A stretch of DNA of 42,712 nucleotides from Escherichia phage LotteLoewe_Bas71: sequence record PQ850615.1. One strand, written 5' to 3'. A program made the position numbers and the translations under genes. Below are positions 1 through 42,712 of the stretch, piece by piece. The notes under the pieces were generated by a model. The model was not told the DNA's origin. It was given only the letters and a program-made list of their open reading frames with translations, and did not search any database. Every line of letters starts with the position of its first letter. Positions within the stretch are counted from its first letter, which is position 1.

Positions 1-39
1 GTGCGCTCTGATGGTCAGACGCATATGCAAGGGGATTCT

Positions 40-549
40 ATGAAGCTGAAACTTAAGCAGCCATCGCCAGAGGTGGTACAAGCTGCACATGAAGAAGCTG
101 TTAGCGCAAACCGTCGCCGTAAACGACCGCGCGGTAAACAGAGCCTTTATCAATCATCCCGTAATTCTGCGGCATTGTGGGACCCGGACTACTGTGACGC
201 GTTAATCGAGTTCTTCGACCGCACGTCGTGGGAGCTTGTGCCAACGTCTAAGGGTGACGAACGCCCGCTGATTCAGGATAAACCACCGTCACTGGCCCGC
301 TTCGCCTTACACATCGGAGTCACTATCCCGATTATTAAGCTTTGGCTGCGTGAGATTCCCGCATTTGCAGAAGCCTGGGAGACAGCACAGGCGCTGGAAG
401 AGGCATACTTCACTGAAACGGGGGCCGCGGGCATCTCTGCTACGTTTGCTGCCGCGAAACTGGGCCTGAATAAAACAGTTGTCGCCGAAGAAGTACGCGA
501 CGAGCCAATCAGCGAAGTAACAATTAAGGTGGTGTCCGGTGAACGTTAA
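40..549 (+). CDS. putative terminase small subunit
   Basis: Lies immediately upstream of and overlaps the terminase large subunit gene; basic N-terminal region. Frame is open to the window edge (GTG 1, ATG 25, ATG 40); ATG 40 has an AGGGGA SD. Confidence 0.45.
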   Translation: MKLKLKQPSPEVVQAAHEEAVSANRRRKRPRGKQSLYQSSRNSAALWDPDYCDALIEFFDRTSWELVPTSKGDERPLIQDKPPSLARFALHIGVTIPIIKLWLREIPAFAEAWETAQALEEAYFTETGAAGISATFAAAKLGLNKTVVAEEVRDEPISEVTIKVVSGER

Positions 550-1810
550 TATCACGGCAACGGAGCCGCAAGGCGCGTTTCTCGGTATGCATTGCAAGTT
601 TCCGGCATTCGTAGCTGGCTTCGGTACGGGTAAATCCGAAGTTATGTGCAACTCTGCACTACTCGACAGCATGGAAGGTGGTAGCGATTCTATCATCGCC
701 ATGTATGAGCCGACTTATGACCTGGTGCGCCTCATCCTTGCACCGCGTATGGAAGAAAAGCTCACCGACTGGGGTATCCGGTACAAATACAACAAGTCTG
801 ACAACATAATCTATACGTCTTCCGGACAATTTGGGGATTTTGTTCTGCGTACACTTGATAATCCAGCACGAATCGTTGGCTACGAATCGTTTCGTGCGAA
901 AATCGACGAGTTGGACACCCTTAACATGGAGCACGCCGAGCACGCGTGGAACAAAGTCATCGCCCGTAACCGCCAGTTGCCGCGGACATATAAACCTATT
1001 ACACCGAAACCTGCTAATACCGTTTCCGTGTTCACTACCCCGGAAGGATTCCGTTTCGTACATGACCGCTGGGTAGTCAAAAAGAATCCAGGCTACGAGA
1101 TGATTCAGGCGTCCACCCTGTCTAACCCGTTCCTGCCAGAAGATTATGTGCAGTCGTTACGCGACACATACCCAGGTCAGTTGATTGACGCCTACATCAA
1201 CGGCGAGTTCGTCAACCTGACGGCGGGGACTGTCTATTACGCCTATGACCGCAGGAAAAACAGCAGCCGCGAAACAATAAAACCAGGCGAGACTCTGTAT
1301 ATCGGGCAGGACTTTAACGTAGGCCACATGGCTAGTACAGTTTACGTGCAACGTGGCAAAGTCTGGCATGCAGTCGCCGAGTTGGTGGATATGTTCGATA
1401 CGCCCGATGTGGTGAGAGCCGTAACAGAGCGCTGGAAAAGTAAGGGCCACTATATCGTTATGTACCCCGACGCAAGCGGTAAAAACCGTAAAAGTAACAA
1501 CGCCAGCACATCTGATATTGCCCAGTTACAGCAGGCCGGCTTCGAAGTGCGCGCTAAATCGACAAACCCACCGGTTAAAGACCGCGTAGCGGCGATGAAT
1601 AAGGCGCTTGAATCTGGTATGGTCATGATTAATGAACAGGCTTGCCCTGTTACCGCACGATGCCTGGAGCAACAGGCTTACGACAAGAACGGCGAACCGG
1701 ATAAATCAGGCGGTGTGGACCACCAGAATGATGGAACCACATACCCTATCGCGTATGAAATGCCGATTCGCAAACCAGTTATTAACGTCCCGGTGACTTT
1801 CGCACTTTAA
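539..1810 (+). CDS. terminase large subunit
   Basis: 423 aa, GTG start with AAGGTGGTG SD; N-terminal P-loop-like GFGTGKS; position between small-subunit candidate and portal. Confidence 0.7.
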   Translation: MNVNITATEPQGAFLGMHCKFPAFVAGFGTGKSEVMCNSALLDSMEGGSDSIIAMYEPTYDLVRLILAPRMEEKLTDWGIRYKYNKSDNIIYTSSGQFGDFVLRTLDNPARIVGYESFRAKIDELDTLNMEHAEHAWNKVIARNRQLPRTYKPITPKPANTVSVFTTPEGFRFVHDRWVVKKNPGYEMIQASTLSNPFLPEDYVQSLRDTYPGQLIDAYINGEFVNLTAGTVYYAYDRRKNSSRETIKPGETLYIGQDFNVGHMASTVYVQRGKVWHAVAELVDMFDTPDVVRAVTERWKSKGHYIVMYPDASGKNRKSNNASTSDIAQLQQAGFEVRAKSTNPPVKDRVAAMNKALESGMVMINEQACPVTARCLEQQAYDKNGEPDKSGGVDHQNDGTTYPIAYEMPIRKPVINVPVTFAL

Positions 1811-1822
1811 GAGGATTATTCA

Positions 1823-3304
1823 ATGTTAACTATGAACGGTCAGAATCAGGGTGTTAAGACAAAACACCGGGAATGGCTGCATCACTTCGATAAATGGCAG
1901 AAGGTACGCCACGCTCTTGAAGGCGACCTTATCCGCTATCTGCGCAACGTCGGGAAGAACGAGCCTGACCAGACCTACGCAGCACAGCGACAGGAAGAAT
2001 ACGAGAACGGCGCTATCTGCTACAATTTCACCAAACGCACGCTGGCGGGGATGACGGGGTCAGTGATGCGCAAAGACCCTGAGCAGATTATCCCGCCTGA
2101 ACTTGAGTACCTGTTGCACAACGCTGACGGTTCAGGTGTCGGGCTGTGGCAGCACGCGCAGGATACGCTGATGGAGATTAACTCGATAGGCCGTGGCGGG
2201 TTGCTGGTGGACGCCCCGGAAACAGCCGCAGCAACGGCGGCAGAGCAGAACGCGGGATTATTAAACCCGGTAATCGCATTCTATACCGCGGAGAACATTA
2301 TCAACTGGAGACTCACCCGCATCGGTTCAGTGAACCGCGTGACGATGGTTGTATTGCGTGAGGCATGGGAATACTCGGAACCAGGCGCTGAGTTTGAAAC
2401 AAAATTCGGCGAGCAATACCGCGTCCTTGACCTGATTGACGGTCGCTACCGCCAGCGCATCTACCGCTTCGATGCCGAAGGTGGCGCACAGGATGAAGTA
2501 ATCGAAATCTTCCCGGAACTCGGCGAACAGTTGCGCGGTAAAATCCCGTTCACGTTCATTGGCGCAAGCAACAACGACGCCACTATAGACGATGCGCCTT
2601 TACTGCCGTTAGCTGAGCTAAATATAGGACACTTCAGAAATTCGGCCGATGTGGAAGAGGCCAGCTTTATAGTAGGTCAACCGACACTGTTCATTGCCCC
2701 CGGCGAGAACATGAGCATGGAGCAGTGGAAAGAAGCCAACCCACACGGCATACGCATGGGGTCGCGTTCAGGCCACAACATCGGCTCCGGCGGAAATGCG
2801 TTTCTGGTTCAGGCGGCGGAAACTAACCTCGCCAAACAGAATATGCTGGATAAAGAGAATCAGGCCATCCAGATTGGCGCGCAGCTTATCACCCCGACGC
2901 AGCAAATCACCGCGGAATCGGCCCGCCTGCAACGCGGCGCCGACACGTCAGTCATGGCAACAATAGCACGTAATGTAAGCATGGCGTATACCGATGCGTT
3001 GCGCTGGGTTGCGGGTATGCTTGGGCTTAGTGAAGATACTGAGATTGAGTTCAAGCTGAATATGGAATTCTTCCTGCAACCTATGACAGCTCAGGACCGC
3101 GCTCAGTGGATGGCGGATATTAACGCTGGCCTGCTACCCGCCACCGCTTACTATGCTGCGTTGCGCAAGGCAGGTGTGACTGACTGGACAGATGAGGACA
3201 TTCAGAACGCTATTGAAGACGCACCTCTGCCGTTGGGTTCTGTTGCTCAGGTAGCGGGAGAGATTCCGCAGTCGGCGCAGCAACAGGACACCACTCAGCA
3301 GTAA
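1823..3304 (+). CDS. portal protein
   Basis: 493 aa ORF directly after terminase large subunit with GAGGA SD; size and position typical of portal; acidic C-terminus. Confidence 0.65.
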   Translation: MLTMNGQNQGVKTKHREWLHHFDKWQKVRHALEGDLIRYLRNVGKNEPDQTYAAQRQEEYENGAICYNFTKRTLAGMTGSVMRKDPEQIIPPELEYLLHNADGSGVGLWQHAQDTLMEINSIGRGGLLVDAPETAAATAAEQNAGLLNPVIAFYTAENIINWRLTRIGSVNRVTMVVLREAWEYSEPGAEFETKFGEQYRVLDLIDGRYRQRIYRFDAEGGAQDEVIEIFPELGEQLRGKIPFTFIGASNNDATIDDAPLLPLAELNIGHFRNSADVEEASFIVGQPTLFIAPGENMSMEQWKEANPHGIRMGSRSGHNIGSGGNAFLVQAAETNLAKQNMLDKENQAIQIGAQLITPTQQITAESARLQRGADTSVMATIARNVSMAYTDALRWVAGMLGLSEDTEIEFKLNMEFFLQPMTAQDRAQWMADINAGLLPATAYYAALRKAGVTDWTDEDIQNAIEDAPLPLGSVAQVAGEIPQSAQQQDTTQQ

Positions 3305-3314
3305 GTTCACCTAT

Positions 3315-3336
3315 AGCCCCGAAAGGGGCTTTCTTA
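3315..3336 (+). terminator. intrinsic terminator after portal gene
   Basis: AGCCCC-GAAA-GGGGCT stem-loop followed by TTCTTAT. Confidence 0.5.
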
Positions 3337-3340
3337 TAGT

Positions 3341-4417
3341 ATGCTATTAACTTTAGCGCCACAGGGTTTATCTATGAGCTTACTTACATCCCTAATCAGC
3401 CATCAGATATGGCTGCAACGCACCGCATCCGGTGAGGTGAAAGACCTCACGCCGTTCATTCAGGAGATAAGGGATGAAATCAAACGGCAGGTGCTGTTAT
3501 TCGGTGACGACGGTCGCAGCACTGCGCGACTGAATAAACTGTTACGCGACCTGGAAGAAGCACTAACCGGTATTACGGGTGACTGGCAAACAAAGCTAAC
3601 AGACGACCTTAAGGAACTGGCGGCGTACGAGGCTGAGTGGAACGTAAAGACACTGACCGCCAACGTAGACGCGGAATTTGTTACGCCTACCGCTGAGCAG
3701 GTATGGGCCGCTGCCGAGTTTCAACCATTATCATTGAGCGACAAGCCCGTTGATTTCACCAAGCTGATGGACGGCTGGGGTGAAACGGAAGTAGCACGTC
3801 TTGTAACTGGAGTTAAGATGGGCTTTGTGCAAGGTCAAACCACACGGCAGATTGTTAAGAATGTTGTTGGCGCTGGTGGACTAGCCGACATCTCAGAACG
3901 TAACGCGACTACGGTAATCCGCACCGCGCTGTCCCACGTATCCAACGAGGCCCGTAACGAGACGTACCGCCAGAACGACGACATCATCGAGAAGTACGAG
4001 TGGGTGTCAACGCTTGACAGCCGCACCAGTACGATTTGCAGGGTCAGAGACGGGATGACGTGGGAAATTGGTAAGGGGCCGATGCCCCCAGCCCATCCGA
4101 ACTGCCGGTCGTGCACGGCTCCGGTAATCAGTTCCGAGTTCGACTTCCTCGATAAAGGCGCAAAACGCGCGGCTAAAGGCGCGGAAGGTGGCACTCAGGT
4201 AAGCGCAGACACCACTTACTACGAGTTCCTTAAACAACAACCGGCGTGGTTTCAGGACCAGGCGCTCGGCCCGGTGCGAGGTAAGATTTTCCGTAACAGC
4301 GGTATATCGCCGGAAGAGTTTCGCGTAATATCTGTAGATGGTTTCGGGAATCCGCTCACGCTTAAGCAGATGGCGGAACTCGATAAACGTGTTGCTGATT
4401 ATCTGAAAGGGGAATAA
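3341..4417 (+). CDS. head morphogenesis / minor capsid protein (SPP1 gp7 / Mu F-like)
   Basis: 358 aa ORF following portal, the conserved position of the gp7/F-like head morphogenesis gene. Confidence 0.5.
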   Translation: MLLTLAPQGLSMSLLTSLISHQIWLQRTASGEVKDLTPFIQEIRDEIKRQVLLFGDDGRSTARLNKLLRDLEEALTGITGDWQTKLTDDLKELAAYEAEWNVKTLTANVDAEFVTPTAEQVWAAAEFQPLSLSDKPVDFTKLMDGWGETEVARLVTGVKMGFVQGQTTRQIVKNVVGAGGLADISERNATTVIRTALSHVSNEARNETYRQNDDIIEKYEWVSTLDSRTSTICRVRDGMTWEIGKGPMPPAHPNCRSCTAPVISSEFDFLDKGAKRAAKGAEGGTQVSADTTYYEFLKQQPAWFQDQALGPVRGKIFRNSGISPEEFRVISVDGFGNPLTLKQMAELDKRVADYLKGE

Positions 4418-4878
4418 TGATGGGCTTTTTCAAAGTAACTGACGTACCGTCTCGTCGCGTAGTCCAGTACGCCCGCGTGTCTGGCTCTGGCGAGAACGTG
4501 GTATTTATTGAGGACGAAAGTGTACTCGGTACACTGGTAGATGATATGCCGTTTGCAGATAAAACCGGTATTGCGTTGCCCGCCGCCGGTATGCTTTATG
4601 AAATTCCGTATCTGGCGGACGCTGGCGACGTGTATTTCTCTGCGCAACCGCAGGACGCTGAACTGGCGGGCGGCAGCGCAACCATCACTGTCGAGGTTAA
4701 GGCAGGCAAAGCGCCGTATTCTCTGACCTGGTACAAAGACGGTAAGGAAGTGGTGAATGCGCCTGAGGAGGCTCTGTCTCTGACGGTTAATGCGGTCGGC
4801 GAATACTTCGTTAAAGTTACTGATGCCGATGGAGTAGAGGCGGTAAGCAAAGCGGCGAAGGTTACTAAGCCAGAATGA
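4417..4878 (+). CDS. Ig-like domain protein (possible capsid decoration)
   Basis: C-terminal Ig-like signature (ATITVEVKAGKAPYSLTWYKDGKEV...GEYFVKVTDADG); ATGA overlap with upstream gene. Confidence 0.5.
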   Translation: MMGFFKVTDVPSRRVVQYARVSGSGENVVFIEDESVLGTLVDDMPFADKTGIALPAAGMLYEIPYLADAGDVYFSAQPQDAELAGGSATITVEVKAGKAPYSLTWYKDGKEVVNAPEEALSLTVNAVGEYFVKVTDADGVEAVSKAAKVTKPE

Positions 4879-4881
4879 TAA

Positions 4882-4909
4882 AAGGCCCCATTATGGGGCC
4901 TTAGTTTTC
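4882..4909. terminator. bidirectional intrinsic terminator
   Basis: AAGGCCCC-ATTAT-GGGGCCTT hairpin flanked by A-run upstream and T-run downstream; between convergent genes. Confidence 0.6.
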
Positions 4910-5111
4910 AACGGAATCTTGTGTTTAAATCCTGCTCATGGACAACCCTCAGAACAGTGTCATAATCCCCGTATCTTCCAGGTTCAAATATATCTAATGC
5001 CTTGTAAGCAGACATTGCGTCAGGGAAAACCTGCAGAACCTTTTTAACCCGGCACAAGTCACCGTCGAACTCTTCATCGAACTCTTGAACTACTTCGCAA
5101 ATTGCATACAT
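4908..5111 (-). CDS. hypothetical acidic 67-aa protein (opposite-strand accessory gene)
   Basis: Strong SD (AGGAGGTGA), own promoter at 5139..5167 and terminator at 4882..4909; antiparallel to flanking head genes. Confidence 0.55.
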   Translation of the reverse strand: MYAICEVVQEFDEEFDGDLCRVKKVLQVFPDAMSAYKALDIFEPGRYGDYDTVLRVVHEQDLNTRFR

Positions 5112-5138
5112 TTTTCACCTCCTGTTTAAGTTAACTGA

Positions 5139-5167
5139 ATAGTACCCTATTATATTGGGGTGTGCAA
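5139..5167 (-). promoter_or_regulatory. leftward class A promoter for accessory gene 4908..5111
   Basis: On the minus strand TTGCAC (5162..5167) - N17 - TACTAT (5139..5144); same palindromic core. Confidence 0.55.
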
Positions 5168-5208
5168 ACTATTTATTTACGTATTCCAGTTATTCCTCCG
5201 AATTGTAA

Positions 5209-5220
5209 ATGTTGGAATAA
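5209..5220 (+). promoter_or_regulatory. candidate late-promoter motif ATGTTGGAATAA (extended -10-like) upstream of spanins
   Basis: 12-mer identical to 5992..6003; contains TGgAATAA. Confidence 0.3.
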
Positions 5221-5221
5221 A

Positions 5222-5233
5222 CTATTCGAATAG
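5222..5233. repeat. perfect 12-bp palindrome CTATTCGAATAG
   Basis: Everted arrangement of the GAATAG/CTATTC half-sites found in the early promoter cores; adjacent to TTGACT (5234..5239). Confidence 0.5.
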
Positions 5234-5442
5234 TTGACTTTTCACTAAAAATATGATAAGCTCCACCTGAGCTTGTGAAGTATGAACAAGCGACCGCGGC
5301 GCGGGCAGGTAACGGAGCGGGACGTAAGTCCTGAGTGTAGTTACGCTGACGCGTTCGGAAGGGCCATACTCTATTGCTTGTGTAAAAAGTAACAGGTTTA
5401 CTGAGATTACGCCGTTTCTATGTTTAAATGATAAGGACTAGC

Positions 5443-5469
5443 GCCCTGCTTTAAGGCAGGGCTTTACTT
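5443..5469 (+). terminator. terminator/attenuator-like hairpin just upstream of the spanin RBS
   Basis: GCCCTGC-TTTAAG-GCAGGGC followed by TTTACTT; 17 nt before spanin ATG. Confidence 0.4.
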
Positions 5470-5486
5470 ATCGAGAAAGGAGAAAC

Positions 5487-5873
5487 ATGAATCTTAAAGC
5501 AACTGTCGTAGCAGGAGCATGTTTCATCATCCTGGTTTACGCACACGGCATCTACCAGTATCGCAGCGGATGGAACGAAGGCCGGGCTAATCTCGTTTCG
5601 CAGCAACAGCAGAAAGCACAGGCTGAGTTAGCGAAGAAAACACAACGGCAGCAGCAGGATGAATCGAAGGCCGCCGCCGCTGACAACGAAGGCAAGACGA
5701 AATCAGAGGTGATTACCCGTGAAGTCGTTAAGTACATTAAAACGCCTGGTCGCAGCGTGTGCACTTTTGACCCTGAGCGCGTGCAGCTCAAGTCCCGCGC
5801 CGTCGCCAACGCCAATTCCATCCCCGGATACGACGATGATGCAGCCGCCGTGCAAACTGGCGCAGCCAAGTAG
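5487..5873 (+). CDS. i-spanin (Rz-like)
   Basis: N-terminal TM helix (ATVVAGACFIILVYAHGIY), Q/A/K-rich predicted coiled coil; embeds a +1-frame lipoprotein ORF (classic Rz/Rz1 architecture). Confidence 0.65.
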   Translation: MNLKATVVAGACFIILVYAHGIYQYRSGWNEGRANLVSQQQQKAQAELAKKTQRQQQDESKAAAADNEGKTKSEVITREVVKYIKTPGRSVCTFDPERVQLKSRAVANANSIPGYDDDAAAVQTGAAK

Positions 5874-5982
5874 CGACGCTGATGAGGATTTGGCCGTCGA
5901 CGTTCAGAATGCTGAATGCGTACGGCAACTGAGGCTGAAAGTGTTTATGTTGCAGGATTACGTGAGGAATATTCTGGAATAG
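5719..5982 (+). CDS. o-spanin (Rz1-like outer-membrane lipoprotein)
   Basis: +1 frame overlapping the i-spanin; signal peptide with lipobox LTLSAC, proline-rich mature region. Confidence 0.65.
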   Translation: MKSLSTLKRLVAACALLTLSACSSSPAPSPTPIPSPDTTMMQPPCKLAQPSSDADEDLAVDVQNAECVRQLRLKVFMLQDYVRNILE

Positions 5983-5991
5983 TTGCCTTGC

Positions 5992-6003
5992 ATGTTGGAA
6001 TAA
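5992..6003 (+). promoter_or_regulatory. candidate late-promoter motif ATGTTGGAATAA upstream of scaffold/capsid genes
   Basis: Exact repeat of 5209..5220, about 60 nt upstream of scaffold ATG. Confidence 0.3.
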
Positions 6004-6064
6004 TTTATTCTTGACATGTAAATCCGGGTGGCCCGGATTCCAACGTCCAGGGGACATACTGACT

Positions 6065-6766
6065 ATGAATCGTTTTTTACGTTATCCGTTCCAGGAAGAA
6101 GCTGGAGCAGAAGATAAAGCTGGTGGCGGTGACGCTCCTAAAATGTTCACCGCTGAAGAAGTTCAGGCGCTGATTGAGAAAGAAGTTGCCGGGCTTAAGG
6201 CTAATCAGGAAGCATTGTTGGCGGAGAAGAAAGAAGCCGCTCGCAAAGCAAAAGAGGCCGAAGAAGAACGGCAGCGCGCGCACCAGGAGGCGTTAAAAGC
6301 CGCTGGTAAGATGGATGAGTTCGAAAAGACGATTCGTAGCCAGTACGACCCTGTGTTAGCCGAGAAAGACGGTCGCATCTCCAGAATGGCAGAGCGTATC
6401 CTCGGCAGCGAACGTAAAGCGGTGCTAGGCTCTTTCGCGGGTGACTTTATTACCCCAGAAGCAGTGGACATTCTTGCGCCGTTCGTTAAGACTGAGTTCG
6501 AAGGCGATGATGTGGTTACTAAGTTTGTTGGTGCAGACGGTAACGTAATCACGACTGACCCGGAACAGTTCCGCAAATACCTGCGCGAACACAAGGCGTT
6601 TTCGCATTTGATCAAAGCAAATGCAGCTTCCGGCGGCGGGGCTTCCGGTAGCAAAGGCGGCGGGGCCGCACCAGCGTTTAAAGACATGAGTGAAGCAGAG
6701 CGTTTAGCCCTGTATAAATCGAACCCTGCCGAATTTGAACGGCAACTTAAAGCCCTGAGGAAATAA
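6065..6766 (+). CDS. capsid scaffolding protein
   Basis: E/K/A-rich predicted coiled-coil protein immediately upstream of the major capsid gene; start refined to internal ATG 6065 with AGGGGA SD. Confidence 0.55.
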   Translation: MNRFLRYPFQEEAGAEDKAGGGDAPKMFTAEEVQALIEKEVAGLKANQEALLAEKKEAARKAKEAEEERQRAHQEALKAAGKMDEFEKTIRSQYDPVLAEKDGRISRMAERILGSERKAVLGSFAGDFITPEAVDILAPFVKTEFEGDDVVTKFVGADGNVITTDPEQFRKYLREHKAFSHLIKANAASGGGASGSKGGGAAPAFKDMSEAERLALYKSNPAEFERQLKALRK

Positions 6767-6768
6767 TA

Positions 6769-7818
6769 ATGGCAATTACCACTATCGGCGATATCGTAAC
6801 TGGCAACATCCCGGTCCTGGCGTCTTATATGACCGAGGACCCGGTAGAAAAAACCGCGTTCTTCCAGTCTGGTATTCTGACCCCGACCCCGTACGCTGCC
6901 GAGATTGCCCGCGGCCCGTCCAACGTCGCTAATATTCCTTTCTGGAAAGCGATTGATACCTCTATCGAGCCGAACTACTCGAACGACGTATACCAGGACA
7001 TCGCCACCCCGCGTAACGTGCAGACCGGCGAGATGATGGCGCGCGTTGCGTACCTGAACGAAGGTTTCGGTCAGGCGGATTTGACCGTTGAACTTACCAG
7101 CCAGAACCCGCTGCAATCCGTAGCGTCACGTCTGGATAACTTCTGGCAGCGTCAGGCACAACGCCGTCTGATTGCTACCGCGCTCGGGCTGTACAATGAC
7201 AACGTAGCCGCTACCGACGCATACCACGAGCAGAATGACATGGTAATCGACGTGTCTGCTACTCTGGGCTTCGATGCGGGCGCGTTCATCGACGCTACCC
7301 AGACTATGGGCGATGCTCTGATGGGCAACGGCGGTGAAGTGCTGGGGGCTATCGCGATGCATAGCTTCGTTTATGCGCAGGCACGTAAGCAGCAGCTTAT
7401 CGACTTCATCCGTGACGCGGACAGCAACACCATGTTCGCCACCTACCAGGGCTACCGCGTGATTGTTGACGACAGCATGACCGTAGTCGGCACTGGCCCG
7501 ACCCGTAAGTTCATCTCCATCATCTTCGGCAACGGCGCTATCGGTTACGGTGAAGGTTCTCCGTCCAACCCGCTGGAATACGAGCGCGAAGCGTCCCGCG
7601 GCAACGGCGGCGGCGTTGAAACCCTGTGGACCCGTAAGACCTGGTTGCTACATCCGTTTGGTTACAGCTTCACCAGCGCAGTAATCACCGGTAACGGCAC
7701 CGAGACTGTCGCACGTTCTGCTTCCTGGCAGGACCTGGCGAACGCCTCCAACTGGAACCGTGTGGTTGACCGCAAGCACGTACCGATTGCCTTCCTGGTA
7801 ACTGGTGTCGGTGCTTAA
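6769..7818 (+). CDS. major capsid protein
   Basis: 349 aa ORF after scaffold, followed by a strong intrinsic terminator; position and size typical. Confidence 0.7.
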   Translation: MAITTIGDIVTGNIPVLASYMTEDPVEKTAFFQSGILTPTPYAAEIARGPSNVANIPFWKAIDTSIEPNYSNDVYQDIATPRNVQTGEMMARVAYLNEGFGQADLTVELTSQNPLQSVASRLDNFWQRQAQRRLIATALGLYNDNVAATDAYHEQNDMVIDVSATLGFDAGAFIDATQTMGDALMGNGGEVLGAIAMHSFVYAQARKQQLIDFIRDADSNTMFATYQGYRVIVDDSMTVVGTGPTRKFISIIFGNGAIGYGEGSPSNPLEYEREASRGNGGGVETLWTRKTWLLHPFGYSFTSAVITGNGTETVARSASWQDLANASNWNRVVDRKHVPIAFLVTGVGA

Positions 7819-7833
7819 GGTTAAGCTATAATC

Positions 7834-7862
7834 GAGAGGGACTTCGGTCCCTCTTTTCATTT
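7834..7862 (+). terminator. intrinsic terminator after major capsid gene
   Basis: AGAGGGAC-TTCG-GTCCCTCT stem with UUCG tetraloop followed by TTTCATTT. Confidence 0.6.
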
Positions 7863-7868
7863 ACCGTA

Positions 7869-8057
7869 GTGGTAACTGGCGGTCTGGAGCCGTATTCCTA
7901 CCAGTGGTACAAAGATAACAACGCCATCGACGGAGCCACCGCAGCTACCTATGCGAAGGCGTCCACTACTACCGCAGATTCAGGCACGTATAAAGTGGTT
8001 GTTCACGATGTGTATGGTAATATTATCTCCAGCAGCACCGTAGCAACTGTGTCTTAA
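7869..8057 (+). CDS. Ig-like domain ORF lacking initiation signals (possible recoded C-terminal extension of the capsid protein)
   Basis: Ig-like signature (YSYQWYKDNNAIDGATAATY...GTYKVVVHDVYGN); GTG start without SD; frame is open from 7770, overlapping the capsid gene 3' end in the -1 frame. Confidence 0.4.
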   Translation: MVTGGLEPYSYQWYKDNNAIDGATAATYAKASTTTADSGTYKVVVHDVYGNIISSSTVATVS

Positions 8058-8093
8058 TACAACGGCCCTTCGGGGCCGTAATAAGGAAAGGTC

Positions 8094-8273
8094 ATGGCAG
8101 ATAATTACGTAATCCGCGAAAAGTATACCCACGTTGATATCGTTGACGGACAGGTGATGCCTGTTCGCGGTGTGGTAGAAGCGGATGAACTGGTTGCAAC
8201 CCAACCAGACAATGAAGAAGCGCACAACAACGGCGGTGGTACTAAGCGTCGTCGCCGTAAGTCAGAGGAATAA
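8094..8273 (+). CDS. hypothetical 59-aa protein
   Basis: ATG with AAGGAAAGG SD; basic C-terminus (KRRRRK); below the ORF-track length cutoff. Confidence 0.35.
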   Translation: MADNYVIREKYTHVDIVDGQVMPVRGVVEADELVATQPDNEEAHNNGGGTKRRRRKSEE

Positions 8274-8276
8274 TTT

Positions 8277-8789
8277 ATGCCGCTAATCGTGGAAACTGGG
8301 GTGATCGTCCCAAATGCCGACAGTTACATTAGTCTGGCTGACGCCCGCGCGTTAGCGGCTAATTATGGCCTTGAGCTGCCGGAAGACGATACCGCAGCAG
8401 AGGTGGCCTTACGCAACGGTGCTACTTATGTAGGGCTTGCAGAACCGCAGATGTGCGGTCGTCGAGTATCCGCCGAACAGTCTCTTGCATACCCCCGCAC
8501 CGGCGTTACGTTAAACGGGTTCCCGGTGGTCAACAACGCCATTCCGAAACAGGTGATTCTTGCGCAGGTAATCGCTGCCGCTACATATGGCGAGGGCACC
8601 GAAGTCCGGGCTAACTCAGACGGTCGCGCCGTGCAGACTGAGCGTGTCGAGGGTGCAGTAACAGTGACCTACTTCAACAATGGCAACAGTGGCGCTACGA
8701 CCGCGATTACCGCTGCTGACGACGCTTTACGCCCGTTATTGTGTGGCGGTCTTAACAATGGTTTCTCGTTTAATGTGTACCGGGGTTAA
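8277..8789 (+). CDS. head-tail connector / adaptor protein (gp6-like)
   Basis: N-terminal motif (ADSYISLADARALAA) typical of head-tail connector proteins; position after capsid genes. Confidence 0.5.
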   Translation: MPLIVETGVIVPNADSYISLADARALAANYGLELPEDDTAAEVALRNGATYVGLAEPQMCGRRVSAEQSLAYPRTGVTLNGFPVVNNAIPKQVILAQVIAAATYGEGTEVRANSDGRAVQTERVEGAVTVTYFNNGNSGATTAITAADDALRPLLCGGLNNGFSFNVYRG

Positions 8790-8791
8790 AA

Positions 8792-9406
8792 ATGGCGAAG
8801 ACTAAATCAGAGATATTCACGCTAATCGGTTCAGAGCTACCGGACAACACGACCGGACTTATTACGCCTGCGAAGTTGCGCGGGGTATTAACCCAGATGG
8901 CTGACTCACCTATTTACGCCACTCCGGGTGTTAAAGAGGTTGAAGTTCTCCGCGCTGCGTCGACAGTAGCGCAAGCGCCTACCGCGGTAGATACAGCATT
9001 GCAGTTAACTTTCGGCGCTGCGCAGGGTAGTGCATCCGACCCGGTAATGATTAATGCCGCTGGCCTGGTTACATTTAACACCGCTGGCAACTACGCCGTT
9101 CGCATCAAGTTACAGGCGGGGCGCACAGGGGCCAGCGGCACGTCCATCCTGTTATCGCGCATTCTTCTTAACGGAGCTCAATACGGCTCACCAGCTGCCA
9201 CGAAACTGGTAAGCGCCGATGTAACAATCCCGATTGAATCCCGCGTCGTTATTAACCCAGCCGCAGGCCAGACGTTTGCCGTTCAGATTATGCGGGATAG
9301 CGTCGGAACTAACTTCGGTGGTGTATACCCGCAAGTAGCTACCGTAACCGCATGGGGTACAGCACCATCCGCGCTACTGGTTATCTCGAGACTGGAGGCC
9401 GCGTAA
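8792..9406 (+). CDS. hypothetical structural protein
   Basis: 204 aa ORF within the head-tail joining gene block; coupled to neighbours. Confidence 0.4.
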   Translation: MAKTKSEIFTLIGSELPDNTTGLITPAKLRGVLTQMADSPIYATPGVKEVEVLRAASTVAQAPTAVDTALQLTFGAAQGSASDPVMINAAGLVTFNTAGNYAVRIKLQAGRTGASGTSILLSRILLNGAQYGSPAATKLVSADVTIPIESRVVINPAAGQTFAVQIMRDSVGTNFGGVYPQVATVTAWGTAPSALLVISRLEAA

Positions 9407-9515
9407 TGGAGGTTAAAAAACGCCTAGTAATAAAACGTAGTTACGGTTATAAGAAGCGGTTGTCTGATGCAAGTAAGGAATTAGCCAACATTCTTTCGAC
9501 CAAGAGAGGGTTAGA

Positions 9516-9875
9516 ATGAGCACCGCTTTCAGTAAACGTATGCAAGGCGTAGGCACACGCCTGCTAACCAAGTTCGGCAGCACGGTATCTCTGGTTCGCG
9601 CTGGCTCGAAAGTGTGGGATGAAGTTCTCGGTGAATACGTCTGGTCTGCGGATGAAGTGTTGCCGTTGAAGGCTGTTCCGGTTCCGGTAAACGCGGGACT
9701 GGTAAACGGTACGACGATTCAGGCTGGCGACATGATTGTTAAAGCGGATTGCAGCGTCGTTCCGAAGATGGAAGACAAAGTGCAATTCGGTGGCGAGCAG
9801 TGGTCTGTCGTAGCCATTGAGAAGAAGATGGTTAACGATGATGTCGTGGCATACTTTATTCAGGTGAGAAAATGA
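9516..9875 (+). CDS. hypothetical head-tail joining protein
   Basis: 119 aa, GAGAGGG SD; overlaps next gene (ATGA). Confidence 0.4.
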   Translation: MSTAFSKRMQGVGTRLLTKFGSTVSLVRAGSKVWDEVLGEYVWSADEVLPLKAVPVPVNAGLVNGTTIQAGDMIVKADCSVVPKMEDKVQFGGEQWSVVAIEKKMVNDDVVAYFIQVRK

Positions 9876-10372
9876 GTTTCGCGCTTGATGTCTCTAAGTT
9901 CGTGGAAAAGGCGAAGAAGAACCCTGAGAAGGTGATGCGTCAGGTGTCTATCAAGCTGTTTTCCGCTATTATAAAGGCGAGTCCGGTGGATACTGGCCGC
10001 TTTCGTATGAACTGGATGGCCTCTGGCGGTACTCCTGCTTCCGGTACGAGTCGCGGTACCGACCCTAGCGGGGCGAACGCGATAAGCGCTATGGTTTCTA
10101 CGGTGTCAGGTTTACCCGACTGGAGCGAGTTTACCCTGACAAATAACCTGCCGTATGCGGAAGTTATAGAGTTCGGGGGTTACGCTACCGGCTTCCATGG
10201 CCCTAAGCGTCCTTCTAACTTAGGCTCTAAATTTGTTGGCCCATTGAGGCCGAAAGCGCCCAGCAGAACAACCACAGACGGATATTCCCTTCAGGCTCCG
10301 CAAGGTGTTGTCCGGGTTAACGTTCAGCGATTCAATAAACTGCTCGAAGAAGAAGCGAGGAAGTATAAATAA
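9872..10372 (+). CDS. HK97 gp10-like neck / tail-completion protein
   Basis: N-terminal region (KLFSAIIKASPVDTGRFRMNW) resembles the HK97 gp10 family; position. Confidence 0.45.
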   Translation: MSFALDVSKFVEKAKKNPEKVMRQVSIKLFSAIIKASPVDTGRFRMNWMASGGTPASGTSRGTDPSGANAISAMVSTVSGLPDWSEFTLTNNLPYAEVIEFGGYATGFHGPKRPSNLGSKFVGPLRPKAPSRTTTDGYSLQAPQGVVRVNVQRFNKLLEEEARKYK

Positions 10373-10785
10373 TGGGCTACTTTGAGGACTTAACAAAAGC
10401 GTTCGATGTTCCGCTGGTAGCCTTCGGAACCGCCAACGGCATCAAGGTTGCGCTTGAAAACATCGACGCGCCGACGTCAACCGATACGCCGTATCTGGCG
10501 AGTTACATGCTACTGGCAGATACCGAGCAGGCGGATTTGTTCTTCACTGAGCAACGCTCTGGTATTTATCAGGTAGACATTAACTACGCATCGGTGAAAG
10601 GTAGCGCGCCAATCAATAAAATGGCAGACTTACTTAACACGGCGTTTAAAGCAGGTAAGTCATTTTCGCGTAACGACATCTGCGCCGAGGTTCAATCGGT
10701 TAGCCTGGGGCCGCTGATTGTAGAAAACGGATGGGCCAAACGACCATTGTCAATTAACTTTATTGCATTCACCAAGAGGCTGTGA
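10372..10785 (+). CDS. putative tail terminator / tail completion protein
   Basis: 137 aa ORF directly upstream of the major tail protein candidate. Confidence 0.35.
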   Translation: MGYFEDLTKAFDVPLVAFGTANGIKVALENIDAPTSTDTPYLASYMLLADTEQADLFFTEQRSGIYQVDINYASVKGSAPINKMADLLNTAFKAGKSFSRNDICAEVQSVSLGPLIVENGWAKRPLSINFIAFTKRL

Positions 10786-11954
10786 ATATGGCTACAACTC
10801 CTTTTAAGGGCGCGAATACCGCGCAATTCTATGTGGCGGAAACTACCCCTGGCGTAACACCGACTAACCCGGTATGGTCGCCGTTGCGTAACACGGGCGG
10901 CGTTCCCGCTGTAACCCGCGATGCACTGACTTCCAACGAACTGGACGGCAGCCGTGAAACTACATCCATCCGAACCGGTAACAAGCAGGTTAGCGGGGAG
11001 TATGCCATCGAACTTAGCTCTCGTAGCCAGGATGATTTCCTTGCGGGAGCGATGACTTCTACGTGGCAAGCTGGGGTAGAGATTACTGGCGCCGAAATTA
11101 CGGTCGCCCCAGCAGGTAAAACATTCACCCGCGCTGCCGGTAGCTTCATTACTGACGGTGTAGAAGTTGGCGACCTTATTGCGTTCACCGACTTAACCGG
11201 CGACAACGCAAAACCGTTTATCGTGACCGCGGTTTCCGCTCTGGTAGTTACGGGCGCAGGTATTCAGCACACGCTGACAGCAGAGACAGTAACCACTGAC
11301 GCAAAAACTGGCGACAAGCTGGAAACCGGTAACGCGTGTAAGACGTTCTCCATCCTGACGTGGTTCAAGGGCCAGTGTGGTAACCCGGACGCGTACATGC
11401 TGACCAAAGGTGTGGAAATCTCTGGCTTTACCGTAGAGCAGGCGGTTAACGCCATGGTCACCGGCAGCTTCCCGTTCATCGGCCTGAGTCAGGAGATTCT
11501 TACCGCGCCGCCGTCCGGCTCTGATTTCTCTCAGGTTACGTTCACCGATGAGCCGTTCTCGTCGGTAGATGTGTCGGTGTTCGATGGCTCCACGCCGTTG
11601 CGTTGCGATACTCTCACCATCACCAACGACAACGGAGCTTCCGCGCAGTTCGAACTCGGTAACAGTAGCGTGGCGTTCGTCGAACGTGGACGCGCAGCTA
11701 ACACATTCTCTATCTCTGGCAAGCTGTACGACATGGCGATGATTCAGAAGTTTATCAACGAGCAGCAGGTAGAGATTAACTCTATTCTGGCAGGGGTAAA
11801 CGGGGCTATGTCTTTCAGTTTGAAACGTGCAGAGCTTACGGCGGTTACACCTGAGATTGGTGGGCCTGAGTCAATCACTCAGTCCATTGAAGGCCAGGCT
11901 ACCGGCAATCAGTACCAGTCGTCTATCGTAATTCAACGTATCACCTACGCATAA
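10782..11954 (+). CDS. major tail protein
   Basis: 390 aa, T/G/S-rich; last structural ORF before the chaperone/tape-measure block; followed by a strong terminator. Confidence 0.5.
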   Translation: MNMATTPFKGANTAQFYVAETTPGVTPTNPVWSPLRNTGGVPAVTRDALTSNELDGSRETTSIRTGNKQVSGEYAIELSSRSQDDFLAGAMTSTWQAGVEITGAEITVAPAGKTFTRAAGSFITDGVEVGDLIAFTDLTGDNAKPFIVTAVSALVVTGAGIQHTLTAETVTTDAKTGDKLETGNACKTFSILTWFKGQCGNPDAYMLTKGVEISGFTVEQAVNAMVTGSFPFIGLSQEILTAPPSGSDFSQVTFTDEPFSSVDVSVFDGSTPLRCDTLTITNDNGASAQFELGNSSVAFVERGRAANTFSISGKLYDMAMIQKFINEQQVEINSILAGVNGAMSFSLKRAELTAVTPEIGGPESITQSIEGQATGNQYQSSIVIQRITYA

Positions 11955-11958
11955 AACT

Positions 11959-11984
11959 AAGGCCCCTTTCGGGGCCTTTTTCTC
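11959..11984. terminator. bidirectional intrinsic terminator
   Basis: AAGGCCCC-TTTC-GGGGCCTT hairpin followed by TTTTCT; between major tail gene and leftward cassette. Confidence 0.6.
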
Positions 11985-12213
11985 ACTCATCAATATTACT
12001 TCGATACTCCCGTAACTTCTCCAGACTTTCAATTGCTTCTGCTAAGTCGGTTCCGGTGTCCTTGTGTCCACGTAAACCCATGCACAATAGCTTCTTCAAT
12101 GCGTGCTGTAACGCCGGGTCGCGGATGTCGAAAGCGCGGAGCACATCATAAACGTCTACTGTCATAGTGCTGCCGTGAGTATTTGTCATTGTGCGGTTGT
12201 ATTTTGAAGTCAT
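11983..12213 (-). CDS. hypothetical 76-aa protein (last gene of leftward cassette)
   Basis: ATGA-coupled to the upstream metallophosphoesterase gene; followed by terminator 11959..11984. Confidence 0.45.
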   Translation of the reverse strand: MTSKYNRTMTNTHGSTMTVDVYDVLRAFDIRDPALQHALKKLLCMGLRGHKDTGTDLAEAIESLEKLREYRSNIDE

Positions 12214-13340
12214 CCCAGCATCTCCGGTGAAATAGTTAAACGTGCGACCTCGCCATATTCGGCGCTATAAGTAATTACGTTTGCGCTACGCCCAGACATC
12301 CATCCGCCGCGCGAGGCGTAGGCGTCTTTCGCCGCTAAGGTGCGGTGTTGCTCAACAATCATGTTACGGCTTTCTACAATCTTCTGGTGGTGCAGGTGGC
12401 CTACGTGGGCGTAGCTGTAAACACTCTCACCGAACGCTTTGCGGAACTTGGCAATCATAACCGGTTCGATAGCGTCGAATCGTGCTTTATGCCCGTGATG
12501 GAAGAACAGCGTCGTTTTGCCGTGTTGCACCATCTTGTAAACATCCGGCGACGTATCAACAATCACTCGGCTGTCGTTTGAGTATAAAACCGTGAACATT
12601 TCGGCAAGCCATACGGAGCCAACAGGGTCGTGGTTACCTTGAACGATTAAAAGTTTTACTGTGTGATGCTTAACCAGCGCCATATCAACAACACGGCGGA
12701 CCATACGAATCATGTAACGTACCAGTTTCTGATAGCGAGTATCCGCATCTAATACATGGCGCGACTCGGGGGTAACGGCATCAAGACTATCGAAGTGTGC
12801 GAAATCACCCAGCAGGTTAATAACTCCTGTTCCTGCATCCGGTGCTTTCTGAAACGCCGCGTCGAACCAACGAGAGAACAGGTCTTCTGCAATCTTCATG
12901 TCCCAGTCGTCGCCGCTCTCATCGGCCCATGCCAGCATACCGAGATGGAAATCAGATACAGTGTAAAGATTGAGTAGCTTGTCGTCACGTTTGGCGCGCG
13001 CCGCTTTAACAGGCGCAACGGGCGTAATCTCTGACTTCATGCCCTCTATTACGGCTTTCATCAATTCAACCTGACGTTCGGCGTCGGTATCAGTCTTAAC
13101 CCATTGCAACTTAGTGTTGCCGAACTCGTCCACAAGTGACGACGTTCCTTTAATCTTGTAGCCGTCTGGCACAAGGTGGCTAACGTCGCGCCCGTGGCCC
13201 ACGCCTTTCTTAGCCAGCTTCGCTTTACGGATACGAATAACTCGGTCTGAGATGCCGTATTTACGGGCGATGTCTACATTCTTCATCCCGGCGTTCAATT
13301 CTTCCTGTAACTGTTCGTCGGTTATTTTCTTCTGGGCCAT
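12210..13340 (-). CDS. HTH-domain + calcineurin-like metallophosphoesterase
   Basis: Complete metallophosphatase motif series DFHLG / GDFAHFD / GNHD / HHGH / GHLHH in order; N-terminal HTH-like segment (NVDIARKYGISDRVIRIRK); GAGGAAG SD. Confidence 0.65.
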   Translation of the reverse strand: MAQKKITDEQLQEELNAGMKNVDIARKYGISDRVIRIRKAKLAKKGVGHGRDVSHLVPDGYKIKGTSSLVDEFGNTKLQWVKTDTDAERQVELMKAVIEGMKSEITPVAPVKAARAKRDDKLLNLYTVSDFHLGMLAWADESGDDWDMKIAEDLFSRWFDAAFQKAPDAGTGVINLLGDFAHFDSLDAVTPESRHVLDADTRYQKLVRYMIRMVRRVVDMALVKHHTVKLLIVQGNHDPVGSVWLAEMFTVLYSNDSRVIVDTSPDVYKMVQHGKTTLFFHHGHKARFDAIEPVMIAKFRKAFGESVYSYAHVGHLHHQKIVESRNMIVEQHRTLAAKDAYASRGGWMSGRSANVITYSAEYGEVARLTISPEMLG

Positions 13341-13405
13341 GCTTACTTCCTCGTGTTTAGGATTTGTCCTATTTAACCACAGTGGATTCCTTTAAATAAA
13401 GGCGA

Positions 13406-13732
13406 CTATTTACTTTCTGCGCCTATCGCCCACCCTGTCATTACCATTTGCAGACGGGTGGCTGTCAGTAGGCTATAGAAAGCATCTCCGTTTTTCTCTA
13501 CCGAACGTATCACTGTGTAGGTTACGGCCTGCGGGGGTAGGCCCGATTTACCAACCTCCACGGCGGCCTCACACTCGCGAACTGTAGAGTCCTTGAACGC
13601 CTTTACAATAGTAGGGTCGGCTTTATCAAGCACACCAGAAGTCATAAGAACAGATTCACTAAATACCTGTTCGCACGGGGCTCCAAAAGTAGCAAAAGAC
13701 ATAAAACCCAGAGCTAGTACTAATTTACGCAT
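13406..13732 (-). CDS. secreted (periplasmic) 108-aa protein
   Basis: N-terminal signal peptide (MRKLVLALGFMSFATFGA), two cysteines; first gene after promoter 13761..13789. Confidence 0.5.
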   Translation of the reverse strand: MRKLVLALGFMSFATFGAPCEQVFSESVLMTSGVLDKADPTIVKAFKDSTVRECEAAVEVGKSGLPPQAVTYTVIRSVEKNGDAFYSLLTATRLQMVMTGWAIGAESK

Positions 13733-13749
13733 AATTATTTCCTCAGTAA

Positions 13750-13778
13750 GTTACATGTGAATAGTACCCTATTATATT
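13750..13778 (+). promoter_or_regulatory. candidate rightward promoter overlapping the leftward one (divergent pair)
   Basis: GTTACA (13750..13755) - N17 - TATATT (13773..13778) on the plus strand within the same palindromic element; upstream of tail chaperone operon. Confidence 0.35.
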
Positions 13779-13789
13779 GGGGTGTGCAA
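13761..13789 (-). promoter_or_regulatory. leftward class A promoter for cassette 13732..11983
   Basis: Minus strand TTGCAC (13784..13789) - N17 - TACTAT (13761..13766). Confidence 0.55.
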
Positions 13790-13795
13790 GTAGTG

Positions 13796-13806
13796 TGCTA
13801 GAATAA
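13796..13806 (+). promoter_or_regulatory. candidate late-promoter motif variant TGCTAGAATAA upstream of tail chaperone operon
   Basis: 9/11 match to TGTTGGAATAA; about 90 nt upstream of 13897. Confidence 0.2.
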
Positions 13807-13896
13807 GTTTGCGCCTAGTGTCGCACACGAAAAGCGGGTGGTTCCCGCCTGGCGCATTAACCATAACCAGTAACCTCTTAACCAAAGGACTAAAGA

Positions 13897-14313
13897 ATGA
13901 AACTTTCTGATTTCTATTTTGCCGACCGCCACGCCGCCGGTACTAAAATGCCTATCCTTCTGCCCAGTGGTAAAGATTCCGGTGAATGGTTGCAGGTCAT
14001 CGGCCCCGATTGTGACGCTGGTGTTCGTGCGGGCCGTGCCTACACAACGGCAATTCGACGCCTTACGGAAGAACTTGCGCCATTAGATAAAGAGTGCGAG
14101 GCGCTGAATAACTGGGCGCGCTATAATGATGAGAAGGGCTGGCGGGTGATGGACCTGAACAAGCAGCTTGCCGTGGAAATCGTCACCGGTTGGTCATTCG
14201 ACGAACCATTCAGCAAAGAGGCGCTTGCTAACCTGTTCGACCAGTACAGTGGGTTGGCAGAGGCCGTAGTTAAGCATCACACCGATAGCCGTGAGAAACT
14301 CTCGGAAAAGTAA
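13897..14313 (+). CDS. tail assembly chaperone (G-like)
   Basis: Located immediately upstream of the tape measure gene; followed by a -1 frame ORF reachable by frameshift. Confidence 0.55.
   Translation: MKLSDFYFADRHAAGTKMPILLPSGKDSGEWLQVIGPDCDAGVRAGRAYTTAIRRLTEELAPLDKECEALNNWARYNDEKGWRVMDLNKQLAVEIVTGWSFDEPFSKEALANLFDQYSGLAEAVVKHHTDSREKLSEK
14305..14313 (+). other. candidate programmed -1 ribosomal frameshift site (GAAAAGTAA)
   Basis: Lys codon AAG immediately before stop TAA, with AAA available in the -1 frame; -1 frame is open into the tape measure start. Confidence 0.45.
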
Positions 14314-14675
14314 AAGCGCTGTATGAATTTGCGCAATGGTGCTTTGTCGACCGCCACAAACGTAAGCAATTCGACGACATCGCGGCGGGCCACCAGGCGG
14401 CTTTGATTGCAATGGGCGTGATTAAAGAACCGCAGATGAAAGAAGCGACGGGGCCAGAATGCCCCGTTTCTCTTATCGACGTGTTCGAGAAATACCGTGC
14501 CATTAAATTCCTACAGCGCGAAACAGATGATACTATCGTTATAATCCCGCGCGATGCGCTCAAATGGCAAGATTTGGTAGCGTTTCGTGATGTCGCCGGT
14601 TACGGCATAAGTTTGTTCGAAGCCGAGGTTATCATGGGCTTAGACGGAATATTTGAGGGCAGAGAAGATGGCTGA
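14307..14675 (+). CDS. tail assembly chaperone -1 frameshift extension (GT-like product)
   Basis: -1 frame is open from 14295 to 14675 and overlaps the tape measure start; lysine codon AAG sits directly before stop TAA with A AAA AG context (14305..14313). Confidence 0.45.
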   Translation, partial: KVKALYEFAQWCFVDRHKRKQFDDIAAGHQAALIAMGVIKEPQMKEATGPECPVSLIDVFEKYRAIKFLQRETDDTIVIIPRDALKWQDLVAFRDVAGYGISLFEAEVIMGLDGIFEGREDG

Positions 14676-16980
14676 TACGGCTTCCCTAATCGCCAGAGTA
14701 AAAACAGAAGGTGCTGACGTAGCTGCCAAACAGCTTGACGCTATGGCGTCGTCTGCAGACCGCGCTGATACCGCGGTAAACAAGCTGACTCCGGACGTTA
14801 ATAAAGTAAACTCCGCTACGTCTAAAGCGGCTTCTGACGGTTTCGCTAAATTCCGTAACGCCGCCGGGCAGGTAGGCTTCCAGGTGCAGGACATGGTCGT
14901 CCAGTTGCAGTCCGGCACGTCTGCATTCGTAGCAATCGGGCAACAAGGCTCTCAGCTTGCGGGTGCTTTCGGCCCTGGTGGCGCGGTGCTTGGGGCCGTA
15001 ATTGCTCTTGCGTCAGCAATCGGTGGTGTCCTGTATAAATCGTTAACCGAAGCAGAAGGCAGTTCAAAAGACCTCGAAGCCGCGCAGAAACAGTTAAAAG
15101 ATACTTTCCAGCAAACGGCATCTGGCTCTCTCGAGCTGACAGACGGCCTTATCCAGCTTACCCAAATCAGCAGAGAGGCGGCAGAGACTCAGCTTGCTCT
15201 GGCTAAGGCCAACGCGGACCTTATCGCGCAGCAAACAGCTAAAGCCGTTCGTGAGGACGCAGAATCGTGGGAAACATGGAAAGCATCCACGGCATCGGCG
15301 ATTAGCCAGTACGATGCACTGACCTCTAAGGGTGCTGATGTAGGTGACACGTTAGAAAAACTCGGTGGTACTTACGAGGGTAACATCGTAGGCGTCAACA
15401 TGCTGGCGCAGAATATCGCGGAGCTTAGCAGTAAGTTCGGAGTTAACCGTGACCAGGCGCTGGAGATGATAGCGGCGCAGAGTGCGTTTAACAAAGAGCC
15501 AACCGCCGAGAATGCCCGTCGCATCGCCGATGTGTTTACCGACTGGCTCGGTAACACAAAACAGTTGAACCCGGAACTTATCCGCCTGACGGACAACGCC
15601 AACAAGAACGCCACGGCACTGGAGAACGCGGAGAAGTCAGCAAACGCGGCGGCAGAGGCCCAAAAGAATCTTGGTCGCAACGTCAACTCAACCACGCAGA
15701 GATTCCAGGAACAGAACGAAGCTATCGTCAAAGACCAGCAAATCGCCATCTTAAGCGACCGTGAGCGTATCCGGGCGCAAGCTGAACTTGATAAACAGGC
15801 GTTCGCTAAACGTGAAGCCGTCACCAAAGAACAGATAGCCGCGTATAATGCGGCCCGCGACGCGGAAGCGCAGCAAGACATCGCCCGCATTGACAAGACC
15901 GAGAAAGAGAAGGCCGACCGCGAGGCTAAATCGAACGAGGAACGTCTGGCGGCACAAGCCAAACGCGAAGAAACAGCGGCACAACGTCAGAAAAAAGCGG
16001 CGGAAGATTTCCTGGCTACTGTCGACCGCACAACCGGAGACGAAATTTCACGTATCACAGCGGCAGAAGAACAGAAACTGGCGAAACTTGAAGAGTTCAA
16101 CCGCGCCGGAACGATAAGCCAGCAGCAGTACGAAAACGCCAAAACTCAAATTATGCTCACCGCCGAGCAGGCCAGACAGGAAGAACTGGATAAGAAAAGA
16201 AAAGAGCAGCAGGAAAAGCAGCAGAAAGGCGACGACTTCATGGCCCAGATTATGGGTCAGAACGCCGCTGAGCTTGAGCTTCTCGACATCCAGGAACAGC
16301 AGAAACTGTCGGTAGCAGATAAGTACCGCGAGCAGGGTTTGATTAGTGAGAAGCAGTACCAGGCGGCGCTTAACGCCATCAATGAGCAGTATGCTACGAA
16401 GCGTGCCGACGCAACGGCAACGGCCTTCGGTAACATGGCTTCAAACATCGGTTCGGCTTTGGGCGAGGCTTCTGGCGCGTATAAGGCATTCGCTATCGTA
16501 CAGGCCACTATCGCCACGTACACCGCGGCTATCGAGGCGTACAAGTCCACAGCGGCTATCCCTGTAGTTGGTCCGTTCCTGGCTCCTGTAGCTGCCGCCG
16601 CTGCCGTTGGGGCGGGTATGGCGCAGATTTCCGCTATCAGGTCCGCACGTGAACAGGGCGGACAGTTATCAGCCGGGCAGGCTTCCACCATCGCTGAACG
16701 TGGTAAACCAGAAGTTATCATGCCCGCTGGTGCGTCACGTGTACGCACCGCACAGCAGATGAAAGAGATTATGGGACAAAACGGGTCTTCTTCCGGCCCA
16801 TCTAATGTTACCATTGTAAATAATACATCGAGTCAGATTGGCAACGTATCCACCGAGCAGGATGATGAAGGCCGTCTGCGTATCATCATAGAAGAGCAAG
16901 TTGCTGCATCTTTGCAGAACAGCAACAGTAAGATTAGCAAGGCCCGCAAGGCCACAAGAAATGCGCCGGGGTTTAAATAA
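14653..16980 (+). CDS. tail tape measure protein
   Basis: 775 aa, long A/Q/E/K-rich predicted coiled coil with a glycine/alanine-rich hydrophobic segment; position after chaperone. Confidence 0.75.
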   Translation: MRAEKMADTASLIARVKTEGADVAAKQLDAMASSADRADTAVNKLTPDVNKVNSATSKAASDGFAKFRNAAGQVGFQVQDMVVQLQSGTSAFVAIGQQGSQLAGAFGPGGAVLGAVIALASAIGGVLYKSLTEAEGSSKDLEAAQKQLKDTFQQTASGSLELTDGLIQLTQISREAAETQLALAKANADLIAQQTAKAVREDAESWETWKASTASAISQYDALTSKGADVGDTLEKLGGTYEGNIVGVNMLAQNIAELSSKFGVNRDQALEMIAAQSAFNKEPTAENARRIADVFTDWLGNTKQLNPELIRLTDNANKNATALENAEKSANAAAEAQKNLGRNVNSTTQRFQEQNEAIVKDQQIAILSDRERIRAQAELDKQAFAKREAVTKEQIAAYNAARDAEAQQDIARIDKTEKEKADREAKSNEERLAAQAKREETAAQRQKKAAEDFLATVDRTTGDEISRITAAEEQKLAKLEEFNRAGTISQQQYENAKTQIMLTAEQARQEELDKKRKEQQEKQQKGDDFMAQIMGQNAAELELLDIQEQQKLSVADKYREQGLISEKQYQAALNAINEQYATKRADATATAFGNMASNIGSALGEASGAYKAFAIVQATIATYTAAIEAYKSTAAIPVVGPFLAPVAAAAAVGAGMAQISAIRSAREQGGQLSAGQASTIAERGKPEVIMPAGASRVRTAQQMKEIMGQNGSSSGPSNVTIVNNTSSQIGNVSTEQDDEGRLRIIIEEQVAASLQNSNSKISKARKATRNAPGFK

Positions 16981-18380
16981 TGAGCGACTTATATTTCCCA
17001 CGTAGCCTTAAGCCGGTGGTATCGAAAGGCTACTCAATGACCAGACGCAACAACGTCTGGAGTGTAGATTTAGCCGGTGGCGGAGTGCGTCAAGGCCGTG
17101 ACACGTATTATGATGTGTTCCCGATAAGCGTAACTCTGATTACATCTGCACTAGGGCGACAGGCGTTCCTGTCGTTCCTTGAGAAAGTGGACGGCGGCGC
17201 GTCAAGTTTCTGGATGGCGCATGACTTCGGCATGGGTATTGAAGATTATCAGGTAACCATCACGTCCACCATCGCGGAGTCCACCGAAGACGGCATTAAC
17301 TGGACGATTACTTTCACGGCAACCGCCGAGAAATCCCCGTTCCAGGACCAAGAGAACCAGTGCCTGATTAACAATCTTCCAGATTTGTACGGTTGTTACG
17401 GGGATTGTCTGGGTAGTTTCCTGAAAATATACGCGAACTACGAGACGACGTTCCCTCGCATCTGGAGCAATGAAGGGCCTGCAGGATACCCGCCGATTAA
17501 CATGCTGGCATCTACGCTTGATAGCCGCATTGTTTACGATGGGCCACAGGTTTACTACATCAACCGCAACGGCAATCTTGTGCAGTCCGCCGCTAATGAA
17601 TGGCCTCTTACGTTTATTGATGGGGTTGCTGTCGGGCGTGTGCCGCCGGAAAAGGCGGCTATCAACGTGGTAGAACACTCTAACAACTTACTATCTACAT
17701 CATTTTCACGCACCAGAACAAAAACAACGGCGAGTTCTTTGACGTTATTCCAAGAAACTTACGCCGCTAAATTAACCGCAACGTCGGTATCAGGGAACCA
17801 TCATATAAACCAGGCAGAGTCCCCAGAACAAGAAACAAGATACTCTATTAGTGCTATTATAAAAGCAGATGAGTACCAGTCATCCGCGGTAGTCATCGGC
17901 AACCGAAACGCTTTAGATAATTTCCAGTATGCCTATGTTGACTTAGCCTCTGGCTATTTGATATCAGGCGACACCTCAAGGTCGTTCGTAAGCAATCTTG
18001 GTGGTGGGTGGTATCACGTTTCAATGTCCGCGGACACTAACGACTCCGGCGGATTGATTTATTCGCAGATAAACATGTTGTCGCCGTCTAACTCCCTCAC
18101 CTTCACAGGGGATGATGTCAGCGGGTTCAATGTGGCTCTAATTCAATTGGAGGCATCGCCATTTGCCACATCGCCAATAGTAACCGATGCGTCACCGGTA
18201 ACCAGACACACGGCATCGGCAAAAGTAGCAATGAACGGCGCGACAAGCATCGACATTACCTATTCCGACGGCTCTGTGGTAAACGTTCTGGCGGCAGATG
18301 ATTACGCAACCATCCCGCAGGCTGATTCCGCGTGGGGTAGCAAGTACATCACTCGTATTGATTTTAATGTGGACGGTTAA
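16980..18380 (+). CDS. minor tail / distal tail protein
   Basis: 466 aa ORF immediately after tape measure (ATGA overlap). Confidence 0.45.
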   Translation: MSDLYFPRSLKPVVSKGYSMTRRNNVWSVDLAGGGVRQGRDTYYDVFPISVTLITSALGRQAFLSFLEKVDGGASSFWMAHDFGMGIEDYQVTITSTIAESTEDGINWTITFTATAEKSPFQDQENQCLINNLPDLYGCYGDCLGSFLKIYANYETTFPRIWSNEGPAGYPPINMLASTLDSRIVYDGPQVYYINRNGNLVQSAANEWPLTFIDGVAVGRVPPEKAAINVVEHSNNLLSTSFSRTRTKTTASSLTLFQETYAAKLTATSVSGNHHINQAESPEQETRYSISAIIKADEYQSSAVVIGNRNALDNFQYAYVDLASGYLISGDTSRSFVSNLGGGWYHVSMSADTNDSGGLIYSQINMLSPSNSLTFTGDDVSGFNVALIQLEASPFATSPIVTDASPVTRHTASAKVAMNGATSIDITYSDGSVVNVLAADDYATIPQADSAWGSKYITRIDFNVDG

Positions 18381-18383
18381 TTT

Positions 18384-18899
18384 ATGAGCCAGGAATCTGT
18401 AGAAGCCGCCTATCGCCGTAAGCTGGCCTCAAATCCCGACGGCGAGATGGACTACATCACGTTGCAAATCAGCCACCCGTTGTTGTCAAAGACGTACTAT
18501 CTTGTTCGTGGGCTACAGGAACTCACGGCAACACTGGAGACAGGCGAAATTATCACGTTCGAGCCAACCCCGATGGAGGCGTCGGGGGCGGCTAACAACA
18601 GTGATATGGACCAGACGACTACGTTTACTTTACCGGATATTCTCAATCAACTTGACGATGAGATGGATAAAATCCCTATGAGTAACACCGAGTTGCCGAA
18701 GTTCGTCTTCCGTCGTTACGTCAGCACAGACCTGTCTTATCCGGCTGACGGTCCTGTCATGTATGAGTTGCAGGCCATCAACCAGGAGAAGGGCGAGTTC
18801 TCCGCGGATGTTGGTACACCTATGCTGAACCAGCGAAGCACTGGTATACTGATGACACCTAAAGAGATACCGTTATTACGCGGCCTGTTGACCACATGA
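18384..18899 (+). CDS. minor tail protein
   Basis: 171 aa ORF in the tail-tip gene block. Confidence 0.4.
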   Translation: MSQESVEAAYRRKLASNPDGEMDYITLQISHPLLSKTYYLVRGLQELTATLETGEIITFEPTPMEASGAANNSDMDQTTTFTLPDILNQLDDEMDKIPMSNTELPKFVFRRYVSTDLSYPADGPVMYELQAINQEKGEFSADVGTPMLNQRSTGILMTPKEIPLLRGLLTT

Positions 18900-19261
18900 A
18901 TATTAACGACTACACGGGCATACCTTACGACTTTCGCAAGCGCAATTGCTGGCATCACGTTCGCATTGTACGGGCCGATGCCGGGTTAGAAACCCCGGCG
19001 TTCGACGTTGCAAGCCCAACGGCGATTAACGAAGCGTTCGACGAAGGACATCGCAACACGAAGGGACTTACAAAAATTGATAAGCCTGAAAACTTCTGTG
19101 CGGTGCTTATGGGGTATCGCCGCGGCGGTCGTATCGTGTGGCACGCAGGAGTTTACTTCGACGGGATGGTGAGCCATTGCGAGCTTGCTTCCCGTCAGGT
19201 ACGGCTTGACAGGCTGGCGGATCTCAGAGACACGTACACGGAGATTGAATTTTGGCGATAA
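18896..19261 (+). CDS. tail assembly protein, NlpC/P60-like (lambda K-like)
   Basis: Conserved Cys/His (NCWHHV ... WHAGVY) and position between minor tail and tip protein genes. Confidence 0.45.
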   Translation: MNINDYTGIPYDFRKRNCWHHVRIVRADAGLETPAFDVASPTAINEAFDEGHRNTKGLTKIDKPENFCAVLMGYRRGGRIVWHAGVYFDGMVSHCELASRQVRLDRLADLRDTYTEIEFWR

Positions 19262-21819
19262 TCCTGCACTACACGCGAAACGCTGATGGCGCTTTCAACC
19301 GTACAAAACACGTCGGGATGCCGATGGAGTTTGTCGTTAACCGTATCCCGGACGGCGTTCCGGTACGCGTCTATCTTGGCGAGATTGGTGATGATACTGA
19401 TGTTACAGACGACTTCGACGCGCTCAAAGACGAGGACGCCGTGTACCACATTATTGAGGGCGCTGGCGGCGGCATTGGCGACGCCATCGGGAGTGTATTC
19501 AGTTTCATCCTTAAGCCAATCGCCAAATTGTTCGGGCTAAACACAGCGGCTAACGCTAATTATTCCGCTACCAACAATCAGGCTACGTCGCCTAACAACA
19601 GTCTCACCGACCGCTCAAACAAGCCACGACCTTATGAGCGTTCCTATGATATCTGCGGGACAGTGCAGACCATCCCCAATGACCTGATGCAGACATATAA
19701 GGTGTTTAATGCCGCGGGTGCGCTTATTGAATATGCGTACTATGACGCCGGTCGAGGGTATCTGCATATTGAGGAAGACGGTGTAACTGAGGCAGATACC
19801 CGAATCAGCGAGATAACTGGCTCGTCGGTGACGGTGTATTCTCCTTACACTTCGCCGAATAACACCAGCACACCACAATTGCATATCGGCGACCCTATAG
19901 ACCAGAAATTGTACGTTACATTTAAAAACGCCGATGCCGATGGCGCTGTTCTTCCCGCCCCTAATGATATCGCTATAGACGTGCAGGACTACACTGTCCA
20001 GCGGCAGGGAACAACCGGCGTTGTAGTAGGCGATGACGCTGGTTTCGATGAGTTTTTGGCGGTCGGGGACCTGGCATACTTCGATAACGTATATGCAGAT
20101 ACAACCCCAGGGTCTTTGGGTAATGAGGTTAACCTGGACGGGAGGTACACGGTTCTTTCGGTTAGTGAAACCACCCTTATTGTGGACGTCAGTACAAATC
20201 AATCAGTATGGAACCGGCTAGGGGCGTCTGTGTGGTTTATAGGTGAAGAGGGTAACCATCTTATAGGCCCGGCGGACACTTACGCGGCTTCTCTCTCTGA
20301 ATGGGCGTACATCACCCGCGGAACCGTCGACCGTGTTGTAGCCAATGTGGCTGCCAGCAACGGCATGTACAAATACAACGGCGACTATAACCGCGCTTCA
20401 GTGACAGTCGAACTGCAATACCAGATGGTAGATGAATTGAAACAGCCTGTAGGTGACATATTTACCGTACGAGGAACCGTAACAGGCCGGAACACGGATT
20501 ACACAGGGATTACTCTTTACGGAAGTTTACCAACTGCTTCCAGATTCCGCGCCCGTATGCGTCGTGTTTCGGACACCGATAAAGATTTTGAAGGTACTGT
20601 TAGCGACGAGGTTACTTTCACTAATCTGTATGGGCAGTCGCTGGACACAACCCCCCACTACGGCAACCGTACTACCGTACACTGCGCCCGTAAACAAACC
20701 CCACGTGCAGCCGAGGTGTCCGAACCGGAACTACGCATGATTGCAACCGAGATGTGCTACAAATACTTAGGTAACGGCGTATTCGATACGGTAATGACAC
20801 CGAACACTCAGGCCGTGCAGTCGCTAATCAGGCTGGCGCGCGACCCGGCGGTGGGTAATCTGGAGCTGACAACAGCAAACATGGACAAGTTACTTGCGGT
20901 GCAGGAAGAGATTGAGTCATATTTTGGCAGTGAATTAGCCGGGCAGTTCTGCTACACATTCGACGACTACGACACAACCATGCAAGACATCGTTCAGACC
21001 ATCGCGGAAGCCGTGTTTTGTACGGCATACCGTAAAGGTGCTGATATTATGCTGCGATTCGACCGTCCTGTTGCGGGGCCTGAGATGGTTTTCACCCACC
21101 GCAGCAAAACGACCGGTACGGAGAAATGGACGCGCACGTTCAACGATTCGACAACCTACGATAGCCTGTCGTTCTCGTACATTGACCCGGATACAAACGT
21201 ACAGGAGACGATTTATATCCCGGAAGAACTCGGCGCGAACACCGAGGAGTACGAATCGAAGGGTGTACGTAACTATCAGCAAGCGTACTGGCTGGCGTGG
21301 CGTCGCTACCAGCGCAACACGTTAAGTAAAGTTGTCGTAGAGTTCGAAGCTACCGAAGAAGGCGCTCTCGCTACCCCCGGCGGGGTAATCAGCGTGGTTA
21401 AAGGCTCTCGCATTGCGCCGCAAGATGGTTATGTTGTTGCCGTTAATGGGCTTACGCTGACGCTGTCGCAGCCGGTTATGTTCACCCCCGGCGACGACCA
21501 CTCCATCATCCTCAAGAAGCGCGATGGCTCGGTGCAGAGTATCTCCGTTATCAAAGGAAGCCACGACCGCGAAGTGATTATGCTCTCCGCACCTGAGGAG
21601 GCAATTTACACAGGGAATAGCGCGCTAAAAACTGAGTTTTCATTCGGCAACGAAGCAAGGCATAATGCTCAGAAGATAGTTGTTTCTTCAATCGACCCGG
21701 GCGACGACCGCACGGTAAAGATTACTGGATACAACTATGACGACGGATTCTATAAATACGACGGCGTCGCGCCATACGGCAGCGGTTTCTCCGACGGATT
21801 CAGCAATGGTTTTAATTAA
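19252..21819 (+). CDS. tail tip / central tail fiber protein (J-like)
   Basis: 855 aa ORF after the K-like gene; true start may be an internal ATG. Confidence 0.5.
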   Translation: MAIILHYTRNADGAFNRTKHVGMPMEFVVNRIPDGVPVRVYLGEIGDDTDVTDDFDALKDEDAVYHIIEGAGGGIGDAIGSVFSFILKPIAKLFGLNTAANANYSATNNQATSPNNSLTDRSNKPRPYERSYDICGTVQTIPNDLMQTYKVFNAAGALIEYAYYDAGRGYLHIEEDGVTEADTRISEITGSSVTVYSPYTSPNNTSTPQLHIGDPIDQKLYVTFKNADADGAVLPAPNDIAIDVQDYTVQRQGTTGVVVGDDAGFDEFLAVGDLAYFDNVYADTTPGSLGNEVNLDGRYTVLSVSETTLIVDVSTNQSVWNRLGASVWFIGEEGNHLIGPADTYAASLSEWAYITRGTVDRVVANVAASNGMYKYNGDYNRASVTVELQYQMVDELKQPVGDIFTVRGTVTGRNTDYTGITLYGSLPTASRFRARMRRVSDTDKDFEGTVSDEVTFTNLYGQSLDTTPHYGNRTTVHCARKQTPRAAEVSEPELRMIATEMCYKYLGNGVFDTVMTPNTQAVQSLIRLARDPAVGNLELTTANMDKLLAVQEEIESYFGSELAGQFCYTFDDYDTTMQDIVQTIAEAVFCTAYRKGADIMLRFDRPVAGPEMVFTHRSKTTGTEKWTRTFNDSTTYDSLSFSYIDPDTNVQETIYIPEELGANTEEYESKGVRNYQQAYWLAWRRYQRNTLSKVVVEFEATEEGALATPGGVISVVKGSRIAPQDGYVVAVNGLTLTLSQPVMFTPGDDHSIILKKRDGSVQSISVIKGSHDREVIMLSAPEEAIYTGNSALKTEFSFGNEARHNAQKIVVSSIDPGDDRTVKITGYNYDDGFYKYDGVAPYGSGFSDGFSNGFN

Positions 21820-21831
21820 AGAGGACTCTAT

Positions 21832-23763
21832 ATGTCAAGCGGATGCGGTGACGTTTTAAGCCTGGCGGATTTACAGACCGCCAAGAAGCACCAGATTTTT
21901 GAAGCCGAGGTTATCACAGGTAAATCCGGCGGAGTATCTACGGGTGCTGATATCGATTACGCGACAAATCAGGTTACAGGGCAGACTCAGAAGACGCTCC
22001 CGGCCGTGTTGCGTGACGCCGGGTTCAGACCTGCGCCATTCACATTCGAAACAGGTGGGACTTTGGGCGTTAACGACGCTGACCTGGCGGTGTTGTGGCC
22101 AGGGCCATCAGGCGACGGCAACTATTATGCATGGAAAGGTGCCCTGCCAAAAACCATCCCGGCATCTTCAACCCCGGCGTCTACGGGCGGAGTAGGCCAG
22201 ACCGCATGGGTTGCCGTTAGTGAAGCTGCATTGCGCCGTGATTTGGCCCTAAGCACTGGCGCAGGGCTAGTTGGTACGTCTTCGGGTCGCACAGTGCAAG
22301 GCGAGGTTGACCATTTCAAAATAGGGTATATGACACCCGATGATTTCGGCGCGGTGGGTGATGGTGCCACCGACGACACCACGCCTTTGCAACAGGCTAT
22401 TGACTATTGTTCAAGCAACGGTATCGCGTTAAGAATCCCCGCAAAATCTTATGTTTGGAATGGCGGTATTATAACTTCACCCATAACAATAATCGGTGAC
22501 AGACGTCCAGATTACAATTTTAGCTCCAATTCTATGTCTAACGGGTCTGTCATAATTGGCAATTTAAGATTTTCCGCAAGCCAGGTGATTATTAAGTCAC
22601 TTGGTGTGCGTAGGCCTACAGGCTCCCCCGGAGATTGTCTGGTGTTATCGACCGATAACTATGCTGGTGGGTCTTGTATTGTTCAAGATGTAGTTGCCGC
22701 GGGCCTTTCCGGTTCGGACACGTACCACAGCGTTCTTGTTGAAGGCTACGATTCCGCGCATGTATCTCAAATAACTGGCGGTTATAATCTTTTTGGCCTC
22801 GCGATTAAGTCAAGAAACGTTGTTGCCAGAGGCGTAATAACCGTAAGCTGTGATACTGGCGTTATCATTAAATCTGATAGTGAGTTCAGCACGGCAAAAA
22901 ATGTGGTGCTGGACGGGCACATTAATGTCGGTAATGGTGTTTCTAGTCAAGGTGTTTGGATTTACAGCACAACCGCACAACTTGAGCGTATTACCTGCGC
23001 AAACTTACAAAGCATCGATTCCGCTATACATATGCGGATTAAGTCCGAAAACGTAGCTAATGACGTGCAAATTGTTGGGGCAAATTATTCAGGATCTACT
23101 TATGCGGATGTTTTAGTCGAAGGCACTTCGGCGGGCACATTGTACAATGTTAGTTTAGATAGTATAACAGCAGTAGATAGCCAGAAATTTATGGCTGCAG
23201 GTTTCTGTGAACAACTGATGGTAACAGGATTCTATGGGTCCCTGAAACCTGGCGCTCCCGCCGATACTGCGTTTGAGGTTAGCGCCGCCGTAGGGCTTTT
23301 TAGCGGGTCAAATATCCAACTAGTCCGTCAACACGGCAGTGACCTAATGACAATGAATCTCGGTAACAGTTATCTTAATAATAGATTATCATCTGTTAAG
23401 GCGAAAGTAATAGGAGACGGCAAACCTAGACCGGGGTATAAAGAACAGAATCTTAGCGGCGCTGCGGCTTCAATGATTGTCGGCGACAGTTTGGGTCCCT
23501 CTGGGGTTGTGTCTGTCACCGCGTTATCCACCGGCAGTTCATTCAGCAGTATTTCTATTAATGACGACTATGGTCAGCCGGTTAAGCCAGGTTTTCTTCT
23601 AATAATCCGAAACGCATCCCCTATCCCGTTCGTTATGAACCATAATCCAGGGTCTGGTGGAATCGCAAATAACGGGGCGGTGGGTAAGACCATTGCGGGC
23701 GGAGACACTATAATGTACGTTTTTGACGGGGCGAATTGGCGTCAGACTCCATCAGTAACATAA
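21832..23763 (+). CDS. tailspike / receptor-binding protein with pectate-lyase-like beta-helix (putative polysaccharide depolymerase)
   Basis: Motif DFGAVGDGATDDTTPLQQAIDYC typical of the pectate lyase 3 fold; last gene of the tail operon, followed by a terminator. Confidence 0.6.
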   Translation: MSSGCGDVLSLADLQTAKKHQIFEAEVITGKSGGVSTGADIDYATNQVTGQTQKTLPAVLRDAGFRPAPFTFETGGTLGVNDADLAVLWPGPSGDGNYYAWKGALPKTIPASSTPASTGGVGQTAWVAVSEAALRRDLALSTGAGLVGTSSGRTVQGEVDHFKIGYMTPDDFGAVGDGATDDTTPLQQAIDYCSSNGIALRIPAKSYVWNGGIITSPITIIGDRRPDYNFSSNSMSNGSVIIGNLRFSASQVIIKSLGVRRPTGSPGDCLVLSTDNYAGGSCIVQDVVAAGLSGSDTYHSVLVEGYDSAHVSQITGGYNLFGLAIKSRNVVARGVITVSCDTGVIIKSDSEFSTAKNVVLDGHINVGNGVSSQGVWIYSTTAQLERITCANLQSIDSAIHMRIKSENVANDVQIVGANYSGSTYADVLVEGTSAGTLYNVSLDSITAVDSQKFMAAGFCEQLMVTGFYGSLKPGAPADTAFEVSAAVGLFSGSNIQLVRQHGSDLMTMNLGNSYLNNRLSSVKAKVIGDGKPRPGYKEQNLSGAAASMIVGDSLGPSGVVSVTALSTGSSFSSISINDDYGQPVKPGFLLIIRNASPIPFVMNHNPGSGGIANNGAVGKTIAGGDTIMYVFDGANWRQTPSVT

Positions 23764-23767
23764 AACT

Positions 23768-23792
23768 AAGGCCCCGTTTGGGGCCTTTTCTC
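23768..23792. terminator. bidirectional intrinsic terminator between tail and replication arms
   Basis: AAGGCCCC-GTTT-GGGGCCTT hairpin followed by TTCTC; flanked by convergent operons. Confidence 0.6.
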
Positions 23793-23929
23793 TACTCTTC
23801 CGATAACTTCTCCAGCACAAACGCCAGTTGCGCATTAGCGGCATCTCTCTGTTGCCGTAGGCGTAGAACCTCCTCTTCGAGTTCCTTGATACGTTTTTGC
23901 AATGCTGGAATCGGGGCTATGATGTTCAT
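23792..23929 (-). CDS. hypothetical 45-aa coiled-coil protein
   Basis: Small ORF ATGA-coupled to the upstream gene; terminal gene of the leftward arm before terminator 23768..23792. Confidence 0.3.
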   Translation of the reverse strand: MNIIAPIPALQKRIKELEEEVLRLRQQRDAANAQLAFVLEKLSEE

Positions 23930-24111
23930 TTCTCACCTTCGCTTTTCTTGAAGCTGCGCTTTATGTCCGGCAGCGTGTAACATCGTGACTTTTCATATTT
24001 ACCGTTCGAGCTTACTAAAACAAAGCTGTTGCCGTCTTTTGATATGTACTCGATGGTGAAAGTATTGAATGAGCGTATGCTGTATATTTCATCACCAACA
24101 TTAAGTTTCAT
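23926..24111 (-). CDS. hypothetical 61-aa protein
   Basis: ORF coupled (ATGA) to the SNF2 helicase gene. Confidence 0.4.
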   Translation of the reverse strand: MKLNVGDEIYSIRSFNTFTIEYISKDGNSFVLVSSNGKYEKSRCYTLPDIKRSFKKSEGEK

Positions 24112-25532
24112 TTCTTACCTCGTCTCTTCATGTAATTAAGCAACTCTTCCTGTACCGATTTTTTCTCGTCCGTACGCGTGGCAACAACCTCGTCCAGCGT
24201 GTCTTTAGCGACGATATGATAGAGGAACACCGGGCGCTCGTGTCCCGCCTGTTTCTGGCGGACCGGGCCTATGCGCTCAACAACCTGTAAATAGTGCTCA
24301 AGGTTCCACCCTTGCGAAATAAACGCCAGATGATGTCCGCCGTCCTGTAAATTCAAACCATGACCAGCTGACGCAGGATGCACGCATAAGATCTCAATTT
24401 CACCACGGTTCCACGCTTCCATCTGCTTATTCCCCTTAGCGCCTTTGGCAAACGCCTGCGCCTGCGGGAAACGTTTCAGGATGCGCTCCAGTTCGTGCTT
24501 GAACTGATAGGCCACCAGTAACGGTGCCCCCTGTAACTCCTCAACAATGGACTCGAGCGCATCAAGTTTCGTGTCGTGCACTTTCTCCCATTCTTTGGTT
24601 GCTTCGCCGTCTTCGCCCGTCACATACACGGCACCGGAAGCAATCTGCAAGCACTTAGCCGTTTTAGCGGCAGCGTTGGCAGCCTGCACCTCCCCACTCT
24701 CCAGTTCCGCGATTAACTTTTTCTCCATATCGATGTACGCCTGACGCGCTTTCTTCGGCAGGTCGATTTCAACCGGCACGATAACAGGCGCTTCACAACC
24801 GAACCACTCAGCAGGGTCGATAGTCAGGCTGATGTCTTTCATCTTCTGATGAATCTCATTATCCGCACCCGGTCGTGCATGATACTCGCGGGCCATAGCC
24901 GATTTACCTTTCTGTACCGAGTTAAACCAGCGGTCGGTGAATGCTGTGTACGAAGAGCCGAGGCGCTCGCCAGCGTCGATAAACCAGTTCTGACCCCACA
25001 AGTCTTTGAGGCCGTTTGGTGACGGTGTGCCTGTCAGGTTGATGAAACGCTTAACCTTTCCGAACGCAACCTTGCTGAGCGCCTTTGCCCGCTTGCTACC
25101 ACCCGAACGGCTGCGGAACGATTTAAGCTTCGTGCTTTCATCGGCAACGATAACCGTAAAAGGCCAGTCGTCTTTGCCGTAGTAGTCAATTAGCCACTCG
25201 ATAACTTCGTAGTTAGTGCACACCACGTTAGCATCTGACTCCAGCGCTGCGATGCGGCGCTTCTCCGAACCAGTTGCATCTACGACACGCAGACAAGGGA
25301 ATTGCCATTTCTCTTGTTCAGCGGGCCACGTACCGGACGCAACACGTAACGGGGCAAGGATTAACACGCGGTCCTCTTCCGTAAGCTGCCCGTTGCGGAA
25401 CAGGCGGTTGAGCACCCACATAGTGGAGGAGGTTTTACCTCCCCCCATTCCGCACCAGATATTACAGCGCGGGTGTTGCAGCATGAACGAAGTCATGAGC
25501 TTCTGGTACTCACGCCTTTGAAACTTACTCAT
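24108..25532 (-). CDS. SNF2-family ATP-dependent helicase
   Basis: Walker A GMGGGKT, DExx box (IVADESTKLKS), C-terminal helicase domain. Confidence 0.7.
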   Translation of the reverse strand: MSKFQRREYQKLMTSFMLQHPRCNIWCGMGGGKTSSTMWVLNRLFRNGQLTEEDRVLILAPLRVASGTWPAEQEKWQFPCLRVVDATGSEKRRIAALESDANVVCTNYEVIEWLIDYYGKDDWPFTVIVADESTKLKSFRSRSGGSKRAKALSKVAFGKVKRFINLTGTPSPNGLKDLWGQNWFIDAGERLGSSYTAFTDRWFNSVQKGKSAMAREYHARPGADNEIHQKMKDISLTIDPAEWFGCEAPVIVPVEIDLPKKARQAYIDMEKKLIAELESGEVQAANAAAKTAKCLQIASGAVYVTGEDGEATKEWEKVHDTKLDALESIVEELQGAPLLVAYQFKHELERILKRFPQAQAFAKGAKGNKQMEAWNRGEIEILCVHPASAGHGLNLQDGGHHLAFISQGWNLEHYLQVVERIGPVRQKQAGHERPVFLYHIVAKDTLDEVVATRTDEKKSVQEELLNYMKRRGKK

Positions 25533-26322
25533 TTACTGCCCCCATGAACGCCTTTATAAATTCAGCGGCTACTTGCGGGACGATGGCATTGCCATAACCG
25601 CGCAATCGTCCCACTCTTGCGGATACCCCATGAGTTGCCTCGCAAAATCCGCCTGGTATGACTCTAGTTTCCTTATCTGCTCCATGGTTGGGTTTCCATG
25701 AATCCCATAAACATGAAGCCACATCTGGCGATAAAGAGTATCGTTCCTGAATTTTCCGTCCTTTCTGTAAAATGTCTTGCTGAGATCCCCGTAATCCTTC
25801 CATCCTCGCGCCGTTGGTGTCGCCCATCCTCGCGCCAAAGATGATTCTTTTCCTTTCCTGTGGAGAGCCGACGCTGCAAGCTGGCAATACTGACGCCCCG
25901 CAGGCGTAGCCTTTGTCTTCCAGGTTAAGGAATACAAAATCGAGCCAGTGCTTCCCAATTGCTGCTGCAACCTGCTCTCCAAACAGCAATTCAGGCTTGC
26001 ACTCTCTGATGAGCCTGAGAAATGCTGGGGCAAGGTGTCGATCGTCGTCAAATCCGAGAGACTTACCGGCAACGCTAAACGGCTGGCAAGGTGGTGATCC
26101 TGTCCAGAGTCGAGTGCTTTCTGGTATTCCTGCCAGCTGGAGTGCAAGGGGCCACCCTCCGATTCCGGCAAAGAAGTGACACTGTGTAAATCCTTCCAGG
26201 TCTGAAGGGGTGACTTCGGTGATTGATCGTTCATCGACATATCCGTAAGGAATTAGTTTATTGTTAATTAATTCACGCAGCCACGCGGCTGCGCCTTTAT
26301 CCCATTCGTTGTAATAGTTCAT
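25525..26322 (-). CDS. DNA (cytosine-5) methyltransferase
   Basis: C5-MTase motifs I (FFAGIGGW), IV (SPPCQPFS), VI-like (LFGEQV), VIII (QERKRIIFGAR). Confidence 0.6.
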   Translation of the reverse strand: MNYYNEWDKGAAAWLRELINNKLIPYGYVDERSITEVTPSDLEGFTQCHFFAGIGGWPLALQLAGIPESTRLWTGSPPCQPFSVAGKSLGFDDDRHLAPAFLRLIRECKPELLFGEQVAAAIGKHWLDFVFLNLEDKGYACGASVLPACSVGSPQERKRIIFGARMGDTNGARMEGLRGSQQDILQKGRKIQERYSLSPDVASCLWDSWKPNHGADKETRVIPGGFCEATHGVSARVGRLRGYGNAIVPQVAAEFIKAFMGAVNE

Positions 26323-26510
26323 TTCGCCACCAGAACTAACTCTTTACGCCCGAACGCCGTAACGTTACCGGTTACGTCTTCAATAACCAGTTTACCGTTC
26401 GACTCGACGAACACCGTATCAACGGCAACAGGACGACGGGTCTTAACGTTGAAAATCATGTCGCCGGGTACGATGTCACGTGCTGGTTTGCGGTCATATT
26501 CGTGTTTCAT
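26319..26510 (-). CDS. hypothetical 63-aa protein
   Basis: ORF with AAGGAA SD, immediately downstream of promoter 26545..26573. Confidence 0.4.
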   Translation of the reverse strand: MKHEYDRKPARDIVPGDMIFNVKTRRPVAVDTVFVESNGKLVIEDVTGNVTAFGRKELVLVAK

Positions 26511-26826
26511 TTCTAAATTCCTTATATTGTTGGGGTATGTGCTTACTATAATAGTCTGCTATTAGGGTGTCAATCTGTTTTATCGAACCAACGACAAAAA
26601 CATTTGCGCCACGTTTACGTATACGCTCGTGTTCCCGTAGCTGGTGCGGGTCTGGCTTAGTGTTTTCGTCTTTCTTCACCTCGACGAACCAGACGATGCC
26701 GCCGGGTAGAATTGCCAGCAGGTCAGGAGCGCCTGAACGTCCTTCGTAGGAAAGTTTACGAACGAGGCCACCAATGGCCTCGAATCGCTCTTTTGCGTAT
26801 TTCTGGATGCGGCCCTCTTTAGTCAT
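26494..26826 (-). CDS. VRR-NUC domain nuclease
   Basis: PD-(D/E)XK-like core (GAPDLLAIL ... VWFVEVKKDEN) typical of VRR-NUC. Confidence 0.55.
   Translation of the reverse strand: MTKEGRIQKYAKERFEAIGGLVRKLSYEGRSGAPDLLAILPGGIVWFVEVKKDENTKPDPHQLREHERIRKRGANVFVVGSIKQIDTLIADYYSKHIPQQYKEFRNETRI
26545..26573 (-). promoter_or_regulatory. leftward class B promoter (TTGACA-N17-TATAGT)
   Basis: Minus strand TTGACA (26568..26573) - N17 - TATAGT (26545..26550); lies inside the 3' end of the VRR-NUC ORF. Confidence 0.5.
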
Positions 26827-26975
26827 GACCGCAGCATCCAGGTAAGGAAAACCCAGCCTAGAATGGCAACACCGGCAAACTGAAAGAACAGGCCGTAACA
26901 GAACATAGCAGCTATTCCCGCACCGAGTAACAGTGCGAGCATGGTTACTATGGTCCTAAATACAAACTTTGTCAT
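26823..26975 (-). CDS. small hydrophobic membrane protein (50 aa)
   Basis: GAGGGG SD; single predicted TM segment; below ORF-track cutoff. Confidence 0.3.
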   Translation of the reverse strand: MTKFVFRTIVTMLALLLGAGIAAMFCYGLFFQFAGVAILGWVFLTWMLRS

Positions 26976-27057
26976 AATACACACCCCTCACGTTTCGTAT
27001 GCTCAATCCCGCAGCGCGGACAGATTCGGCAGTCTTCTTCGTATAACCAGTAAATTT

Positions 27058-27189
27058 TCATTCCAGCACCCACAAATAAATTGCTACTAGCATACCCAAT
27101 ATGGCAACCATCATGCCGTATTGTCCCTCGTGACAGTAGACACCGGCGGCAAATCCCGCCAGTACCGCGATAATCAGTTTACTTGGCAT
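27058..27189 (-). CDS. small hydrophobic membrane protein (43 aa)
   Basis: Two hydrophobic segments; start overlaps DNA polymerase 3' end. Confidence 0.3.
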   Translation of the reverse strand: MPSKLIIAVLAGFAAGVYCHEGQYGMMVAILGMLVAIYLWVLE

Positions 27190-29359
27190 AACGCTTCATC
27201 TCCGCACCTTCCGCTACAAGAGGGAACCCCTCCGCCCACTCCGGTAATTCGCACATCAACCGCTCAAGCTCTGCAACATTGTATTCTGGCGTATCTGGTG
27301 TTTCGCAGATAATTTCGTCGTGTACGTGAAGCACAATAGGATAGCCGTTTGCTTCAACGTTCAGCAGTGCATTGGCCAGCAAATCACGGCACAGCGCCTG
27401 AGTACAGTTTTCCACGAGTTTACCAGAGTAGGTGTACTGGAAGCCCCACTGACGGGTTAACTGGTTCTCCCCCTGGTACTTGATGCGTACGTTAGTAGAC
27501 ACTTTTCCATCTTCGTCTGTTTCTTTCGACACGCTTAACCCGACGCCCGGATAAGACATAACGCGACCCGACGGCAACGTCATGCGCAACCACCAGCCGG
27601 CGACTTTGTTGCCGTTGTTGTCTGTCTCTACGTTGCGCGAAAACTTAACCCCCCTAGGCCCCGCGGTGAACTCTTTACCTGGATTGCGGATAGCGGCCAT
27701 AGCTGCGTCTTCAATATCTCGCCAGAAAGCTACTGTTTCAGGGTGTGACTCTCGCCACATACGCTTGATAGCGTCACAGGTACGCCACACTTTCTTATCA
27801 AGAATATACGATGGTCGGTCATCCTTCTCCCCGGGTCGCGGCGGTCGCTTGGCTTCCTGAATACGTGCCCATTCATAGCCGCGTGCAGTAGCCGCCCAGA
27901 TGTGGTCCGGGAAAGTACCGTCCATTGTTTTTGACATATCAACAAGGTCAAGTCCGAGGTTCTTAGCAAACTGAACGAAAGCGCCAACACCACCAGCGTA
28001 GCCGAGGCCAAGCTCGCAGGCTTTACCAATCTGGCGCAAGTCTTTGCGTTCCTTCTTAATGTAATCCGGCTCCATGCCGAACATCTTACCCGCGGTTACA
28101 CAGTAAATGTCCAGCCCGGCGCGGAACGTATCTAGCGCGGTTTCTTCGCCTGCCAGCCACGCAAGCCCCCGACCTTCAACGTTAGAGTAATCGGCGACGA
28201 CAAACTTTTTTCCAGCTTCCGGGATAATGCAGCTACGCACCGTCGATGCCGTTAGCTTAGCGACATCGAAACGGCGATGCGCGCGGCCCTTAAGTAACGC
28301 TGAAATACCTTTATCCAGTTCATCATCGTGATAGTACCCGCGCGCGAGGTTCTGCGGCTGAAATCCTTTACCGGCAAATCGTAATGTACGCTTGGCTCCG
28401 CCGTACTGAATGCAACCACGACGGCGGTCGTCCGACGAGCGCCCTAACAGCAGCGGGTTATATTTCGTTGACGCTGTGGACGCGGCCCCGAGGCGCATTT
28501 CGATAATCGTGCGTGCGTCGTCCGGTAAATCATCATCCGCCAACAGGTCGTTAAGCGTAGACTTCTGCGCGTTGTGGATGCGGTGCGCTGGTGCAAGTTC
28601 ACGCAGAATCGGCAGGAAGTCTTTACCAGTAAGCGAGCCGCCGTATTTGCGCTGTGCTTCTTCCTGTAGCTGGGCCTTGTGTTTTTCCACGGCTTCAATC
28701 GCGGCTTCCGCCAGCGTCACATCAACCTTAAACCCACGGTCGTTAATCAACTGGTCCAGTTCCAGTACACGGTCTTCGAACTCGGAGTTACCCCAACGCG
28801 GCAGCTTATGGAAGACTTCACGCATCGCAGTGATGTCGCTCACGGCGTACCTGATGAACATCGCCCACTCGTCAGGGTGAGTTTCTGCGGTGTAGCGGCG
28901 GATTTTGTAGTTCTTCGGCGTCGGTTTAGAGAAACGCTTAATCAGAGCCTTGCCGCGTTTATCTTTCGCGTTGTCTGCAGACACGCCCAGCACTTCGCAC
29001 AGCGCATCAAGTGAACCCGGCAGCGCGTGACGAAACGCCCAAATCATCGTATCAATGGTGTTGCTTACGGGAATATCAAAGCCCCAGCAGTGTTTCATGA
29101 TGAGCCTGTCGAACATTGAGCCGTTGTGCCACACCATCTTAATACGACTGTTCGGCTTAACCAGGCGGCGCAGTGCGCGGTGCAAATCACCCGGCATGTC
29201 GCTGCCGTCGGTGCAATCCCATACCCGCACAGGCTCGTCGTCAAAAGCATATGTGCAGATAAGCACTTCGGTAGTCGGGTGTTCGGCGTAAGCGTAGGAG
29301 CCGACTTTCTTTAAATCGGCTTCGGAGAATGTTTCAAAGTCCAGGTATAAGTAGCTCAT
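27179..29359 (-). CDS. DNA polymerase, family A, with 3'-5' exonuclease domain
   Basis: Exo motif (YLYLDFETFS), pol motif A (DYSNVEGRGLAWLAGE), motif B (RQIGKACELGLGYAGG), motif C (LHVHDEI); start refined to ATG 29359 with AAGGA SD. Confidence 0.85.
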   Translation of the reverse strand: MSYLYLDFETFSEADLKKVGSYAYAEHPTTEVLICTYAFDDEPVRVWDCTDGSDMPGDLHRALRRLVKPNSRIKMVWHNGSMFDRLIMKHCWGFDIPVSNTIDTMIWAFRHALPGSLDALCEVLGVSADNAKDKRGKALIKRFSKPTPKNYKIRRYTAETHPDEWAMFIRYAVSDITAMREVFHKLPRWGNSEFEDRVLELDQLINDRGFKVDVTLAEAAIEAVEKHKAQLQEEAQRKYGGSLTGKDFLPILRELAPAHRIHNAQKSTLNDLLADDDLPDDARTIIEMRLGAASTASTKYNPLLLGRSSDDRRRGCIQYGGAKRTLRFAGKGFQPQNLARGYYHDDELDKGISALLKGRAHRRFDVAKLTASTVRSCIIPEAGKKFVVADYSNVEGRGLAWLAGEETALDTFRAGLDIYCVTAGKMFGMEPDYIKKERKDLRQIGKACELGLGYAGGVGAFVQFAKNLGLDLVDMSKTMDGTFPDHIWAATARGYEWARIQEAKRPPRPGEKDDRPSYILDKKVWRTCDAIKRMWRESHPETVAFWRDIEDAAMAAIRNPGKEFTAGPRGVKFSRNVETDNNGNKVAGWWLRMTLPSGRVMSYPGVGLSVSKETDEDGKVSTNVRIKYQGENQLTRQWGFQYTYSGKLVENCTQALCRDLLANALLNVEANGYPIVLHVHDEIICETPDTPEYNVAELERLMCELPEWAEGFPLVAEGAEMKRYAK

Positions 29360-29511
29360 TTCTTTTTCCTTAAATCCAGTGCCTTCGTTTCGCTGAGTCT
29401 TATTTTCATACAATCACGGCAAATCCACACATGCCTGTACCCGGCGCGGTACTCATCCGCGTACCACGGAAGCGGTTTCATATATCGGTATACGTGCTTA
29501 CAGAAAAACAT
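29356..29511 (-). CDS. hypothetical 51-aa Cys/His-containing protein
   Basis: Small ORF whose stop overlaps the polymerase ATG (ATGA); C-x3-H ... C-x2-C pattern. Confidence 0.3.
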   Translation of the reverse strand: MFFCKHVYRYMKPLPWYADEYRAGYRHVWICRDCMKIRLSETKALDLRKKK

Positions 29512-29526
29512 GATTTTCGACCCTTA

Positions 29527-29551
29527 GTAAAAAGGCCCAATGAAGGGCCTT
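29527..29551 (-). terminator. intrinsic terminator after SSB-like gene
   Basis: On the minus strand AAGGCCC-TTCATT-GGGCCTT followed by TTTTTAC. Confidence 0.5.
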
Positions 29552-29570
29552 AGTTAAATTGATTCAGATA

Positions 29571-30197
29571 TTAACGGCGGCGACGTTCGCGGCGCGGTGC
29601 TTCATCTTCTTCGTCGTCTTCCAGGTCATTGACGCTCGCAGCGACTTTAGAACCGCCGAACGCTTTGCCTTCGCCAACGTATTTAATCGCCAGCAGGTTA
29701 ACGCCGAGGACTTTGTATTTCTGGCTGAACCAGATTTCAACGCTTACGTTAGCTAAGCATCCGCTGTAAACCTGTTCACCTTCAATCTGTTCACCGTCTA
29801 CATTGAAGTCCTGTTCTACCTGAGTCTCACCTTTTTTAGAGGTTACAATCAGCGGCTGCTTCTGTGCCTTCGCTTTGAAGTAGAAGCCTTCCGGGAAGTC
29901 TTCAAACGGATTGTCGCGCTCGGCGATGTCCTTAATCGCGCATTTATCCATGTGCTTGCCTTCGCCGTAGTTTGACTTCATCCATTTCTCTGCGGCGGCT
30001 GCACCCAACGCTTCTTCAACCACAGCGTAAACGGTGTCGTAGAGCGCGTCGATTTGCGCGTGGTCGGACGGCAGGATAATAGTCGCGCTGTACTGACCTT
30101 TAGTGATTGAACCATCATCATTTTCACGGTCTTTTTCGCGTTCGAATACGTTAACCCAGGCAGTGTTTACTTTACGCAGATTTAATTTCAGTCCCAT
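29571..30197 (-). CDS. ssDNA-binding protein (T7 gp2.5-like)
   Basis: Acidic C-terminal tail (DLEDDEEDE), AFGGSK motif and overall pattern reminiscent of gp2.5-type SSB; own promoter and terminator. Confidence 0.45.
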   Translation of the reverse strand: MGLKLNLRKVNTAWVNVFEREKDRENDDGSITKGQYSATIILPSDHAQIDALYDTVYAVVEEALGAAAAEKWMKSNYGEGKHMDKCAIKDIAERDNPFEDFPEGFYFKAKAQKQPLIVTSKKGETQVEQDFNVDGEQIEGEQVYSGCLANVSVEIWFSQKYKVLGVNLLAIKYVGEGKAFGGSKVAASVNDLEDDEEDEAPRRERRRR

Positions 30198-30255
30198 TTG
30201 ATTTCTCGCTTTTCAGTTTCAGTTTACTCCGGGATCTGCCCGGCCAGTGATTAGA

Positions 30256-30284
30256 ACTATAATAGCTAACTATTCATGTGTCAA
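30256..30284 (-). promoter_or_regulatory. leftward class B promoter (TTGACA-N17-TATAGT) for SSB-like gene
   Basis: Minus strand TTGACA (30279..30284) - N17 - TATAGT (30256..30261); core AATAGCTAACTATTCA. Confidence 0.55.
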
Positions 30285-30503
30285 ATAAAATTTTGCAATA
30301 GGGATTATGTTCTCGAAATTAAGCATATTGGCCGGTTCGAACTCATCCTCTACAGGGTCGTATCGCATCATGGTACCGTTCAAGAACGTGAACGATTCCG
30401 AGTGTAGATACCCATCCCAGCGCCATACCATCAAAAAATCTTTATCAGTCGGCATTTCATTTACTTGAATCATTCTAAATCCTCCTCTGTAACTTGATTC
30501 CAC
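30270..30503 (-). CDS. hypothetical 77-aa protein
   Basis: ORF in the replication arm; 3' end overlaps promoter 30256..30284. Confidence 0.4.
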   Translation of the reverse strand: MESSYRGGFRMIQVNEMPTDKDFLMVWRWDGYLHSESFTFLNGTMMRYDPVEDEFEPANMLNFENIIPIAKFYLTHE

Positions 30504-31711
30504 TCAGGACGTTTGTCATCCGCCGTTGCGACGCATGGCGCACCGGGCTTACGGGTAATGAAGTCTTTCAGTTCTTCTTCCGGTACAATTTTAACCGCTT
30601 CGGTCGGTGTCATAAGAACTACCTTTTGCAGCATAGTACCGTACTTCTCGAATACTGCGTCGGTATCTTTCCACGCACGATTACCGGGGCGACCTTCAAC
30701 CAGTTTGTATCCTGGCACTTTCTTACCTGAATGCAAAGCAGCAGCCATCGCTTTCTCAACCTTGTCAATGTGCTGGCGCAACAAAGGCAACTTCTCATAT
30801 TCAGCTACGAGTTGCTCCGGCGTAAGTTCCAGCGCAAAGTCGTCCTCCAGTTCTTCGGCAAGTACAGAATTAACAGTCTTTGTACGCGCTGCGCACTGTT
30901 CAGAGAACCGACACCACTGACAACCGTCGACAGACGGCTTAAAGTCCGACGCTTTCAGGTTCTTCTTGCCTCGGAAATACGCATCAAGGGCTAACAGTGC
31001 GCGTTTCTGTGCGAACTTAGCGAACAGTTCCAGACCTTCAACCGAGATGTCCCACTCCGACGCGCCCCCGGCGTACGGCTGGAAGATTACCAGGCGCACT
31101 ACTGAGATGTTATAACGTCTCTTGAGTCGGCGGTAAACACCGAGAGCGTAGAGCATAAGCTGCTTGTTTTCTTTCGCTTCGACATGATGCCGTCCTGTTT
31201 TCAGGTCGCCGATAATGAGCATATGCTCGTCAGTGTTCGCCAGTTCCTGAACGGCAACGAGGTCGGCGGTTCCGAATGTCTCTACGCCTTCATATCCCGG
31301 ATGCAGAACCTCAGTAAGATTTACGCGCATCTCCAGCTTCGCGTAAGTCGCCACGTCGATAATCGCTTTGCAGTAATCGGTGTACTTTGTACACTGGTCA
31401 ATCATGTCCGCCGTAATCAGTACCGCGCCTTTCATCGGACTGATTAGCGCCTTAATCGGGCCTTTACCTTCGTCCAGTACGTACGCGCCTACTTCACGTG
31501 CTAGCGGCAACGCAGTGCCTTTGATGTACTGATTCAGGTGAATCTCAGATATCGTGTGCATAGCCGTGCCTAATACAGCGGCTTTGCCTGACGTGTTCGG
31601 GATGTCTTTTTCACATGCCAGCGACGCACTGCACGCCAACCATTTCTTAGCACCTGACGGTGACAGTAAGGCGTGTACATCGTTATTGCCCCCGCGTTCT
31701 TTCAAAATCAT
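30470..31711 (-). CDS. PD-(D/E)XK nuclease, Cas4/RecB-like exonuclease
   Basis: RecB nuclease motifs (GTADLVAV, IGDLKTG, EAKENKQLMLYA) and C-terminal Cys cluster (CQWCRFSEQC); start refined to ATG 31711 with GGGAGG SD. Confidence 0.6.
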   Translation of the reverse strand: MILKERGGNNDVHALLSPSGAKKWLACSASLACEKDIPNTSGKAAVLGTAMHTISEIHLNQYIKGTALPLAREVGAYVLDEGKGPIKALISPMKGAVLITADMIDQCTKYTDYCKAIIDVATYAKLEMRVNLTEVLHPGYEGVETFGTADLVAVQELANTDEHMLIIGDLKTGRHHVEAKENKQLMLYALGVYRRLKRRYNISVVRLVIFQPYAGGASEWDISVEGLELFAKFAQKRALLALDAYFRGKKNLKASDFKPSVDGCQWCRFSEQCAARTKTVNSVLAEELEDDFALELTPEQLVAEYEKLPLLRQHIDKVEKAMAAALHSGKKVPGYKLVEGRPGNRAWKDTDAVFEKYGTMLQKVVLMTPTEAVKIVPEEELKDFITRKPGAPCVATADDKRPEWNQVTEEDLE

Positions 31712-31980
31712 ACCCTGACCTCCCACTGGTCAATTAAATGCCGAGTTTTGTGCTGGCAATGCATCGCCCAGCTATACATAGACTCGAAGACATAAAAGTC
31801 ACTTTTAACGAAAGTCGTACGCTTAATCTGCGACAGGTGACGGCCTATATCTTTAGGCCGTGGTACTTTTCCTAAGTACGCCATCTCTTCCATCTGGTGC
31901 GCGCCGGACGGCGCACGCAACAGCCACAACGCCTCTGTGTTATCCCGTCGGTCAATACCTCGGTAGAGTTGGTAAATCAT
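31708..31980 (-). CDS. hypothetical 90-aa protein
   Basis: ORF ATGA-coupled to the nuclease gene. Confidence 0.4.
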   Translation of the reverse strand: MIYQLYRGIDRRDNTEALWLLRAPSGAHQMEEMAYLGKVPRPKDIGRHLSQIKRTTFVKSDFYVFESMYSWAMHCQHKTRHLIDQWEVRV

Positions 31981-32023
31981 ATTACGACCCTCTGTTAAAG
32001 CGGCCCGGAGGCCGCCAGATAAA

Positions 32024-32524
32024 TTATTCTTCTTCGAAATACTTGTTCTTAATCGCCGTCAGGCGTTTCAGGTATTCAGCTAGGTCTTCGTCTTTAATCG
32101 CGGCAATCTTCATTTTCTTACCGGTGAACTCCTCCAGCAGTTCATCGGAATCGTCGCACGCAGCATCGCTAGGACCTTCGTTAATTGCATCGTCGATAGC
32201 CTGAATCTGGTCACGAAGAGACTGGTAATCGACCTCTTCTTTCTCTTCTTCTGGTTCTGGAGTCGGCTCCTCTACTTTAGCTTTACGCGGCTTGCGTTTC
32301 GGCTTCTCTTCTTCTGCTGGTTTAGCGTCAACGATGTCTTCACCTTCAACAGGGATTTCTTTTGTTGCTTCTTTTTCGCACTCAGCTACCGCTTCTTTGG
32401 TATACACTACCGTCTCTACTTCTAACGGCGCTGCAACTTGTGCTGACTGCTTCGCACTGTTCGCAGCAATCAGTTCATGTGCAACTACGAAACGTTCCAG
32501 TAATTTTAAGAATTGTTCTAACAT
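32024..32524 (-). CDS. highly acidic early protein (candidate DNA mimic / anti-restriction)
   Basis: 166 aa, very D/E-rich with one basic patch (KPKRKPRKAK); first gene after tandem leftward promoters; conserved leader CGAGAGGAGAGA. Confidence 0.5.
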   Translation of the reverse strand: MLEQFLKLLERFVVAHELIAANSAKQSAQVAAPLEVETVVYTKEAVAECEKEATKEIPVEGEDIVDAKPAEEEKPKRKPRKAKVEEPTPEPEEEKEEVDYQSLRDQIQAIDDAINEGPSDAACDDSDELLEEFTGKKMKIAAIKDEDLAEYLKRLTAIKNKYFEEE

Positions 32525-32555
32525 TTGTTTCTCTCCTCTCGTTTGGTATGGGCTA

Positions 32556-32584
32556 ACTATAATAGCGAACTATTCACATGTCAA
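32556..32584 (-). promoter_or_regulatory. leftward class B promoter (TTGACA-N17-TATAGT) for acidic early gene
   Basis: Minus strand TTGACA (32579..32584) - N17 - TATAGT (32556..32561); core AATAGCGAACTATTCA. Confidence 0.6.
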
Positions 32585-32599
32585 TGGGCTTTTCTAAAA

Positions 32600-32628
32600 T
32601 AATTAATATGGTACTATTCACATATCAA
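32600..32628 (-). promoter_or_regulatory. second, weaker tandem leftward promoter / operator half-site
   Basis: Minus strand TTGATA (32623..32628) - N17 - TAATTA; contains half-site GTACTATTCACAT. Confidence 0.35.
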
Positions 32629-32648
32629 CTGACTAAGGAGTAATTGAC

Positions 32649-32864
32649 ATGCAACCATCTGAACTAGGCATCCGTGTAGAACAACGCCGCAAAGAACTCG
32701 GCATCTCCCAGCGCCGTTTGGCGGCCCTGACCGGCGTTTCCCAGGGCGCGATTAACCAACTGGCACTTGGAGTAACTCAGGACGTCCGCCCGGCAACGCT
32801 GTTCAAACTGGCGGAAGTTCTGGAAGTAGACGCCAAGTGGCTGGCGTTAGGTGAAGGGGCTTAA
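32649..32864 (+). CDS. XRE-family helix-turn-helix transcriptional regulator (Cro/CI-like)
   Basis: HTH signature (ISQRRLAALTGVSQGAINQLALG); AAGGAG SD; own terminator; oriented against the surrounding leftward genes. Confidence 0.7.
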   Translation: MQPSELGIRVEQRRKELGISQRRLAALTGVSQGAINQLALGVTQDVRPATLFKLAEVLEVDAKWLALGEGA

Positions 32865-32879
32865 AGCCCCTTTCTTTTT
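32856..32879 (+). terminator. intrinsic terminator after XRE HTH gene
   Basis: GGGGC-TTAAA-GCCCC hairpin followed by TTTCTTTTT; stop codon lies within the hairpin. Confidence 0.6.
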
Positions 32880-32881
32880 AC

Positions 32882-35104
32882 CTATTCCAAATCCTCCTCT
32901 GTCACCACCAGCATCTCATTTGGTTCGTATAGTGTCTTCGGCCTTAATCTATCCCCTATTCTTTCGGGTATACGATATGTTCTCGGTACTACTTCGCCGT
33001 TAGCATCGCAACCAAGCATTAGTTCTCCATCTTTCAACATTTTATCAAGATGGGTGTTAGTCACAGAGAAGTCACCGGAACGAGCCACTATCTGCTGCTG
33101 AGTAAAACCGCGACCTGTGTCATCTGACTGTTGCAGGTCTTCCAGTGCCGAAAGTATTGACTCCTTCCTTACTTCATCCCTGCCGCGTTTAACTTCTTCC
33201 TTTACTTTTTGCTTACCTTCTTTCGTCAACCCTTCTTCCCGCTCTTTCTCCTCGTCAGTTTTGAACGGCTCGAAACCCCACGGCATCAACACAAGCGCCT
33301 TGTGTGGTTCAGGAAGGTCCAGGTTTACGATTGTGCCGTATTCTTCTGTGCCCCCCAGGAACTCAACCGCACGGTACTCTTTCGGCGGAGGAGCTTCGCG
33401 GAACTGCACAGACTCCAGCACCATGCCAACCGTTTTCTGTTGAGGACCGTGCTTAAATTTCGAGTGGTATACGTTTATTTGACGGTCGGTTGCACGTTCG
33501 ATTGTCAGTTCCACGTCAACACCCGCATACAGCGCCCCACTGCCGCGTGCTTTCTTTCCACCCTTCGGCGTATGGTGGACAACGCCTACTGCGGCTTTAG
33601 TTGCATCGCGTACTTCTTTCAGAATGGCGATAACTTTACCCATGCCGATTGCTGTTGATGAACTGTTCTCGTCGAACTTATCAATCGTCAGTGCCAGGGT
33701 CTGGTTAAGGGTGTCGAACGCAACCATGCCAATTGGCTCGTCGCCAGCAGTTTCGCGCATTAACTTAATCAGGCTTTTAAGTTTGCCGACTTCGCCCATA
33801 TCGATGACGTGTACATAATCTTTACCTTCCCCGCCATATTTAGCCGCTAGTGCATCAATACGGGTGCGTGTAGCTGCGCCACCCTCACCATCAATATAGA
33901 AATGGTGGCAACGCTGGGTATCCGCCCCCGCAAACCTGTACCCGGCGGCGCTGAGGTACATCATCCCCAGCGTATAGAACGATTTGTACGTGCCAGATTC
34001 CCCGACGATATCCCAGATACAATCCGACGGCATGTACCCCTCAACGACGAAATCAGCCTTTACCGGCTCCGGTAACTCGTCCTCCTCTGAGTCCTCGTCG
34101 TCTTCCAGGTCGTCGAGGCTGCAAGTTACTGGGTCCTCGTTCTCTGTGCGGTGTAGTTCTTCAATCTCTTCTTCCGGTAAATCAGGCAGAGCCGCACGAA
34201 TGCTGTTAATGCTGATAGGTTGCTTATCTATGTTAAGCTCGTCGGGTAGGCCACACATACGCAGGGCCAAATGCTGCCTACGGTTAAGCTCGGTGCAAGC
34301 GCCGTTGTTTGTATGCTGGCAGACAAAGCGCACTTCTTTACCGTCGAGCATTATGCTGGTGGAGCCCTTGCCTGTATGCAGATGTTCGTTAGGGCATGGC
34401 ACTTCGTACCCGCGCCCGGAAGATAAAGCGTCAAGGCCAAGCTCGGCTTCGCAGAAGTGTGCTATATCCGCGTTAAGCCCATGCTCATCAGCGGCAAGTG
34501 TTTTAGCCTCACGCTTACGCAACCCCATCTCTTCGGCTTTCTTGATGTACCGCTCAGCACGGATAACACGCCCTTCTGTAACCGTTATCTTCGACTCTTT
34601 ATGCGGCAGGTAGATAAGGCGGTTGCCGTCTTCTGTGCAGTGGTCGCGCAACGCTTCGTCTATTTCTAACTCTGCACAAATAGCACGTTGCACCATCCAC
34701 GCGTCGTTAGAGTTAAACGGCGTGCGAGCTGGAACCAGAACGCGGAAAGCGTAATCTCCGTTTTTACACACATGCTGATGCGATGCCGTTGTATGCAGAA
34801 TATTGAAGAACGGTGCGTTCTTGAATTTGCGGGTAAGGTCGCGGTACTGAGTACGGTTGAGATGGTCGAAATCGAACTTAACCACACTGTCTTCCAGGAT
34901 AGCGTTTTTACGGCGACCACCAACAGGCGCAATAGCTTTCTGTTTAATCTTGGCAGCGTCGTACTCTTCCTTAGTCCATGACGGGTCCACGGATAAACGC
35001 TTCGATGTATCGCAGACATACTCCACAAACTGCTCGAGCGGCATCTCACGCGCTACAGGGTTTTTATCGAATGTGTTACGCAGCGTTGCAAAAACAATAT
35101 TCAT
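32882..35104 (-). CDS. DNA primase-helicase (primase N-terminal region + RecA/DnaB-like ATPase)
   Basis: 740 aa; Walker A-like GESGTYKS; C-terminal helicase motifs (VVHHTPKGG ... GSGALYAGVD); N-terminal Cys/His cluster (CPNEHLHTG ... FVCQH). Confidence 0.65.
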   Translation of the reverse strand: MNIVFATLRNTFDKNPVAREMPLEQFVEYVCDTSKRLSVDPSWTKEEYDAAKIKQKAIAPVGGRRKNAILEDSVVKFDFDHLNRTQYRDLTRKFKNAPFFNILHTTASHQHVCKNGDYAFRVLVPARTPFNSNDAWMVQRAICAELEIDEALRDHCTEDGNRLIYLPHKESKITVTEGRVIRAERYIKKAEEMGLRKREAKTLAADEHGLNADIAHFCEAELGLDALSSGRGYEVPCPNEHLHTGKGSTSIMLDGKEVRFVCQHTNNGACTELNRRQHLALRMCGLPDELNIDKQPISINSIRAALPDLPEEEIEELHRTENEDPVTCSLDDLEDDEDSEEDELPEPVKADFVVEGYMPSDCIWDIVGESGTYKSFYTLGMMYLSAAGYRFAGADTQRCHHFYIDGEGGAATRTRIDALAAKYGGEGKDYVHVIDMGEVGKLKSLIKLMRETAGDEPIGMVAFDTLNQTLALTIDKFDENSSSTAIGMGKVIAILKEVRDATKAAVGVVHHTPKGGKKARGSGALYAGVDVELTIERATDRQINVYHSKFKHGPQQKTVGMVLESVQFREAPPPKEYRAVEFLGGTEEYGTIVNLDLPEPHKALVLMPWGFEPFKTDEEKEREEGLTKEGKQKVKEEVKRGRDEVRKESILSALEDLQQSDDTGRGFTQQQIVARSGDFSVTNTHLDKMLKDGELMLGCDANGEVVPRTYRIPERIGDRLRPKTLYEPNEMLVVTEEDLE

Positions 35105-35229
35105 TTCTTTTTCTCCGCACGTTCTAAGGCTTCCTGCATACGGCGCATTGCGCGGTTCATCTTTACCGGTGCGAAGAAGTCAGCGCCGTGTTTCTGGCGG
35201 CGTAGCTGTGGAACTATTAACTTTGTCAT
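35101..35229 (-). CDS. hypothetical 42-aa basic protein
   Basis: Small ORF whose stop overlaps the primase-helicase ATG (ATGA). Confidence 0.3.
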   Translation of the reverse strand: MTKLIVPQLRRQKHGADFFAPVKMNRAMRRMQEALERAEKKK

Positions 35230-35269
35230 TGTATAATCCTTATGCTTACTTTGATGATTTGTACTTTAG

Positions 35270-35300
35270 CCCCGACGTTCTGGCGTTGGGGTTTCTTTTT
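35270..35300 (+). terminator. plus-strand intrinsic terminator inside the leftward arm (orphan)
   Basis: CCCCGACG-TTCTGG-CGTTGGGG stem followed by TTTCTTTTT; no plus-strand gene upstream. Confidence 0.4.
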
Positions 35301-35589
35301 ACCGTTTAGCCAACCCTTCCAGCAAATTTTTATACTCTTCAAAATATTCCTCGACCAAATCATCGCCGAAATAGAAGTCGATATACTCGAGATTATCTCT
35401 TACGTTAAGCGATGCCGACATGGTGCTTAGTTGGCGTAAGCTAATTAGCTTCATTTCTGTTTCTACGCAGAAAGGCCGGTAGGTATCAAGATGGCAAGAG
35501 ATATTGAAGCATAAAGCGAACTCTCCGGCCACGGAGTGAACCATATACACTTCGTTTTCTGCTTTATTGTGGAAAATTACGCCTTTCAT
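35299..35589 (-). CDS. hypothetical 96-aa protein
   Basis: ORF ATGA-coupled to the upstream AlpA-like gene. Confidence 0.4.
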   Translation of the reverse strand: MKGVIFHNKAENEVYMVHSVAGEFALCFNISCHLDTYRPFCVETEMKLISLRQLSTMSASLNVRDNLEYIDFYFGDDLVEEYFEEYKNLLEGLAKR

Positions 35590-35768
35590 TTCACGTTCTC
35601 CTTAATCCATGCTTCGACTTTATTACGGTCAAATGTTCCCGGTAAACGGCGGCCCATAACCTTAATACAGCAGTCAGGGAATTTGCCGCTGCGCAACCAG
35701 TTATTAATGGTCTGACGTGTCACCCCGATACGCTCGGCTACCTCATTCTGTGTCATGTAATGTTGCAT
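35586..35768 (-). CDS. AlpA/Xis-like HTH DNA-binding protein
   Basis: Start refined to ATG 35768 (AGGGGA SD); HTH region MTQNEVAERIGVTRQTINNWLRSGKFP typical of the AlpA family; first gene of the leftward arm. Confidence 0.6.
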   Translation of the reverse strand: MQHYMTQNEVAERIGVTRQTINNWLRSGKFPDCCIKVMGRRLPGTFDRNKVEAWIKENVK

Positions 35769-35799
35769 TTTTATATCCCCTGTTTGTTTAGTGAAACCG

Positions 35800-35828
35800 A
35801 GTATAGGATAGCGGGAATGTAAAAGCAA
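35800..35828 (-). promoter_or_regulatory. leftward promoter of replication arm (TTGCTT-N17-TATACT)
   Basis: Minus strand -35 TTGCTT (35823..35828), 17-nt spacer, -10 TATACT (35800..35805); about 30 nt upstream of AlpA-like ATG. Confidence 0.5.
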
Positions 35829-35865
35829 CCAATCCCTGCAATATTTAATCTTTACAAAAAAGTTA

Positions 35866-35895
35866 TTGAAAGTTCTTGACACATGTTTGTATAAT
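35866..35895 (+). promoter_or_regulatory. rightward promoter in central control region (TTGAAA-N18-TATAAT)
   Basis: -35 TTGAAA 35866..35871, 18-nt spacer, consensus -10 TATAAT 35890..35895; divergent from promoter 35800..35828. Confidence 0.5.
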
Positions 35896-36094
35896 GGTTT
35901 TGGGACTTGTATATATTACGGAGTTGACGAACCCTCCCCGAGGGATTCGTCAACCCCTCCCAGACAGCTGAGATGCTTGCCTTGTGGTTTAAGGATAAGT
36001 GTATCTAAATCTCATTTAAAGAAGTAACCCGCTGAAATATCTACTGTTTCTTAATGTGCCGTAGATTCGCAACCGTAAAAATGTAACGATTATT

Positions 36095-36122
36095 GGGCAG
36101 GCTTAGGGCCTGCCCTTTAGTT
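36095..36122 (+). terminator. terminator-like hairpin ending the control-region transcript
   Basis: GGGCAGGC-TTAGG-GCCTGCCC followed by TTTAGTT. Confidence 0.4.
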
Positions 36123-36187
36123 ACCAAGTAATAAGAATAAAGGCACAACAGTTTCGAAAGAATCACAACGGCAACGTAACTATTCTC

Positions 36188-36216
36188 TTGCACACCCCAA
36201 CATAATAGGATACTAT
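36188..36216 (+). promoter_or_regulatory. early promoter, class A (TTGCAC-N17-TACTAT) with palindromic core
   Basis: -35 TTGCAC 36188..36193, 17-nt spacer, -10 TACTAT 36211..36216; core CATAATAGGATACTATTCA. Confidence 0.55.
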
Positions 36217-36241
36217 TCACTTATCGAAACGAGACAGAGGA

Positions 36242-36442
36242 GTGAGGGTTATGTTTAAGAAGGGTCAGTTGGTTAAAACTAAACGCGGAGGGCAATATGT
36301 ATTAGTGTTGCAGGACGAGAGCGAGTATGACGAGGATAATCTGGTTGACGTATGGGGTCTGGTAAGAAAGAAAACTGGGTTCGCCTCCCGCGATAATTTA
36401 GAACTCATCGGCAACAATTTTAAATTCAAAGGGGCGAAGTGA
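36242..36442 (+). CDS. hypothetical early protein (66 aa)
   Basis: First ORF after promoter 36188..36216 with conserved AACGAGA...GGAG leader. Confidence 0.45.
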   Translation: MRVMFKKGQLVKTKRGGQYVLVLQDESEYDEDNLVDVWGLVRKKTGFASRDNLELIGNNFKFKGAK

Positions 36443-36657
36443 TGGAAGAATTAATTTGTATTGAATCCCGCCAGGATGTGCAGGATTGGTTTGTGAAAGG
36501 TAACAAATATTCGTCAGGAGTATATTACAACGGCCGTCGATACGTTTTAGATGAAGACGGTGATGAATGGGATTTAGAGGACACTGTGGGCGAGACTTTA
36601 ACCGTTAGTTTTCTTCAATGTTGTTTCCGCATCATTCACAACGGCATCGAATCATGA
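36439..36657 (+). CDS. hypothetical early protein (72 aa)
   Basis: ATGA-coupled ORF. Confidence 0.4.
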   Translation: MMEELICIESRQDVQDWFVKGNKYSSGVYYNGRRYVLDEDGDEWDLEDTVGETLTVSFLQCCFRIIHNGIES

Positions 36658-36684
36658 GGCTCGTGCCGACGACTCTGAGGGAGG

Positions 36685-36885
36685 TTGCCGTTAATGAGAA
36701 TTCGTATAACTGATGTTGATTATGTGGACCCGCGCGATGGTGACGATTTGTCGCTTAGTTACTGGGGAGTTTCGGTAGGTGATGAGTTTGAGGTTTCCCT
36801 TGCTGGTTCCGATATGTTCATTATCGAATGTGACGCCGGATATGTGGTTGTGCACTCCTGTGAGTGTGAGGTTCTGGAGGACTAA
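36685..36885 (+). CDS. hypothetical early protein (66 aa)
   Basis: ORF with GAGGGAGG SD. Confidence 0.4.
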   Translation: MPLMRIRITDVDYVDPRDGDDLSLSYWGVSVGDEFEVSLAGSDMFIIECDAGYVVVHSCECEVLED

Positions 36886-36888
36886 GTT

Positions 36889-37032
36889 ATGAGAGAAGCA
36901 TTCGAACGGTGGGCCGTCGTCGAGGGTCTGCCGGTTAACAAGGGTTCAAAGAAAGAGTACCTGAACGTTAAGACGCGTCTTGCGTGGCGGGCGTGGAAAG
37001 CTGGTGCGCAAGCTGTGATGAATAAGGGGTGA
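36889..37032 (+). CDS. hypothetical early protein (47 aa)
   Basis: Short ORF tightly packed between neighbours; below ORF-track cutoff. Confidence 0.3.
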   Translation: MREAFERWAVVEGLPVNKGSKKEYLNVKTRLAWRAWKAGAQAVMNKG

Positions 37033-37035
37033 TTT

Positions 37036-37224
37036 ATGGGTAAGTGGATTAAGTGTAGTGAGCGGATGCCGGGTGACTTTGAAGATGTCCTGGTTTCGGA
37101 TGGTAGGTCTGTAGAAGTTATGTACCTCAGATTCGGCCTCTGGTACGTAACATCCCCGGATTCTGCTATTTGTGGGGATGAGGTTACACACTGGATGCCG
37201 CTACCAGAGCCGCCGGAAGTGTGA
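37036..37224 (+). CDS. hypothetical early protein (62 aa)
   Basis: ORF with AAGGGG SD; followed by terminator 37266..37296. Confidence 0.4.
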   Translation: MGKWIKCSERMPGDFEDVLVSDGRSVEVMYLRFGLWYVTSPDSAICGDEVTHWMPLPEPPEV

Positions 37225-37265
37225 TGTTATATTGTAACAATAGTTTGGGATTTTACTGAGTGACT

Positions 37266-37296
37266 TACGCTGCTACACAGCAGCGTATCATTTTTC
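37266..37296 (+). terminator. intrinsic terminator after first early operon
   Basis: TACGCTGCT-ACAC-AGCAGCGTA followed by TCATTTTTCTC. Confidence 0.55.
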
Positions 37297-37380
37297 TCAT
37301 TTTTGTTCTATTTCACCAAACGCAACAATCGAAGCGGCTATTGCAGGAGATGCAACAATACAAACACCAATAAAATTTAC

Positions 37381-37409
37381 TTGCACACTAATATAGAATA
37401 GGCTACTAT
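37381..37409 (+). promoter_or_regulatory. early promoter, class A (TTGCAC-N17-TACTAT)
   Basis: Same architecture and core (TAGAATAGGCTACTATTCA) as 36188; follows terminator 37266..37296. Confidence 0.55.
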
Positions 37410-37440
37410 TCATTTACACAAACGAGAGGAGAGACGGAAG

Positions 37441-37590
37441 ATGGTTACTTTGATGATTATGGAATTCGAAAACAGCGCCGCAACTTATCGCGAGATGACT
37501 ATGGCGCAGGCGTACCGCCTGGCCTCGAACGGCAACTTCTACAAGGCGCAAATCATCAATGAGTTCGGGGTAATTGACTATGAATTTTAG
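37441..37590 (+). CDS. hypothetical early protein (49 aa)
   Basis: First ORF after promoter 37381..37409; 22-bp leader CGAGAGGAGAGACGGAAGATGG. Confidence 0.4.
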   Translation: MVTLMIMEFENSAATYREMTMAQAYRLASNGNFYKAQIINEFGVIDYEF

Positions 37591-37852
37591 CAGCTACACC
37601 GTGACCGTTGATTTTGAGGGGCTGGAGTTGCCCCTCCCAAACAACTATCGGTATATAACTCGCGATAGTAATGGGTTTATTCAGGGGTGGCGGAACAAAC
37701 CGACAGACACTGAGTTCGGGATGTCGGGTGGGGAAGAGTTGCCAATCACGTTCGGACATCAGAGCAGCAATGAAGAGCTTAAAACGGTGATTCGTAAGTA
37801 TCGCCGACGCGGCAACACGGGGCTTATCGCAATAACAGGCGCTGTTGAATAG
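37580..37852 (+). CDS. hypothetical early protein (90 aa)
   Basis: ORF overlapping the upstream gene; ATG 37580 (alternative TTG 37574). Confidence 0.4.
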   Translation: MNFSSYTVTVDFEGLELPLPNNYRYITRDSNGFIQGWRNKPTDTEFGMSGGEELPITFGHQSSNEELKTVIRKYRRRGNTGLIAITGAVE

Positions 37853-37871
37853 GCGAGAGGAGAGACGGAAG

Positions 37872-38009
37872 ATGGGCGGGTACGGTAGCTGGACTTTAGG
37901 CGAACTGGTAGATGCTTACGAAATAATGGGCAGCACTTCGGTGTGCAACGGAGACACTAAATCGCTTCTAGTCGGGGCGGATGAGAAAAGGGGTGAAGCT
38001 GATGAGTAG
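37872..38009 (+). CDS. hypothetical early protein (45 aa)
   Basis: Preceded by an exact second copy of the 22-bp leader/start element (37854..37875). Confidence 0.35.
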   Translation: MGGYGSWTLGELVDAYEIMGSTSVCNGDTKSLLVGADEKRGEADE

Positions 38010-38700
38010 CAAAAACGAAGTATTCGAGTACCTGATTGACCAGTTACGGCAGCACGTAAATAACCACCCATACAAGCAACAGTGCGAAGACCTGGCACAT
38101 GAGGTGCTGTCACTTAAGAATCAGTTACGTGATGCGTCGGCGCTGGTGGCTGAGTTACAGGAAGACAACATTAAGAAATCTGAGCACATATCGCACCTGT
38201 CGGAACTGGTGGACGAGTTGATGGGGACTATAACGTTAATGAACGGGGACGTTGAGGCTCACAAAGTTCTACGCAAATGTGCGTGCGCCTATGGGCAATC
38301 CGGTTGTCGCGACGACGCCGCTCATATCGAGAAATCGTGGATTGAGCACGCTGGCGCCGCATGCCCTGTACCGGACGATACTGTTGTTGATATTAAATTC
38401 CGAAACAGCAAAATGGAAAGTAATACCAAAGCGCTATGGTGGAGTTGGGGCCTAAATGGCGGACCATACGAAATTGTTGCGTACCGTGTTGCCGCGCAAC
38501 AATGCAATAAGGACGATACTCGTGAGTGCGCGCATGATTGGGTGCTGGACGAAAAAGGGGACTACTTCATTTGCGCTAAATGCGGTAAGCAAGAAGCTGA
38601 ATTAATTGATTGCCGACACACTAATACCGTTGGTTTGCGTAAGGGTTTTGCGCCGGGGTTTACTAAAAAGTGTCTGGATTGCGGGGCTAAACTGAAATGA
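38002..38700 (+). CDS. hypothetical Cys-rich protein (232 aa)
   Basis: N-terminal predicted coiled coil, C-terminal CxxC pairs (CAKCGKQ ... CLDCGAK); start refined to ATG 38002. Confidence 0.45.
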   Translation: MSSKNEVFEYLIDQLRQHVNNHPYKQQCEDLAHEVLSLKNQLRDASALVAELQEDNIKKSEHISHLSELVDELMGTITLMNGDVEAHKVLRKCACAYGQSGCRDDAAHIEKSWIEHAGAACPVPDDTVVDIKFRNSKMESNTKALWWSWGLNGGPYEIVAYRVAAQQCNKDDTRECAHDWVLDEKGDYFICAKCGKQEAELIDCRHTNTVGLRKGFAPGFTKKCLDCGAKLK

Positions 38701-38900
38701 CCAGCATCTTATTTATTTGGGTATTGTCCGCTGGCCAGATGCAACTGGCGGCAGCAGAAACGTTTTATTCGATGGAGGCGTGCCAGTCAGCGGCACGCGC
38801 CGCAGAGAACGCGCACTTTCTGTTTCAGGGCGACAAGCCCAACGATTCAGAGGTACGCGCTATCTGCTCACCTAAGCGACTTGGTAAACAGGAGAGATAA
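38697..38900 (+). CDS. hypothetical small protein with hydrophobic N-terminus (67 aa)
   Basis: Signal-peptide-like N-terminus (ILFIWVLSAGQMQLAAA). Confidence 0.4.
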   Translation: MTSILFIWVLSAGQMQLAAAETFYSMEACQSAARAAENAHFLFQGDKPNDSEVRAICSPKRLGKQER

Positions 38901-38901
38901 C

Positions 38902-39087
38902 ATGGTACAGAGATACGATGTATGGTGCATAGAAGATATTTTTAAGAATAGCCACGACGGTAGCTATGTTAAATACGAAGACTACGCGAAACTCGAAGCC
39001 GAGTTGCAGAAATACAAGGACCAGTTCCCGGATTACGTCGAGTGCGCGAACTGTGGGTCAGTTACACATGTGGGAGGGGTGGAGTAA
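38902..39087 (+). CDS. hypothetical protein, paralog A (61 aa)
   Basis: Starts MVQRYDVW; GGAGAG SD; C-terminal CANCGS. Confidence 0.45.
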   Translation: MVQRYDVWCIEDIFKNSHDGSYVKYEDYAKLEAELQKYKDQFPDYVECANCGSVTHVGGVE

Positions 39088-39281
39088 TGGTACAGAGATA
39101 TGAGGTAAAAGCGTGGGGCCTGCCAGAGCCTGAGATGGCTGAGTACGCATACGGCGATTATGTAGAGTACGACGCTTATCTGAAACTTGAAGCAAAGTTA
39201 CGTGAATTCGCTAAGCAGGTGCTAGATAGCCCGTGTGACTGGAAGACAAATGAATTAGCGCGCGAGATTCTTGGAATATGA
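39087..39281 (+). CDS. hypothetical protein, paralog B (64 aa)
   Basis: Starts MVQRYEVK; shares N-terminus and YxxLEAxL core with paralog A; TAATG overlap. Confidence 0.45.
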   Translation: MVQRYEVKAWGLPEPEMAEYAYGDYVEYDAYLKLEAKLREFAKQVLDSPCDWKTNELAREILGI

Positions 39282-39571
39282 GCCTTGCAACTGACATCCT
39301 GAAACGAAGCGGCCTTGCGCCGCTGTCACCGAGAGCGAAGACACGAATATACAAGCGCCGCCGTAATGCGCTGTACCCTGAGATTCAGGCCAGACGCAAA
39401 GCAGTCCGCGCCTGCGGATTCCAGAACGGAAAGGCCGTGAATCTAGGAGAGTTTAAAACACAGGAACGCGCGGCAATCGCTAATCGGTTATTTAATTACT
39501 GGAAATCGCTCGGATACGATGATATTCCATCGAAACCGCAGAGACGACAATACATCTGGCGTCATAAATAA
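39278..39571 (+). CDS. hypothetical basic protein (97 aa)
   Basis: ATGA-coupled ORF; arginine/lysine-rich. Confidence 0.4.
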   Translation: MSLATDILKRSGLAPLSPRAKTRIYKRRRNALYPEIQARRKAVRACGFQNGKAVNLGEFKTQERAAIANRLFNYWKSLGYDDIPSKPQRRQYIWRHK

Positions 39572-39601
39572 ACCGTTATTAAGATAATTCCTAACCGTGC
39601 T

Positions 39602-39641
39602 ATCCTCCAGTTACTGCATACTTAATACGCACCTGGAGGAT
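39602..39641 (+). promoter_or_regulatory. stem-loop sequestering the holin Shine-Dalgarno
   Basis: ATCCTCCAG (39602..39610) pairs with CTGGAGGAT (39633..39641), which contains the GGAGGA SD for the TTG start at 39647. Confidence 0.45.
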
Positions 39642-39646
39642 TCATC

Positions 39647-39955
39647 TTGGATAAATTTACTGAAACAGTGACAGGCTGGCTTCTCGCTGCCGCACTAGCC
39701 GGAGGGGTAATCGGACTAAGGCAACATAAGTCCGCTATTTCCGGCCCTATCGACGGCTTCTGCTTTATTGCAACTGGCTTCACTTGCGCCGTATTTGGCG
39801 CACCTCTCGCAGCTCAATGGTTTGGAATCACGGGCGACCGTGAAATCGCAGGCCTGGGCTTCATTATCGCTATTCTCTGGATGCCTATCTATTCCCGTCT
39901 GTCCGGTATCGTCGCCGGAGAATACATCGCACGTCGAGGAGGCCCGGATGAATGA
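39647..39955 (+). CDS. holin
   Basis: 102 aa with predicted TM helices and charged C-terminus; TTG start with GGAGGA SD; adjacent to the endolysin. Confidence 0.55.
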   Translation: MDKFTETVTGWLLAAALAGGVIGLRQHKSAISGPIDGFCFIATGFTCAVFGAPLAAQWFGITGDREIAGLGFIIAILWMPIYSRLSGIVAGEYIARRGGPDE

Positions 39956-40214
39956 GTTATTCTGGTTCTGCGGTATGCTGGCAATCGGAGGCACATCGCT
40001 GTTTAATGTGTATCATCCCAGCGTTGACGACGGGCTATTTGGCCGGGTGCTCTATATCCTGACTGCTATTGTCTGCGCCGCAGGATGTATCCACCTGTTA
40101 CAGGGCAGCATGTCTCCGACGCTGCCTGAGACATTAATCACATTAGTTGCGCTGCGCCAGATTCGTCAGGCGTGGCTGTCATACGGAGGACATAAGCGTG
40201 TCTCGAAACATTAG
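39948..40214 (+). CDS. second small membrane protein of lysis cassette (holin/antiholin candidate)
   Basis: 88 aa with two hydrophobic segments; ATG 39948 with GAGGAGG SD; overlaps holin and endolysin. Confidence 0.45.
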   Translation: MNELFWFCGMLAIGGTSLFNVYHPSVDDGLFGRVLYILTAIVCAAGCIHLLQGSMSPTLPETLITLVALRQIRQAWLSYGGHKRVSKH

Positions 40215-40686
40215 CAACAATGGCATCAAATTCACCGCCGCGTTCGAGGGATTCCGCGGAACTGCGTATCGTGCTACGCCAAATGAGAAGTACCTGACTA
40301 TTGGGTACGGTCATTATGGGCCAGACGTAACGCCAGGCAAGACCATCACCCCGGGACAAGGCCTCCTGTTACTGAATCGTGATATGGCTAAGGCCGTAGC
40401 TGCGGTTGACGCAGCAGCACACCATTCATTGACACAGGCACAGTTCGATGCAGTGTGCGACCTGGTATACAACGCAGGTGCTGGTGTGATTGCAGCTACT
40501 ACCGGCACGGGTAAGGCACTGCGTTCTGGTGATATTGCAACGCTGCGGGCTAAGCTGGCGCTGTTCATCAACCAGAACGGCAAACCGATACTTGGACTGC
40601 GTCGTCGTACCGCCGGACGTCTGGCACTGTTCGACGGTAAACCGTGGCAAGAGGCAGAGGCTATTGGGCGCGCGGTGAAAGGTTGA
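40198..40686 (+). CDS. endolysin, phage lysozyme (GH24-like)
   Basis: Lysozyme-like region (IKFTAAFEGFRGTAYRATPNEKYLTIGYGH); GTG start with GGAGGA SD; followed by a terminator. Confidence 0.7.
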   Translation: MSRNISNNGIKFTAAFEGFRGTAYRATPNEKYLTIGYGHYGPDVTPGKTITPGQGLLLLNRDMAKAVAAVDAAAHHSLTQAQFDAVCDLVYNAGAGVIAATTGTGKALRSGDIATLRAKLALFINQNGKPILGLRRRTAGRLALFDGKPWQEAEAIGRAVKG

Positions 40687-40753
40687 CACCTGAGACTAAT
40701 CCGACGATACTTAAATCACCTCCTGTCCCATACCTCTGCTCTCCAGTTTTATC

Positions 40754-40782
40754 CCGGCCCTGACCCAGCCGGGATTTTTTTT
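40754..40782 (+). terminator. intrinsic terminator after lysis cassette
   Basis: CCCGGC-loop-GCCGGG followed by T8. Confidence 0.65.
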
Positions 40783-40804
40783 ATCTATTTTCTGCAATGA
40801 CTAG

Positions 40805-40833
40805 TTGACTATTACCTACGACCCTATTATATT
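40805..40833 (+). promoter_or_regulatory. rightward promoter (TTGACT-N17-TATATT)
   Basis: Canonical sigma70 spacing; sits right after terminator 40754..40782; spacer carries CCCTATTATAT, related to the shared core. Confidence 0.55.
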
Positions 40834-40866
40834 TACTCCATCGACAACGAGAACGGAGTAGAGAAG

Positions 40867-41115
40867 ATGAGTAACGTACAGACAATCGCAATAACCGAGG
40901 AACTTGAAGCCAAATGTATCGCATGGACTATGGGTAATGACCAGGTTGCTATGCGTAAATTTCCAATGAAAATCACAGACATCGAAGCATTCAAAGATGC
41001 ACAACTGATGGCACGTATTGCCGTTGGCAACCTGAGCAACAATATCCCGGCGGACGCGTTCTGGGCTGCGGCGATGCAGACACTTAAAGCAGCTTATGCA
41101 GGAGAGAAGAAATGA
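40867..41115 (+). CDS. hypothetical protein (82 aa)
   Basis: First ORF after promoter 40805..40833; leader ACGAGAACGGAG. Confidence 0.4.
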   Translation: MSNVQTIAITEELEAKCIAWTMGNDQVAMRKFPMKITDIEAFKDAQLMARIAVGNLSNNIPADAFWAAAMQTLKAAYAGEKK

Positions 41116-41264
41116 CAGTCTATGTCGTAGAAGGGCGTAACGAATATGAAGACCCCGAAGTATTGGGTGTGTTCGGCGCCGAGGAATCGGCGAAGCACTT
41201 TGTTGACATGGAACAGGGCACTTACGACTTTTTCTCAGTTACAGAATGGGAGGTACAACAATGA
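41112..41264 (+). CDS. hypothetical protein (50 aa)
   Basis: ATGA-coupled short ORF. Confidence 0.3.
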   Translation: MTVYVVEGRNEYEDPEVLGVFGAEESAKHFVDMEQGTYDFFSVTEWEVQQ

Positions 41265-41419
41265 GTGAACAAGGACCAGTAAGCCAACCATTACGGGTAG
41301 GCCGTAAAGTCAGTAACACCCCGTTCCCGTCACGCGAGGAACTGATGAAACGCAACAGTTTCCCCGGGCCGGACAAGAACAAGTATCTTAATCGCATGTG
41401 GGGAGAGCGTAAAGAATGA
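41261..41419 (+). CDS. hypothetical protein (52 aa)
   Basis: ATGA-coupled short ORF. Confidence 0.3.
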   Translation: MSEQGPVSQPLRVGRKVSNTPFPSREELMKRNSFPGPDKNKYLNRMWGERKE

Positions 41420-41601
41420 CTGACCGCGAATATGAAAAGATGATGGTTGAGGCCGTTAACAGCGGCGTAGACATCGGACACGTGATGCGCGTCCTGAATA
41501 CTAAAATCGCGGTAGCCGAGCAAATGGTGGAGTCGCTTTATGAGACGCGCCGCGAACTGATTAACCGCTTCAACCTGAACAAAGGTGACACCAATGCCTA
41601 A
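41416..41601 (+). CDS. hypothetical protein (61 aa)
   Basis: ATGA-coupled ORF. Confidence 0.35.
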   Translation: MTDREYEKMMVEAVNSGVDIGHVMRVLNTKIAVAEQMVESLYETRRELINRFNLNKGDTNA

Positions 41602-41872
41602 AATCACAATTGCATCGCTCGAGCGCCGTATTATGGTGCTTGAGTCGGAGAAACAGACGTTAGGCGGGCAACTGTCAATTAACGGTGAGTTTCAACTGGA
41701 GGCGTTTAAAGAGCTACAAGCCATCGCGTCTGACATAGAAAATATGATTGGATTGTTGCAATCCGGGGAGTGGGCCGAACACTGCACTAAATCGGCGTTA
41801 GGAAAACGGCTTGAGACGGAGATTACTGACATGCTGAGTTGTCTTGTTGAGGCGCCAGATGAGCACGCCTGA
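41594..41872 (+). CDS. hypothetical protein (92 aa)
   Basis: ORF with internal ATG start 41594. Confidence 0.35.
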   Translation: MPKITIASLERRIMVLESEKQTLGGQLSINGEFQLEAFKELQAIASDIENMIGLLQSGEWAEHCTKSALGKRLETEITDMLSCLVEAPDEHA

Positions 41873-42041
41873 GCCGGTAGTTATCGATGGCGTCCTGTGG
41901 AAACCTTACTCGGTTAACCACATCGACGCCGATGGGAAGAAGTTCAGTTTCTACATTTTTGCGATTAGCCGTGAGCACGCTGCGTGTGTAGTAGACGATA
42001 TACGAGAAACGGCGTGGCTTGGCGATGAGATAGTGGGGTGA
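41859..42041 (+). CDS. hypothetical protein (60 aa)
   Basis: ORF overlapping the upstream gene; ATG 41859. Confidence 0.3.
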   Translation: MSTPEPVVIDGVLWKPYSVNHIDADGKKFSFYIFAISREHAACVVDDIRETAWLGDEIVG

Positions 42042-42128
42042 GAGCATGAGTCTTGAGGTTGTTATAAGTCTGGTTGGTCTTAGTTACTTCATTGGGCTAT
42101 TGGTCGGTTTTCTGTGGGGTAGATACTA

Positions 42129-42299
42129 ATGTTCAGCGACATCAACGCAGCAATCGAAGAAGCAATCTGGCGCCGTTACAACGGCGAGCAACAGCGTCAC
42201 TTCTGCCTGGTGCAACGTGGTAACATGGTCGCCGTGGTGCAGGACCGCGATAACAAATATCCGAATGCGATGTGGACAACGAGGAATTTCTTAGGATGA
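42129..42299 (+). CDS. hypothetical protein (56 aa)
   Basis: Short ORF; preceded by a possible 27-aa hydrophobic peptide ORF at 42046..42129. Confidence 0.3.
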   Translation: MFSDINAAIEEAIWRRYNGEQQRHFCLVQRGNMVAVVQDRDNKYPNAMWTTRNFLG

Positions 42300-42532
42300 T
42301 TACCAGCATTCCTAACCTGATTAAAGAATATGGCACGATGGCCGAGACATGCCGACAAACCGGCATCAACGAAATGACTATTGCTAAGTACAGCAAAGAT
42401 GTTAACTGCGATCGCCACGTAATTTTTAACAACCGTCTGATGACGCACGTTAAGACAAGCCCGGTGTTATTCACGCGCCGGGGTATCACTAAAACAGAGC
42501 AACGCATTGCTAAAGAGGAGAGTGGGGAATGA
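42296..42532 (+). CDS. hypothetical protein (78 aa)
   Basis: ATGA-coupled ORF (start refined to ATG 42296). Confidence 0.35.
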   Translation: MITSIPNLIKEYGTMAETCRQTGINEMTIAKYSKDVNCDRHVIFNNRLMTHVKTSPVLFTRRGITKTEQRIAKEESGE

Positions 42533-42634
42533 GACTACTAGTCTTTCCGAATTCCTGGGCTATCGCCGTAGCTAACGACCATTACGGCGGCGACGGTAAA
42601 CGAGCGCCACGCCACGGCCTATATAACTGATACA

Positions 42635-42658
42635 AGCCCTCTACGGAGGGCTTTTCTG
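42635..42658 (+). terminator. intrinsic terminator-like hairpin near window end
   Basis: AGCCCTC-TACG-GAGGGCT followed by TTTCTG. Confidence 0.45.
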
Positions 42659-42712
42659 TACATCCCGCCCAATCCCCTTATATAATCCCTTTAGACGCGT
42701 AGGGCGCGTCTG

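Follow-up and report, generated by a model that had tools for sequence, protein, structure and literature searches.

The locus raises the question of what a single small gene, transcribed against the direction of the surrounding operon, does in the head module of a virulent siphovirus, and why it stands there. The window (the whole stretch of DNA analyzed, 42,712 nucleotides of Escherichia phage LotteLoewe_Bas71, PQ850615.1) belongs to a Kagunavirus (Guernseyvirinae). Its region 4400–5900, the 1.5 kb used for comparison, shares 99.5% identity with Escherichia phage SonjaBuckley_Bas74, and many further Kagunavirus phages are close relatives of the window. The plus strand encodes, in this order, the terminase, the portal, a MuF-like head morphogenesis protein, a Hoc-like Ig decoration protein, the Rz/Rz1 spanins, the scaffold and the major capsid protein. 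The gene in question is annotated in Bas74 as Bas74_0006, 'hypothetical protein'. With 14 D+E vs. 8 K+R, a pI of 4.5 and a net charge of about −6.4, its product is an acidic protein.

A previous description made from the letters of the DNA (the sequence-only reading) had placed an acidic 67-aa ORF antiparallel between an Ig-like decoration gene and the spanins, behind a strong Shine-Dalgarno sequence and a 'class A promoter'. The ORF is present with the expected acidity, and its position is borne out by the matches of the neighboring genes to phrog_3945, phrog_2536 and phrog_5672. The Shine-Dalgarno sequence was also found, and the promoter element lies at the coordinates given for it (Table 1), as a predicted element on which a generic scan was silent. 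The length of the ORF is uninformative as evidence for a gene, because many spurious ORFs of similar size occur in the window. The gene is nevertheless considered real, since it is conserved across genera, its pN is far below its pS and its predicted fold is confident.

Table 1. Features of the cassette, of its surroundings and of the related sites in the window.
Feature	Position	Strand	Remarks
Portal/MuF junction, second socket	3305..3373		Empty in the window; degenerate 15-mer (3336–3350) beside the portal terminator hairpin
Hoc-like Ig decoration gene	4417..4878	+	phrog_3945, E=7e-85
Whole exchangeable cassette	4882..5182	-	Hairpin, ORF, leader/Shine-Dalgarno, promoter and AT-rich upstream stretch; delimited by empty vs. 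filled slots
Bidirectional intrinsic-terminator hairpin (predicted)	4882..4902		AAGGCCCC-ATTAT-GGGGCCTT; terminator scan and folding
67-aa protein gene	4908..5111	-	ATG start; TGA stop at 4908–4910; equivalent of Bas74_0006
Shine-Dalgarno sequence AGGAGGTG	5116–5123	-	4 nt 5' of the ATG; read from the sequence
Promoter PA (predicted)	5139..5167	-	−35 TTGCAC (5162–5167), 17-nt spacer, −10 TACTAT (5139–5144)
Quasi-palindromic 15-mer ATAATAGGGTACTAT (ATARTA-N3-TAYTAT)	5139..5153		Core of PA, overlaps the −10 element
Rz/Rz1	5487..5873 and 5719..5982	+	phrog_2536 and phrog_5672
Tail-module antiparallel island	11983..13732	-	Under the PA copy at 13761..13789; first gene varies between relatives
First gene of the tail island	13406..13732	-	108 aa, signal peptide
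PA copy, tail module	13761..13789	-	TTGCAC-N17-TACTAT; 15-mer same as in the cassette
PA copy, head of a rightward small-gene array	36188..36216	+	TTGCAC-N17-TACTAT
PA copy, within a rightward small-gene array	37381..37409	+	TTGCAC-N17-TACTAT

The GC content is 0.40 in the cassette and 0.43 in the 67-aa ORF, lower than in Hoc (0.53), in Rz (0.55) and over the window as a whole (0.51). Beyond the cassette the conserved sequence restarts at the backbone motif ATTCCAGTTATTCC (position 5183). Searches of Rfam, with the whole window at the gathering threshold and with the region 5150–5500 at E up to 10, returned nothing meaningful.

PA agrees with the sigma-70 consensus at 7 of 12 positions, and it was unreported by the generic sigma-70 scan because its −35 hexamer agrees at just 3/6 positions. 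In view of this partial match and of the scan miss, PA might need a phage factor, and its timing might be middle, not early. The 15-mer at its core has 11 matches in the window at up to 3 mismatches (0.75 expected), and full TTGCAC-N17-TACTAT copies number four, the one of the cassette included. The 15-mer is also found, in the opposite orientation, inside three leftward promoters with 11/12 consensus matches (TTGACA-17-TATAGT). A regulator might bind at this site, which overlaps the −10 element. Outside the window, the 71-nt promoter/leader occurs at 348 places in 156 GenBank records of Escherichia, Salmonella, Raoultella, Shigella and Klebsiella phages; among the matches listed, most are stretches without an annotated feature. 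The exact 18-mer ATAATAGGGTACTATTCA is confined to Kagunavirus-like contigs in IMG/VR, and 18 unrelated families of first ORFs, the Imm_superinfect family among them, were found downstream of it in 35 contigs. Judging by the repetition of the 15-mer, the further full copies and the recurrence in GenBank, PA is far from a chance match. The transcription start is predicted near position 5132. An alternative −10 element, TATAAT (5148–5153), was rejected as the main one: no −35-like hexamer lies 16–18 nt upstream of it, and half of the copies read CATAAT.

The hairpin at the other end of the cassette has a stem of 9 bp with six G-C pairs in the minus-strand terminator scan, and its folding energy comes to about −17 kcal/mol whichever strand is folded. 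A T-run follows the stem both ways, with the sequence TTTTAT in the minus and TTAGTTTTC in the plus orientation. Since a plus-strand T-run follows the stem, the hairpin would be bidirectional and would end the Hoc transcript as well. The gene had been credited with its own terminator (4882..4909). The hairpin and the T-run of this terminator are there; exclusive to the cassette it is not, being common to the Hoc transcript.

The content of the Hoc|Rz interval in relatives, taken from the Hoc-like stop to the Rz start, was compared for 48 IMG/VR loci, found via the Rz protein, and 4 GenBank loci. The gap is empty (317–343 bp) on the same backbone in about 19/51 loci; nine of these are of the E. 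coli type, and the others are all ten loci of the Salmonella Jerseyvirus type. Filled gaps contain one cargo gene, occasionally two, always on the minus strand. This cargo falls into about 12 mutually unrelated families. Two of them are DNA methyltransferases, one of the N6_N4 type and one, in phage EM1, of the D12/Dam type; others are the 67-aa protein, a protein of 173 aa (phrog_3007), an endonuclease VII/HNH-like protein and a lipoprotein of 114 aa. There are also several small proteins, of which a part have a signal peptide or a membrane segment. The frequencies of the slot types are biased, because many of the IMG/VR loci come from one metagenome (3300045988).

The flanks of the filled slots are independent of the cargo. 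In the cargo orientation, the upstream flank reads aaatagTTTGCAC...aaYATAATAGGGTACTATtcagttaacttaaacAGGAG..ATG, and the downstream flank consists of the stop codon, AAACTAAGGCCCC, a loop and GGGGCCTTTTA. The shared promoter/leader spans about 55 nt. In the aligned filled slots PA is nearly invariant 5' of every cargo type, and the leader with its Shine-Dalgarno sequence is common to unrelated cargo genes. Similarity stops at most about 8 nt from the start codon and 1–5 nt past the stop codon in most cassettes. A GGCCCC/GGGGCC variant of the hairpin with the minus-strand T-run is present in all cargo-bearing slots; the empty E. coli-type slots have another hairpin, AAGCCCCGAAAGGGGCTTTTT, without the minus-strand T-run, and lack PA. 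The promoter and hairpin, as sequence elements of predicted activity, co-vary with the presence of cargo. Constant flanks around unrelated ORFs imply that the locus is a constant expression socket with an exchangeable ORF. It is very probable that the cassette and its socket form a monocistronic exchangeable unit of the moron-like or PeSL-like kind.

The same PA, leader and hairpin are found at the portal/MuF junction, where the cargo of relatives comprises 67-aa, 173-aa, 59-aa and 61-aa genes. A homologue of the 67-aa gene occupies this site in Salmonella virus VSt10 and in contigs carrying P0012. At the tail-module site the promoter alone recurs, without the hairpin of the head sites. The first gene of the tail island is replaced in Bas74 and 14 metagenomic loci by a member of the Imm_superinfect family (PF14373, 46.9 bits vs. 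a cut-off of 27.9). Going by these comparisons, the cassette seems to occupy one of three sites in Guernseyvirinae genomes that use PA.

The 67-aa gene is better conserved than the genes that flank it. In three phages the nucleotide identity of the ORF to that of the window is 97.5–100%, and in a fourth it is 93%, whereas Hoc is just 85.5–87.4% and Rz 92.8–94.8% identical in the same four phages. Between genera pS is saturated (0.75–1.0) and pN amounts to 0.25–0.46; omega in close pairs is 0.16–0.57. The gene is under purifying selection. The designation of the locus as an autonomous single-gene accessory unit finds good support in the same flanks being empty or holding another gene in relatives, in the low GC content and in the mosaic identity. 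The sequence-only reading would have been given up if relatives with intact flanks lacked the ORF in a way that indicated no selection. The absence was indeed seen; the lack of selection was not, as the values of pN and pS show.

Homologues with 44–63% identity occur in other phage genera in varied contexts. An antiparallel position between portal and MuF is seen in VSt10 and, under a different promoter, in Klebsiella phage Geezett. The homologues of Klebsiella vB_Kpn2-P2 and Salmonella Shemara point the same way as their neighbors in small-gene arrays (early or replication), and in a further phage the gene lies 3' of a family-A DNA polymerase (DNA polymerase A/SNF2 phage). The comparison of loci shows that the cassette is horizontally mobile. 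Since the genes downstream of the Geezett and vB_Kpn2-P2 homologues proved mutually unrelated in a neighbor test, there is no conserved partner gene. The upstream neighbor in vB_Kpn2-P2 has a sub-threshold match to Acb1/2H-phosphoesterase (E=1e-3, 19 bits vs. a cut-off of 27), a hint only.

The family comprises 50 clusters in a collection of 5.8 billion proteins, and its length and motifs are kept across several phage genera and contexts. All seven BASEL Kagunavirus isolates carry the gene. An exhaustive HMMER search of 1.84 billion representative proteins gave 22 matches at E up to 1e-3, mostly of 51–75 aa. Three repetitive matches of 338–895 aa, in each of which five stretches were matched, are likely spurious. 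One match is fused to DUF905, and another has an N-terminal extension of 39 residues; neither provides a functional lead. DUF905 is loosely associated with prophage and ICE islands. No homologue of the protein was found in 72,556 plasmids, and the cassette DNA has no match in 5,426 complete E. coli genomes. Within the collections searched, the family thus appears to be confined to phages.

The remote-homology and structure search recommended by the sequence-only reading was run, and it returned uncharacterised relatives alone. Searches of Pfam, NCBIfam and PDB sequences with the 67-aa protein gave zero matches. Among PHROGs, phrog_27256 alone was matched, a family of unknown function, weakly (E=4e-4; residues 2–67 against profile positions 4–65 of 65). 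The AlphaFold2 model, built with a 42-sequence alignment, shows a small α/β fold (mean pLDDT 94.6, pTM 0.77) with a predicted beta-hairpin (2–12, 17–29), a helix (32–41), a short helix (44–47) and a strand (53–58). Foldseek found nothing for this model in the PDB. In BFVD, the fold matches were uncharacterised phage proteins alone, e.g., A0A385EGZ4 of VSt10 and E9NID7 of Enterobacter phage EcP1; at TM 0.75–0.95, the fold is the same as that of these viral proteins. Conserved positions include C5-E6, the F15-D16-G17 turn, L26-Q27, P44, D49, T52 and R55-V57. The C-terminal Phe-Arg is near-invariant in the alignment, with Arg67 invariant and Phe66 present in at least 90% of the sequences. Inspection of the sequence, the alignment and the model revealed no signal peptide, lipobox, hydrophobic or membrane segment, nor is there an enzymatic motif in the protein. 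Pfam and PDB comparisons gave no sequence or fold similarity to the characterised anti-defence families (Ocr, ArdA, Acr, Acb, Tad and others). The product is predicted to be a soluble cytoplasmic single-domain α/β protein.

The following scheme of expression and exchange could be proposed. Transcription by host RNA polymerase would run from near the predicted start site to the hairpin; the resulting mRNA, about 250 nt long, could be efficiently translated from the perfect Shine-Dalgarno sequence. As the unit points against the head operon, its expression would be uncoupled from late transcription; the antiparallel orientation and the bidirectional hairpin could insulate the unit from the late head operon. 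Expression is probably early, because PA also heads the small-gene arrays at 36.2 and 37.4 kb and would drive the Imm-type gene. The constant parts are the AT-rich upstream stretch, PA, a leader of about 20 nt with the Shine-Dalgarno sequence and, at the two head-module sites, the hairpin, the ORF being the exchangeable part. Cargo could be swapped during co-infection by homologous recombination via the promoter flank of about 55–70 bp and the hairpin flank of about 30 bp. Such recombination via the flanks is inferred from the alignments. The phage encodes, according to its annotation, an exonuclease and a single-strand annealing protein, which could possibly be used for cargo replacement. The 67-aa protein itself would bind and block some protein of the host, and the most plausible target is part of a strain-specific anti-phage defence. 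As a best guess, it would inhibit this target in the cytoplasm, early in infection. A defence target is judged the likeliest because the gene is dispensable, mobile and patchy, resides in a hotspot together with methyltransferases and an exclusion protein, and encodes no enzymatic motif. The anti-defence role is put forward tentatively, as a possibility short of an even chance; architecture and role, when blended into one assessment, are moderately favored.

The main rival to a defence target is an inhibitor of a conserved host machine, i.e., a host-takeover factor or a phage-internal regulator acting as a small acidic binder. RNA polymerase, a nuclease, a protease adaptor or a division protein could be its target, as with T7 Gp2 or Gp0.4. 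This explanation is considered unlikely, both as an account of the product and as a rival to the defence target: the gene is dispensable, most close relatives being without it or with other cargo, so that a conditional benefit fits better, and the protein has no significant structural match to any known takeover protein. The notion of an ORF without function, carried along in a recombination hotspot or open there by chance on the antisense strand, agrees with its absence from most relatives with intact flanks and with the chance occurrence of ORFs of similar length in the window. It is largely refuted, and very improbable, given the excess of pS over pN, the low omega in close pairs, the constancy of length and motifs over the 50 clusters in several genera, the strong Shine-Dalgarno sequence and the high pLDDT of the model.

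Anti-defence or superinfection-exclusion functions had been suggested by the sequence-only reading; in favor of this suggestion, DNA methyltransferases are among the cargo of this socket and of the portal/MuF one, and PA stands before an Imm-family gene in the tail module. Two further functions must be weighed as well. A factor of superinfection exclusion or inter-phage competition would be in keeping with the Imm_superinfect-family protein that PA in the tail module would drive in many relatives, and with the lipoprotein and the small membrane proteins among the alternative cargo. The site of action of Imm, Sp, Cor, Llp and SieA is the envelope. Exclusion of the envelope type is unlikely because the 67-aa protein, a predicted soluble α/β domain, lacks a targeting signal; the exclusion or competition reading in general is regarded as improbable. 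The low pI of the protein would suit a DNA mimic that counters restriction in the way of Ocr or ArdA, and two kinds of DNA methyltransferase at the same socket represent another route past restriction. The net charge of just about −6 and the lack of any Ocr/ArdA similarity in Pfam, PDB sequence and fold searches speak against mimicry. The BASEL Kagunavirus isolates were reported to be highly sensitive to the tested restriction-modification systems, with a sensitivity to Old that varies (PMC11990801). Since the seven isolates that bear the gene stay sensitive to restriction-modification, broad anti-restriction is unlikely, and a DNA mimic is given a slightly smaller chance still than exclusion. 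Inhibition of a strain-specific defence component remains the preferred reading.

The cassette can be compared with several known systems. Morons of lambdoid phages (Juhala/Hendrix) were defined as in Cumby, Davidson & Maxwell 2012 (PMC3594210). The likeness consists in an extra gene between genes that are adjacent in relatives (here in the empty gaps), in a predicted promoter and a predicted terminator (the latter common to the Hoc transcript), in deviant GC (0.40/0.43 vs. 0.53–0.55) and in horizontal spread. Like HK97 gene 15 in the tail operon, the gene lies inside a late morphogenesis operon. However, classical morons are genes of temperate phages, where promoter and terminator allow them to be expressed while the prophage is repressed, whereas the present unit is found in a virulent siphovirus. 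A prophage expression benefiting the lysogen is not indicated, as neither host genomes nor plasmids gave a match; no integrase is annotated in the near-identical Bas74 genome, and the BASEL Kagunavirus phages were isolated and characterised as plaque-forming viruses (PMC11990801). Constant regulatory flanks common to many unrelated cargo genes at several sites are also outside the moron definition.

In another respect, the present unit resembles the cassettes known from T4-type phages as PeSL, for promoter-early stem-loop (Arbiol et al. 2010, PMC2839356; Comeau et al. 2014, PMC4122927). Repeated promoter and stem-loop motifs surround non-essential orphan genes that vary between close relatives of a virulent phage, and the motifs were proposed to mediate shuffling by repeat recombination; a few PeSL copies lie inside virion modules. 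Here, too, a repeated motif (2–4 copies per genome) flanks variable orphans, and the replacements map to the motifs. PeSL, however, is one composite intergenic motif with about 50 copies per genome; most of these form tandem arrays in hyperplastic regions and point the same way as their neighbors. In the present case, the promoter and the hairpin stand on opposite sides of a single ORF, with 2–4 copies per 42–45-kb genome. The units run against the late genes, and in place of the sigma-70-consensus promoter of the composite motif there is the non-consensus PA with its quasi-palindromic 15-mer. The flanks likewise differ from those of integron cassettes, as they consist of a promoter and a terminator and contain no attC-like imperfect repeats. 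The envelope localization of superinfection-exclusion proteins of the Imm, Sp, Cor and SieA type is not predicted for the product.

Phage accessory regions, as screened by Silas et al. (bioRxiv 10.1101/2023.04.06.535777; PMC12373910), are similar in being hotspots between conserved core genes with variable small genes, mostly of unknown function, among which are counter-defence genes, e.g., methyltransferases. The concept is, however, defined by gene variability alone and is silent on shared regulatory flanks. The sequence of the 67-aa protein is not in the supplementary files of either Silas et al. paper. A description of the socket or of the promoter was not found in the searchable literature on Kagunavirus, Jerseyvirus and the historic K1 phages.

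The present results could extend modular shuffling of the PeSL type from large T4-like myoviruses to small virulent siphoviruses. In the broadest version, Guernseyvirinae would possess a plug-and-play platform for the capture and display of counter-defence and exclusion genes at three fixed positions (two antiparallel in the head module, one in the tail module). Promoter and leader would be constant, as would the bidirectional hairpin at the head positions; ORFs would be swapped almost from start to stop codon, and one 15-mer operator would control all the promoters. The 67-aa protein would be the first member of an inhibitor family directed at an enterobacterial defence or host factor, with the near-invariant C-terminal Phe-Arg as the means of action. 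This version as a whole is doubtful.

Kagunavirus and Jerseyvirus phages are common candidates for therapy and biocontrol and serve as a small synthetic-biology chassis. If two or three fixed sockets hold the strain-specific arsenal of methyltransferases, Imm-type exclusion proteins and uncharacterised small proteins, they are the places to seek determinants of host range and counter-defence. The sockets would also lend themselves naturally to the insertion of engineered payloads, as they come with a promoter, a ribosome-binding site and a terminator. The architecture provides a short enriched list of uncharacterised small proteins to be screened against defence systems. The 67-aa family suggests itself as a start for such a screen, as it moves across phage genera, is selected, has a confident predicted fold and resembles no characterised protein.

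A further annotated ORF of the region, encoding 36 aa (5282..5392), is probably a non-gene, its start region being deleted in Salmonella-type loci.

The conserved leader preceding Rz resembles the pR'-6S RNA-tR' region of phage lambda in its layout, with a promoter, a leader RNA and a terminator following one another (Table). This likeness suggests that the spanin, scaffold and capsid genes could be placed under antitermination control via the Rz leader. The predicted promoter is preceded by the inverted repeat TTATTCC...GGAATAA and followed by a leader of ~190 nt, in which 8 of the 37 predicted base pairs carry compensatory changes. An Rfam search with the Rz leader returned no match, and the annotation lists no Q-like protein. 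The 36-aa ORF within the leader is probably not a gene, since in the Salmonella-type loci its start region is deleted while the RNA stems of the leader are retained.

The Rz/Rz1 spanin genes themselves (5487-5982) are located inside the head module, ~34 kb from the holin and endolysin genes (39759-40908 in the near-identical relative SonjaBuckley_Bas74, from which the window coordinates are offset). For a lysis cassette, such a separation of spanins from holin and endolysin is unusual.

Table. Features of the LotteLoewe_Bas71 genome considered here
Feature	Coordinates	Strand	Remarks
Portal/MuF junction, empty copy of the second socket	3305-3373		Degenerate 15-mer, no ORF
Conserved non-coding leader before Rz	5183-5486	+	Kept in 48/48 loci, Salmonella Jerseyvirus included
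Predicted promoter in Rz leader	about 5234-5262	+	TTGACT-17-TGnTAAGCT, extended -10; from sequence
36-aa ORF (Bas74_0007 in the Bas74 annotation)	5282-5392	+	Inside Rz leader
Predicted hairpin terminator	5443-5462	+	Directly 5' of Rz Shine-Dalgarno
Second antiparallel island, tail module	11983-13789	-	Copy of PA (promoter of the 67-aa protein gene); 15-mer identical to that of the cassette
Three leftward promoters before replication genes	26545-26573, 30256-30284, 32556-32584	-	TTGACA-17-TATAGT, 11/12 positions matched

The 15-mer ATARTA-N3-TAYTAT, which overlaps the -10 element of PA, is embedded in opposite orientation in all three leftward promoters of the replication genes. It may therefore represent a common operator of a dimeric phage regulator and not a plain -10 element. 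At the portal/MuF junction, the second site with the socket arrangement of constant flanks around an exchangeable ORF, a degenerate 15-mer, TTAATAGCATACTAT (3336-3350, minus strand), directly adjoins the portal terminator hairpin, and no ORF separates the two. In some relatives, this junction is instead occupied by the gene of a KilA-N-like protein (about 190-225 aa) under a different promoter.

Judging by its sequence, the tail-module island is driven by its own PA copy. It comprises genes for proteins of 108 aa (with a signal peptide), 376 aa and 76 aa. In Bas74, the 376-aa protein is annotated as DNA repair exonuclease; we read it as metallophosphatase-like, with an N-terminal HTH-like stretch. 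The first gene position is variable, being occupied by an Imm_superinfect protein in Bas74 and 14 metagenomic loci and by a 97-aa membrane protein in one further locus.

In Klebsiella phage vB_Kpn2-P2, the gene directly upstream of the 67-aa homologue (L054 2524-2985 in locus coordinates) is annotated as RNA ligase. It matches the Acb1/2H-phosphoesterase family, which acts against CBASS, below threshold (19 bits, cut-off 27; E=1e-3), and this hints weakly that the neighbourhood serves anti-defence. Another homologue (P0055, 130 aa; L062 1003-1395, JGI metagenome contig) carries a fused N-terminal DUF905 domain.

One compared locus, OR594180.1 (Escherichia phage vB_EcoM_SHAK7693), is assigned to Autographiviridae/Kayfunavirus in the GenBank taxonomy line. 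Its head module is collinear with that of the window (92.8% identity across the aligned 86% of a 1.5-kb query). The record is probably mislabelled, since this module matches a Kagunavirus siphovirus despite the Kayfunavirus taxonomy and the 'vB_EcoM' name.

Follow-up and report, generated by a model that had tools for sequence, protein, structure and literature searches.

A 14-bp dyad, AATAG-N4-CTATT (hereafter the box), recurs in promoters throughout the genome analysed here, and we read it as the operator of a phage-encoded regulator. It forms the palindromic heart of two identical 32-bp elements, each of which would act as a promoter for host RNA polymerase (sigma-70 type) firing leftward into a small accessory cassette, as their position, orientation and conservation support. 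At one of these two sites, but not at the other, a conserved promoter probably faces the opposite way and overlaps the leftward one, so closely that the two would compete. To the model as a whole, namely a family of class A promoters, a dyad bound by a phage helix-turn-helix (HTH) protein, and promoter competition at the second site, we assign a probability of roughly 0.6, on the strength of comparative sequence evidence.

The window, that is, the whole stretch of 42,712 nucleotides that was analysed, is the genome of an E. coli phage, a Kagunavirus (Guernseyvirinae) with 99.5% identity to phages Bas74 and KMB35. It contains the sequence TGAATAGTACCCTATTATATTGGGGTGTGCAA as a 32-bp exact direct repeat, with copies at 5136-5167 (site 1) and 13758-13789 (site 2); no 32-bp match of this kind arose in any of 100 shuffled versions of the window. 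Read on the minus strand, the repeat presents TTGCAC, a 17-nt spacer and TACTAT, and on its plus strand it carries TATATT at 5151-5156 and 13773-13778, so that the repeated element reported at both sites in the initial annotation, together with its hexamers, was correctly placed. The repeat is not limited to these two sites, and diverged copies with the same hexamers are found on the plus strand. There are four exact matches to TTGCAC-N17-TACTAT in the genome, every one facing a gene, and each is followed by a Shine-Dalgarno sequence and, 27-35 nt after the -10, by an ATG (at 5111, 13732, 36251 and 37441). The class A promoters predicted in this way are as follows.

5136..5167, minus strand: class A promoter, copy 1; -35 TTGCAC 5167-5162, -10 TACTAT 5144-5139, predicted start about 5132; box AATAG-N4-CTATT at 5138-5151, overlapping the -10
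13758..13789, minus strand: class A promoter, copy 2; -35 13789-13784, -10 13766-13761; box at 13760-13773
36188..36219, plus strand: class A promoter, copy 3, before rightward early genes (ATG 36251); box at 36204-36217
37381..37412, plus strand: class A promoter, copy 4, before the gene for a DUF7170 protein (ATG 37441); box at 37397-37410

The class A hexamers agree with the sigma-70 consensus at 7/12 positions, TTG and TAnnnT being kept, and they fell below the threshold of a consensus promoter scan, which hence did not flag them. That the leftward promoter is 'strong', as it had been called, is not borne out, but its reading as a promoter is supported, with a ribosome-binding site (RBS) and ATG 20-30 nt downstream at sites 1 and 2 and with a cassette that is conserved in relatives, where one unit of promoter, 5'UTR and RBS is found joined to differing ORFs. 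This family is used at least four times in the genome, and boxed promoters overall number about eight. The description of the core as palindromic is likewise right in part. It holds for the conserved dyad GAATAG-tacc-CTATTa (5137-5152) and not for the rest of the 32-mer, whose ACCC...GGGT symmetry across the spacer is imperfect (7/9 pairs); this second symmetry is absent from copies 3 and 4 and from many relatives, and was rejected as a functional palindrome.

On the leftward side of each site lies a compact unit on the strand opposite to its late-gene neighbours, with the following components.

4908..5111, minus strand: gene for a 67-aa acidic protein, a moron predicted to be driven by copy 1; absent at this position in Jerseyvirus L004
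4882..4902, both strands: bidirectional terminator hairpin AAGGCCCC-N-GGGGCCTT, which ends both the copy-1 unit and the upstream Hoc-like gene
11983..13732, minus strand: leftward three-gene unit predicted to be driven by copy 2, ending at the hairpin 11959-11978
13406-13732, minus strand: 108-aa protein gene of the copy-2 unit; hydrophobic N-terminus, by inspection suggestive of a signal peptide
12210-13340, minus strand: 376-aa metallophosphoesterase ('DNA repair exonuclease') of the copy-2 unit
11983-12213, minus strand: 76-aa protein gene of the copy-2 unit

The proposal that the leftward promoter serves an opposite-strand accessory gene is supported by this arrangement, in which the units run from the promoters at 5167 and 13789 to the terminators at 4882-4902 and 11959-11978, respectively. 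Among the relatives compared, the 67-aa gene is found in this window and in Bas74 only, and Jerseyvirus L004 has no site-1 cassette at all; the 108-aa gene is confined to this window, its place in Bas74 being taken by a superinfection-immunity gene. In having their own promoter and terminator, in lying as small opposite-strand units between late genes, and in varying among relatives in presence and cargo, these units resemble morons. They differ from them in that their promoters come from the same boxed family as the early and replication promoters of the phage, so that their expression would follow the programme of the phage instead of being autonomous; and in that the site-2 unit also houses the conserved 376-aa phosphoesterase. 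A looser analogy may be drawn with the PeSL cassettes of T4-type phages, where variable small genes are bounded by copies of an early-promoter module, itself with conserved flanks, that seemingly mediates their shuffling. Here too a repeated promoter module appears beside variable small genes, but the promoter is not preceded by a stem-loop, and the repeated unit consists of promoter, 5'UTR and RBS.

The exact box occurs seven times in the window, whereas 1000 dinucleotide-preserving shuffles averaged 0.038 and never exceeded two. It is the sole 5-N-5 palindrome with at least four copies, both here and in four other Kagunaviruses (L001, L003, L007 and L009); in the Jerseyviruses L004-L006 it has 4-5 copies, a number equalled by an overlapping TAATA-N6 dyad. 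All seven boxes lie within promoter-like sequences. Six of these are intergenic; the seventh box (26550-26563) falls in the 3' end of the resolvase ORF, shortly before the gene that follows. Sites with one mismatch at 3335 and 34931 were left uncounted, about one such site being expected by chance, and degenerate boxes overlap the -35 of promoters at 5234 and 40805. Besides class A, the box is found in three leftward promoters of replication genes, of the form TTGACA-N17-TATAGT (class B), where it lies in the spacer; these promoters have no sequence in common with class A apart from the dyad. These are listed here with the promoter of a gene for a 434-Cro-like protein, which has a boxed class B divergent promoter only 4 bp away.

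26545..26573, minus strand: class B promoter, TTGACA-N17-TATAGT; box at 26550-26563 in the spacer
30256..30284, minus strand: class B promoter before the gene for a Gp2.5-like ssDNA-binding protein; box at 30261-30274
32556..32584, minus strand: class B promoter, divergent from the promoter of the 434-Cro-like (HTH_3) gene; box at 32561-32574
32589..32619, plus strand: promoter of the 434-Cro-like gene; one-mismatch box AATAT-ggta-CTATT (32605-32618) over the -10 TACTAT

For a test of conservation, orthologues of the class B promoters were picked by their 5'UTR and not by the box. Their half-sites proved invariant, with the exceptions of phage SE1 and one Jerseyvirus site (CGATT), while the N4 centre and the stretch between box and -35 were variable, 1-nt indels included. 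The box is conserved in the Jerseyviruses generally, with varying centre and flanks, and across sites and genomes its N4 centre takes at least nine different forms. Relative to the -35 and -10 hexamers it takes three registers, and in SE1 the hexamers are retained at the same promoters where the dyad has decayed. Because of these three observations, the three registers, the fixed half-sites around a varying centre, and the persistence of the SE1 hexamers without the box, the dyad is read as an operator independent of the polymerase signals. This supports the earlier suggestion of a regulator bound to a palindrome within the core, and AATAG-N4-CTATT would appear to be a genome-wide promoter motif shared across genera. 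No replacement palindrome was found in SE1; the heptamer AGTATTA, considered as a substitute there, has four copies, all at promoters, but this count equals the chance expectation and it was set aside.

Two small proteins encoded in the window are candidates for binding the box.

32649..32864, plus strand: 71-aa Cro/C1-type HTH protein, candidate box binder (Pfam HTH_3, E = 3.9e-13)
35589..35774, minus strand: HTH_17 protein of ~60 aa ('excisionase and transcriptional regulator'), second candidate binder (Pfam HTH_17, E = 1.9e-8)

The most likely binder is the first of these, for which a search of solved structures returned 434 Cro (also 71 aa) and the 434 repressor as best matches; both are proteins whose operators are 14-bp dyads. 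The early HTH_17 protein is the second possibility; it gave no informative match in the solved-structure search and whose own promoter is without a box. The case for the 434-Cro-like protein is weakened by SE1, the one box-less relative, which retains a homologue of it despite having zero boxes. It is the HTH_17 gene that is absent from SE1, but this second candidate is weakened in its turn because binding as a symmetric dimer to a short perfect dyad is not typical of small HTH_17 proteins of the Xis/AlpA type. Neither regulator shows co-variation with the box between Kagunaviruses and Jerseyviruses, a comparison that is uninformative as to the binder, the box being invariant wherever it is present: it is identical in the two genera, although their 434-Cro-like proteins share only 48% identity and differ in the recognition helix, and identity of the HTH_17 protein across clades is 69-82%, the variant of 69% identity coexisting with eight boxes. 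One of the two candidates is missing from the annotation of Bas74. Further afield, a pattern scan of IMG/VR also turned up one boxed promoter, TTGCAG-N11-GAATAGCGTACTATTA, close to the anti-repressor gene in temperate phages of the phiV10/TL-2011b type; their loci have one box each and no homologue of either candidate regulator, and are provisionally treated as unrelated.

The closest parallel is with the OR and OL operators of phage 434, which are likewise 14-bp dyads with fixed outer half-sites and a variable centre, and which overlap core promoter elements; the gene for the putative Cro-like regulator also lies in a boxed divergent promoter region. The differences are that the boxes here occur singly, spread across 8-10 promoters in a virulent phage, rather than set as tandem triplets at one immunity region, and that there is no repressor/Cro pair or lysogeny module. 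In the mechanism we propose, the dyad would be the operator of a phage-encoded dimeric HTH protein, whose build-up would block RNA polymerase at all boxed promoters together.

The box might instead be where a Q/AlpA-type antiterminator loads; on this view the HTH_17 protein would modify RNA polymerase at boxed promoters and so enable read-through of terminators downstream. This we consider unlikely, though the phage does encode an early HTH_17 protein, the sole box-less relative lacks it, and the region to the right of site 1 contains the following features.

5234..5262, plus strand: class C rightward promoter, TTGACT-N17-TGaTAAGCT, with a one-mismatch box (5229-5242) over its -35
5270..5470, plus strand: conserved structured non-coding leader or sRNA of ~200 nt, ending in the terminator 5443-5462 and a T-run, before the spanin RBS

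The succession of a promoter with a degenerate box over its -35, a leader of this length and a strong terminator before the lysis and head genes resembles the lambda PR'-6S RNA-tR' layout; Rfam searched over 5200-5500 with E up to 10 gave chance-level matches only. The box, however, stands in at least three registers to the start site, which is hard to fit to a geometry-dependent loading complex, and in neither class A nor class B units does a terminator separate the promoter from its genes. Nor was a pause-inducing -10-like element evident, by eye, downstream.

Recombination offers a different account, in which the repeat is the mere trace of a mobile promoter cassette and its palindrome is without function. 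Such spread does account for the exact identity of sites 1 and 2, which extends over 32 bp and includes positions that no model requires, and it is in keeping with the joining of promoter, 5'UTR and RBS to unrelated ORFs in different phages. A further repeat, of 22 bp and comprising RBS plus ATG, at 37423 and 37854, points in the same direction. What spread of a cassette does not account for is the dyad, which recurs in class B promoters that are otherwise unlike class A, is kept in Jerseyviruses whose flanks have diverged, has fixed half-sites around a variable centre, and decays as a set in SE1, so that as a complete explanation it is distinctly unlikely.

It was originally proposed that the shared core is itself a bidirectional promoter, with TATATT as a rightward -10 for the spanin and tail-chaperone operons. 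The hexamer matches the consensus at 5/6 positions, stands in the same register to the box as the functional class B -10 (CTATTATAGT), and at site 2 forms GTTACA-N17-TATATT, a 9/12 match in this window. The proposal nevertheless now appears quite improbable at both sites. At site 1 the corresponding -35, owing to a 2-bp difference from site 2, is AAGTTA, a 2/6 match, and the intrinsic terminator 5443-5462 separates the 32-bp element from spanin; on the sequence evidence, the conserved promoter facing spanin is the one at 5234-5262 and not the shared core. This nearest rightward promoter starts 67 bp from the leftward -35, and site 1 would not, then, have a divergent overlapping promoter pair. 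At site 2 the -35 position reads GGTGTA or GGTGTG in Bas74 and other relatives, and TATATT is TATATC in two of them (L084 and L128), with loss of the critical last T. The rightward signal that is conserved at site 2 is instead TGnTAGAAT, 20 bp further right, which is predicted to form part of the following promoter.

13777..13804, plus strand: extended -10 promoter of the tail operon; weak -35 TTGGGG 13777-13782, TG 13796-13797, -10 TAGAAT 13799-13804, predicted start about 13811

Across 18 Kagunavirus sequences TG and TAGAAT never vary, the base between them being c, t, a or g; the equivalent position in Jerseyviruses has TGtTATTCT, and SE1 keeps TAGAAT. In this window the signal (TGcTAGAAT) falls beyond the shared core. 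The promoter to which it belongs stands back-to-back with copy 2 and overlaps it, and its polymerase footprint would extend over the leftward promoter. A divergent overlapping pair therefore probably does exist at site 2, made of signals other than those first put forward. The region is preceded by the hairpin 11959-11978, which was flagged by the scan on the minus strand and whose plus-strand T-run after the stem was read from the sequence, and the tail operon therefore probably needs a promoter of its own; between site 2 and 13897 no terminator was found, so that the path from this promoter to the tail operon is clear.

Returning to the dyad as operator, the footprints of RNA polymerase on the two site-2 promoters would overlap, and occupation of the operator would shut down the leftward unit and release the rightward one. 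At site 1, with no divergent partner, the spanin/head unit would rely on its own promoter, some 70 bp to the right. Control of an accessory gene and a late operon by one regulator, as had been envisaged for both sites, is thus plausible at site 2 only. A precedent is lambda OR2, where binding of a single protein represses one promoter while favouring its divergent neighbour. As at OR2 between PR and PRM, the site-2 box overlaps the leftward -10, and its centre, counted from the start predicted for the divergent rightward promoter, falls at about -44.5 in Kagunavirus and -42.5 in Jerseyvirus; unlike at OR2, the spacing is not conserved, and activation is only hypothetical here. Box and rightward -10 are spaced 2 bp differently in the two genera, which makes direct activation with strict phasing unlikely, and given how closely the two promoters overlap, relief of competition is the simpler reading.

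To our knowledge, the Guernseyvirinae use host RNA polymerase only, no late regulator has been described for them, and the transcription programme of Kagunaviruses and Jerseyviruses is essentially undescribed. It is tempting to suggest that the box and its binder form the temporal switch of this subfamily, shutting early, accessory and replication promoters and turning on late units through the freed site-2 promoter. This larger claim is doubtful, and so is its extension, in which the regulator might act at the 5234 and 40805 promoters or through read-through of the terminator 5443-5462. In the sole Kagunavirus RNA-seq study, that of K1B4, the HTH_17 gene is one of four 'early' genes. The same study places the site-2 moron in one temporal class with the leftward replication genes, which speaks for our model; that this class is 'late' counts against it, simple early shut-off predicting otherwise. 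The data are gene-level and asynchronous, taken at 5-120 min over several infection rounds, so that temporal classes are unreliable and start sites are not resolved.

The same motif, written tgAATAGTa-ccTATTat-T and present seven times per genome, was found with PHIRE in the Kagunaviruses fBC-Eco01 and Golestan, where it was assigned to a phage RNA polymerase; neither its dyad symmetry nor its shifting register nor any candidate binder was mentioned (PMC9825357, PMC7203180). Although the seven copies in fBC-Eco01 were so labelled (PMC9825357), the box can hardly be a promoter element of phage-specific transcription machinery, given that an RNA polymerase gene is absent among the 81 annotated CDS of 99.5%-identical Bas74, that the boxes lie within ordinary -35 and -10 hexamers with a 17-bp spacer and in three registers, and that the SE1 hexamers persist without the box. 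The motif is, then, one already listed as a 'phage promoter' in genome papers, and its attribution to a phage RNA polymerase is a mislabel.

The reading of the box as an operator would define a testable regulon of 8-10 promoters, single out two small candidate regulators, and explain how accessory cassettes set against late genes are tied into the timing of the phage. The element itself is of an ordinary kind and reveals no new type of mechanism. Kagunaviruses and Jerseyviruses are often isolated for therapy and biocontrol.

A search of the whole window against Rfam at the gathering threshold gave no matches, and a tRNA search found none. The transcript from the predicted tail-operon promoter would begin with a structured element in which 4/14 pairs are compensatory, and this conserved structure at the predicted +1 speaks for that promoter.

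13811..13855, plus strand: conserved structured 5' end of the tail-operon leader, with an outer stem GCGCC/GGCGC and two hairpins, beginning at the predicted start

The gene layout of the window was read off the annotation of Escherichia phage SonjaBuckley_Bas74 (Bas74). Region 4400-6400 is 99.5-99.6% identical to Bas74 and to Escherichia phage vB-Eco-KMB35, and is also matched by more than 360 further Kagunavirus and Jerseyvirus (Guernseyvirinae) genomes. The layout is as follows:

Plus strand: rightward block of small early genes, followed by lysis, terminase, head and tail genes
~24-36 kb, minus strand: leftward replication block
4908-5111 and 11983-13732, minus strand: two short leftward insertions within the late genes

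The promoters in question are those of the two insertions. Near-identical terminator hairpins of one family (AAGGCCCC-N3-4-GGGGCCTT; 4882-4902, 11959-11978, 23768-23787 and 29530-29552), with T-runs on both strands, are placed at borders where the direction of transcription changes.

Exact copies of TGAATAGTACCCTATTATATTGGGGTGTGCAA are found at 5136-5167 (site 1) and 13758-13789 (site 2). Read leftwards, this 32-bp sequence comprises TTGCAC, 17 nt and TACTAT; its plus strand carries TATATT at 5151-5156 and 13773-13778. The initial annotation had reported the same element with this leftward promoter at both sites, and repeat and hexamers were found just as it described. It had also called the promoter strong, but this was an assumption: the hexamers share only 7 of 12 positions with the consensus, and are therefore absent from the list given by a simple promoter scan. 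The window contains four exact matches to TTGCAC-N17-TACTAT (class A), of which the remaining two (36188 and 37381, plus strand) precede rightward early genes, so that the element is not particular to sites 1 and 2. In every case a Shine-Dalgarno sequence and ATG follow 27-35 nt past the -10. The 32-bp repeat is real and functional-looking, and the element is of a known kind: a host-polymerase promoter with an embedded putative operator, driving moron cassettes.

Searching around the -10 revealed recurrent AATAGGnTACTATTCA-like sequences, and repeat finding connected the four class A copies with three leftward promoters in the replication block (class B; TTGACA-N17-TATAGT at 26573, 30284 and 32584). 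The feature common to both is the 14-bp dyad AATAG-N4-CTATT (the box), present in seven exact copies; 1000 dinucleotide-preserving shuffles gave 0.038 copies on average and never more than 2. In a blind count that took in all 5-N(0-8)-5 palindromes, it was the sole one with at least four copies in the window. This was also true of four further Kagunavirus genomes, where it has 7-8 copies; in three genomes of Jerseyvirus, with 4-5 copies, it was level with an overlapping TAATA-N6 dyad. All seven dyads lie within promoter-like sequence pointing at a gene, and six of them in intergenic promoter regions; the seventh (26550-26563) falls within the resolvase ORF, at its 3' end, immediately upstream of the next gene. 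The ACCC...GGGT spacer symmetry of sites 1 and 2, considered as the palindrome that matters, is contradicted by the copy at 37381 and by many relatives, where it is missing.

The register of the dyad varies: it lies over the -10 in class A, in the spacer in class B, and 3 nt farther upstream than in class A in a Jerseyvirus promoter, TTGCAT-N17-TATTAT. Among class B orthologues, which were chosen via the downstream 5'UTR and not via the box, both half-sites are invariant except in Salmonella phage SE1 and at one Jerseyvirus site, while differences, 1-nt indels among them, occur in the N4 centre and in the linker towards the -35. In SE1, a more distant member of the Guernseyvirinae, the orthologous promoters still have TTGACA and TATATT, but their dyad has decayed, and the genome contains no exact dyad copy; the dyad can therefore be separated from the elements that polymerase recognises. 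On these comparative grounds, the pattern marks the dyad as a putative target of a dimeric DNA-binding protein rather than an element of the promoter. One-mismatch boxes (A[AC]TAG-TTGA-CT[AT]TT), conserved into the Jerseyviruses, are centred on the -35 of two plus-strand promoters, at 40800-40833 (TTGACT-N17-TATATT) and 5229-5262 (TTGACT-N17-TAAGCT); with about one near-match expected by chance, their significance is uncertain.

The motif has been seen before in Kagunavirus genome papers. Seven PHIRE matches with the consensus tgAATAGTa-ccTATTat-T were reported for fBC-Eco01 and labelled as promoters of a phage-encoded RNA polymerase (PMC9825357), and seven PHIRE promoters are listed for Golestan (PMC7203180). 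By the Bas74 annotation, no RNA polymerase gene is encoded by these phages. No paper was found that describes the dyad, the variation in its register or a binder.

The core was also proposed to carry a rightward promoter, with TATATT as its -10, facing the spanin operon at site 1 and the tail-chaperone operon at site 2. At site 1 this reading is wrong. The -35 at a 17-bp spacer from TATATT is AAGTTA (2/6 match), and transcription derived from the core would meet an intrinsic terminator (5443-5462), immediately ahead of the spanin RBS, before reaching spanin. The spanin unit is predicted to be served by its own promoter, TTGACT-N17-TGaTAAGCT at 5234-5262 (+), which is conserved from Kagunavirus to Jerseyvirus and kept even in Jerseyvirus L004, where accessory cassette and class A promoter are both lacking. 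Between this promoter and the terminator lie ~200 nt of conserved non-coding sequence, with compensatory changes in both the long-range helix and the terminator stem. The whole unit (5234-5470, +) of promoter, structured non-coding RNA and terminator just before the spanin gene recalls the layout of lambda PR'-6S RNA-tR'. It shows compensatory changes in 10 of 50 predicted pairs and matches no Rfam family; Bas74 annotates a 36-aa ORF there. Paralogues occur in Kagunavirus L003 (36064-36255), L067, L053, L074, L089 and L093, the second copy in some relatives lying in the early intergenic region.

At site 2 the bidirectional reading is right in spirit, but its signals are wrong. GTTACA-N17-TATATT scores 9/12 in the window; GTTACA is part of the 5'UTR of the window's own cargo gene, the hexamer at this position is GGTGTA or GGTGTG in Bas74 and others, and TATATT is replaced by TATATC in two relatives. 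The invariant rightward signal is instead TGnTAGAAT (13796-13804): across 18 distinct Kagunavirus sequences TG and TAGAAT never change, and all four bases occur at n. The corresponding sequence is TGtTATTCT in Jerseyviruses, and TAGAAT is retained in SE1. An extended -10 promoter would be expected to show conservation of this kind. The transcription start predicted from it (~13811) coincides with the 5' end of a conserved leader structure of the tail-assembly-chaperone operon (13811-13855, +), in which 4 of 14 pairs show compensatory changes, SE1 included. The leader consists of an outer stem, GCGCC/GGCGC, plus two hairpins whose loops, GAAAAG and TGGTT, are invariant; its compensatory conservation extends to Jerseyviruses and SE1, and it may serve in mRNA stabilisation or as a regulatory site. 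The hairpin at 11959-11978, past the preceding tail gene, was flagged by the scan on the minus strand, and on the plus strand a T-run after the stem was read directly from the sequence; a separate promoter is therefore plausibly required for the tail operon.

The rightward promoter stands back-to-back with the leftward one, its -10 beginning 10 bp beyond the leftward -35 and its weak -35 (TTGGGG, 13777-13782) lying within the leftward spacer. By this predicted geometry two polymerases cannot bind simultaneously, and a protein occupying the box (13760-13773) would shut off leftward initiation while the rightward promoter stayed accessible. Direct activation of the rightward promoter is possible; the distance from box centre to start varies between genera (~-44.5 in Kagunavirus, ~-42.5 in Jerseyvirus). 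The idea of joint control of an accessory gene and a late operon by one regulator, as the initial annotation envisaged, thus survives at site 2 in modified form, through TGnTAGAAT, but not at site 1.

The cargo at both sites differs between the window and Bas74, and on IMG/VR contigs this promoter with its 5'UTR and RBS (e.g. ...TACTATTCAGTTAACTTAAACAGGAGRTGAAAAATG) is joined to at least five different ORFs. Sites 1 and 2 are moron-like cassettes that swap cargo at conserved regulatory boundaries, which accounts for the exact 32-bp identity of the two copies. Being driven by promoters of the boxed family, they would come under the regulatory programme of the phage itself. Two adjacent early genes share an exact 22-bp repeat, CGAGAGGAGAGACGGAAGATGG (37423-37444 and 37854-37875, +), that includes their RBS and start codon, another sign of regulatory-boundary reuse during small-gene exchange. 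The site-2 leftward unit encodes a 376-aa metallophosphoesterase ('DNA repair exonuclease', PHROG 704; 12210-13340, -) whose N-terminal HTH-like segment weakly matches PHROG 836, 'late transcriptional activator' (E = 9e-4).

Two small DNA-binding proteins encoded in the window are candidate binders:

32649-32864, plus strand: 434-Cro-like Cro/C1-type HTH protein, 71 aa (Pfam HTH_3, E = 3.9e-13)
35589-35774, minus strand: HTH_17 protein, ~60 aa (Pfam HTH_17)

The 434-Cro-like protein is favoured on mechanistic grounds. Among solved structures it is closest to 434 Cro (71 aa) and 434 repressor, which bind 14-bp dyads; its gene, on the plus strand within the leftward block, has a one-mismatch box on its -10, and its promoter is back-to-back with a boxed class B promoter. 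Several relatives annotate this gene as repressor, Cro or DicA; in Bas74, the closest, it is unannotated (33202-33417), a 31-aa minus-strand ORF at 33217-33312 being listed instead. The HTH_17 gene, whose promoter has no box, is among four 'early' genes in the sole Kagunavirus RNA-seq study (PMC12645636). Across the clades compared, the box co-varies with neither protein, remaining constant while the 434-Cro-like protein is 48% and the HTH_17 protein 69-82% identical. SE1 (L008, vB_SenS_SE1, NC_069151) lacks both the HTH_17 gene and an exact box, and retains a 434-Cro-like homologue (40% identity), the orthologous -35/-10 promoters and the tail-operon leader structure.

With the box positioned over the -10 or in the spacer, repression would be its natural reading. 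The same RNA-seq study places the site-2 accessory gene and the leftward replication genes in one temporal class, which, coarse as the data are, fits co-regulation. A more novel but less probable reading is that the box would be the temporal switch of the subfamily.

A promoter with the same -35 type, box and -10, TTGCAGACTGGGGGTGAATAGCGTACTATTA, occurs once, near an anti-repressor (Bro-N/Ant) gene, in temperate E. coli phages of the phiV10/TL-2011b type (phiV10, TL-2011b, phiv142-3) and on IMG/VR contigs L013, L015, L045, L057, L059 and others; the phiV10/TL-2011b-type loci carry no homologue of either candidate binder. The early intergenic region 35866-36122 (+) of the window has a near-consensus rightward promoter (TTGAAA-N18-TATAAT, 35866-35895), a 32-bp near-perfect palindrome (GTTGACGAACCCTCCCCGAGGGATTCGTCAAC, ~35925-35956), a terminator (36095-36115) and no convincing ORF, and occupies the same position as the paralogous leader-like RNA of some relatives.

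Follow-up and report, generated by a model that had tools for sequence, protein, structure and literature searches.

Conserved palindromic arrays at two predicted late promoters of Guernseyvirinae phages and a NinH-like protein as their candidate binder

The window analysed here, the 42,712-nt sequence PQ850615.1 taken as a whole, is a Kagunavirus genome of the Guernseyvirinae. An identical 12-mer, ATGTTGGAATAA, occurs on its plus strand at 5209..5220, before the leader and genes of the spanins, and at 5992..6003, before the scaffold and capsid genes, with no third copy in the window. TTGAC follows the two copies after gaps of 13 nt (5234) and 8 nt (6012), and TGTAAAT lies close to each (5204-5210 and 6017-6023). 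These matches agree with a preliminary description of the sequence, which took the 12-mer for a late-promoter motif and rightly distinguished it from the early promoter family. The latter is represented by TTGCAC-17-TACTAT reading leftward at 5136..5167, an identical copy on the same minus strand at 13758-13789 and a plus-strand copy with two mismatches at 36188-36219. For the Guernseyvirinae, this early family is also the only 'phage promoter' motif so far in print.

Taken as a 12-mer, the repeat is only suggestive. The window contains 165 repeated 12-mers, and in its 2.65 kb of intergenic DNA 0.16 shared pairs are expected by chance, with a probability of 0.12 for at least one. Allowing up to two mismatches, ATGTTGGAATAA is matched 5 times against 3.19 expected, and 23 of 100 shuffled sequences reach 5. 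Only GGAATA(A) is conserved across genera within the first copy. The ATGTT portion has no conservation outside Kagunavirus, and the conserved unit is GGAATA-N3-TATTC. TGTAAAT was rejected as a part of the motif, being kept at site 1 only within Kagunavirus and Jerseyvirus and not kept at site 2. The comparison with shuffled sequence that had been proposed for the motif is weak for the whole 12-mer but strong for the core GAATA-N3-TATTC, which has two exact copies in the window, one per site, and six at up to one mismatch (0.88 expected; 0/100 shuffles reach 6). One-mismatch palindromes at 3058, 8268, 9849 and 39950 were discarded as operators; they are unconserved in relatives and are explained by ribosome-binding sites or coding sequence. 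Four or more GAATA/TATTC pentamers per 80 bp are found in the window only at the two sites, with five at each. In 200 shuffles the maximum is 4, reached in 7 of them, and none reaches 5.

The 12-mer appears to contribute the left half of a palindromic operator, 15 bp long, with the consensus GGAATA-AWT-TATTCC. At the first site the candidate operator O1 (GGAATA-AAC-TATTCg, 5214..5228) is centred about -48.5 from the predicted start of a promoter, P1. A putative auxiliary site O1' (TATTCC-AGT-TATTCC, 5182..5196) lies 17 bp upstream of O1, with the centres about 31 bp apart, and is kept in all four motif-bearing clades. At the second site the candidate operator O2 (GGAATA-ATT-TATTCt, 5997..6011) covers the spacer and -10 of a promoter, P2, with its centre at about -14, and the auxiliary site O2' (GGAATA-TTCT-GGAATA, 5966..5981) is centred at about -44.5 from the predicted P2 start. 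Because O2' lies within the last Rz1 codons, its conservation is confounded by coding constraint; at this position phiEap-2 has a full palindrome, TGAATAAATTATTCC, at about -47. Each array is a palindrome with a second site about 30-33 bp (three helical turns) upstream, and the two arrays flank the leader-spanin unit.

A conservation footprint was made from 49 unique sequences aligned on an anchor independent of the motif. It gives 1.4-1.7 bits per column in the half-sites and 1.5-1.6 in the -35, TG and -10, against 0.9-1.1 in the spacers. Kagunavirus, Jerseyvirus, Cornellvirus and phiEap-2 all retain the arrays, with differing spacers. In scans of whole genomes, the window, Jersey and SP-031 have half-site clusters at the two loci alone, phiEap-2 has one extra small cluster nearby (11501-11533), and VLCpiS11a and AH01 have none. 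The distance from the O1 start to the P1 -35 is 20 bp in Kagunavirus, Jerseyvirus, Cornellvirus, the L051 type and phiEap-2, and 21 bp in L014, the single variant with a 4-nt spacer. The overlap of O2 with the P2 -10 is exact across all clades. The arrays show the sequence properties expected of operators: dyad symmetry, recurrence at promoters, conservation above that of the flanks and a fixed position relative to the promoter.

It is very unlikely that the arrays serve outside transcription, as recombination sequences at module boundaries or as sites for a packaging or replication protein. They do bracket a mosaic leader-spanin cassette, some contigs of Jerseyvirus type having a leader of Kagunavirus type, and between Kagunavirus and most Jerseyvirus sequences the alignable part is limited to window positions 5182-5240. 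The gene of the candidate binder discussed below also adjoins terS. However, conservation follows individual half-sites separated by variable spacers and does not form a uniform block, the offset from the -35 is constant, and the coincidence with the P2 -10 is exact. The arrays are moreover 5-6 kb from terS, whereas pac sites usually lie in or beside that gene.

The promoters themselves were recognized from the pattern of conservation. P1, TTGACT-17-(TGa)TAAGCT (5234..5262, plus strand), has its -35 at 5234-5239, TG at 5254-5255 and the -10 hexamer TAAGCT at 5257-5262, with a 17-bp spacer and a predicted start at about 5269. Its counterparts in relatives read TAGACT..TGtTACGCT and TGGACT..TGaTAACCT. 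P2, TTGCCT-17-TATTCT (5983..6011, plus strand), has its -35 at 5983-5988, its -10 at 6006-6011 and a predicted start at about 6018. Relatives that lack the motif retain this frame as TTGCAT-17-TATTCT, TTGTTA-17-TATATT or TTGCAT-17-TATATT, and since P2 persists in them the motif is better seen as something added to the promoter than as one of its elements. A third promoter, P3, precedes the tail operon (TTGGGG-16-(TGc)TAGAAT, 13777..13804, plus strand), with a weak -35, TG at 13796-13797, the -10 at 13799-13804 and a predicted start at about 13811. It stands back-to-back with a leftward early promoter and has no GGAATA palindrome, so the motif is not a general late-promoter signal. What the preliminary description called a late-promoter motif is a conserved regulatory element of two late units (leader-spanin and scaffold-capsid), but it is not the promoter element itself.

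All three frames have the sequence pattern of sigma70 promoters, in that key positions are conserved across clades while the spacer drifts. The -10 hexamer retains its T, A and last T, the 17-bp spacer varies in sequence, and P1 also retains the TG. P1, P2 and P3 all fall below a 9-of-12 score in a simple sigma70 consensus scan, so the promoter calls rest on comparative footprinting. P1 and P2 are probably conserved host sigma70-type promoters with sub-consensus -10 hexamers, their starts being predicted.

The 12-mer had initially been compared to an extended -10, and the corresponding model is that of a non-canonical or extended -10 used by RNA polymerase with a phage sigma-like or specificity factor. 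This model is highly improbable. It can draw on the failure of P1 and P2 to pass the consensus scan, on the formally good extended -10 TGG-AATAAT at site 2, and on a Jerseyvirus variant, GTGTAATAAT, that keeps the extended -10 and has lost GGAATA. The footprint nevertheless places conserved sigma70-type promoters beside or around the motif, and these survive in its absence. At site 1 the promoter is downstream of the motif, and at site 2 the motif lies within the spacer and -10 of a TTGnnn-17-TATTCT frame. In one register, TGt-TGGAAT, the hexamer TGGAAT has a G in place of the essential A(-11). In the alternative register, TGG-AATAAA, site 1 lacks T(-7), and only site 2 (AATAAT) fits. The TG is unconserved, being absent from Jerseyvirus site 1 (TTCAGGAATAC) and from site 2 of the Cornellvirus-type contig L044 (CTGCGGAATAAT). 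The motif is also palindromic, and it is accompanied by further half-sites, in both orientations, for which a -10 element would have no use. The model implies 5' ends about 7 nt 3' of TGGAATAA, near 5227 and 6010.

Other parts of the earlier reading divide in a similar manner. TTGAC corresponds to the -35 at site 1, but at site 2 it sits at the predicted start and is TTGTTA in Jerseyvirus. The supposed variant TGCTAGAATAA is present at 13796-13806 but belongs to a separate conserved extended -10 promoter (TGn-TAGAAT), and having no palindrome it is not the same motif. The call for a phage-encoded activator or sigma-like factor is reasonable as regards a DNA-binding factor, but a sigma-like domain was not found in the 20 small ORFs scanned.

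Structured RNAs follow the promoters. A predicted untranslated leader at 5269..5486 (plus strand), ending before the i-spanin start at 5487, comprises two hairpins, one 5' and the other 3' (5443-5462), and a conserved CGGAAGGGCC box. The 3' hairpin resembles a terminator only in the Kagunavirus type, where a U-tract follows it; the U-tract is absent from the Jerseyvirus, Cornellvirus and phiEap-2 types. The predicted P2 transcript carries a 5' stem-loop, ATCCGGG-tgg-CCCGGAT (6023..6039, plus strand), the base of whose stem covaries (AU / CA-UG / G-C / GA-UC). The tail operon has a Y-shaped covarying leader at 13811..13855 (plus strand), with the closing stem GCGCC/GGCGC and the hairpins GTGT-cgc-ACAC and GCGGG-UGGUU-CCCGC. 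Rfam 15 at gathering thresholds yields no match for either the P1 or the P3 leader in the whole window, and at E <= 10 nothing relevant is found in 5100-6100. Because an alifold of all spanin leaders is globally unreliable across clades, only stems with clear compensatory changes are claimed. The leader RNAs of P1 and P3 are well supported by covariation and match no described RNA family.

A candidate binder of O1 and O2 is encoded at 42272..42532 (plus strand), in the last gene before the small terminase gene terS. It is a predicted NinH-family protein with a Fis-like helix-turn-helix (HTH). When 72 tabulated ORFs were compared with four genomes, this gene alone was present in Jersey and SP-031 and missing from VLCpiS11a and AH01. 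Among contigs longer than 40 kb it is found in 41/41 with the motif, two apparent exceptions having been resolved, and in 0/4 without it. These counts carry no phylogenetic correction and may reflect only two or three independent gains or losses, and for some motif-less contigs the absence of the gene is based on a pattern-seeded search alone. Two predictions made beforehand held: contig 053801, which lacks the NinH-like gene, lacks the arrays, and phiEap-2, which has a VLC-type capsid and keeps the gene, carries both arrays. Searches with the capsid protein and the VLC scaffold had missed two NinH-positive test contigs, which were reached via GenBank phiEap-2.

The family assignment is made by sequence comparison. 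The window protein scores 24.2 bits against PF06322 (E = 3.3e-5), below the 29.8-bit cut-off, and its close homologues carry precomputed PF06322 hits, one of them being named 'Protein ninH'. BLASTP aligns 51 of its residues, the HTH among them, with lambda NinH at 33% identity (E = 3e-9). Together these matches place it in the NinH family (PF06322). A structure model of mediocre confidence (pLDDT 60.6) has three helices at 13-39 followed by two strands. Foldseek returns weak matches throughout (E > 0.5), the top ones being HTH domains that include the DNA-binding domains of TyrR and NtrC4, and no Fis chain came up in a PDB sequence search with a three-sequence NinH profile. At three aligned positions the recognition helix, NEMTIAKY, departs from that of lambda NinH (SRGTVRKY), so the specificity of the lambda protein is not transferable. 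The sequence GGAATAAATTATTCC of Cornellvirus and phiEap-2 fits the G-N13-C format of a 15-bp palindrome; the window's own 15-mers have G..G (O1) and G..T (O2) as their outermost letters, not G..C. Their inner positions do not match the Fis consensus.

Two other proteins were rejected as the regulator. The HTH_17/Xis-like protein (35586-35882) is missing from SP-031, which bears the motif. A divergent 67-aa ORF beside site 1 (4908-5111) has no domain and is absent from Jersey, SP-031, VLCpiS11a and AH01. A distant NinH-like gene in the Webervirus-like contig L166 was dropped as a test, its recognition helix being different.

The arrays could alternatively be operators for an enterobacterial host transcription factor or nucleoid protein, their co-distribution with NinH being a by-product of shared ancestry. 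The clustering, geometry and footprint fit a host factor equally well, the motif-bearing phages infect Escherichia, Salmonella and Enterobacter, and the half-sites loosely resemble enterobacterial sites such as the ARG box (TGAAT-N4-ATTCA). The spacing is different, GAAT-N5-ATTC, and none of the known E. coli factors was identified as having a GGAATA-N3-TATTCC site. Readings as ArgR, MetR, RcsB, sigmaE or sigma54 sites were dropped on spacing. Klebsiella aerogenes and K. pneumoniae would be expected to share most regulators, yet arrays occur in phiEap-2, a phage of Enterobacter (Klebsiella) aerogenes, and not in VLCpiS11a, a phage of K. pneumoniae. Both the phyletic match with the NinH-like gene and the two advance predictions would have to be coincidence. 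A host factor is on these grounds rather unlikely.

A moderately probable reading is that the arrays are operators at two host-type promoters and that a dimeric phage protein binds them cooperatively and aids RNA polymerase, the likeliest candidate being the NinH/Fis-like product of the gene directly before terS. The preferred sequence of this protein would be GGAATAWWTTATTCC, and cooperation would take place between each palindrome and its upstream site (O1 with O1', O2 with O2'). At P1, which would serve the leader and spanins, the palindrome would be bound just 5' of the -35, at about -48.5, and the second site at about -80. At P2, serving scaffold and capsid, the protein would occupy the upstream site, around -45 to -47, and the palindrome that spans the spacer and -10. 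Bound at -45 to -49, it would help RNA polymerase, and at P2 the site over the -10 would also limit initiation. Binding, transcription starts and the sign of regulation are all predictions from sequence. That one protein should activate from about -48 and also cover the -10 of the following promoter is plausible, if awkward, which makes the sign a guess. The only Kagunavirus RNA-seq study found is coarse and maps no 5' ends; it groups NinH and the capsid gene in a broad 'middle' class (PMC12645636).

A wider proposal is tentative, being possible rather than probable. NinH-family proteins of the Guernseyvirinae may be sequence-specific late regulators, and the gene, the arrays and P1 may form a portable module that would control the timing or dosage with which spanins and capsid are expressed. 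A different operator set would then occupy the same position in sister lineages, for example TTGCGAG in VLCpiS11a, and the circuit would also include new classes of cis-regulatory RNA, the covarying leaders that follow P1 and P3.

A large group of phages of Escherichia and Salmonella, the Guernseyvirinae are much used in therapy and biocontrol, and a literature search found nothing addressing their gene regulation. The analysis supplies three predicted late promoters, a defined candidate operator sequence and one named candidate regulator, along with two leader RNAs that match no described RNA family. To our knowledge, no biological role has been assigned to NinH-family proteins since the first description of the lambda nin region. 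If the link proposed here is true, it would provide a first physiological function and a high-affinity target for a widespread family known only as a Fis mimic.

Several known systems share parts of this arrangement. The spanin unit recalls lambda pR'-6S-tR', where a promoter is followed by about 200 nt of untranslated leader with a hairpin at its end and then by lysis genes (here the spanins). Unlike in lambda, the U-tract is confined to the Kagunavirus type, the leader is a covarying multi-helix RNA, and the holin and endolysin genes are located elsewhere. An antitermination module of the lambda Q/pR'-tR' type was rejected on the clade-limited U-tract and on the ORFs scanned, no Q-like Pfam match being found among the 20 small ones.

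Mor and C of phage Mu and Ogr and Delta of P2 and P4 are small phage-encoded dimers. In weak sigma70 late promoters they bind a site of dyad symmetry that abuts the -35 on its upstream side or overlaps it, at about -43 to -55, and the predicted arrangement of the arrays is comparable. No sequence relationship to these proteins is expected. Those activators are not known to have an extra site over the -10. The motif described here is found on only two of at least three late promoters. With the lambda CI/Cro operators and phi29 p4, position relative to the promoter decides between activation and repression, so that one protein can do both. The arrays resemble lambda OR/OL as series of palindromic sites whose spacing would allow cooperative binding. 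In contrast to lambda, the phage is virulent and has no lysogeny module, and the 15-bp sites with 6-bp arms are at late promoters and not at an early switch.

Among the closest parallels is lambda NinH itself, a DNA-bending homodimer that is Fis-like and nucleoid-associated and whose preferred target is a palindrome of 15 bp, G-N13-C (Chakraborti et al. 2020, PMC7166090). The two proteins share the same HTH region, the modelled topology of three helices and two strands matches the published description (PMC7166090), and the G-N13-C preference is the format of GGAATAAATTATTCC. No target promoters are assigned to the lambda protein, its motif is degenerate, and its gene lies in the nin region before Q. 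In the phages considered here the gene precedes terS, and the candidate sites are sharply defined, form two arrays per genome and are located at promoters.

The 12-mer is found at 5209-5220, before the leader to the spanins (site 1), and at 5992-6003, before scaffold and capsid (site 2). The TTGAC and TGTAAAT reported near both copies, and the variant at 13796 before the tail operon (site 3), are likewise where the preliminary description put them. The repeat itself is weak evidence against chance. The window has 5 matches with up to two mismatches against 3.19 expected, it contains 165 repeated 12-mers, and at least one shared 12-mer would arise within 2.65 kb of intergenic DNA with a probability of 0.12. 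All four shared intergenic 12-mers fall in regulatory-looking elements: besides the present one, these are a terminator and two early-family promoter sequences. What exceeds shuffled sequence is the palindrome in both copies, GGAATA-N3-TATTC, and the arrays around it. Its core, GAATA-N3-TATTC, occurs exactly only at 5215 and 5998 in the window; allowing one mismatch gives 6 matches versus 0.88 expected, a number reached in 0 of 100 shuffles. None of the four near-matches was found to be conserved in relatives. Site 1 consists of TATTCC at 5182 and 5191 and, 17 bp on, GGAATA at 5214, TATTC at 5223 and GAATA at 5228. Site 2 has GGAATA at 5966 and 5976 and, 15 bp on, GGAATA at 5997 and TATTC at 6006. 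These are the only places in the whole genome with at least four pentamers in 80 bp; each has five, which 0 of 200 shuffles reach. The initial observation is confirmed, the motif is conserved and functional-looking, and no mention of the GGAATA arrays or of the leaders was found in the literature.

The surrounding region (4900-6400) matches 363 phage records, predominantly Kagunavirus and Jerseyvirus, with 99.5% identity to Escherichia phage vB-Eco-KMB35 and 99.4% to Bas74, whose annotation provides the gene order. Rightward terminase, portal and head genes extend to ~4878 and are followed by a small leftward ORF, the Rz/Rz1 spanins (5487-5982), the scaffold gene (6065) and capsid. Two leftward genes separate capsid from the tail operon, which starts at 13897; the replication genes are leftward, and a rightward small-gene block ends directly ahead of terminase. 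The terminator arm AACTAAGGCCCC, identical at 11955-11966 and 23764-23775, closes both rightward structural operons at their junctions with leftward genes, and these elements are probably bidirectional terminators.

At site 1 the footprint was anchored on nothing but the leader and a loosely defined -10 frame. Here the 12-mer precedes a predicted promoter, P1 (predicted start ~5269). Most Jerseyvirus loci align to the window only within 5182-5240. All clades retain a -35 (TTGACT, TAGACT or TGGACT) 3′ of the palindrome, a variable 17-bp spacer ending in TGn, and a TAnnCT -10. The distance from palindrome start to -35 is 20 bp in every clade (21 bp in the relative L014, the sole 4-nt-spacer variant). 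Half-sites carry 1.4-1.7 bits per column, the -35, TG and -10 1.5-1.6, and the spacers 0.9-1.1. Three Jerseyvirus-type contigs (L032, L040, L041) have a spanin leader of Kagunavirus type (94-95% identity), indicating recombination at the operator/promoter junction.

For site 2, 58 IMG/VR loci were found via the scaffold protein (100% down to 56% identity). Every clade retains the frame TTGCCT-17-TATTCT, relatives devoid of GGAATA having TTGCAT-17-TATTCT, TTGTTA-17-TATATT or TTGCAT-17-TATATT. Because this -35/-10 frame is kept even without GGAATA and is followed by a stem-loop with covarying base pairs, the palindrome is placed within the spacer and -10 of a predicted sigma70-type promoter, P2 (predicted start ~6018). 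The proposal that the motif is an extended -10 is thus not supported, since it lies upstream of P1 at site 1 and in the P2 spacer/-10 at site 2. The TTGAC behind it has the conserved frame of a genuine -35 in the predicted P1; at site 2 it falls at the predicted start (TTGTTA in Jerseyvirus) and is not a -35. A small hairpin at 6046-6056, GTCC-AGG-GGAC, presents the scaffold gene's Shine-Dalgarno sequence and has a covarying counterpart, GACC-AGG-GGTC, in VLC-type phages.

Site 3, compared over 50 loci found via the tail assembly chaperone, has a conserved extended -10, TGn-TAGAAT (variants TGaTAGAAT, TGgTAGAAT, TGcTATTCT, TGtTAATAT and TGcTAAACT), belonging to predicted promoter P3. The palindrome is absent, so this element differs from sites 1 and 2 and is no copy of their motif. 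P3 and an early promoter that reads leftward are arranged back-to-back. The 32-bp early promoter, TTGCAC-17-TACTAT, has identical copies on the minus strand at 5136-5167 and 13758-13789 and a plus-strand copy with two mismatches at 36188-36219. Its core (about 7 copies) recurs at 37397 (+) and in opposite orientation at 30261, 32561 and 32605. This family is the same as the PHIRE "phage promoter" consensus published in PMC9825357. The core is palindromic over the -10, (T/G)AATA-N6-TATTC, with half-sites resembling those of the late operator but spaced by N6 versus N3, and may be both promoter and shut-off operator. Another sequence, TTGACACATGTTTGTATAAT at 35877-35896, recurs as TTGACACATATTTGTATAAT upstream of the spanin leader in Pantoea phage AH01 (L111, ~12165-12185); its perfect -35 and -10 hexamers are merely 8 bp apart and hence form no standard promoter arrangement.

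The P1 leader provides about 220 untranslated nt ahead of the spanin start (5269-5486). Its 5′ hairpin differs in sequence clade by clade, while a CGGAAGGGCC box is conserved. Compensatory changes affect, for example, the closing stem (UA/CG) and the 3′ hairpin (CG/GC/UA), the latter terminator-like in the Kagunavirus type only. The Bas74 and Jersey annotations place small ORFs within the leader (Bas74_0007, Jersey gp08), but these are not homologous, the Bas74 ATG is missing in Jerseyvirus and L014, and these CDSs appear spurious. Candidate roles for the leader are attenuator, stability element or stable small RNA. AH01 retains the leader's 3′ half behind a different promoter. The P3 leader (13811-13855) folds into a Y shape in which four pairs covary and the UGGUU hairpin loop is invariant. 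Distant relatives conserve it too, and an AACC-rich tract behind it reaches the ribosome-binding site. Rfam has no match for either leader.

Pfam scans of 20 small ORFs gave two DNA-binding candidates, an HTH_17/Xis-like protein (35586-35882) and, encoded immediately ahead of terS, a NinH-like protein (42272-42532). Among five complete genomes, Jersey, SP-031 and phiEap-2 have arrays at these same two loci, whereas VLCpiS11a and AH01 have none. The HTH_17/Xis-like protein is missing from the array-bearing SP-031 and was rejected as binder. By tblastn, the NinH-like gene is the only ORF of 72 present in Jersey and SP-031 but not in VLCpiS11a or AH01. A first table of near-complete IMG/VR contigs read 39/2/0/4; both exceptions later proved to encode the protein, giving 41/41 array-bearing and 0/4 array-less contigs as raw counts that ignore kinship. 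Two predictions were made beforehand and held: contig 053801, with no NinH-like gene upstream of terS, has no arrays, and phiEap-2, with a VLC-type capsid module but the NinH-like gene kept, has both in the same geometry. The suggested phage-encoded factor thereby gains indirect support and one specific candidate, its sigma-like nature none. Beyond the main arrays, Salmonella phage FSL SP-031 (L112, at 26069) and phiEap-2 (L279, at 11501) have additional palindromes that are complete or nearly so (TGAATAAATTATTCC, at the Rz/Rz1 junction, and AGAATAACTTATTCC); a third operator may exist in some lineages.

In VLCpiS11a (Klebsiella phage, L110), which lacks GGAATA arrays, an array of TTGCGAG/CTCGCAA half-sites at 35820-35908 precedes the spanin gene. 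The half-sites number 14, against about 5 expected, and the palindrome ACTCGCAAAATTTTGCGAGT is among them; another cluster is found in early intergenic DNA (5128-5281). The operator set seems to have been swapped in this lineage, which does not have the NinH-like gene, and the spanin-upstream position is a putative regulatory hotspot that lineages equip with different operators.

Each GGAATA array comprises two sites with centres about 30-33 bp apart, near -80 and -48.5 from the predicted start of P1 and near -45 to -47 and -14 from that of P2, where phiEap-2 has a full palindrome at ~-47. P1 and P2 have sub-consensus -10 hexamers and neither passes a simple consensus scan. Given these positions and sub-consensus promoters, the favoured scheme is that protein bound at -45 to -49 would help RNA polymerase and that the extra site over the P2 -10 would act as a brake.

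Arrays and candidate binder together form a putative operator-regulator arrangement of a familiar kind. Its value is as a regulatory map that can be tested, the first in this phage subfamily, and in the function that it suggests for NinH. In the one Kagunavirus RNA-seq study, which mapped no starts, NinH and the capsid gene fall in a broad "middle" class (PMC12645636). Close homologues of the NinH-like protein carry PF06322, one being named "Protein ninH", and a 51-residue stretch that takes in the HTH is 33% identical to lambda NinH (E = 3e-9); NinH-family membership thus has sequence support, the structural evidence being weak. In lambda, NinH forms a Fis-like homodimer, bends DNA and has a preference for 15-bp palindromes of the form G-N13-C (PMC7166090). 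The full palindrome, GGAATAAATTATTCC, as in Cornellvirus and phiEap-2, has this format; the outer positions of the window's two 15-mers are G..G (site 1) and G..T (site 2). The recognition helix of the NinH-like protein differs from that of lambda NinH, whose specificity is therefore not transferable.

Follow-up and report, generated by a model that had tools for sequence, protein, structure and literature searches.

Which function can be ascribed to the roughly 250 nucleotides that precede the spanin genes of Escherichia phage LotteLoewe_Bas71 (sequence record PQ850615.1)? In a preliminary description made from the letters alone, positions 5234-5486 were taken for a non-coding leader with a terminator-like hairpin at its end, and the hairpin was proposed to be an attenuator controlling spanin expression or the end of a small RNA. 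The window, by which the whole analysed stretch of 42,712 nucleotides is meant, is a nearly complete genome of a Kagunavirus (Guernseyvirinae). In this genome positions 5234-5486 do not code for protein and form a promoter-plus-leader cassette heading the spanin/scaffold/capsid transcription unit. The RNA structure of its 5' domain covaries, and the leader probably controls how far RNA polymerase reads.

Genomic setting of the leader

The region 4880-6060 matches 300 phage records and shows 99.4% identity to Escherichia phage vB-Eco-KMB35 and 99.2% to the BASEL phage Bas74. According to the annotation of Bas74, the upstream neighbour of the leader is a small minus-strand gene (4908-5111), the slot of which is occupied by other genes in other relatives, and on the downstream side the genes of i-spanin and o-spanin (5487-5982) precede those of the scaffold and the major capsid protein. 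Holin and endolysin are encoded far from the leader, at 39.7-40.9 kb. The late unit comprises strong internal terminators at 7834-7855 (3' of the capsid gene) and at 11959-11978. A promoter-like site was read at 13775-13808, ahead of the tail genes, and another one, with a poor -10, ahead of the scaffold gene. Nothing is annotated at the leader in most of the 181 matching GenBank records sampled. The published Kagunavirus transcriptome is given as gene-level classes only and does not cover the leader region (PMC12645636).

Promoter and upstream repeats

The following elements were recognised at the 5' border of the cassette, the repeats and the palindrome by reading of the sequence and the promoter as a conserved motif:
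5182-5196, plus strand: operator-like repeat TATTCCAGTTATTCC
5214-5227, plus strand: operator-like repeat GGAATAAACTATTC
5222-5233, plus strand: palindrome CTATTCGAATAG
5234-5239, plus strand: -35 hexamer TTGACT of the sigma-70 promoter P_L, followed by a 17-nt spacer
5254-5262, plus strand: extended -10 element TGaTAAGCT of P_L

The 12-nt palindrome noticed in the preliminary description is indeed found at 5222-5233. Base 5234, with which the region under study begins, is the first base of the -35 hexamer of P_L; this promoter, the covarying 5' domain at 5271-5365 and the basal extension of the terminal hairpin were all absent from that description. The extended -10 in the form TGnTA(A/C)GCT is present in 66/66 homologous leader copies, and the -35 hexamer reads TTGACT in 49 of them and TAGACT in 14. 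In the record of phage fBC-Eco01 a predicted host promoter and a predicted terminator are annotated at equivalent places. We infer that the region is transcribed from P_L, with the start of the transcript predicted near 5269-5270. Upstream of the promoter stand the repeats TTATTCC / GGAATAAnnTATTC, and the same motif is met ahead of the scaffold gene, at 5997-6010; GGAATAAnnTATTC has 12 matches in the window versus 2.9 expected. This operator-like motif is absent from the copies of the promoter at the early locus, which are dealt with below.

Leader types and modular exchange

Homologous positions in related phages are occupied by leaders of four types:
Type A: Kagunavirus and some Jerseyvirus, the window's own type
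Type B: most Jerseyvirus
Type C: phiEap-2 and FSL SP-031-like phages
Type D: Cornellvirus, Pantoea phage AH01 and STP-1-like phages

Type A leaders are 96-99% identical to each other, compared with 81-97% in the flanking genes, and in the type-A Jerseyviruses a leader of 96% identity is surrounded by flanks of 81-86% (81-82% in the spanin and scaffold genes). Between type A and type B the identity of the leader is about 69%, versus about 80% in the flanks. Because identity within a type exceeds that of the flanks and identity between types falls below it, the leader evolves as a swappable module, strongly constrained within each type and exchanged between genomes. Two more distant sequences (L033 and L039) carry an unrelated leader with TTGCGAG repeats, and in three others (L034-L036) the spanin lies beside the endolysin and has no such leader.

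The 5' RNA domain

The RNA predicted to start at P_L opens with a folded domain, the parts of which are listed below (H1 from the minimum free energy (MFE) structure, the long hairpin from covariation and MFE, the unpaired motifs from conservation):
5271-5365, plus strand: 5' domain of about 95 nt, comprising a short hairpin, a long four-tier hairpin and the invariant AAGGGCC
5271-5291, plus strand: hairpin H1, GCUUGU/ACAAGC with a 9-nt loop, at the extreme 5' end of the RNA
5294-5358, plus strand: long irregular hairpin
5294-5296/5356-5358, plus strand: helix P2a of the long hairpin
5298-5303/5350-5355, plus strand: helix P2b of the long hairpin
5306-5308/5346-5348, plus strand: helix P3 of the long hairpin
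5309-5313/5340-5344, plus strand: helix P4 of the long hairpin
5318-5323/5328-5333, plus strand: apical helix P5, capped by a GUAA tetraloop, with an internal loop GGAG / AGUGUA below it
5359-5365, plus strand: unpaired conserved motif AAGGGCC
5371-5376, plus strand: unpaired conserved motif CUAUUG

Many variants of the leader were supplied by a pattern scan of IMG/VR (ACCGCGG, 40-70 nt, TTCGGAAGGG). A covariance model (R1) was built from 16 variants, and 32 distinct sequences of types A, B and E1-E3 were aligned with it, the last three being subtypes found at the early locus. Standard pairs occupied 95.0% of cells in this 32-sequence alignment versus 84.5% in column shuffles, none of 500 of which reached 95.0%, and when partners were slid by 1-3 columns as a control only 28-42% of cells were paired. 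Both sides were changed in 11 of the 28 pairs, with a covariation score of 0.28 versus 0.11. Pair 42-113 in helix P2b, for instance, occurs as CG (15 sequences), UA (14) and AU (3); changes on both sides of a pair number six in helix 3 and four in helix 4, and the sequence of the apical helix is entirely different in each variant. These counts reflect few independent events, because the variants fall into a handful of discrete types. The alignment used for covariation (A4) was fitted to the model, and a MAFFT alignment obtained without model fitting shows the same pair types.

The structure of minimum free energy for the single sequence 5269-5366 is the same fold as that supported by covariation and accounts for 41% of the ensemble. 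Its z-score is -2.7 on the plus strand versus -1.6 on the opposite strand, and since two G-U pairs are invariant the fold is specific to the plus strand. At the position of H1 other types have other sequences able to form a hairpin, namely ACGCU-UUC-AGCGU in type B and UUCGU-UCU-ACGAA in type C. Little or no variation is seen in the motifs AAGGGCC and CUAUUG among leader types A and B and the early-locus subtypes E1-E3, and GGAAGGG(C/U)C is present in type C as well. In RNA folding and covariation analysis across related phages, as proposed in the preliminary description, the 5' domain covaries and the terminal hairpin is conserved across the types.

Coding capacity

The statement that the region is non-coding was borne out, as no open reading frame of 60 aa or more is present on either strand of 5112-5486. 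There is one candidate below that length:
5282-5392, plus strand: open reading frame of 36 codons, the sole sizeable one, rejected as a gene

That this frame encodes a small protein is hardly credible. It is intact in 38/47 type-A copies and is carried as a hypothetical protein in some records, which are the two points in its favour. In the remaining 9/47, however, indels of one nucleotide cut it to 9 or 17 codons or shift it into unrelated sequence, and in type B its start codon is deleted, so the coding alternative left open by the preliminary description was discarded. The indels that break the frame are paired or lie in loops, and the RNA helices survive them (copies L003, L014, L015 and L019); in L015 the product would be wholly different in sequence after compensated indels. 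Moreover, the frame has no Shine-Dalgarno sequence and its ATG is buried in the loop of H1.

A second copy at the head of the early operon

In several IMG/VR Kagunavirus contigs the leader pattern was matched twice, and there are about 15 early-locus copies versus about 31 type-A copies at the late locus, so that a second copy is present in about half of these contigs. In contig L079, the sole contig in which both copies were compared together, the same strand bears the second copy 11.6 kb further upstream. It comprises the same promoter (TTGACTTTTAC...TGCTAAGCT), the same H1 and the same long hairpin with many compensatory changes, which define the three subtypes E1-E3, and it also has UUCGGAAGGGCC, CUAUUG and the middle block ACUGAnAUU...GUUUCUAU. 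The 3' part differs and consists of a large hairpin with a U-run and no gene attached; 3' of it stands the promoter of the rightward early operon (TTGCAC, 17 nt, TACTAT). The second copy is a stand-alone promoter-RNA-terminator unit with no adjacent start codon. By virtue of this copy, one domain is seen joined to two different 3' ends, at the heads of two operons and co-oriented with both.

The window itself has a single copy of the 5' domain (146 bits at 5263-5385, the next best match reaching 14 bits). Its early locus, at 35866-36125, contains another unit built on the same plan, with a promoter, a 14-bp hairpin and a terminator-like hairpin but no open reading frame, which is unrelated to the leader domain; the promoter of this unit resembles that of the type D spanin leader. 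The last 100 nt of the unit are conserved in 334 phage records and its 5' part in only 20, and in phage FSL SP-101 yet another 5' module is present at the early locus. The two positions are thus filled by interchangeable promoter-plus-RNA modules; each module heads an operon that runs in its own direction and has a hairpin behind it. Because promoter and 5' domain recur at a second locus that has no adjacent start codon, control specific to spanin, as assumed in the preliminary description, is unlikely.

Terminal hairpin and spanin start

The 3' half of the leader is made up of the following elements, the hairpin having been found by a terminator scan and the last two elements by reading of the sequence:
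5397-5427, plus strand: conserved middle block UUUACUGAGAUUACGCCGUUUCUAUGUUU, common to type B and E1 copies (GUCACUGAUAAUUAAAAGUUUCUAUAGUU)
5430-5472, plus strand: extended terminal hairpin with basal and apical stems
5430-5435/5467-5472, plus strand: basal stem GAUAAG/CUUAUC of the extended hairpin
5443-5450/5455-5462, plus strand: apical stem GCCCTGCT-TTAA-GGCAGGGC, 8 pairs of which 6 are G-C, loop UUAA
5477-5482, plus strand: Shine-Dalgarno sequence AAGGAG
5487-5489, plus strand: start codon of i-spanin

The middle block may serve as a motif of the RNA or, alternatively, as an internal site resembling a promoter. A weak site of the latter kind (TTTACT at 5397-5402, 16 nt, TATGTT at 5419-5424) can be read in it, upstream of the terminal hairpin, and the block bears the name 'host promoter2' in the fBC-Eco01 record.

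The hairpin at 5443-5462, the U-run that follows it as TTTACTTATC to 5469 and the distance of 17 nt from there to the spanin ATG at 5487 all agree with the preliminary description; the sequence 3' of the apical stem, 17 nt ahead of the ATG, is TTTACTTAT. The hairpin is GC-rich in the manner of an intrinsic terminator (8 bp, 6 G-C). The U-run is interrupted (6 T in 9), and 5463-5471 doubles as the 3' arm of the basal stem. With its basal extension (5426-5475) the hairpin reaches -20.8 kcal/mol versus -9.9 +/- 2.3 kcal/mol for shuffled sequences (z = -4.7; 0/200 as good).

All four types A-D have the extended hairpin, its apical stem being GC-rich and its basal stem AU-rich, in sequences that differ and compensate, and in every type it ends 5-15 nt upstream of the Shine-Dalgarno sequence. 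The apical stem occurs as GCCCUGC/GCAGGGC, GCCCCGC/GCGGGGC, GCCCGGC/GCCGGGC and GCCCGAC/GUCGGGC, the basal stem as GAUAAG/CUUAUC, UAUACG/CGUAUA, GUAAUG/UGUUAC and GUAU/AUAC, and in contig L079 the hairpin is perfect over 18 bp. The conservation on which the preliminary description had made its proposal depend is therefore there, with compensatory changes in the relatives. The U-run behaves differently: it reads UUUACUUAU in the window and type A and UUAGCGUAU in type B, and the stem is followed by UGUUACG or UUAUACG in types C and D. A conserved U-run after the stem was not found in types B, C and D, and only the window passes the consensus terminator scan. As the U-run is not kept in these three types, termination would not be the conserved property; what the types have in common is the hairpin rather than efficient intrinsic termination.

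No consensus-grade promoter was found between the terminal hairpin and the spanin start, either by reading of the sequence or by scan, and for this reason expression of spanin from the leader unit probably needs read-through. In the MFE structure an outer pairing joins GUUUCU (5414-5419) with AGAAAC (5481-5486); one compensatory change, GUUUCU/AGAAAC in type A versus GUAU/AUAC in type B, lends it weak support. A further pairing, between the 5' end and the Shine-Dalgarno region, was proposed by RNAalifold on two compensatory columns; it is retained as a weak possibility because it competes with H1 and depends on a single contrast between types. A terminator/antiterminator switch was sought and rejected: the alternatives are of 4-5 bp (AGGGC/GCCCU; GCAGG/CCUGC) and do not covary with the variants of the stem.

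Database, host and partner searches

None of the 4227 families of Rfam 15 reached its gathering score anywhere in the window, and at E up to 10 nothing relevant was found on the leader within 4850-6100. The sole Rfam overlap on the plus strand of 5240-5470 is a partial plant microRNA-precursor match at 5240-5282 (E = 6.6). A scan for tRNA and tmRNA was negative. Neither Rfam nor the literature searched contains the leader family, and so this kind of RNA, the covariation of its fold and its presence at the heads of two operons can be regarded as previously undescribed in these sources.

No match to 5230-5490 was obtained by blastn among 5,426 complete E. coli genomes, and an origin from the host or mimicry of it was accordingly rejected. 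A pattern scan of 185,579 bacterial and archaeal genomes gave chance matches only among the 120 matches listed, one of which contained an extra motif and proved unrelated. Complementarity of the leader to the rest of the phage genome did not rise above chance, so far as targets of a base-pairing small RNA in the phage are concerned; the comparison with E. coli was one of sequence similarity.

With regard to a protein partner, no antitermination family was recognised among ten proteins per library (PHROGs and Pfam), i.e. the products of the rightward early genes and one neighbour, this being the regulator at 35586-35765 in the PHROGs scan and the product of 4908-5108 in the Pfam scan. Likewise, no antitermination protein, the Q family included, is found among the 81 annotated genes of the 99%-identical Bas74. 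A novel antitermination factor among the many small proteins of no known function is possible. A cognate protein moving together with the leader was looked for in FSL SP-101, where the leader is 96% identical and the genome about 80%; there was no candidate, the only other outstanding segment being the region of the ssDNA-binding gene (92.7%).

Possible modes of action

The explanation favoured here, which is held tentatively as quite possible, is that the leader is a cis-acting cassette governing read-through at its hairpin. Host RNA polymerase would start at the extended -10 promoter (5234-5262) and would first transcribe the stably folded 5' domain of about 95 nt with H1, the four-tier hairpin and the single-stranded AAGGGCC. 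Some 70 nt further it would meet the extended hairpin, which ends 5-15 nt ahead of the spanin ribosome-binding site and at which a fraction of polymerases may stop or pause, so that a leader RNA of about 200-205 nt is released. The folded 5' domain would set the share of polymerases that continue into spanin and beyond, either through a direct effect on the polymerase or through the binding of a ligand or of a factor from phage or host. A stop of polymerase at the hairpin and control of read-through by the 5' domain are both what we infer from the arrangement. A cis-acting leader is suggested by the combination of four features: a host-type promoter, an RNA domain that is folded from its 5' terminus onward, a hairpin preceding the first gene, and the joining of this domain to two different 3' ends at two operon heads. 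Of the attenuator once proposed, the anatomy stands; the conserved U-run is absent, and spanin as its specific object is improbable. Several observations weigh against a cis-acting leader. Start site, 3' end and read-through are predictions throughout; the U-run, weak already in the window, is unconserved in types B, C and D, so that the function of the hairpin may not be termination. Neither a convincing covarying alternative (antiterminator) pairing nor a recognised antitermination family among the proteins scanned was found. Long-range antitermination may even be unneeded, because promoter-like sites precede the tail and scaffold genes, and the stand-alone units at the second locus fit a trans-acting RNA equally well.

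In the main rival explanation, which is possible if doubtful, the RNA itself is the product. It would be a stable small RNA some 200 nt long, transcribed early from a strong promoter of host type and ended by the hairpin; acting in trans, it could be a sponge or decoy that engages a host protein or defence system, or it could regulate host or phage mRNA. Its place before spanin would then be incidental and spanin would be expressed by leaky read-through. In agreement with this, the units at the second locus stand alone, contain no coding sequence and are followed by an operon with its own promoter; the 5' modules at this locus are exchanged for others of unrelated type, with the 3' module retained in 334 records, a turnover typical of accessory or counter-defence loci; and the fold is stable and well defined. 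As to the small RNA of the preliminary description, a discrete species of about 200 nt from the promoter at 5234-5262 to about 5470 is plausible. A trans-acting RNA is disfavoured by complementarity at chance level elsewhere in the phage genome, by the lack of similarity to any E. coli sequence, and by U-tails that are short and interrupted, unlike those of typical Hfq-dependent small RNAs. In addition, the RNA of all four types runs straight into the ribosome-binding site of spanin, no promoter of consensus grade lying between them, because of which at least part of it is a 5' UTR. A post-transcriptional role beside this site, in which the hairpin and the GUUUCU/AGAAAC pairing tune spanin translation or form a processing site (e.g. 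for RNase III) or a stabiliser of the mRNA, is unlikely as the main explanation; it could be compatible with either a cis-acting leader or a trans-acting RNA. The distance of 5-15 nt between hairpin and Shine-Dalgarno sequence in every type, the MFE pairing of 5414-5419 with 5481-5486, which adjoin the start codon, and the two compensatory columns of the RNAalifold pairing speak for it, as does the stem of 17-18 bp with an internal loop, which we take to resemble phage RNase III sites. On the other hand, the 5' domain also occurs at a locus without a start codon and hence is not specific to spanin, the compensatory changes in the outer and long-range pairings come from the single contrast of types A and B, and H1 and the basal stem, with which these pairings are in competition, are better supported.

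The explanations that do without a functional RNA fold, i.e. a plain spacer with a terminator, a DNA element or the micro-protein dismissed above, are all unlikely. Arrangements of a promoter followed by a terminator are common in phages, and the 96% identity of the leader in Jerseyviruses with flanks of 81-86% could stem from recent horizontal transfer; both points favour a mere promoter, spacer and ordinary leaky intrinsic terminator conserved by recent recombination. Such an account is nevertheless very unlikely, as helices survive changes on both sides across types A, B and E1-E3, compensated indels spare the hairpins (L003, L014 and L015) and the 5' domain is found at two loci with different 3' parts. 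Highly improbable too is an element acting as DNA, whether as an origin of replication, as a signal for packaging or as a set of sites bound by a regulator. Operator-like repeats do adjoin the leader (5182-5233), and the second locus lies in the divergent early control region, where phage origins are often situated; however, on the opposite strand A-C mismatches would take the place of the two invariant G-U pairs and of many more variable ones, the minus strand folds less stably, and a promoter stands directly upstream in every copy.

Relation to known systems and significance

The putL and putR sites of phage HK022 are cis-acting RNA antiterminators of about 70 nt, V-shaped, with two stem-loops and a triplex (PMC9378689). 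They bring about factor-independent read-through of downstream terminators via the zinc-binding domain of the RNA polymerase beta' subunit (PMC9378689). The leader resembles put in being a folded RNA just 3' of a sigma-70 promoter, with the fold beginning within a few nucleotides of the transcript start, in its two stem-loops, in the lack of a recognisable dedicated protein factor and perhaps in the two paralogous copies at operon heads, which are seen in about 15 of about 31 related contigs. It differs from put in the size of the domain (about 95 nt) and its shape (one short and one long hairpin), in belonging to virulent siphoviruses and not to lambdoid phages, in having one copy only in the window, and in that its antitermination activity is putative. 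Model R1 applied to HK022 gave nothing at the put sites, its best match (E = 0.94) lying elsewhere, and the silence of Rfam is uninformative on this point because Rfam has no put model. That the 5' domain (5271-5365) is a put-like processive antiterminator rendering the polymerase of E. coli or Salmonella terminator-resistant, or else a new ligand- or protein-sensing leader that times the late and lysis genes, can be entertained with considerable doubt. In the former case the antiterminator may be self-sufficient or may recruit a factor, and several interchangeable classes of it may exist at the heads of early and late operons.

The late leader of phage lambda consists of the PR' promoter, the 194-nt 6S RNA and the terminator tR', from which transcription is released by Q. 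On anatomy alone the present locus corresponds to it (promoter at 5234-5262, hairpin at 5430-5472, ATG at 5487): both have a host-type promoter, then some 200 nt of non-coding leader, and at its end a hairpin directly ahead of a lysis gene and structural genes, and the predicted short product is similar in size to 6S. To our knowledge, a structured leader body is not required in lambda, and it is in this that the two differ, the body of the present leader being itself conserved and covarying. Other differences from lambda are that no Q homologue was recognised, that the U-run is weak and unconserved and that holin and endolysin lie elsewhere in the genome. Q is discussed in PMC7171158.

With leaders of the riboswitch or attenuator kind the cassette shares a conserved 5' domain combined with different 3' hairpin modules at two operon heads, co-oriented with the genes; unlike riboswitches, it has no Rfam match, no mutually exclusive terminator/antiterminator pairing and a gene context that suggests no ligand. 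Phage small RNAs, for example lambda oop and 6S, can derive from promoter-proximal terminated transcripts. The order of promoter, short structured RNA and hairpin is similar to these, as are the second-locus copies free of coding sequence, and the differences lie in the window copy, which is fused to a ribosome-binding site, and in the result that no antisense target was found in the phage. It can be said that the logic of a promoter-proximal structured leader with a hairpin is known already, and that the RNA family is new.

For therapy against Salmonella and E. coli, few phages are isolated as frequently as the Guernseyvirinae (Jersey-like and K1G-like phages), and near-identical, public representatives are present in the BASEL reference collection (Bas70-76), of which Bas74 and Bas75 are 98-99% identical to the window at the leader. 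A conserved, covarying RNA domain that travels with its own promoter and is placed at operon heads offers a concrete handle on the control of transcription in these phages. Should the domain modify RNA polymerase, it would be only the second kind of phage RNA-only antiterminator, and should it act in trans or as a decoy, it would join the small number of functional RNAs known from virulent phages. For the annotation of these genomes two corrections can be made: the 36-codon 'hypothetical protein' present in many of them should be removed, and the spanin genes should be given a long structured 5' leader.

A second promoter-RNA-hairpin unit

The divergent early control region holds a further unit composed of a promoter, a structured RNA and a terminator-like hairpin, after which another promoter-like sequence and the first rightward gene are found:

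35866-36125, +, whole unit
35866-35871, +, -35 element TTGAAA
35890-35895, +, -10 element TATAAT
within 36189-36222, promoter-like TTGCAC, 17 nt, TACTAT, located 3' of the unit
36251, +, first rightward gene, after the unit and the promoter-like sequence

Two hairpins are present in this unit, one of 14 bp inside about 35920-35957 (z = -5.9) and the other, GGGCAGGCUUAGGGCCUGCCC with UUUAGUU, at about 36095-36121 (z = -4.1), and there is no ORF between 35866 and 36125. The 3' 100 nt of the unit are conserved in 334 phage records and the 5' part in only 20.

Region upstream of the scaffold gene

5983-6064, intergenic region containing TGTTGGAATAATTTATTCTTGACA and the hairpin AUCCGGGUGGCCCGGAU; its -10 is poor

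Identity of this region amounts to 83-100% across all leader types (the sequence classes of the spanin leader in Guernseyvirinae), and in the most distant types it reaches 88-93%, in contrast to 72-76% for the flanking genes; it is therefore constrained more strongly than its coding flanks.

Further promoter-like sites

5397-5424, internal promoter-like site TTTACT, 16 nt, TATGTT, within the leader
13775-13808, promoter-like site with an extended -10 (TTGGGG, 16 nt, TGCTAGAAT), ahead of the tail assembly chaperone gene

The internal site is kept in type A, the class of the present leader, and its counterpart in the E1 copies (a subtype of the second copies of promoter and 5' domain, found at the head of the rightward early operon in related contigs) reads GTCACT, 16 nt, TATAGT. 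If active, it could start the spanin mRNA immediately 5' of the terminal hairpin. The equivalent of this site is labelled 'host promoter2' in the record of phage fBC-Eco01.

A short hairpin leader, GCGGGUGGUUCCCGC, also precedes the tail assembly chaperone gene; given this leader and the promoter-like site, the tail operon may have a separate transcription start.

An exact 32-nt repeat, TGAATAGTACCCTATTATATTGGGGTGTGCAA, occurs at 5136-5167 and 13758-13789; on the minus strand it would represent a promoter (TTGCAC, 17 nt, TACTAT), and it precedes both minus-strand accessory-gene cassettes. Related copies, TTGACA...TATAGT, lie upstream of the leftward replication genes, near positions 26544, 30255, 32555, 32604 and 36198.

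Terminator-like hairpins and the accessory-gene slot

4882-4902, 11959-11978 and 23768-23787, three near-identical hairpins AAGGCCCC...GGGGCCTT
7834-7855, +, strong terminator after the capsid gene
4908-5111, -, variable accessory-gene slot adjoining the leader

The three hairpins lie at the ends of rightward units, at junctions with minus-strand cassettes. In the terminator scan all of them were terminator-like on the minus strand, and those at 4882-4902 and 11959-11978 have a T-rich tail on the plus strand too. The 67-aa ORF in the slot gave no Pfam match; at the equivalent place relatives carry a gene resembling a sliding clamp, one resembling RusA, or other small genes, and similarity to these phages picks up again at 5117, 5136 or 5182, according to the phage.

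Candidate repeat-binding protein and distant relatives

39278-39571, +, 97-aa basic protein, directly upstream of the holin genes

This protein is a candidate binder of the operator-like GGAATAA repeats. Its sequence looks, by eye, like an AP2-type DNA-binding domain; it has no Pfam match, and the PHROGs families matched are of unknown function only.

The spanin genes (5487-5982) are located within the head-gene block, with the holin and endolysin genes (39700-40900) about 8.5 kb away along the circular map. In the distant relatives L034-L036 spanin follows endolysin directly, without a leader. In L033 (1620-1950) and L039 (1075-1350), more distant relatives with scaffold proteins 70-72% identical, the spanin gene is preceded by a leader of about 300 nt that is unrelated to the present one. 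Because many CTCGCAA/TTGCGAG repeats replace the GGAATAA motifs in these two leaders, their sequence suggests the same layout with a different regulator.

Follow-up and report, generated by a model that had tools for sequence, protein, structure and literature searches.

A probable two-component spanin of the Jersey family, encoded by overlapping genes in the head-gene cluster of a Kagunavirus coliphage

In phage lambda, the Rz1 gene lies wholly within Rz, and both come immediately after S and R as part of a single lysis cassette. Spanins of T4 have a separated architecture and are found among early or middle genes, not inside the head-gene cluster. Lysis genes of T4-like genomes are not clustered (PMC6139136). 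The closest described relatives of the locus presented here constitute the "Jersey" family of Kongari et al. 2018, a group of 27 phages with overlapped spanin genes which includes K1G, K1H and K1ind1-3 as well as Jersey, SETP3 and HK578 (PMC6139136). The overlap in this family amounts to 155 bp, and cysteines 45 and 67 of the o-spanin are constant (PMC6139136). Location of the spanins apart from other lysis genes has been reported repeatedly. In Golestan, spanins are encoded by ORF7/8 and holins with endolysin by ORF66-68 (PMC7203180); in the Jerseyvirus SeF1, the corresponding products are Gp_009/010 and Gp_063-065 (PMC9409062); the 2019 announcement of Schulenberg (MK931438) explicitly describes holin/antiholin and endolysin as genetically separate from the overlapping spanins (PMC6763661). 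Because these papers describe the split arrangement, the spanin pair, its overlapped layout and its separation from the holin-endolysin genes are already known, that is annotated and published, for Guernseyvirinae.

The DNA analysed here, called the window below, is the whole 42,712-nucleotide record PQ850615.1 of Escherichia phage LotteLoewe_Bas71. It is a complete genome of the genus Kagunavirus (Guernseyvirinae) with a circular map. This assignment is based on three observations. Gene order of the whole window is that of SonjaBuckley_Bas74, which was deposited as circular and begins with the small terminase gene; a join of the window's last 400 bases to its first 400 corresponds to a single contiguous piece of coliphage KMB35 (98.1% identity); and headful packaging is predicted for Shashou, the close relatives in general being either circular deposits or predicted headful packagers. 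Between positions 5300 and 6100 the window is 99% identical to KMB35 and Bas74 and 96-98% identical to many other Kagunavirus genomes. The genes considered for lysis, together with their neighbours, are as follows.

4417..4878: Hoc-like decoration gene (phrog_3945, E 7e-85), upstream of the spanins
4908..5111, minus strand: small gene (ORF) between the decoration gene and the spanins
5487..5873, plus strand: i-spanin gene, an ORF with ATG start coding for 128 aa, with phrog_2536 match and membrane helix
5706..5709, plus strand: Shine-Dalgarno sequence GAGG of the o-spanin, read from the sequence, inside the i-spanin gene and 9 nt before GTG 5719
5719..5982, plus strand: o-spanin gene in the +1 frame, GTG start, 87-aa precursor with lipobox LSAC and Cys22
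6065..6766: scaffold gene (phrog_206, E 3e-55; ATG 6065), downstream of the spanins
39647..39955, plus strand: holin of 102 aa, TTG start (phrog_2359, E 1e-29), with hydrophobic segments
39948..40214, plus strand: second holin-like protein of 88 aa (phrog_2508, E 1.4e-32)
40198..40686, plus strand: endolysin of 162 aa, GTG start (Pfam Phage_lysozyme, E 1.1e-26; phrog_33703 and phrog_7)

With a probability of about 0.9, the pair at 5487..5982 is the two-component spanin of a Kagunavirus coliphage, a member of the Jersey family with overlapped architecture, which would act by a lambda-like mechanism. Spanin function is here, as we see it, assigned through architecture and analogy. All three hallmarks of the Jersey family, namely the overlapped class, the 155-bp overlap and the Cys45/Cys67 pair, are reproduced in the window. 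The RefSeq record of Jersey itself contains spanin genes of 387 and 264 nt between Hoc-like decoration and scaffold genes, the same as in the window, with the holin-holin-endolysin genes close to the opposite end of this linear record. The Jersey o-spanin has an ATG start and lipobox LNGC, compared with GTG and LSAC here; nothing else of substance differs. Shashou (MK931440) likewise has, at homologous coordinates, an i-spanin gene of 387 nt and an o-spanin gene of 264 nt annotated "with N-terminal lipobox". When phage records were searched with the i-spanin by tblastn, identities were 63-68% to Jerseyvirus members (SETP3, 63.4%) and 97% to K1ind2. A homologous pair is present also in Dhillonvirus JLBYU60 (o-spanin 43% identical, E 3e-20), placed between the head-morphogenesis gene, which it directly follows, and the scaffold gene. 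The spanin slot in the head cluster is ancestral to Guernseyvirinae and common to Dhillonvirus.

The i-spanin matches phrog_2536, "Rz-like spanin", over its full length (E 4.8e-57), and both its length and its position equal those of curated i-spanins of Jersey and Shashou. Its sole hydrophobic stretch comprises residues 1-25 (Kyte-Doolittle, 19-residue window, 1.85). The membrane helix, placed heuristically, spans approximately residues 3-25, its core VVAGACFIILV reaching 3.08 and being preceded by Lys4. By this heuristic, the i-spanin qualifies as a small inner-membrane protein of type II, its one transmembrane domain being N-terminal. An AF2 model built from the single sequence, which is confident for residues 1-63 only, contains a helix at residues 3-63 (pLDDT 75-92) and a further one at 69-79, residues 68-128 mostly having pLDDT <50; for the Jersey family i-spanin, Kongari 2018 predicts two helices and a beta-containing linker (PMC6139136). 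Cys92 is the predicted periplasmic cysteine of the protein.

The o-spanin starts with MKSLSTLKRLVAACALLTLSAC, composed of a basic n-region, a hydrophobic core and the lipobox LSAC with Cys22, followed by Ser at the +2 position. The claimed lipoprotein signal held up on closer analysis, as the segment AACALLTLSAC conforms to a PS51257-like lipoprotein pattern and the signal is kept in 13 relatives out of 13. The mature protein has 66 aa, nine of them prolines, and contains Cys45 and Cys67. Profile matches cover residues 9-86 (phrog_1267, E 3.1e-21) and 41-87 (phrog_5672, E 2.4e-30). A six-frame scan of all 42.7 kb for lipoprotein signals returned the o-spanin as the one credible ORF. Unimolecular spanin of the T1 gp11 type was also considered and rejected, given that the o-spanin has no C-terminal hydrophobic segment and that no other credible lipobox ORF was found.

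Both ORFs proposed by the initial annotation, at 5487..5873 for the i-spanin and 5719..5982 for the o-spanin, are present, and its description of the latter as a +1-frame lipoprotein gene extending past the former is correct as well: the o-spanin starts 232 nt into the i-spanin gene, overlaps it by 155 nt, and has its stop (5982) 109 nt beyond that of the i-spanin (5873). The same extension overturns the accompanying label "embedded". This lambda-type class requires an o-spanin wholly inside the i-spanin gene (PMC6139136); since the o-spanin frame is not wholly contained in the i-spanin frame, the label is rejected and the pair belongs to the "overlapped" class by the definitions given in the same study.

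Coding potential of the second frame was assessed by codon-position comparison of seven phages with the same architecture. In the segment occupied by the o-spanin only, pairwise difference is 0.297 at o-frame codon position 3 versus 0.111 and 0.048 at positions 1 and 2. Such a protein-coding signature indicates purifying selection on the o-frame past the i-spanin stop. Within the overlap, substitutions follow the i-spanin frame and o-frame position 2 is the most variable, which fits an o-spanin whose signal peptide and proline-rich linker tolerate substitutions.

As substitutions in the overlap follow the i-frame, the overlap alone is no proof of o-frame coding, and it would agree with another interpretation, according to which only a 47-aa C-terminal ORF (5839..5982, ATG start) is real and the upstream lipoprotein signal is a chance reading of the i-spanin gene. 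The short ORF is annotated as such in Bas74, RefSeq Golestan and many others, and such calls underlie PHROG 5672, a profile of 47 positions. Its product, however, would carry no export signal, and ATG 5839 is not accompanied by a recognisable ribosome-binding site. The o-spanin frame opens at 5713, and GTG 5719, equipped with the GAGG listed above, is the sole in-frame start which gives a lipoprotein signal; Shashou carries an annotated ribosome-binding site at the corresponding place, where Jersey and SETP3 show GGAGG plus ATG. Signal peptide and lipobox cysteine persist in each of the 13 relatives analysed for the o-spanin frame, with Asp never found at +2, despite divergence of the sequences, in which the lipobox reads LSAC, LASC, LNGC, LTGC, VTGC, ITGC or LFGC. 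In the relatives SenTO17 and VIPECOMC04, where the two genes have lost any appreciable overlap (in VIPECOMC04 an HNH endonuclease is inserted between them), the o-spanin has its own signal and lipobox. Expert curation, by the Center for Phage Technology for Shashou and in the Jersey record, also gives the long form. We consider the short form hardly credible; the o-spanin start at 5719 is the correct one. Although ordinary as a discovery, the spanin pair has practical value for annotation, as many public records and PHROG 5672 carry the truncated 47-aa o-spanin without lipoprotein signal.

The pair shares its functional design with lambda Rz/Rz1: a protein of type II topology in the inner membrane, a lipoprotein of the outer membrane which the same DNA encodes in the +1 frame and whose mature part is proline-rich, and periplasmic cysteines. 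It differs in the extension of the o-spanin beyond the i-spanin gene and in the distance of 7.5 kb from holin and endolysin. The sequence families of lambda Rz and Rz1 are presumably Pfam Phage_lysis and Rz1. The Pfam search gave no match to Rz or Rz1 models at E <= 0.1, its sole match being DUF2514 with 16.8 bits against a cutoff of 26, and the NCBIfam model P2_Rz1 (LysC) scored 17.3 bits, below its cutoff of 27. The name Rz/Rz1, under which the pair was first noticed, is therefore justified as a functional label, by PHROG spanin matches, helix and lipobox, and not as a statement of homology. As judged by these profiles, the two proteins correspond to lambda Rz/Rz1 in function and show no detectable homology to them in sequence.

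Absence of a significant match to curated Rz or Rz1 models would also be expected if the genes formed a module of membrane protein and lipoprotein, linked to the head cluster, with a role other than lysis, such as superinfection exclusion of the kind exerted by lipoproteins like T5 Llp or Cor. The location is unusual for lysis genes, and function in the whole Jersey family has been assigned via architecture and analogy. Against such a role, the pair displays the full feature set of a two-component spanin (type II protein, overlapping gene for a proline-rich lipoprotein, periplasmic cysteines) and represents the only identifiable outer-membrane disruption function of the genome. In relatives, moreover, a separate Imm-like superinfection immunity gene is annotated elsewhere. 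The non-lysis module is very improbable, and the spanin reading is preferred.

As spanins, the proteins would follow the lambda paradigm. The i-spanin would be anchored in the inner membrane via its N-terminal helix, and the o-spanin precursor would be lipidated at Cys22 and then sorted to the outer membrane, because its +2 residue is Ser and not Asp. The C-terminal periplasmic parts of both proteins would bind each other across the periplasm, through the mesh of the cell wall, in a complex probably stabilised by disulfides of Cys92 of the i-spanin and Cys45 and Cys67 of the o-spanin. Release of the endolysin (40198..40686) by the holins (39647..40214) would lead to degradation of the cell wall and thereby free the spanin complexes, which would disrupt or fuse the outer membrane and complete lysis.

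Matches to PHROG and Pfam profiles confirm the holin and endolysin genes previously placed at 39647..40686. The homologous holin pair is named holin/antiholin in the Schulenberg announcement (PMC6763661). The endolysin has no N-terminal hydrophobic segment (no hydrophobic window was found). No second spanin adjoins the endolysin: hydrophobic segments are absent from the ORFs which follow it, and their only match is to a family of unknown function. Nor did the six-frame lipoprotein scan give any other spanin candidate in the genome. One alternative-frame extension before the second holin (GTG 39840, ...LFSGC) was rejected, having no ribosome-binding site and a non-canonical residue at -3; it is also not conserved, since in Jersey there is no overlap between the two holin genes.

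The pair was said to lie between the decoration and scaffold genes, some 7.5 kb from holin and endolysin. Flanking matches to phrog_3945 and phrog_206 bear out the first statement. The second applies to the route across the window ends, where 7,512 nt separate the endolysin stop from the i-spanin start, and not to the opposite way round, which measures 33,664 nt. Contiguity of the end-to-start junction in KMB35 justifies the shorter route. Intervening genes between the lysis cassette and the spanins share one strand, with the exception of one small gene. Spanins unlinked from holin and endolysin bring the window close to the dispersed lysis genes of T4-like phages.

About 370 nt of non-coding DNA precede the spanins past the small minus-strand gene. 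This stretch and other intergenic parts of the neighbourhood, along with one site near the window end, contain the following elements.

4882..4902, both strands: GC-rich hairpin, terminator-like in both directions, directly 3' of the decoration gene; the terminator scan lists the minus strand
5182..5262, plus strand: putative promoter region with TTGACT (5234-5239), a 17-nt spacer ending in TGa, and TAAGCT (5257-5262)
5294..5358, plus strand: three-tier GC-rich stem-loop, part of the 5' leader predicted for the spanin transcript
5443..5462, plus strand: hairpin GCCCTGC/GCAGGGC, 24 nt before the i-spanin ATG, terminator-like in the scan
5997..6038, plus strand: palindrome GGAATAATTTATTC (5997-6010), TTGACA (6011-6016) and hairpin ATCCGGGTGGCCCGGAT (6022-6038)
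42634-42653: terminator-like hairpin, then TGTACA-N18-TATAAT, just before the small terminase gene

On the plus strand, the hairpin at 4882..4902 is followed by the tail AGTTTTC, one T below the scan rule. The homologous hairpin is annotated as plus-strand terminator in Shashou, where it follows an Ig-like decoration gene, and is present in the Jersey group (Jerseyvirus). The block 5182..5262, which holds also the inverted repeats TATTCC-AG-TTATTCC and GGAATAAACTATTC before TTGACT, is conserved in 12 of the 13 Guernseyvirinae loci, with TG almost invariant. Its candidate hexamers (5234-5262) agree with the consensus at 8 positions out of 12 and are hence not called by the scan, whose rule is 9/12; on the basis of conservation, they are interpreted as a putative extended -10, sigma-70-like promoter. 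The leader at 5269-5489 folds with z = -4.1. The Jersey leader has the same architecture (z = -2.9), and inner and middle stems of the leader vary in sequence and stay paired in five sequence types. MAFFT misaligns the divergent groups, and a consensus fold of the whole-leader alignment across genera consequently yielded no more than the hairpin and a weak outer stem; the architecture was therefore taken from folds of individual sequences. In the hairpin at 5443..5462, the central pair is T:A, C:G, A:T or G:C in different phages and compensatory changes occur at four pairs. Possible roles of this hairpin are leaky termination, attenuation and stabilisation of the RNA. The Rfam scan of positions 4800-6200 (E <= 1) assigned no family to the leader or the hairpins. 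Matches of the conserved 15-mer TATTCCARTTATTCC in IMG/VR were mostly unrelated AT-rich chance matches; spanins were encoded by 5 of 120 loci, none of which added diversity, and the covariation sample was therefore not enlarged from this source.

The initial annotation further deduced that lysis genes are split between two transcription units and that the spanins are consequently under late-promoter control. A separate unit with its start upstream of the spanins and the same orientation as the head genes is plausible, because predicted terminators and a conserved promoter-like site are located upstream of the spanins. Late control may reasonably be supposed from two such units, without being their consequence. 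Spanins are normally under late control, lambda being an example, and in this respect the supposition is unremarkable. The spanins, whose fixed slot follows head-morphogenesis and decoration genes and precedes scaffold and major capsid genes, would probably be read from their own conserved extended -10 promoter (5234-5262), with a structured leader of about 220 nt in between. The transcript could possibly run on into scaffold and capsid genes, so that spanins would be co-expressed with head genes.

A single long rightward late transcript, covering holins, endolysin, packaging genes, spanins and head genes and reading past the predicted terminators, would make such a unit unnecessary. The late transcript of lambda passes terminators in this way under Q antitermination. 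Nearly all genes from approximately 37.5 kb, across the window ends, up to 23.8 kb lie on the plus strand, and T tracts of the hairpins are weak. In the one RNA-seq study of a Kagunavirus, phage K1B4, lysozyme, head-morphogenesis and capsid genes share one temporal class, in agreement with one transcript; the paper names neither spanins nor holins, and its supplements are without per-gene time classes. Several features of the window speak against one transcript: the conserved hairpin after the decoration gene, which is a terminator in the Shashou annotation, the intervening minus-strand gene, the promoter-like element kept upstream of the spanins across genera, and the terminator-like hairpin with TGTACA-N18-TATAAT before the small terminase gene. 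No antiterminator was identified. We regard the single transcript as rather unlikely.

The layout of putative promoter, leader and hairpin before the spanins recalls pR'-6S-tR' before the lysis genes of lambda. It is a possibility, one we put forward tentatively and with more doubt than conviction, that the spanin pair is the first cistron of a dedicated regulated unit found throughout the subfamily, defined by an extended -10 promoter bordered by GGAATAA/TTATTCC inverted repeats, a leader of about 220 nt and a covarying hairpin. If this were true, an undescribed attenuation/antitermination switch or small RNA could set dose and timing of the spanins, and these, perhaps with scaffold and capsid, would be controlled independently of holin and endolysin. 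The conserved stretch before the spanin genes, with its putative promoter, leader and hairpin, bears modestly on late-gene control in this phage group, which now serves as a model (the BASEL collection).

The element at 5997..6038, situated between the o-spanin stop and the scaffold ATG, is nearly invariant in six phages of two genera. Its TTGACA (6011) was considered as part of a sigma-70 promoter ahead of the scaffold gene, a reading rejected because an acceptable -10 hexamer is missing and Jerseyvirus does not conserve the -35. The motif GGAATAANNTATTC, with at most one mismatch, occurs at three sites of the genome, 5214, 5997 and 8267, compared with a chance expectation of 0.13. Recurrence of the palindrome before the scaffold gene would, under the tentative reading of a dedicated regulated unit, point to a putative phage-encoded regulator.

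In many public records, including those of the close coliphage relative Bas74 and RefSeq Golestan, the o-spanin is represented by a 47-aa CDS that begins at an internal ATG and therefore lacks the signal peptide and the lipobox. This short call corresponds to 5839..5982 in the window and to 3540..3683 and 3541..3684 in two loci of related phages (L001 and L002, respectively). The correct o-spanin start is the GTG at 5719, giving the long form that is found in the curated records of Shashou and Jersey. The truncated calls have also entered profile databases: PHROG 5672, a profile of 47 positions, was made from them.

A homologous overlapped spanin pair is present in Dhillonvirus JLBYU60 (locus L010, 2812..3253), where it occupies the same slot of the head module, preceded by a head-morphogenesis gene and followed by the scaffold gene. 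The placement of spanins is therefore either older than the split between Guernseyvirinae and Dhillonvirus, or it was exchanged along with the head module.

In phage vB_VIPECOMC04 (PQ423993, locus L005, 2501..3565) the overlapped pair has become separated by insertion of an HNH endonuclease gene between the i- and o-spanin genes. The i-spanin carries divergent sequence in place of its C-terminus, and the signal peptide of the o-spanin is a new one, MRLPILLLVIGCYGC... This arrangement resembles that described for a T5 relative, in which a similar gap separating the spanin genes contains an endonuclease (Kongari 2018, PMC6139136).

The noncoding and variable features surrounding the spanin genes, together with two more distant sites, are as follows.

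4908..5111, minus strand: 67-aa protein of unknown function
5182..5262: inverted repeats TATTCC-AG-TTATTCC and GGAATAAACTATTC, then TTGACT-N17(TGn)-TAAGCT
5294..5358: GC-rich three-tier stem-loop in the spanin leader, inside an annotated 36-aa ORF (5282..5392)
5443..5462: hairpin, separated from the i-spanin ATG by 24 nt
5997..6038: palindrome GGAATAATTTATTC and hairpin ATCCGGGTGGCCCGGAT, between the o-spanin and scaffold genes
8267..8280: third near-copy of the palindrome, overlapping the start (8277) of the head-tail adaptor gene
42634..42686: terminator-like hairpin AAGCCCTCtacgGAGGGCTT shortly before the small terminase gene, with TGTACA-N18-TATAAT immediately after the hairpin

The block 5182..5262, upstream of the spanins, is kept across genera and is likely a regulated extended -10 promoter; it carries no annotation in the database records compared. 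Between the decoration gene and this likely promoter lies a variable cargo slot read on the opposite strand, in the window and at the homologous positions of L004, L005, L006, L013 and L016. In VIPECOMC04 the slot contains a RusA-like resolvase and in S100 an adenine methyltransferase, and VSt10, pink and SenTO17 have other hypothetical proteins in it; the Jersey and Shashou records have no minus-strand gene annotated there.

Structure, not sequence, of the leader stem-loop is kept across Kagunavirus, Jerseyvirus and the pink-, SenTO17- and TS33-type phages, and the element has no match in Rfam. The 36-aa "hypothetical protein" covering it is annotated in Bas74 and Shashou; it is probably not a gene, because an 11-nt gap removes its start in Jerseyvirus. 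In the hairpin preceding the i-spanin gene, all four Watson-Crick combinations of the central pair occur in related phages. Given its weak T tract, this hairpin could act as a leaky terminator or as an attenuator, or it could stabilise the RNA.

Downstream of the pair, the palindrome and hairpin at 5997..6038 are almost invariant between the two genera compared. Three sites of the palindrome motif were observed, against 0.13 expected by chance. The element at 42634..42686 likely marks the boundary between the lysis-cassette block and the packaging and head genes.

Follow-up and report, generated by a model that had tools for sequence, protein, structure and literature searches.

The closest described relative of the enzyme at the centre of this locus is Bas01_0050 of phage AugustePiccard (Bas01, also Bas1; Drexlerviridae). 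Expression of Bas01_0050 is reported to be toxic in E. coli, and the gene is reported mutated, frameshifts included, in phages that escape the reverse-transcriptase defence DRT7; the authors of that study, in whose supplement the mutations are not itemised, predict a nucleic-acid target for the protein (bioRxiv 10.64898/2026.02.16.706125, preprint). A second described enzyme, the mycobacteriophage metallophosphoesterase A10ZJ24 Gp48, is early, host-toxic and degrades host DNA; it has both phosphodiesterase and nuclease activity, and on a permissive host the phage can do without it (PMC12287305).

We have analysed a locus encoding a homolog of Bas01_0050 in Escherichia phage LotteLoewe_Bas71, using a stretch of 42,712 nucleotides (PQ850615.1, the window) that belongs to Kagunavirus and is ~95% identical to the BASEL phages Bas70 and Bas75. 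Here the tail-tube gene and the tail chaperones are separated by three leftward genes, which lie antiparallel within the late tail operon. The sequence of this cassette is neither rare nor new: it has been sequenced many times and is functionally uncharacterised, and in the Guernseyvirinae and Kagunavirus literature we found no functional study of it. The result for LotteLoewe_Bas71 is mostly clarifying, in that the cassette is real, accessory, modular and present in hundreds of deposited genomes. The reading that we favour, with a probability of roughly 55%, is that the cassette would be an accessory transcription unit driven by the host RNA polymerase, probably early in infection, and made up of three exchangeable slots.

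Layout and transcription signals of the cassette

All three genes are open reading frames on the minus strand: slot 1 encodes a 108-aa protein (13406-13732), slot 2 a 376-aa protein (12210-13340) and slot 3 a 76-aa protein (11983-12213). On the plus strand they are bordered by the tail-tube (major tail) gene (10782-11954; Pfam Phage_tube_2, E=5e-38) and the tail chaperones (13897-14313 and 14403-14675; Phage_TAC_4 and Phage_TAC_18). The antiparallel three-gene cassette of the initial annotation was recovered with every feature at its coordinates. The order of the three genes is identical from Kagunavirus to phage Jersey, and by dN/dS against the latter (0.12 for the 108-aa, 0.09 for the 376-aa and 0.04 for the 76-aa gene) all three evolve under purifying selection. 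An ATGA at 12210-12213 contains both the stop codon of the 376-aa gene and the overlapping start codon of the 76-aa gene, and through it slots 2 and 3 are predicted to be translationally coupled.

Upstream of slot 1 lies a sigma-70-type promoter, TTGCAC-N17-TACTAT (13761-13789, minus strand), identified by motif repeats and conservation. The 29-nt motif has four matches in the window (0.01 expected), the copies being near-identical, and it also fronts two small-gene transcription units at 36-38 kb; the promoter that the cassette has in common with these units fits the earlier suggestion of an accessory, separately transcribed unit. In Jerseyvirus the counterpart is TTGCAT-N17-TATTAT, with the promoter core kept and the flanks diverged, and of 45 related loci 30 have the strict motif between tail chaperone and phosphoesterase gene. 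From the class of this promoter, the cassette would be expressed early. A generic promoter scan missed 13761-13789 because the -35 element matches at only three of six positions.

At the other end, a terminator scan found a bidirectional intrinsic terminator hairpin, AAGGCCCC-TTTC-GGGGCCTT, at 11959-11978, with a GC-rich stem of 8 bp. The major tail gene, read rightward, and the cassette, read leftward, have it in common, and its T-run is better on the plus strand (major tail gene) than on the minus strand. A stable hairpin occupies the equivalent place in 41 of 42 related loci, and a bidirectional terminator is annotated at the equivalent site in PVP-SE2 and Shelanagig. The promoter and terminator that had been assigned to the cassette thus both stand, the latter serving the major tail gene as well. 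Judged by its predicted promoter and intrinsic terminator, the cassette is an independent transcription unit.

The opposite strand and the separate promoter argue against a virion or tail-assembly role. None of the three proteins matches a structural-protein family in Pfam or PHROG, we found no virion proteomic data on them, and direct sequence searches of the PDB gave nothing significant for any of the three.

The metallophosphoesterase of slot 2

The 376-aa protein consists of a three-helix LuxR/GerE-like helix-turn-helix (HTH; residues ~8-44), a linker of a beta-hairpin and a helix (61-102) and a binuclear metallophosphoesterase domain (119-376), which we place in the nuclease-like branch. 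All five superfamily motifs are present: SDFH (130-132), GDFAH (178-182), GNHD (235-238), H282 and GHLHH (314-318). The HTH and metallophosphoesterase motifs first read from the sequence were upheld on recheck, with D130, H132, G178, D179, N236, H237, H282, G314 and H317 invariant in 50 diverse homologs. The protein belongs to phrog_704 (E=1e-162 over residues 3-375), yet its Pfam scores stay below cut-off (22.0 vs 27 bits for Metallophos, 17.2 vs 21.5 for Metallophos_2). A high-confidence model has the alpha/beta sandwich of the calcineurin-like superfamily, and on this modelled fold, instead of Pfam, the protein is recognised as a member of a divergent metallophosphoesterase subfamily.

The top three fold matches of the model are DNA nucleases, namely PolD DP1 (archaeal), SbcD and Mre11, at just 12-17% identity. 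A profile of 50 sequences searched against the PDB gave only sub-threshold GerE, SbcD and MPE matches, with E ~0.4 for nucleases of the SbcD/Mre11/PolD DP1 type. Where these nucleases have capping and partner-binding domains, the 376-aa protein has its HTH and beta-hairpin linker.

Bas01_0050 falls in the same PHROG-type family, is likewise 376 aa long, has the same architecture and is 44% identical over 376/376 positions (E=1e-110). Its gene is located differently, following the replication genes and preceding holin and endolysin, and has no secreted-protein, Imm or 76-aa gene beside it. In our favoured reading the slot 2 protein most likely attaches to DNA by its HTH and, early in infection, cleaves or trims either the host chromosome or DNA ends. 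DNA cleavage of this kind would account for the toxicity of the homolog and for the escape of Bas1 from DRT7 upon its loss; toxicity and escape are known solely for Bas01_0050, which at 44% identity is a distant homolog in another phage family. The same mode of action is described for A10ZJ24 Gp48, to which we liken the 376-aa protein by description: the first motif of Gp48 stands at residue 10, leaving it without the N-terminal HTH and linker. The suggestion of host takeover or interplay with defence in the initial annotation fits a family in which a full-length homolog is dispensable, toxic and determines DRT7 sensitivity.

The slot 2 family comprises 2037 phage records (~2,000 genomes) and is present in every Guernseyvirinae record found. 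Few phage enzyme families that are still uncharacterised are as widespread, and among its carriers are groups of therapeutic use (T1-like, Dhillonvirus, Webervirus and Jersey-like). It is newly implicated as a determinant of sensitivity to a reverse-transcriptase defence, and its substrate would explain what DRT7 senses.

Universal presence in Guernseyvirinae also means that the phosphoesterase could serve a core replication or recombination function rather than host takeover. It would then be an SbcD/Mre11-like nuclease that processes ends or hairpins of phage DNA, flanked by unrelated morons. The fold matches agree with such a role, as do the ~2,000 genomes, the position of the gene in Drexlerviridae and Pseudomonas phage MPK9, where it closes the replication region, and the homing endonucleases found inserted adjoining it, which are common for conserved DNA-metabolism genes. 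However, the Bas1 homolog tolerates frameshifts, the mutants being viable, and is therefore dispensable in that phage, while its expression alone is toxic to E. coli, which argues for host targets. Neither an ORF for an SbcC/Rad50-type SMC-like ATPase nor a polymerase partner gene was found in or adjoining the cassette, and no nuclease capping domain was identified in the model. In LotteLoewe_Bas71, moreover, the gene lies outside the replication operon and has the promoter of the small-gene units at 36-38 kb. Taking both sides together, we regard a housekeeping role as unlikely, if worth keeping in view.

The HTH invites another reading, in which the protein chiefly regulates transcription, such as a late or lysis switch, with the enzyme domain secondary. 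The HTH resembles those of LuxR, GerE and FixJ and has a weak PHROG match to 'late transcriptional activator' (E=9e-4), and directly downstream of the gene, in Drexlerviridae, MPK9 and Vibrio phages alike, come the holin and endolysin genes. Against this, the catalytic metal ligands are all invariant across the family, so that enzyme activity appears to be under selection; the Bas1 frameshift mutants still plaque, which would be unlikely for loss of an essential late-gene activator; and in LotteLoewe_Bas71 the gene is not near lysis genes. A predominantly regulatory role is very improbable.

Exchange of slot contents and the putatively secreted protein of slot 1

We surveyed the slots in 71 related loci from IMG/VR. 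Slot 1 holds an Imm-like gene in 29 loci and a 108-aa-type gene in 11, never both, and its two main alleles combine freely with those of slot 3 (the 76-aa gene, or a HAD phosphatase plus kinase pair): all four combinations are seen, with a Fisher p=0.73. In phage 22664BS2 a phosphoesterase 99.7% identical to the 376-aa protein has entirely different flanking partners. By these comparisons the three cassette positions are independently exchanged slots and not one coupled system. The synteny comparison with related phages called for at the outset accordingly had a divided outcome: the cassette as such is conserved, being present in 453 deposited phage genomes, and the contents of its slots are exchanged independently.

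These results bear on the proposal that the three proteins form one integrated machine for anti-defence or exclusion, the periplasmic component signalling to, or cooperating with, the phosphoesterase and the 76-aa protein. That the three genes have a promoter and a terminator in common, that genes 2 and 3 are coupled and that the gene order is kept from Kagunavirus to phage Jersey would suit it. It is nevertheless largely refuted by the reassortment of alleles and by the 22664BS2 locus. Moreover, the 108-aa family numbers 98 records against 2037 for the phosphoesterase, and ~1,500 phages of other groups carry the phosphoesterase beside lysis or replication genes with neither a slot 1 nor a slot 3 partner. 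Both partners are missing beside the phosphoesterase of Drexlerviridae, a ~74%-identity group and Vibrio and Pseudomonas phages. A constant small partner was looked for in Drexlerviridae and Vibrio phages and none was found. The idea in the initial annotation of a periplasmic protein coupled to a DNA-binding phosphoesterase is not supported on the same evidence, and we consider an integrated system very unlikely.

The 108-aa protein matches phrog_14165 (E=7e-56), a family of 98 phage records that are all Guernseyvirinae, and has no Pfam match even at E<=10; its family forms 22 clusters among 5.8 billion proteins. Its N-terminus is basic and is followed by a single hydrophobic core (Kyte-Doolittle 2.3) and a small-residue c-region. 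Signal-peptide heuristics fit 12 of 12 homologs, with an ambiguous cleavage site and, in the present allele, a proline after the best AXA-like site. The mature part of ~90 residues is acidic, with C20 and C54 invariant, and the AF2 model is all-helical (pLDDT 79.6). We infer a Sec-exported periplasmic protein. Neither sequence nor structure searches returned a relative of known function.

In most Guernseyvirinae an Imm-family gene fills exactly slot 1: that of Shelanagig matches Imm_superinfect (PF14373; E=1.9e-15), and in PVP-SE2 and 22664BS2 an immunity gene is annotated there. Rarer alleles of 107, 114 and 120 aa have either a signal peptide and two cysteines or an N-terminal membrane helix. 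Allelism with a bona fide superinfection-immunity gene of the T4 Imm type agrees with the exclusion role that had been listed as one option for the cassette. Accordingly placed in slot 1 of our favoured reading, the 108-aa protein would be a disulfide-bonded periplasmic protein that most likely works at the cell envelope, blocking superinfection or DNA entry by related phages. It would thereby take the part that the T4 Imm-like membrane protein plays in most relatives, where that protein occupies the same slot. The proposed exclusion role is read from the position shared with the Imm-like gene.

The 108-aa protein is not itself a member of the Imm family: it has no PF14373 match and just one, N-terminal, hydrophobic segment, and the equivalence is positional only. 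T4 Spackle is likewise small and helical with two cysteines, and has a signal peptide, as is predicted for the 108-aa protein; neither in sequence nor in fold does the 108-aa protein resemble it (PDB 6x6o and 7cn6). Slot 1 as a whole is a natural allelic series of Imm-like proteins, several unrelated secreted two-cysteine proteins and one membrane-anchored protein, and could serve in the search for new mechanisms of exclusion, which are relevant to the design of phage cocktails.

A more far-reaching version links the slots by mechanism, and we give it a low probability. Here phrog_14165 and its allelic cousins with a signal peptide and two cysteines would be a new periplasmic class of siphovirus superinfection exclusion that replaces Imm, the phosphoesterase a sequence- or structure-targeted early nuclease sensed by DRT7/UG10, in parallel to lambda Gam, and the slot 3 proteins interchangeable modulators. 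Attack by the phosphoesterase on host DNA or DNA ends would provide the danger signal that DRT7/UG10 reads.

The small protein of slot 3

The 76-aa protein follows the pattern KY.R...DVYDVL.AF....QHALKKLLC.GLRGHKD..DL.EAI and aligns with the C-terminal ~70 positions of phrog_2452 (E=2e-36) and phrog_17613. Its family comprises 773 phage records, and elsewhere the domain is fused to other N-terminal domains, for example in Nonagvirus SE1 gp79 and in an Acinetobacter phage. Judged from these alignments, the 76-aa protein is a widespread phage domain standing on its own. The alternative content of slot 3 is a HAD_PNKP protein (E=4e-20) with a dNMP kinase (phrog_139, E=1e-45), never together with the 76-aa gene; in all cases the slot 3 gene overlaps the phosphoesterase stop codon. 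In our favoured reading, the small helical protein of slot 3 most likely assists or tunes the activity of slot 2, be it on nucleic acid or in nucleotide salvage.

That slot 3 can hold nucleotide enzymes, a HAD phosphatase and a dNMP kinase, would also suit a phosphoesterase that acts on a small molecule or a protein (cyclic-nucleotide immune signals, the nucleotide pool or a NinI-like dephosphorylation target), its HTH being only autoregulatory. In the Metis and PUA-Cal-HAD defences, bacterial pairs of calcineurin-like and HAD proteins deplete nucleotides, and in Drexlerviridae and the lambdoid-like MPK9 the gene occupies the position of lambda ninI, just before the lysis genes. Yet all of the top three fold matches are DNA nucleases, a conserved DNA-binding HTH is fused to the phosphoesterase in nearly all of the ~4,500 family clusters, and the prediction from the DRT7 study is of a nucleic-acid target. 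We consider a target other than DNA improbable.

The 76-aa protein is annotated as DUF3310 (PF11753) in phage Henuyfy11N, an identity that is unproven. Pfam gave no match for 22 members of the family, three hhalign runs against DUF3310 were not significant (E=0.06-0.47), and hmmsearch with the family retrieved neither T7 gp1.7 nor the DUF3310 protein of MPK9; there is no PHROG in common with T7 gp1.7. By eye, DUF3310 (SaV), with the C-terminal domain of the T7 gp1.7 nucleotide kinase, has a similar pattern, [HK]Y ... D.I.A ... K.L.R.G.K ... DL.KA, without statistical support, and DUF3310 also occurs either as a stand-alone protein or as a C-terminal module. MPK9 has a bona fide DUF3310 gene (E=2.9e-14) immediately beside its homolog of the phosphoesterase gene. 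Derivation of the 76-aa gene, by decay, from the 'ATPase' of phage L AB-2017 was also considered and is rejected: BLASTP shows no similarity between the two, and the 'ATPase', a dNMP kinase, takes the place of the 76-aa gene without being its ancestor.

The leftward cassette and its transcription signals

Between the tail-tube gene and the tail chaperones lie three leftward genes (11959-13789) encoding proteins of 108 aa (13406-13732, minus strand; slot 1), 376 aa (12210-13340, minus strand; slot 2) and 76 aa (11983-12213, minus strand; slot 3). All three open reading frames, each preceded by a Shine-Dalgarno sequence, were found in the window as the initial annotation had described them, and the flanking genes encode a Phage_tube_2 protein and Phage_TAC_4/Phage_TAC_18 proteins, in agreement with the position it gave. 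An ATGA at 12210-12213 combines the start codon of the 76-aa gene with the stop codon of the 376-aa gene. Since dN/dS relative to phage Jersey is 0.12, 0.09 and 0.04 for the 108-, 376- and 76-aa genes, with synonymous change near saturation, the three genes are real and constrained. The cassette is a real and correctly delimited feature.

The sequence is not new: it is carried by hundreds of deposited genomes. Over its 2.15 kb the region shares 90-95% identity with many genomes of Kagunavirus (subfamily Guernseyvirinae), small siphoviruses that depend on O-antigen or capsule, and 453 phage records contain it. BASEL phages Bas75 and Bas70 match best; in Bas75 the corresponding leftward trio (annotations: hypothetical, DNA repair exonuclease, hypothetical) is flanked by a 'minor tail' (tail-tube) gene and the genes of the tail assembly chaperones. 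The BASEL paper (PMC11990801) does not discuss the locus. We class it as a probably early accessory cassette, or 'moron', that combines a proposed exclusion gene with a phage metallophosphoesterase.

The promoter proposed earlier (TTGCAC-N17-TACTAT, 13789-13761, minus strand) is part of a genuine repeated class, although a generic promoter scan missed it, the -35 hexamer matching at just 3/6. The 29-nt motif (shared pattern TTGCACAC...AATAGG.TACTAT) occurs four times in the window versus 0.01 expected. The three further copies, near-identical and each 20-30 nt 5' of a ribosome-binding site, precede a single leftward 67-aa gene in the head module (5139-5167, minus strand) and rightward runs of small genes at 36.2 kb (36188-36216, plus strand) and 37.4 kb (37381-37409, plus strand). 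The Jerseyvirus counterpart, TTGCAT-N17-TATTAT, keeps hexamers and spacing, with diverged flanks. Judged by sequence, the four copies look like one co-regulated, probably early, promoter class, and we infer that this 'class A' promoter marks early transcription by host polymerase. The 67-aa gene (4908-5111, minus strand) is a second antiparallel insertion, in the head-gene block; its only match is a weak one to phrog_27256 (unknown function; E=4e-4). Also annotated mid head-gene block are Rz-like spanin genes of Bas75 (L001 5187-5682, approximately 5487-5980 in the window), away from any holin or endolysin seen in that part of the genome.

At the other end, a terminator scan recovered the predicted hairpin (11959-11978). 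It is bidirectional, with a T-run better suited to the tail gene on the rightward strand; annotations of two Jerseyviruses mark a bidirectional terminator at the corresponding site, and 41 of 42 related loci have a stable hairpin there. A 19-nt element, CGGGAACCACCCGCTTTTC (13829-13847, minus strand), a GC hairpin with a T-run on the minus strand, is located between the cassette promoter and the start of the tail chaperones. Unique in the window and with a fold z-score of only -1.9, it has stayed unchanged between Kagunavirus and Jerseyvirus while the sequence around it has diverged; it could be an antisense-transcript terminator or a protein-binding site. The two adjoining tail-chaperone ORFs (13897-14313 and 14403-14675, plus strand) use different reading frames and do not touch; a GC-rich hairpin lies at 14447-14468, and the annotation of phage Shelanagig treats the pair as a programmed-frameshift product.

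Independent exchange of the outer genes

The initial annotation read the cassette as a periplasmic protein coupled to a DNA-binding phosphoesterase. A synteny comparison, which it had suggested, showed slot alleles exchanging independently among related loci: all four slot-1 by slot-3 combinations are present (17, 11, 6 and 5 loci), with no association (Fisher p=0.73). Moreover, in Drexlerviridae, in a group of ~74% identity and in Vibrio and Pseudomonas phages the phosphoesterase has neither neighbour and usually adjoins lysis genes or closes the replication region. The three genes thus share transcription but do not depend on one another; the idea of an accessory unit (exclusion, takeover or defence interplay) is supported, that of a single coupled system is not.

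The 108-aa protein has no relative in Pfam, NCBIfam or PDB and belongs to a very small family (22 clusters, 98 phage records) restricted to Guernseyvirinae. Shared by all homologs are two invariant cysteines and a basic N-terminus followed by one hydrophobic core and a c-region of small residues; the presumed mature part is acidic. In the Jerseyviruses Shelanagig and PVP-SE2 and the Kagunavirus 22664BS2, whose phosphoesterase is 99.7% identical to the 376-aa protein, slot 1 holds a 59-63-aa gene annotated as superinfection immunity; the Shelanagig product matches the T4 Imm superinfection-immunity family (PF14373) above cut-off (E=1.9e-15). Phage records with an Imm-like gene (~350 at >=60% identity) and with the 108-aa gene (98) together approximate the 453 cassette records. 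Among the 71 phosphoesterase loci retrieved from IMG/VR, Imm is present in 29, the 108-aa type in 11 and both in none. Where neither is present, the slot encodes either a small protein with a putative signal peptide and two cysteines (107, 114 or 120 aa, the 114-aa one being a distant phrog_14165 member, E=7e-7) or a protein with an N-terminal membrane anchor. Slot 1 thus always encodes a small, predicted envelope-targeted protein, and for this reason we propose an exclusion or envelope role. T4 Spackle, periplasmic, helical and with two cysteines, may serve as an analogy for the 108-aa protein, with neither sequence nor fold similarity between them.

The PHROG matches of the 76-aa protein are to longer families and cover just their C-terminal ~70 positions. 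This domain, found in 773 phage records, stands alone or is joined to unrelated N-terminal regions, as in an Acinetobacter phage protein and in gp79 of the Nonagvirus Salmonella phage SE1 (251 aa; L007 2919-3674), where it is C-terminal. Unannotated and without a Pfam match, gp79 sits mid 7-deazaguanine DNA-modification cluster, a setting that hints at a link to nucleotide or DNA metabolism. One deposited genome labels the 76-aa protein DUF3310, and visual comparison shows a resemblance to that domain in T7 gp1.7; every statistical test was negative, and we did not adopt this identity. A true DUF3310 gene (E=2.9e-14) does abut a homologous phosphoesterase gene, overlapping its start, in Pseudomonas phage MPK9 (L009 3217-4637), at the end of a lambda-like nin region directly before holin and endolysin; the equivalent position in lambda is that of ninI and Q.

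An alternative content of slot 3, never found together with the 76-aa gene, is a PNKP-type HAD phosphatase (PF25109, E=4e-20) with a dNMP kinase (phrog_139, E=1e-45); it occurs in 16 IMG/VR loci and in phages L AB-2017, K1ind2 and 22664BS2. In gene content this variant (L002, L014 and the 16 IMG/VR loci, such as L019 and L026) recalls Metis and PUA-Cal-HAD, bacterial calcineurin-like plus HAD defence pairs that deplete nucleotides. Unrelated small proteins of 49, 66 and 102 aa are rarer alleles. Wherever no HNH gene is inserted, the slot-3 gene overlaps the stop codon of the phosphoesterase gene at every locus examined. Optional extras are homing endonucleases and, in Jerseyvirus, a Rha/ANT-type gene.

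The HTH-phosphoesterase and a proposed mode of action

Pfam gave only sub-threshold Metallophos and GerE matches for the 376-aa protein, which matches PHROG 704 ('DNA repair exonuclease') at E=1e-162. The HTH plus metallophosphoesterase assignment made earlier is borne out: metal-ligand residues of all five motifs are invariant across an alignment of 50 diverse members, and a confident AlphaFold model built on this alignment (pLDDT 90.9) has a three-helix HTH (8-44), a beta-hairpin and helix (61-102) and a catalytic domain (119-376). This favours a predicted DNA-directed phosphodiesterase. The family is very large (3,768 word-indexed matches; 4,554 clusters at 50% identity; 2,037 phage records), spanning Drexlerviridae, Dhillonvirus-like phages, Webervirus, and Vibrio, Campylobacter, Rhodobacter and roseophages, and is newly relevant to antiphage defence. 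According to a 2026 preprint, phage Bas1 mutants that escape the reverse-transcriptase defence DRT7/UG10 have missense or frameshift changes in Bas01_0050, described there as 'a nucleic acid-targeting phosphoesterase', whose toxicity in E. coli made co-expression impossible; the equivalent lambda escapers are gam mutants (bioRxiv 10.64898/2026.02.16.706125). Bas01_0050 likewise has 376 aa, and its 44% identity to the window protein extends from first to last residue (E=1e-110). On this evidence at least one phage can do without the family, which harms the host and is tied to defence sensing. The mycobacteriophage metallophosphoesterase Gp48, for which early expression, toxicity and breakdown of host DNA have been shown (PMC12287305), is a mechanistic precedent by analogy.

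In the mechanism we propose, host RNA polymerase would read the cassette from the repeated promoter soon after infection. The 108-aa protein, exported and oxidised in the periplasm, would hinder entry of superinfecting relatives, as its slot equivalence with Imm suggests. The HTH-phosphoesterase may bind DNA and cut or trim it, damaging the host chromosome or processing DNA ends; fold, HTH, homolog toxicity and the parallel with lambda Gam point this way. More tentatively, the small coupled protein, or its HAD plus dNMP-kinase substitute, might aid the same nucleic-acid or nucleotide-salvage step or tune the enzyme. We give this package slightly better than even odds (about 0.55); the modular cassette is much firmer than the individual functions.

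In several phage groups unrelated to each other, HNH homing-endonuclease genes have repeatedly inserted directly beside the phosphoesterase gene: in phage 590B (L004 1928-2398), at L016 (39208-39693) and L011 (4741-5250), and at loci L021, L024, L025, L036 and L068. In 590B the phosphoesterase frame itself carries no annotation.
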